A model generated the notes under the pieces. The model was not told where the DNA came from, did no database searches, and saw nothing but the letters and a program-made list of their open reading frames with translations. From contig JBMNQN010000019.1 of NCBI GenBank assembly GCA_050944155.1, positions 1 through 10,326 on the forward strand: 10,326 nt of DNA, read 5' to 3'. Positions 1 through 10,326 of the stretch are shown here, in pieces. Positions within the stretch are counted from its first letter, which is position 1, and each line of letters opens with the position of its first letter. A program made the translations under genes and the position numbers. Source of the DNA: Candidatus Methanomethylophilaceae archaeon. GTDB taxonomy: Archaea > Thermoplasmatota > Thermoplasmata > Methanomassiliicoccales > Methanomethylophilaceae.

Positions 1-16
1 CCCGGCTTCCGCCGGG
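1..16 (-). terminator. GC-rich hairpin just downstream of the acyl-CoA synthetase stop codon
   Basis: cccggc-ttcc-gccggg is a perfect 6-bp stem, 8 nt beyond the TGA at 25-27. Any U-tract would lie outside the window. Confidence 0.5.
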
Positions 17-24
17 AAATGATT

Positions 25-2118
25 TCAGTACAGGGTGCAGAGAGCGTCGACAGCCCAGCAGCCTTTTCCCTTCTTTCCGACGATGACCGGGTTTATTTCC
101 AGTTCGCGGATTTCGGGATTCTCCAGGGATATCAGCGCGATTCTTCTGATGCAGTCTTTTATAGCGTCGATGTCCGAAGGCTCGGCGCCTCTCGCTCCCG
201 AAAGAAGCTTGAAGGCTTTCGTGGACTCGATCATTTTGTTCATCTGCTCTTCGGTCATGGTTGCGTGGGCCTGGGATATCTCTCCGAGTATCTCCACGAA
301 TATTCCTCCGAGACCGAAGGAGACCACGGGACCGAACTGGGGATCGCGGATCATGGAAAGGATGACTTCTTCTCCGGAAACCATCTGCTGTACGGATATG
401 CCGTCGATCCTGGCTTTCGGAACAGCCTTTTTGCAGCTTTCCATAATCTTATCGAAAGCGGCGCGGGCTTCTCCGTCGTTCTTTATTCCGACCAAGACTC
501 CGCCCACGTCGGTTTTGTGTGCGATGTCAGGGGACACGACTTTCATGACCACGGGATAACCCATTCCGGAAGACGCTTTGACCGCTTCGTCGGCGGATTT
601 TACGGTGGCTTCTCCGGGAGTGGGAACTCCGTACACTCTGAAGATTTCCTTTCCTTCTTCTTCGGTAAGAGCCTTTCTTCCCTCTTTTTCGGCTTTGTCG
701 AGAATCTTCTTCACGGCCTTTCTGCCTTCGGGAATCTTGGGCATTTTGAGAGGAGTCTTCTTCTCTTCGCTCTTCAGGGTGTATCCTCTGAGGGCGTCCA
801 GAGCGCGTACCGCGCGGTCGGGCGTGGGGAACGCGGGGATAAGTCCTTCCCTGAGAATGTTGGCGGCCTTTTCGCACTTGTATCCGCCCGCGAAACACAC
901 GGCGGTGGGCACGGGTATGTCGTCCCTCATTTCCACGAGCATTTCCGCAATCGCTTCCAGGTCGGCGAAGTCGAGAGGCGATCCGAGAATGACGAGACCG
1001 CCCACGCTCGGGTCTTTGACCACGATTTCGATTGCTTTCTTGAAGTATTCGGGTTTGGCGTCTCCCCTCACATCTATGGGGTTGGTCATACCCGCGATGG
1101 TGGGAACGTTTTCCAGAAGCAATCTGTTGGTTTCGTCGGAAAGTTTTGCGGCTTCCACGTATTTGGCGTCGTGGGCGGCGTCGGCGGACATTACGCCGAG
1201 ACCTCCCGCGTTGGTTATTATTGCAATGCCGTCTTTCCTCATGGGGCTGCATGTGCTGAAAACGCTGAGCGCGTCGAAGAAGTCGTCCGCGTCCCTGGCT
1301 CTGTACATGTTCAGCTTGTCGAACACAACGTCATAAACGGAGTCGGCTCCGGCGAGAGAACCCGTGTGCGAAGACGCTGCGGCGGAACCTGCGGCGGTTC
1401 TTCCGGATTTGAATACCACTATGGGCTTTTTGTTTTCGGAGTTCTCGACGGCTTCCAGAAACTCCTTTCCGTTGGATATTCCTTCGCAGTACATTCCTAT
1501 CGCTTTCGTTTTGGGATCTTCGAAAAACGCAGGAATCATGTCGGCTTCGCTTACGTCGCATTTGTTTCCGAAGGTGACGAATTTTGCAAGACCCAGCTTG
1601 TTGGCGTACGCCCAGTCGATGATCGAAGAACCGAAGGCTCCGGACTGGGAACTCATGGAGATGTTTCCCACCCTGGGAACCAGGTAGGCGAAAGTGGTGT
1701 TGACTTTGGCTTCGGGATTCATTATTCCGAAACTGTTGGGACCGAATATCCTTACGCCGTACTTCTTGGCGACGGCAACGATTTCGTTTTCCATGGCTTC
1801 GCCCCCGGGTCCGGTCTCTTTGAATCCGGCCGTGAGGATGCTCACGTACTTGGTTCCCAGTTTTCCCACCTTTTCGACTTCGTCTTTTACGAATTTCGCG
1901 GGAATGGCGATAACCGCCAAATCTACGGGCTTGCCTATTTCTTCGAAACTTTTGTAGGCTTTTATGCCCTGGATTTCTCCGCCTTTGGGATTCACGGGAT
2001 AAAGTTCGCCTTCGAACTTTGCCCCGAGCATGTTTTTCATGAGCATTCCGCCGAGTTTGTTCTCGTCGGCGGATGCACCGATTATGGCTACGGATTTAGG
2101 AGAAAGACCCTCAATCAT
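25..2118 (-). CDS. acdAB: Acetate/acyl-CoA ligase (ADP-forming), fused alpha and beta subunits
   Basis: N-terminal CoA-binding fold (PKSVAIIGAS, YPVNPK, GPNSFG), SQSGA, GNKCD, phospho-His motif ASSHTGSLAG, TNAGG and NPIDV. The C-terminal ATP-grasp has GYPVVMKVVSPDIAHKTDVGGV, DPQFGPVVSFGLGGIFVE and EINP. Start moved from 2142 to the ATG at 2118 because the domain begins there and a TATA-like box lies 32 nt upstream. Confidence 0.93.
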   Translation of the reverse strand: MIEGLSPKSVAIIGASADENKLGGMLMKNMLGAKFEGELYPVNPKGGEIQGIKAYKSFEEIGKPVDLAVIAIPAKFVKDEVEKVGKLGTKYVSILTAGFKETGPGGEAMENEIVAVAKKYGVRIFGPNSFGIMNPEAKVNTTFAYLVPRVGNISMSSQSGAFGSSIIDWAYANKLGLAKFVTFGNKCDVSEADMIPAFFEDPKTKAIGMYCEGISNGKEFLEAVENSENKKPIVVFKSGRTAAGSAAASSHTGSLAGADSVYDVVFDKLNMYRARDADDFFDALSVFSTCSPMRKDGIAIITNAGGLGVMSADAAHDAKYVEAAKLSDETNRLLLENVPTIAGMTNPIDVRGDAKPEYFKKAIEIVVKDPSVGGLVILGSPLDFADLEAIAEMLVEMRDDIPVPTAVCFAGGYKCEKAANILREGLIPAFPTPDRAVRALDALRGYTLKSEEKKTPLKMPKIPEGRKAVKKILDKAEKEGRKALTEEEGKEIFRVYGVPTPGEATVKSADEAVKASSGMGYPVVMKVVSPDIAHKTDVGGVLVGIKNDGEARAAFDKIMESCKKAVPKARIDGISVQQMVSGEEVILSMIRDPQFGPVVSFGLGGIFVEILGEISQAHATMTEEQMNKMIESTKAFKLLSGARGAEPSDIDAIKDCIRRIALISLENPEIRELEINPVIVGKKGKGCWAVDALCTLY

Positions 2119-2142
2119 GAGGCGGAAAGTATACTTTATCAT

Positions 2143-2150
2143 TCATAAAT
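2143..2150 (-). promoter_or_regulatory. Putative TATA box for acdAB
   Basis: atttatga on the minus strand begins 32 nt before the ATG at 2118, which fits a leaderless or short-leader archaeal transcript. Confidence 0.45.
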
Positions 2151-2269
2151 CTTATGGAATGTGCGGTAACGTTTTTCGAAATATCTTCAAAATACTACGA
2201 TATCCGCAGAAAAACCGATAAAAAACTGCTGAATTTGACAATATTTCGACAAAAGCAGTACGAAAATCG

Positions 2270-2304
2270 ATTAATACGTCATTGAACGCACCATTAATAC
2301 GTCA
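2270..2304. repeat. Perfect 12-bp direct repeat attaatacgtca, two copies, 23-bp period
   Basis: Copies at 2270-2281 and 2293-2304 in the AT-rich intergenic region. Confidence 0.8.
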
Positions 2305-2344
2305 AATGACTTATCGTATTTCCGGGACACACGACTCTTTACTT

Positions 2345-2367
2345 GTATGCATACGATACATTAAAGA
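2345..2367 (+). promoter_or_regulatory. Palindrome gtatgcatac followed by TATA-like attaaaga
   Basis: Perfect 10-bp palindrome at 2345-2354. The 8-mer attaaaga at 2360-2367 is identical to the one 31 nt upstream of the rpoL ATG (7844-7851). Confidence 0.4.
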
Positions 2368-2389
2368 GCATCCGTATGTCTTTATCGCT

Positions 2390-2541
2390 GCCGGACCGGC
2401 GGAAGGACGGGATCGATGAACGTCATGTGTACGGAACGGCGTACAATTACCCCCGGCGTGAGTCAGTGCTTCGAGGCCGGCGTCACCGCCGGACGATGAA
2501 AAGGCGTGTTAGCGCCCGGGGGAGACTCCCGGGCTTGTTTT
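2390..2541 (+). ncRNA. Candidate structured small RNA of unknown family (alternative: 27-aa small ORF at 2416-2499)
   Basis: GC-rich island with nested stems: 2396-2402/2486-2492, 2406-2409/2481-2484, 2428-2433/2440-2445 and 2453-2457/2476-2480. It has an upstream TATA-like box and a + oriented terminator. Confidence 0.45.
2514..2541 (+). terminator. Hairpin plus U-rich tail; may also serve the convergent metallopeptidase gene
   Basis: gcccggggg-aga-ctcccgggc forms 9 bp with one G-U pair that works only on the + strand, followed by ttgtttt. Confidence 0.7.
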
Positions 2542-2547
2542 ACGCGT

Positions 2548-3228
2548 TTAAAGATAAAGGCAGAGCCTCCTGAGCCAGTCTTCGGCTTCTTTCCGCCTGG
2601 GGAACCTGGCTTCCAGTTCCGCGAATCCTTTCTCGTGTTTCTCAGAACCCGGGTCGAATCCCAGCAGAATATGGCACAGTTCGTGGTAAAGAACGAAGTC
2701 GGCCACGAATTCCGGGATTTCCGGATTGTCCAGAACCGAAGATACGGCAATCACTTTCATGAGAACCGAACAGTACCCGACTTTTCTTACGTTGGGTTCT
2801 TTGGTCCACGACAGAAACAGTTCGGGGTCGTCTTCCGCAAGACCCATTTTCTTCAGCCTTTCGTAAGAATCTCTGAGGCTGCGGTGTTCGCCCTGAGGGG
2901 ATCTCGTAAGATTTCTGCTTCTGCGGATGTACACGGGCTGTTTGTACTTCACGAACTCCGGGGACGTGACCCATCTGCACAGTTCTTCCGAAAATTCTTC
3001 GTCCCCGTCGCAGGATATCTTTGCGAACAGCGTATCCGCCAATCCTTCGATGACTTCCGGCGGGGCGTCCGCGAGATAATCGGAAACTTTGAAATCCGCC
3101 CATCTGTAGGACCTCTGCCATCTGACTTTGAAGTCCTTGAACGCGGTGAATTCCGCATTCACTGTTTCGTATCCGTGTTTTTTTCCTGCTTTTCTGAACC
3201 TCTCCCGGAGGTCTCCTTCGTATTCCAT
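2548..3228 (-). CDS. SprT-like / YgjP (DUF45, M48-like) zinc metallopeptidase-family protein
   Basis: 226 aa with DFVLYHELCH (HExxH), a downstream H..F..L motif (KHEKGFAELE) and upstream GYCS...IAVSSVLD...PEFV. A ggagag SD-like sequence precedes the ATG. Confidence 0.8.
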   Translation of the reverse strand: MEYEGDLRERFRKAGKKHGYETVNAEFTAFKDFKVRWQRSYRWADFKVSDYLADAPPEVIEGLADTLFAKISCDGDEEFSEELCRWVTSPEFVKYKQPVYIRRSRNLTRSPQGEHRSLRDSYERLKKMGLAEDDPELFLSWTKEPNVRKVGYCSVLMKVIAVSSVLDNPEIPEFVADFVLYHELCHILLGFDPGSEKHEKGFAELEARFPRRKEAEDWLRRLCLYL

Positions 3229-3283
3229 TTGTTTTTCTCTCCCGACTCTCTCGGAGTCCGGAAAAAACAGGCTTCGGAAGGGG

Positions 3284-3291
3284 GATATAAG
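3284..3291. promoter_or_regulatory. TATA-like element (gatataag on +, cttatatc on -)
   Basis: Lies ~55 nt upstream of the metallopeptidase ATG on the minus strand. It could also fire on + at ~3311. Confidence 0.45.
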
Positions 3292-3405
3292 CCCGGAAGT
3301 ACAGTTAAGTGGGTAGAGGTTCCGCTCGGAAAAATGTACTTTGCGCCTAACTGTATGCCCCGGACCTCCGTACCCGTTTTTTTATAATGAGACGATTACA
3401 TGAAT

Positions 3406-3789
3406 ATGGAAGAAGATCCAAGACAGAGAGAAATCACCGAAAAAATCCTTGCCGCAATCAAAAAACAGTACGGAAGCATACCCCTGATAAACCAGGTGCT
3501 GTCCGAACGTCCGGACCTTTTCGTTCCGGTAGCCAACCTGGGAAGGTCCGCCCTGGAAGGCAGGGGAGAACTGGACAGAAAAACAAGGTTTCTGTGCTCC
3601 CTCTCGGCGGCTTCCGCCGAAGGCGCCGAATACTGCATCAAAGTTCAGGCCGAACATGCCATGCAGGCGGGAGCGACGAGAGGAGAAATTCTGGAAGCCA
3701 TGCTCATCGGTTCGTACATGGCGCTGACCAAATCCCAATCCTACGCTTTCAGGGAGTACGCGAAACTTTTCGATGTGAAAATTGAGTAA
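3406..3789 (+). CDS. Carboxymuconolactone decarboxylase / AhpD-like family protein
   Basis: GELDRKTRFLCSLSAASAEGAEYCIKVQAEHAMQAGATRGEILEAM matches the CMD core pattern (LD.KT..L...A...C...A...GAT..EI.EA). Start is 3406 or 3400; 3406 is preferred from its distance to ttttataa at 3380-3387. Confidence 0.85.
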   Translation: MEEDPRQREITEKILAAIKKQYGSIPLINQVLSERPDLFVPVANLGRSALEGRGELDRKTRFLCSLSAASAEGAEYCIKVQAEHAMQAGATRGEILEAMLIGSYMALTKSQSYAFREYAKLFDVKIE

Positions 3790-3812
3790 CAATCGTTAAG
3801 TACCCGATGACA

Positions 3813-3820
3813 GTTATATA
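3813..3820 (+). promoter_or_regulatory. Putative TATA box for the HesB-like gene
   Basis: gttatata begins 36 nt before the ATG at 3849; SD-like gaggt at 3836-3840. Confidence 0.55.
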
Positions 3821-3848
3821 CTATCACAAGAATCTGAGGTTGGTTAAC

Positions 3849-4172
3849 ATGGTAAAAATTACTCCCGAAGCAGAGAACTTCATAGTCGATCTCATGGAAA
3901 AGAACAACAAGACCGGGTACGGAATAAAGATCTACCTCACGGGGTACGCCTGTTCCGGACCTCAGTTCGGAATGTCTTTCCAGGAAAAAGAAGCCGAAGG
4001 CGACATCATCGACAACGTTGCCGAGAAATTCAAGATATTCTACGACGACGAGACCAAGGACACGCTCGACGACTGCATCATCGAGTTCATCGACGATCCG
4101 AACTTCGGAACCGGTCTCACCATCCGCAACCCCAACGCAAGCGGATGCGCGTCCTGCGGCGGCTGCCACTGA
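3849..4172 (+). CDS. HesB/IscA-like (A-type) Fe-S cluster carrier protein
   Basis: 107 aa: MVKITPEAE...GIKIYLTGYACSGPQFGM...IEF...GLTIRNPNA with a Cys-rich C-terminus GCASCGGCH. Start moved from 3807 to 3849. Confidence 0.88.
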   Translation: MVKITPEAENFIVDLMEKNNKTGYGIKIYLTGYACSGPQFGMSFQEKEAEGDIIDNVAEKFKIFYDDETKDTLDDCIIEFIDDPNFGTGLTIRNPNASGCASCGGCH

Positions 4173-4180
4173 ATTTCCCG

Positions 4181-4215
4181 GGGGGGATTTCCCCCTTTCA
4201 AACCCTTTCCCCACT
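4181..4215 (+). terminator. Putative terminator after the HesB-like gene
   Basis: G-run/C-run hairpin (ggggg-attt-ccccc) followed by pyrimidine/T-rich tracts. Confidence 0.5.
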
Positions 4216-4267
4216 TTCGGACACCCCCCTGTTATTCTTTTATTCTCCTCTTACAATGGGGTGGACG

Positions 4268-5821
4268 ATGAATTACGTCTCCCATCCAAGAATTCTTCCG
4301 GGAAAAATAGAGGACAGGGAGTATCAGAGGACCGTGGCCAAGGGGTGCCTGAAAAACAATACCCTGATTATTCTTCCCACGGGTCTGGGCAAAACCGTGG
4401 TTTCTCTTTTCGTTATCGCGGAGATTCTGGAAAAAGGAAAGAAAGTTCTCTTTCTCGCTCCCACCAAACCTTTGGCGGACCAGCACGGAAAGTTCCTTTC
4501 GGAGACTCTGAAAGACACTTCGGTGGGCGTGATGACGGGAGAGACAAAACCCGAAGTCCGCGCTTCGATGGTCGACGGATACGACGTAATAGTCGCAACC
4601 CCGCAGACGGTTGCGAACGATCTGGAAAACGGACGGTACGGTACCGGAAAATTCGGCCTCGTGATTTACGACGAAGCGCACAGAGGCACCGGAAACTACG
4701 CTTACGTCACCGTCGCCAAATACTGCGGAAAAGACATTCTTTCCATGGGAATGACCGCGTCTCCCGGCAGCGATATCGCCCGCATAGAAGAAGTATGCAG
4801 CAATCTGGCACTCCGCCGCATCGATATGAGGGACGAGGGAGATCCGGACGTTTCTCCCTTCGTTTTCGACACTTACGTAAAAAGAATCGAAGTCGGGATG
4901 CCCAAAGACCTTCGTGACATAATCGCTCTTCTGAGGAAAATGCTGGACCACTACATTACGGAACTTACGCATCTGGGTCTTTTCGATTCCCATTGGCCTC
5001 CGTCCACCAAACACCTTCTCGTCGTTGGAGAAACTCTTCAGAGAAGACTGGCTTCCGGCGAAAAAAGCGCCACGGTTTTCAGAGGTCTTACGGTTCAGGG
5101 AATCTGCATAAAACTTCTTCACGCGATAAGTCTGGCGGAGACCCAGGGAATGAGCGCTCTGAGAGCCTATCTTCTGAAACTTTCTTCCGAATCGAAAAAA
5201 GTGAAATCCAGCAAAGGAACCAAGGAACTCGCCGAACGGAAAGAGTTCGCCGAAGTCATGGAAATCACTATGAATTCGTCGGTGGAACATCCCAAAATAT
5301 CCAGAGTCATGAGCATAGCCAGCAGAATAATAAATTCGGGTTCCGGGTCCAAAGTGATAGTGTTCACCCAATACCGGGATACCTGCGACATGCTCGTGGA
5401 AAAGCTGTCCATAATACCCGGGGCAAGGGTGGGAAAACTCATCGGCCAGTCCAGGGGCGGACTGAAACAGAAGGAACAGATAGAAGTCCTGAAAGGTTTC
5501 CGGGACGGGACGTACAACATAGTTGTATCAACGTCCGTGGGAGAAGAGGGACTGGACGTGGCGAGCACCGACGCCGTAATATTCTACGAACCGGTGCCGT
5601 CGGAGATACGGACTATTCAGCGCAGGGGCCGTACAGGAAGGAAGAACGACGGGGAAGTTTACGTTCTGATCGCCAAAGGAACCATCGACGAAGTGTTCGA
5701 AAGATCCAGCCTGAAAAAGGAAAGTCTGATGCGTTCGAGACTGGAAAATCTCGGCAGAATCCTCGAGCAGAGGGAAAATTCCAAAGAAAGGGGACAGATG
5801 AAACTGGGAGATTTTCACTGA
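4268..5821 (+). CDS. hef: Hef/FANCM (Mph1, ERCC4-related) SF2 DEAH helicase, helicase-only form
   Basis: 517 aa: REYQ, LPTGLGKT, LAPTKPL, ATPQTVANDL, DEAHRGTGNYAY, MTASPG, HPK, IVFTQYRDT, STSVGEEGLD and YEPVPSEIRTIQRRGRTGR. C-terminal PIP-like QMKLGDF. Start set at ATG 4268 (MNYVSHP), 30 nt after ttttattc. Confidence 0.92.
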   Translation: MNYVSHPRILPGKIEDREYQRTVAKGCLKNNTLIILPTGLGKTVVSLFVIAEILEKGKKVLFLAPTKPLADQHGKFLSETLKDTSVGVMTGETKPEVRASMVDGYDVIVATPQTVANDLENGRYGTGKFGLVIYDEAHRGTGNYAYVTVAKYCGKDILSMGMTASPGSDIARIEEVCSNLALRRIDMRDEGDPDVSPFVFDTYVKRIEVGMPKDLRDIIALLRKMLDHYITELTHLGLFDSHWPPSTKHLLVVGETLQRRLASGEKSATVFRGLTVQGICIKLLHAISLAETQGMSALRAYLLKLSSESKKVKSSKGTKELAERKEFAEVMEITMNSSVEHPKISRVMSIASRIINSGSGSKVIVFTQYRDTCDMLVEKLSIIPGARVGKLIGQSRGGLKQKEQIEVLKGFRDGTYNIVVSTSVGEEGLDVASTDAVIFYEPVPSEIRTIQRRGRTGRKNDGEVYVLIAKGTIDEVFERSSLKKESLMRSRLENLGRILEQRENSKERGQMKLGDFH

Positions 5822-5826
5822 CGCTG

Positions 5827-5843
5827 TTTTTACCGCTTTTTTT
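5827..5843 (+). terminator. Oligo-T archaeal terminator after the helicase
   Basis: tttttaccgcttttttt immediately follows the TGA at 5819-5821. Confidence 0.5.
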
Positions 5844-5904
5844 CCCAAATATTAAGTTTTTATTCAGGATGTGTCCCATTCGAAAATATATCTTACTGGC
5901 ACAT

Positions 5905-6019
5905 TTTCCATTCAGTGTTTTTAGGGATTTCCATTCAGTGTTTTTAGGGATTTTCATTCAGTGTTTTTAGGGATTTCCATTCAGTGTTTTTACAGGTTTC
6001 CGTTCAGTGTTTTCAGAGC
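5905..6019. repeat. Tandem array of five 23-bp units, consensus tttccattcagtgtttttaggga
   Basis: Units start at 5905, 5928, 5951, 5974 and 5997. Units 1 and 2 are identical, unit 3 has one substitution, and units 4 and 5 diverge mainly at their 3' ends. There are no spacers. Confidence 0.95.
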
Positions 6020-6058
6020 CGAACACCGTACGGCGGACATCCTCCTGTCTCTAAAACG

Positions 6059-6066
6059 CTTAATAT
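6059..6066 (+). promoter_or_regulatory. Putative TATA box (with purine-rich BRE-like upstream bases) for DNA ligase
   Basis: aaaacg-cttaatat begins 29 nt before the ATG at 6088. Confidence 0.5.
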
Positions 6067-6087
6067 CTGCGCCGATATCTGCGGGAT

Positions 6088-7848
6088 ATGCTTTTCTCCG
6101 AAGTGGCGGACCTGTTCGACAGAATAGAAGCCGAACCCAGCCGTTTGGCCATGACGTCCATTCTGTCCGATTTTTTCAGAAACGCTCCGAAGGAAAGACT
6201 GGCAGACATCGTCTATCTGATTCAGGGCAAGCTCCGTCCGGACTTCTACCCCCAGGTACTGGGTATGTCGGATAAACTGGTAATCAAAGCTATAGCGGCC
6301 ACTGCGGGAATGCCCGAACAGGAAGTTACCGCAGCGGTAATCAAAGAAGGAGATCCGGGAACCGCGGCCGAAAAACTCATAAGCAAAAAGAAGCAGATGA
6401 CTCTGTTCTCGAACCCTTTGACTCTGGAAAGGGTTCTGAAAAGCCTGAGAGATATAGAAAATGCGGAAGGAAAGGATTCCCAGAACAAAAAGACGAAGAT
6501 ACTGTCCAACATGCTCCACGATTCCGGACCCGCCGAAGCGAGATATCTCTGCAGAATCGTAACCGGAAGGATGAGAGTGGGCGCCGGAGCCATGACCGTA
6601 TTGGACGCTCTCGCCGAAGCTTTCGCGTCCAAGGAAGACCGTCCCGAAATAGAGAGGGCGTACAACGTAACCTGCGATCTGGGTCTTGTGGCCGAAACCG
6701 TGGGGACCGGCGGAATGGACGCCGTGAAGAAAATCGGAGTCAAGGTGGGAAACCCGCTGAAAGTCATGCTTGCGGAAAGGCTGCGCAGCATACCAGAAAT
6801 CATAGAAAAGATGGGCGGAAAATGCGCCATGGAATACAAGTACGACGGGATACGGGTTCAGGCCCACATATCCGAAGACGGAGTGAAACTGTATTCCAGA
6901 AGACTGGAAAATCTGACTTCCAACTTCCCTGACATCGCCGAGGCCCTAAAACGGAAGTACAGAGGAAAAGAGGCTATAATCGAAGGGGAATGTGTGGCCG
7001 TAGACGGAGAAGGAAAGATGCTTCCTTTCCAGACCGTCACCCACCGCAGAAAGAAACACGGAATGAGCGACGCCGTGAAAGAATATCCCGTCAGAATTTT
7101 CATGTTCGACATTCTCTATTCGGACGGGGAAGACCTTACGGGAAAACCGTATCCGGTCAGAAGGGAAACCCTGGGAAAAATGTTCGATATCTCCGAAAAC
7201 GTGGGAATGACGGAAATGAAAATGATTTATTCCGATGACGAGGGAAAAGAATTTTTCGCCAGAGCTCTGGAAGACAGGTGCGAAGGAATCATGGCTAAAT
7301 CCGTCGCCGAAGATTCCGTGTACAGAGCGGGGTCCAGAGGATTTCTCTGGATTAAGTACAAAAAAGACTACCAGCAGTCTCTTGTCGATTCTTTCGATCT
7401 CGCCGTCGTCGGCGCGTTCTACGGAATGGGAAAGAGAGCGGGAAAGTACGGAGCTCTGCTCATGGCCGTTTACGACCCGGATACGGATTCCTACGGAACC
7501 GTGTGCAAACTGGGTACGGGATTCGACGATGAATTTCTGGAAAAACTTCCCGATATGCTCGAACCGTATCTTTCGGAAACGAAACCTTCCAACGTCGATG
7601 CGCGCATGATTCCCGACGTGTGGTTCGATCCCGCCGTCGTGCTGGAAGTCACCGGGGCGGAGATAAGCATCAGTCCCATCCACACGGCAGCATCGGGCTT
7701 CGTGAAAGAAGATTCCGGCCTGGGAATACGTTTCCCCCGCTTTACCGGAAGAGTGCGCGGCGACAAAGACGCATCCGAATGCACAACGTATTCCGAAATA
7801 GCCGAAATGTACGCCCTTCAGAAACCCGCGGACGCAGGCAAAGATTAA
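6088..7848 (+). CDS. lig: ATP-dependent DNA ligase (archaeal ligase I type)
   Basis: 586 aa with an N-terminal DNA-binding domain, motif I EYKYDGIR, YSRRLEN, EGECV, FDIL, EGIMAK, WIKYK, G.G.R.G and RFPRF. Internal PIP-like QMTLF. Confidence 0.97.
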   Translation: MLFSEVADLFDRIEAEPSRLAMTSILSDFFRNAPKERLADIVYLIQGKLRPDFYPQVLGMSDKLVIKAIAATAGMPEQEVTAAVIKEGDPGTAAEKLISKKKQMTLFSNPLTLERVLKSLRDIENAEGKDSQNKKTKILSNMLHDSGPAEARYLCRIVTGRMRVGAGAMTVLDALAEAFASKEDRPEIERAYNVTCDLGLVAETVGTGGMDAVKKIGVKVGNPLKVMLAERLRSIPEIIEKMGGKCAMEYKYDGIRVQAHISEDGVKLYSRRLENLTSNFPDIAEALKRKYRGKEAIIEGECVAVDGEGKMLPFQTVTHRRKKHGMSDAVKEYPVRIFMFDILYSDGEDLTGKPYPVRRETLGKMFDISENVGMTEMKMIYSDDEGKEFFARALEDRCEGIMAKSVAEDSVYRAGSRGFLWIKYKKDYQQSLVDSFDLAVVGAFYGMGKRAGKYGALLMAVYDPDTDSYGTVCKLGTGFDDEFLEKLPDMLEPYLSETKPSNVDARMIPDVWFDPAVVLEVTGAEISISPIHTAASGFVKEDSGLGIRFPRFTGRVRGDKDASECTTYSEIAEMYALQKPADAGKD

Positions 7849-7874
7849 AGATAAGAACGGGGTTAGGCAGCCCT

Positions 7875-8129
7875 ATGGAAATATACGTTGCAGAGAAAAC
7901 CGGCGATTCAGTGACTCTCGGACTGAAGGATGCCGATCTGACGGTCATCCAGCCCCTTATGGATTCCCTGTACGAAAACAAAGACGTTCTTTTAGTCCGT
8001 TTCATAGAAGAGCACCCCGAACTTGCCGACAGGCTTCTTTACGTCAAAGTCGGAAAGGGAGATGCTCTGGCCGCCATAAAGGAAGCCGCCGAGAATCTCT
8101 CCGGGTACTACTCGGAGATAGTTCAGTAA
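7875..8129 (+). CDS. rpoL: DNA-directed RNA polymerase subunit Rpo11 (L)
   Basis: 84 aa from ATG 7875 (MEIYVAEK...DLTVIQPL...DV...EHPE...LYVKV..GDALAAIKEAAENL) fits the Rpb11/RpoL pattern. The upstream part of the 169-aa ORF overlaps lig and is not real. Confidence 0.8.
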   Translation: MEIYVAEKTGDSVTLGLKDADLTVIQPLMDSLYENKDVLLVRFIEEHPELADRLLYVKVGKGDALAAIKEAAENLSGYYSEIVQ

Positions 8130-9434
8130 ATGAAATACCGGCTCTGCGAAACCGATGAAAAAGAAATCGGGATGCTGTATTATCTCAGCACCGCCGACGG
8201 CACCGGGGGACGTATCAAAGTTCTGCCCGAAGACTTCGAGGTAAACGAAGTTTCGGAAGGTCCCGAGGAAGATCCGAACGGGAAATATACGATAGCCAGA
8301 GTGAAAAGCTCAAACTGGGAAACGAACCGCATGGTCCGTCTCATGTCCAGAAGTCTGGGGGTTTCGAGAGAGAAAATCGGGTTTGCCGGAACCAAGGACA
8401 AAAGAGCCGTAACTTCCCAGCTTATGTCTTTTCAGTGTTCTCCCGAAGAACTGGGAAAAATAAATCTCAAAGATATCGAGATAACCGATGTTTACAGAGC
8501 CAGACGTCCGATAAAAATCGGAGAGCTTGCGGGAAACCGATTCAGCATTAAGGTAAAAGAGACGGAGATGCCTCCGGAAAAGATACCCGAAACCCTGGAA
8601 TCCGTTCTGGGAGACATACGGGAAACGGGAGGGTTTCCCAATTACTTCGGAGTCCAGAGATTCGGAGTGGTGAGACCGGTAACCCACAGAGTGGGAGAAA
8701 AACTGGTACGCGGGGATACGGAGGGCGCAGTGAGGGACTATCTTTCGTATCCGTCCGTGTTCGAAAACGAAGAAGTGGCCGAAGCAAGAAAGGAACTGGC
8801 ACAAAGGGACGATTGGGGGGAACTTCTGAAAATAATGCCTCAATCTATGGGATTCGAAAAGTCGATGGTGGGGCATCTTGCGGACAATCCAGGTGACTGG
8901 AACGGCGCCATAGAATCTCTTCCCGGAAACCTCCAGATGATGCTGGTACACGCCTATCAGTCGTACATTTTCAACCTGATGCTCAGCGAGAGGATGGAAA
9001 GAGGACTTCCGCTGAACGCTCCCGTGGAAGGTGATTCGGTCCTTCCGATATGTGCGGACGGAACGCCCGACCATGAACATCCTTCCGAGGTAACTTCCAA
9101 AAATATCGATTTGGTAGCCAATCAGGTAAAATCGGGAAGGGCCGCCGTTGCCATAACCGTGTTCGGAAGGGACAGCGTTCCCAGGGGCGGAGAGATGGGA
9201 GAAATCGAAGCCCGCGTCATAGAAAGAGAAGGCATAAAAACTTCCGATTTTACCGTTGTGGGTCTTCCCAGATGCAGTTCCAAAGGAAGCATGCGGGAGA
9301 TCGTCTGCCCCGTGAAAGATCTGAAATATTCCGCGGACCCGGACGGTTATGAAATAAGCTTCTATCTCACGAAAGGAAACTACGCGACCTGCCTCATGCG
9401 GGAATTCATGAAATCGGAAATGCTCAGCTACTGA
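8130..9434 (+). CDS. truD: tRNA pseudouridine(13) synthase TruD/Pus7
   Basis: PEDFEVNE, NWET, FAGTKDKRAVTSQ (catalytic Asp), GNRF, FPNYFGVQRFG, HAYQSYIFN and LTKGNYAT. The start directly abuts the rpoL stop (TAAATG). Confidence 0.96.
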   Translation: MKYRLCETDEKEIGMLYYLSTADGTGGRIKVLPEDFEVNEVSEGPEEDPNGKYTIARVKSSNWETNRMVRLMSRSLGVSREKIGFAGTKDKRAVTSQLMSFQCSPEELGKINLKDIEITDVYRARRPIKIGELAGNRFSIKVKETEMPPEKIPETLESVLGDIRETGGFPNYFGVQRFGVVRPVTHRVGEKLVRGDTEGAVRDYLSYPSVFENEEVAEARKELAQRDDWGELLKIMPQSMGFEKSMVGHLADNPGDWNGAIESLPGNLQMMLVHAYQSYIFNLMLSERMERGLPLNAPVEGDSVLPICADGTPDHEHPSEVTSKNIDLVANQVKSGRAAVAITVFGRDSVPRGGEMGEIEARVIEREGIKTSDFTVVGLPRCSSKGSMREIVCPVKDLKYSADPDGYEISFYLTKGNYATCLMREFMKSEMLSY

Positions 9435-10326
9435 TTTTCTTCAGCGATGCTGCGCCGTACACACCGAGACCGGTACTCTTCATTATGTCGAAAACGGACA
9501 TTCCGGCATATTCTTCGGAAGCGAGACCTTTCACGTCCTCCGGAACCTGCCCGTCTCCGCGGGCGGAATTCATGGCCGAATACACGTAAGAGACGAGAGT
9601 TTTCGCTTCGTCCGAATCATTCGAGCCACCGGCAACATACGCGGCGGGTATGGAAATTATCGGATCTTTTTCTATGTCCGTAAGATTCGCTCTCATCACC
9701 GCGTTATGGGAAAGCTTCTCCAGTCTCTCGTATTCCGGGGTTCCGGGAATTATTTCTCCGTATTCCGAAATGTCGGAAAGGTAATCCATGACTGCTTCGA
9801 ATACTGCGTAATCCAAATCGAGTACGTTTTCGATTCCGGGGTCGTCTAGGGAACGTTTTGTTGCGTAGGCTCTGCGCAGAAGACTTTCCGCGTGTCTCTT
9901 CACGGAAACGGGAACGTCTCCCGCCGCTTTCCCGCCGGAGACGTTTGCGGCTCTTCCCGCCATAACCGAAGCTTCCTGGGGACGTCCGCTTTTCATGAGT
10001 ATTTCGGACATCTCTTCCAGAAGTTTCACGTCCGGGTCGGGAGTCCTGAGCAGATTCCTGTACATCTCGGCGACTCCGTCCGGATTGCGGCGTTCGGAAT
10101 ATATTTTCGCCTTGAGAACCATGGCTTCCGCGTTGCCGGGTTCGTCGGAAAGAACGGTATCCACTGTTCTGTCCGCTTCCTTGATGTCTCCCTTGAGGTA
10201 CTGCGCGTTGGCGAGACGTATGCGGGGACCGTTGTCTTCCCCGCACTTGGTGACCGCCATCGAAAACTCCGAAACGGCTCCGTCCAAATCTCCCGTCTTC
10301 TCTTTCGCGTCTCCCAGTTTGACGTA
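9424..10326 (-). CDS. Tetratricopeptide-repeat protein, 5'-partial (runs off the window)
   Basis: The frame stays open beyond 10287 to the window edge (YVKLGDAKEKTGDLDGAVSEF...). TPR-like helices include LANAQYLKGDIKEA, EPGNAEAMVLKAKIY and LMKSGRPQEA. A non-TPR C-terminal domain follows. There is an 11-nt convergent overlap with truD. Confidence 0.82.
   Translation of the reverse strand, partial: YVKLGDAKEKTGDLDGAVSEFSMAVTKCGEDNGPRIRLANAQYLKGDIKEADRTVDTVLSDEPGNAEAMVLKAKIYSERRNPDGVAEMYRNLLRTPDPDVKLLEEMSEILMKSGRPQEASVMAGRAANVSGGKAAGDVPVSVKRHAESLLRRAYATKRSLDDPGIENVLDLDYAVFEAVMDYLSDISEYGEIIPGTPEYERLEKLSHNAVMRANLTDIEKDPIISIPAAYVAGGSNDSDEAKTLVSYVYSAMNSARGDGQVPEDVKGLASEEYAGMSVFDIMKSTGLGVYGAASLKKISS

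Follow-up and report, generated by a model that had tools for sequence, protein, structure and literature searches.

According to the published description, an archaeal H/ACA sRNA is built from between one and three motifs; each of these has a K-turn or K-loop, to which L7Ae binds, and a 3' ANA that Cbf5 binding requires (PMC2377435). In the same description, the third motif of Pab40/Pf7/Afu-4 (Pyrococcus, Archaeoglobus) guides a conserved pseudouridine in helix 69, at position 2016 in P. abyssi, and the other motifs act in domain V (PMC2377435). A further system is sR-h45 of H. volcanii, whose 3' stem-loop is reported to guide the helix 69 pseudouridines 1940 and 1942 and whose stem-loops act independently of each other (PMC7075261). 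According to that report, tandem G-A pairs occur in the K-turns of sR-h45, an ANA/H box lies between its hairpins and it ends in ACA; it also has a 56-nt spacer, and it leaves ‘UNUN’ unpaired, which results in two pseudouridines (PMC7075261).

Here, we describe an RNA encoded in a stretch of 10,326 nucleotides from a Candidatus Methanomethylophilaceae archaeon (assembly GCA_050944155.1, contig JBMNQN010000019.1, positions 1 to 10,326 of the forward strand), hereafter called the window. Taking the evidence presented below together, we consider it likely that this RNA is a guide RNA of the box H/ACA type, unannotated and conserved, of a known kind and with hairpin 3 as a plausible guide. The usual form of the family is a three-hairpin RNA of ~225 nt; the window holds a natural two-hairpin variant with hairpins 1 and 3. 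The family thus resembles Pab40/Pf7/Afu-4, as far as these are known from their published description, in having three tandem H/ACA motifs with K-turn or K-loop and 3' ANA (PMC2377435), while the window differs from them in having two hairpins, of which hairpin 1 is without a real pocket. The K-turns with tandem G-A pairs, the ANA/H box between hairpins and the ACA end described for sR-h45 (PMC7075261) are likewise found in the family. In a search of the literature combining H/ACA or pseudouridine with Methanomassiliicoccales or Thermoplasma, in which journal coverage was incomplete, the RNA was not described, and a comparative-genomics study of the order published in 2014, for which Rfam was used, does not list it in its main text (PMC4153887).

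Locus, conservation and fold

The RNA locus is a 405-nt intergenic gap flanked by two minus-strand genes (Table 1). A Pfam search returned zero matches for the long + strand ORFs that overlie these two genes. The source genome measures 1.04 Mb in 27 contigs and is 92% complete; its SRP RNA and RNase P RNA were located on other contigs, and ARAGORN finds no tRNA in the window. At gathering thresholds, Rfam 15 gave no match in the window or in the loci of seven relatives. Rfam includes some archaeal H/ACA families, so that the lack of a match counts against the H/ACA assignment. With E values of up to 10, chance-level matches alone appeared, the best being RF02837 anti-hemB, a Burkholderia sRNA that shares with 2451–2542 a GC-rich hairpin and a U run; as it scored 18 bits (E 0.12) where the gathering score is 49.5, we rejected it as a generic terminator-like resemblance. 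Taken together, Rfam, ARAGORN and a motif scan set the RNA apart from tRNA, 5S, SRP RNA, RNase P RNA and C/D guides, in agreement with an earlier note on this DNA that had proposed an unannotated structured small RNA on the + strand from the letters alone.

Folding energy does not distinguish the region from chance (MFE z-score -0.49 on the + strand and -0.24 on the minus strand). The evidence for structure comes from comparison. BLAST against 40 relatives gave matches in 18 of 24 same-family genomes, in two conserved blocks at 2389–2445 (about 80% identity) and 2448–2526 (up to 96%); every matched relative has about 87 extra bases between the two blocks. RNAalifold, applied to 17 sequences, returned three independent hairpins. 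In the 17 sequences, this fold has 98.3% of cells paired and compensatory changes in 22 of 59 pairs, with 0 of 500 shuffles reaching its score and slid controls at 32–45%. An alignment of 68 sequences (A3) gives 98.8% paired, 30 of 49 pairs compensatory and 365 compensatory cells; here, too, the score is reached by 0 of 500 shuffles, and slid controls lie at 33–43%. A3 omits L037 and L069, which are cut by contig ends, and L075, which aligned only from model position 39, while alignments A1 and A2 omit L013, L020 and L021 (cut or duplicate). G-U pairs account for about 100 of 979 paired cells (A2, 17 sequences) and would become A-C mismatches on the minus strand; the + strand is therefore the structured one. 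Conservation, covariation and G-U pairs support an unannotated, structured small RNA encoded on the + strand.

Two other accounts of the structure have to be weighed at this point. The earlier note had drawn an L7Ae-binding RNA of a new kind, in which a long-range, K-turn-like outer stem closes a three-way junction and a second fold is possible as an alternative. All the strings on which it built exist (cgga at 2392–2395, ccggcgg at 2396–2402, ccgccgg at 2486–2492, acgatga at 2493–2499, cgatgaa at 2414–2420 and attaaaga at 2360–2367), in relatives, pairing is fairly good in two of the proposed helices (89% and 95.6% of cells), and there is no Rfam match. In the junction as a whole, however, 78.6% of cells pair, whereas the three-hairpin fold reaches 98.3% in the same alignment; only 4 of the 24 pairs of the junction are changed on both sides, a value that 25 of 500 shuffles reach, and the tip of its arm 1 is 53.9% paired. 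Moreover, relatives carry a whole extra hairpin inside ‘arm 1’, and the K-turn partners are local, none of them long-range. We regard the junction as very improbable; the second fold is likewise unsupported, the three-hairpin fold taking its place. The observation behind the earlier note is thus partly confirmed and its interpretation partly supported: relatives do show the conservation and covariation that it had called for, in support of a different fold, and the fold it proposed is wrong. It is extremely improbable that the structure is instead a cis element, belonging either to the minus-strand SprT-like gene as its terminator or 3' UTR structure or to acs as a leader. Synteny is indeed kept, since in each of 30 loci from the window's family the SprT-like gene adjoins the RNA and in 25 of them acs lies nearby, and the hairpin at 2514–2534 lies directly against the SprT-like stop codon. 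On the minus strand, however, the G-U pairs counted above would be mismatched, and the ANA boxes, K-turn polarity, promoter box and rRNA complementarity are valid on the + strand only.

Table 1. Coordinates, in the window, of the conserved RNA, its parts and the flanking genes.
Feature	Position	Strand	Sequence or evidence
ADP-forming acetyl-CoA synthetase (acs)	25–2142	minus	ATP-grasp_5 1.2e-74, Succ_CoA_lig 2.1e-47
TATA-like A/T box	2360–2367	+	ATTAAAGA; ~28 nt upstream of conserved 5' end
Conserved RNA, two-hairpin form	about 2388–2532	+	covariance model R1, 138.1 bits, E 2.5e-33
Hairpin 1	2391–2439	+	lower stem CCGGACCGGC / GUACGGAACGG, internal loop GGAAG / AUGU, upper stem GACG / CGUC
Hairpin 1 K-loop	2410–2420	+	GGAUCGAUGAA; 5' GA 2411–2412, 3' UGA 2417–2419
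ANA box of hairpin 1	2443–2445	+	ACA; 3 nt beyond hairpin
Short-form junction, without hairpin 2	around 2446–2449	+	ACAAUUACCCC
Linker	2446–2449	+	AUUA; site of hairpin 2 (about 85–95 nt) in relatives
Hairpin 3	2450–2522	+	lower stem 2450–2459 / 2512–2522, pocket, upper stem, K-turn, apical stem CCGGCG-UCAC-CGCCGG
Hairpin 3 pocket, 5' side	2460–2465	+	GAGUCA; GUCA can pair with UGAC of helix 69 loop
Hairpin 3 K-turn, non-bulged strand	2473–2474	+	GA, 68/68 sequences
Hairpin 3 K-turn, bulged strand	2494–2499	+	C-GAU-GA; UGA 68/68; C2494 pairs with G2475
Hairpin 3 pocket, 3' side	2508–2511	+	GUUA; can pair with UAAC of helix 69 loop
ANA box of hairpin 3	2523–2525	+	AGA in window; ACA 66/68, AUA 1
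Terminator-like hairpin and U run	2514–2541	+	GCCCGGGGG-AGA-CUCCCGGGC + UUGUUUU; terminator scan
SprT/YgjP-like protein	2548–3228	minus	weak Pfam hits

Box H/ACA anatomy of the RNA

The assignment to the H/ACA class follows from the architecture, in which a hairpin with an internal loop and a K-turn or K-loop is followed by a 3' ANA. The earlier note had left the class unassignable; anatomically, the RNA corresponds to the box H/ACA guide RNAs of archaea. The stem and internal-loop structure and the ANA typical of the class are present in the hairpins, and K-turn or K-loop elements can be recognised as sequence motifs in hairpins 1 and 3. All 68 sequences have an ANA box after hairpin 3, and all 67 relatives have one after hairpin 2. 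The published rule for the distance from the 3' side of the pocket to the ANA box is 15 +/- 1 (PMC7075261). In hairpin 3 of the window, 2508–2522 gives 15 nt up to the ANA, and the 9 nt from A2474 to G2466 agree with the second spacing rule given in the same source (PMC7075261). Hairpin 2 of the relatives, whose K-motif in the alignment is of the form [G/U]A ... NNU-GA, obeys both rules as well, with 6 + 9 = 15 nt and 9 nt. At the pocket of hairpin 3, GUCAGU on the 5' side and UGUUA on the 3' side are unchanged in 68 of 68 sequences.

Every helix of hairpin 1 shows compensatory changes in both the 17- and the 68-sequence alignment; in the window, its lower stem has one mismatch more than in same-genus relatives, G2394-A2436. 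With about 5 x 4 nt, the internal loop falls short of the size of a normal pocket, and the spacing to the ANA, about 18 nt, lies outside the published rule. A-N-A follows hairpin 1 in 63 of 67 relatives, and UCA or CCA in the other four. The K-loop, of the form stem-N-GA-...-UGA-N-stem, has its 5' GA in 67 of 68 sequences and its UGA in 68 of 68, and is a putative L7Ae site.

Given these K-turn-type motifs, the RNA probably binds L7Ae. This part of the earlier note stands, as K-turn-type motifs are present; the closure that it had envisaged between cgga and acgatga does not. More specifically, its box C-like strings are real halves of K-motifs: GAUGA at 2495–2499 has as its partner not cgga but GA at 2473–2474, and within the cgatgaa string GAUGAA (2415–2420) forms the 3' half of the hairpin 1 K-loop.

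The RNA shares with box C/D sRNAs the K-turn and K-loop motifs of the L7Ae-binding type, and its GAUGA string resembles box C. Its K-turns, however, are apical in the hairpins, whereas the K-turn of a C/D RNA joins the RNA ends, and at 140–225 nt it differs from box C/D sRNAs in length. Box C/D sRNAs typically measure about 50–70 nt. We therefore considered a box C/D sRNA as a candidate class and rejected it, RUGAUGA and CUGA both being absent from the + strand of 2388–2545.

The A/T box upstream of the RNA is a putative promoter element. Among same-family loci, an A/T-rich octamer occurs at -18 to -42 in 53 of 59, compared with 8 and 31 of these loci, respectively, in two control windows, and TATA-like hexamers peak at -26 to -28 (46 of 63 occurrences). 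With the box at -28, the start near G2390 that the earlier note had predicted is reasonable; the comparative data place it near 2388–2391. The terminator-like hairpin with its U run, also pointed out before, was recovered by a terminator scan, which found three sites in 2100–2700 against 0.6 expected. The 5' arm of its stem is at the same time the 3' strand of the hairpin 3 lower stem, so that the two folds are mutually exclusive. Furthermore, a run of at least four T within 45 nt downstream is found in only 24 of 86 relatives. The rarity of this run and the reuse of the hairpin 3 strand indicate that the terminator is local and not a feature of the family. The former length estimate of ~130–150 nt gives way to a conserved RNA of about 138–145 nt in the window.

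Genes for Cbf5 (399 bits), Nop10 (66.5 bits) and L7Ae-family proteins (94.5 bits) are present in the genome with matches above the cut-offs, those of the L7Ae family in two copies. For Gar1, a search of the genome, which is 92% complete, gave no match to PF04410; of four archaeal controls, one was likewise missed by this model.

If the RNA behaves like those of the archaeal H/ACA RNPs characterised so far, Cbf5, Nop10 and L7Ae (and Gar1) would assemble on each hairpin of an RNA transcribed from the + strand, from the TATA-like box, with the K-turn or K-loop as the predicted L7Ae site and the 3' ANA box as the predicted anchor of Cbf5. Pairing of rRNA with the two sides of an internal loop would flank a uridine, and this uridine would then be converted to pseudouridine. 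In relatives, the target of hairpin 2 would be helix 92 of 23S rRNA, the A-loop, and that of hairpin 3 the helix 69 loop. In the window, the sole plausible guide activity would be that of hairpin 3, on LSU U1951, LSU U2372 or both, since hairpin 2 is missing and the internal loop of hairpin 1 offers no usable pocket within this family.

Predicted rRNA targets

To predict targets, pocket borders were set by the two spacing rules, and the 23S and 16S rRNA belonging to the window's own genome served as a stand-in for those of all sequences. For hairpin 2 of the relatives, an unbiased scan of every U in LSU and SSU rRNA ranked U2585 first for 13 of 23 sequences, and for 13 of the 18 that lie outside the window's family, with 14–17 contiguous base pairs. 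The context of this uridine is UGGGGUUGU[UC]GCCCAUU(A), and the site is the A-loop (helix 92) of 23S rRNA; we take U2585 to correspond approximately to E. coli U2555, neighbouring U2552 and G2553. The match scores 38–40, a level that 0 of 300 shuffles reach (shuffled maximum 32–33), and of 16 loci examined, 15 have an identical target sequence. Within the window's family (f1), the situation is atypical: the 5' guide strand of hairpin 2 forms a covarying mini-hairpin, CCCUAC/GUAGGG and similar, and the match to the A-loop goes down to about 9 bp. The A-loop as target of a middle hairpin is a prediction of the present analysis rather than a documented target of Pab40. It also differs from sR-h45, whose 5' stem-loop is described as targeting U2605, between helices 90 and 93 (PMC7075261). 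The equivalent of that target at E. coli U2580 (the sR-h45 SL1 target, offset from H. volcanii numbering) was considered for hairpin 2 and rejected, as judged by eye that hairpin 2 cannot guide it.

For hairpin 3, two sites lead across the order. One is the loop of helix 69 at U1951, corresponding to about E. coli U1915, where the site GGUAAC[UA]UGACCC is paired by Watson-Crick pairs throughout. The other is LSU U2372, at about E. coli 2336–2342, with the site CUAGC[UU]GACUCGG, which includes G-U pairs. Pairing with helix 69 extends to 13 bp in 17 of 68 sequences, with guides of the type GGGGUCA ... GUUAUC or GUUACC, and to 8 bp in the other 51, including the window, where U1951 is flanked by 4 + 4 bp only. 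A total of 8 bp is the quoted minimum for guide activity (De Zoysa 2018 as cited in PMC7075261). At U2372, 67 sequences can form 8–10 bp and the window 12 bp (6 + 6). This pairing in the window scores above that at U1951; it contains two G-U pairs, and some of its pairs need the top of the lower stem to be opened. A G at 2460, specific to the window, lifts the complementarity to U2372 to 12 bp.

In shuffle tests of hairpin 3, the score was reached by 15–19 of 300 shuffles for the best guides, by 26 of 300 for the window and by 90 of 300 for one guide of family f3, a result that is suggestive at most. We favour helix 69 as the candidate target. The unchanged guide letters GUCA and GUUA are those that pair with helix 69, both guide arms lengthen jointly in the clade with 13 bp, and in Pyrococcus and Haloferax it is the 3'-most H/ACA hairpin that guides helix 69 pseudouridines. 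The helix 69 stem-loop itself is identical in 19 of 20 loci examined. One difference from sR-h45, in which the ‘UNUN’ stretch stays unpaired, is that the second U (U1953) would pair with the guide of the window.

Other candidate targets were examined and set aside. Scans with loosely chosen pocket borders had yielded nothing convincing, the best score being reached by 41 of 200 shuffles. The site that they put forward, LSU U946 (5 + 5 bp, three G-U pairs), breaks both spacing rules, and the pocket border that both published rules predict yields the helix 69 site. Hairpin 1 gave no consistent rRNA target across families, several of which weakly point to a U-rich stretch at LSU 2637–2643 through 8–11 bp of low complexity. 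With the 35 tRNAs, SRP RNA and RNase P RNA as targets, at most 8 bp were found.

Distribution of the family and the two-hairpin form

A covariance model built from the 68 sequences finds one match per genome in 146 of 151 sampled Methanomassiliicoccales genomes, covering 7 of 7 families and 34 of 34 genera. In the class, matches with E <=0.01 occur in 93 of 151 sampled genomes, a count that takes in one unpublished genome (G240), and in 24 of 27 families. Full-length matches in the order measure 211–235 nt; no complete match is shorter than that of the window (145 nt, 138 bits). Shortened forms with a reduced hairpin 1 occur in two other lineages, represented by G144 (180 nt) and G033 (195 nt). 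In addition, a degenerate pattern made from the second conserved block picks out 69 stretches among GTDB species genomes, 63 of them, judged by record title, from Methanomassiliicoccales, Methanomethylophilaceae or Thermoplasmata archaea; the other six, in bins named as bacterium, are probably mis-binned contigs. An HMM of the RNA matches all 69 stretches, 66 of them over full length. Hairpin 2 is present in all 66, as well as in 16 relatives. An HMM of hairpin 2 alone, with E up to 10, had no match in the window's 92%-complete genome and 44 matches in control loci.

Contigs from nine sequencing runs match small parts of 1800–3300. Those of runs X1, X2, X3 and X7 cover 1800–2085, 2114–2447, 2599–2752 and 2968–3189, leaving 2448–2598 uncovered. 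Of these four, the three runs recorded as RNA (X2, X3 and X7) contribute contigs over 1800–2085 and 2599–2752 only, that is over acs and part of the SprT-like gene.

How the missing hairpin is to be understood depends on three readings that compete with, or go beyond, that of a natural variant with a plausible guide in hairpin 3. The absence might be an artefact of assembly, the organism having the three-hairpin RNA after all. The assembly is in 27 contigs, no other of the 146 matched genomes of the order is without hairpin 2, and the sole contig over this place, from run X1 (probably DNA), ends exactly at 2447, at the hairpin 2 junction, with none bridging 2445–2450. The flanks, however, contain no long repeat able to collapse in assembly, and the X1 contig, whose sample may be the source of the assembly, reads ACAAU after hairpin 1 as the window does and unlike any relative; we hold an artefact to be quite unlikely. 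Taking the deletion as real, the window copy might be a decaying remnant of an H/ACA RNA that has lost its best guide module and directs no modification. The genome is small at 1.04 Mb, no copy of hairpin 2 was found elsewhere in it, the lower stem of hairpin 1 has its extra mismatch, the 3' box is AGA where 66 of 68 sequences have ACA, and the complementarity to helix 69 is at the 8-bp minimum. Decay is nevertheless unlikely in our view, given a hairpin 3 that shares up to 96% identity with same-genus relatives and keeps all invariant positions, a 3' box that is still compatible with ANA and a promoter-like box in the conserved place; moreover, G144 and G033 keep the rest of the RNA and reduce hairpin 1, which argues for modular loss rather than decay. 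Loss of one module also fits the independence of the stem-loops of sR-h45. In a further reading, the RNA of the window would have been remodelled and not just trimmed: the A-loop guide would have been discarded, hairpin 1, as a K-loop/ANA hairpin without a pocket, would only nucleate or stabilise the RNP, and hairpin 3 would have drifted towards U2372 from an ancestral helix 69 target, which guides of the ancestral type match over 13 bp and the window over 8 bp. Although we consider this rather unlikely, it would, if true, show that guides can be retargeted in nature and that an H/ACA module can persist without a guide function in a reduced-genome archaeon. The reading that we prefer remains that of an H/ACA guide RNA that has lost hairpin 2 as a unit and may still guide through hairpin 3.

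For annotation, the finding adds a single-copy RNA that occurs in almost all genomes of an order of gut and digester methanogens and in much of its class, and that was missed by Rfam-based annotation. Helix 69 and the A-loop are both functional centres of the large subunit, and the family provides a predicted guide for each; it also offers an explanation for the retention of Cbf5 and Nop10 in these genomes. The copy without hairpin 2 predicts that the A-loop pseudouridine is absent here and expected in relatives. Finally, the pocket-less hairpin 1 and, in Methanomethylophilaceae, the guide strand folded into a mini-hairpin bear on the plasticity of H/ACA modules.

Hairpin 3 and the rRNA of the same genome

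The H/ACA-type small RNA was compared with the rRNA of its own genome, in which both rRNA genes lie on one contig, C2 (see table). Some 19 kb separate the 16S from the 23S rRNA gene, a spacing consistent with a published report of unlinked rRNA genes in the order Methanomassiliicoccales (PMC4153887). The 3' strand of hairpin 3 (2501-2513) shares a 13-base same-sense identity, AAGGCGUGUUAGC, with LSU 1713-1725 of this 23S rRNA; a rough estimate puts the chance expectation at about 0.01 matches of this kind. At position 2460 the window carries G where 45 of the 50 other sequences of the same guide class carry A (UGAGUCA versus UAAGUCA), and with this single change the complementarity to the candidate target site LSU U2372 grows from 4 pairs to 6 on that side of the guide.

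Other genes in the window

The five genes at 3807-10287 are ordinary by Pfam.

Coordinates of the rRNA genes and of protein-coding genes in the window
Feature	Sequence	Position	Basis
16S rRNA gene	C2, own genome	37991-39460	
23S rRNA gene	C2, own genome	58507-61423	
Fe-S biosynthesis-like protein	window	3807-4172	Pfam, below cut-off
DEAD/ResIII helicase	window	4145-5821	Pfam
ATP-dependent DNA ligase	window	6088-7848	Pfam
tRNA pseudouridine synthase TruD	window	8130-9434	Pfam
TPR protein	window	9424-10287	Pfam

Hairpin 2 and shortened forms of the RNA

Among Methanomethylophilaceae (L003-L094; columns ~71-90 of the 68-sequence alignment A3), hairpin 2 carries a mini-hairpin formed by its own 5' guide strand, and the mini-hairpin clearly covaries (CCCUAC/GUAGGG, CCCUAA/UUAGGG and other variants). 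The pocket thereby becomes a three-way junction, whereas it is open in other families of the order. A 334-base contig from sequencing run X1, which is probably DNA, matches window 2114-2447 with zero differences and breaks off right at the junction for hairpin 2; this stop at 2447/2448 may come from strain variation in the sample or from low depth.

Shortened RNAs are also found in two other lineages, at 180 nt (L163, genome G144) and 195 nt (L162, genome G033). Here, a short unrelated stem stands in place of hairpin 1, and hairpins 2 and 3 are retained. Therefore, loss of a single module from this H/ACA-type RNA has occurred more than once.
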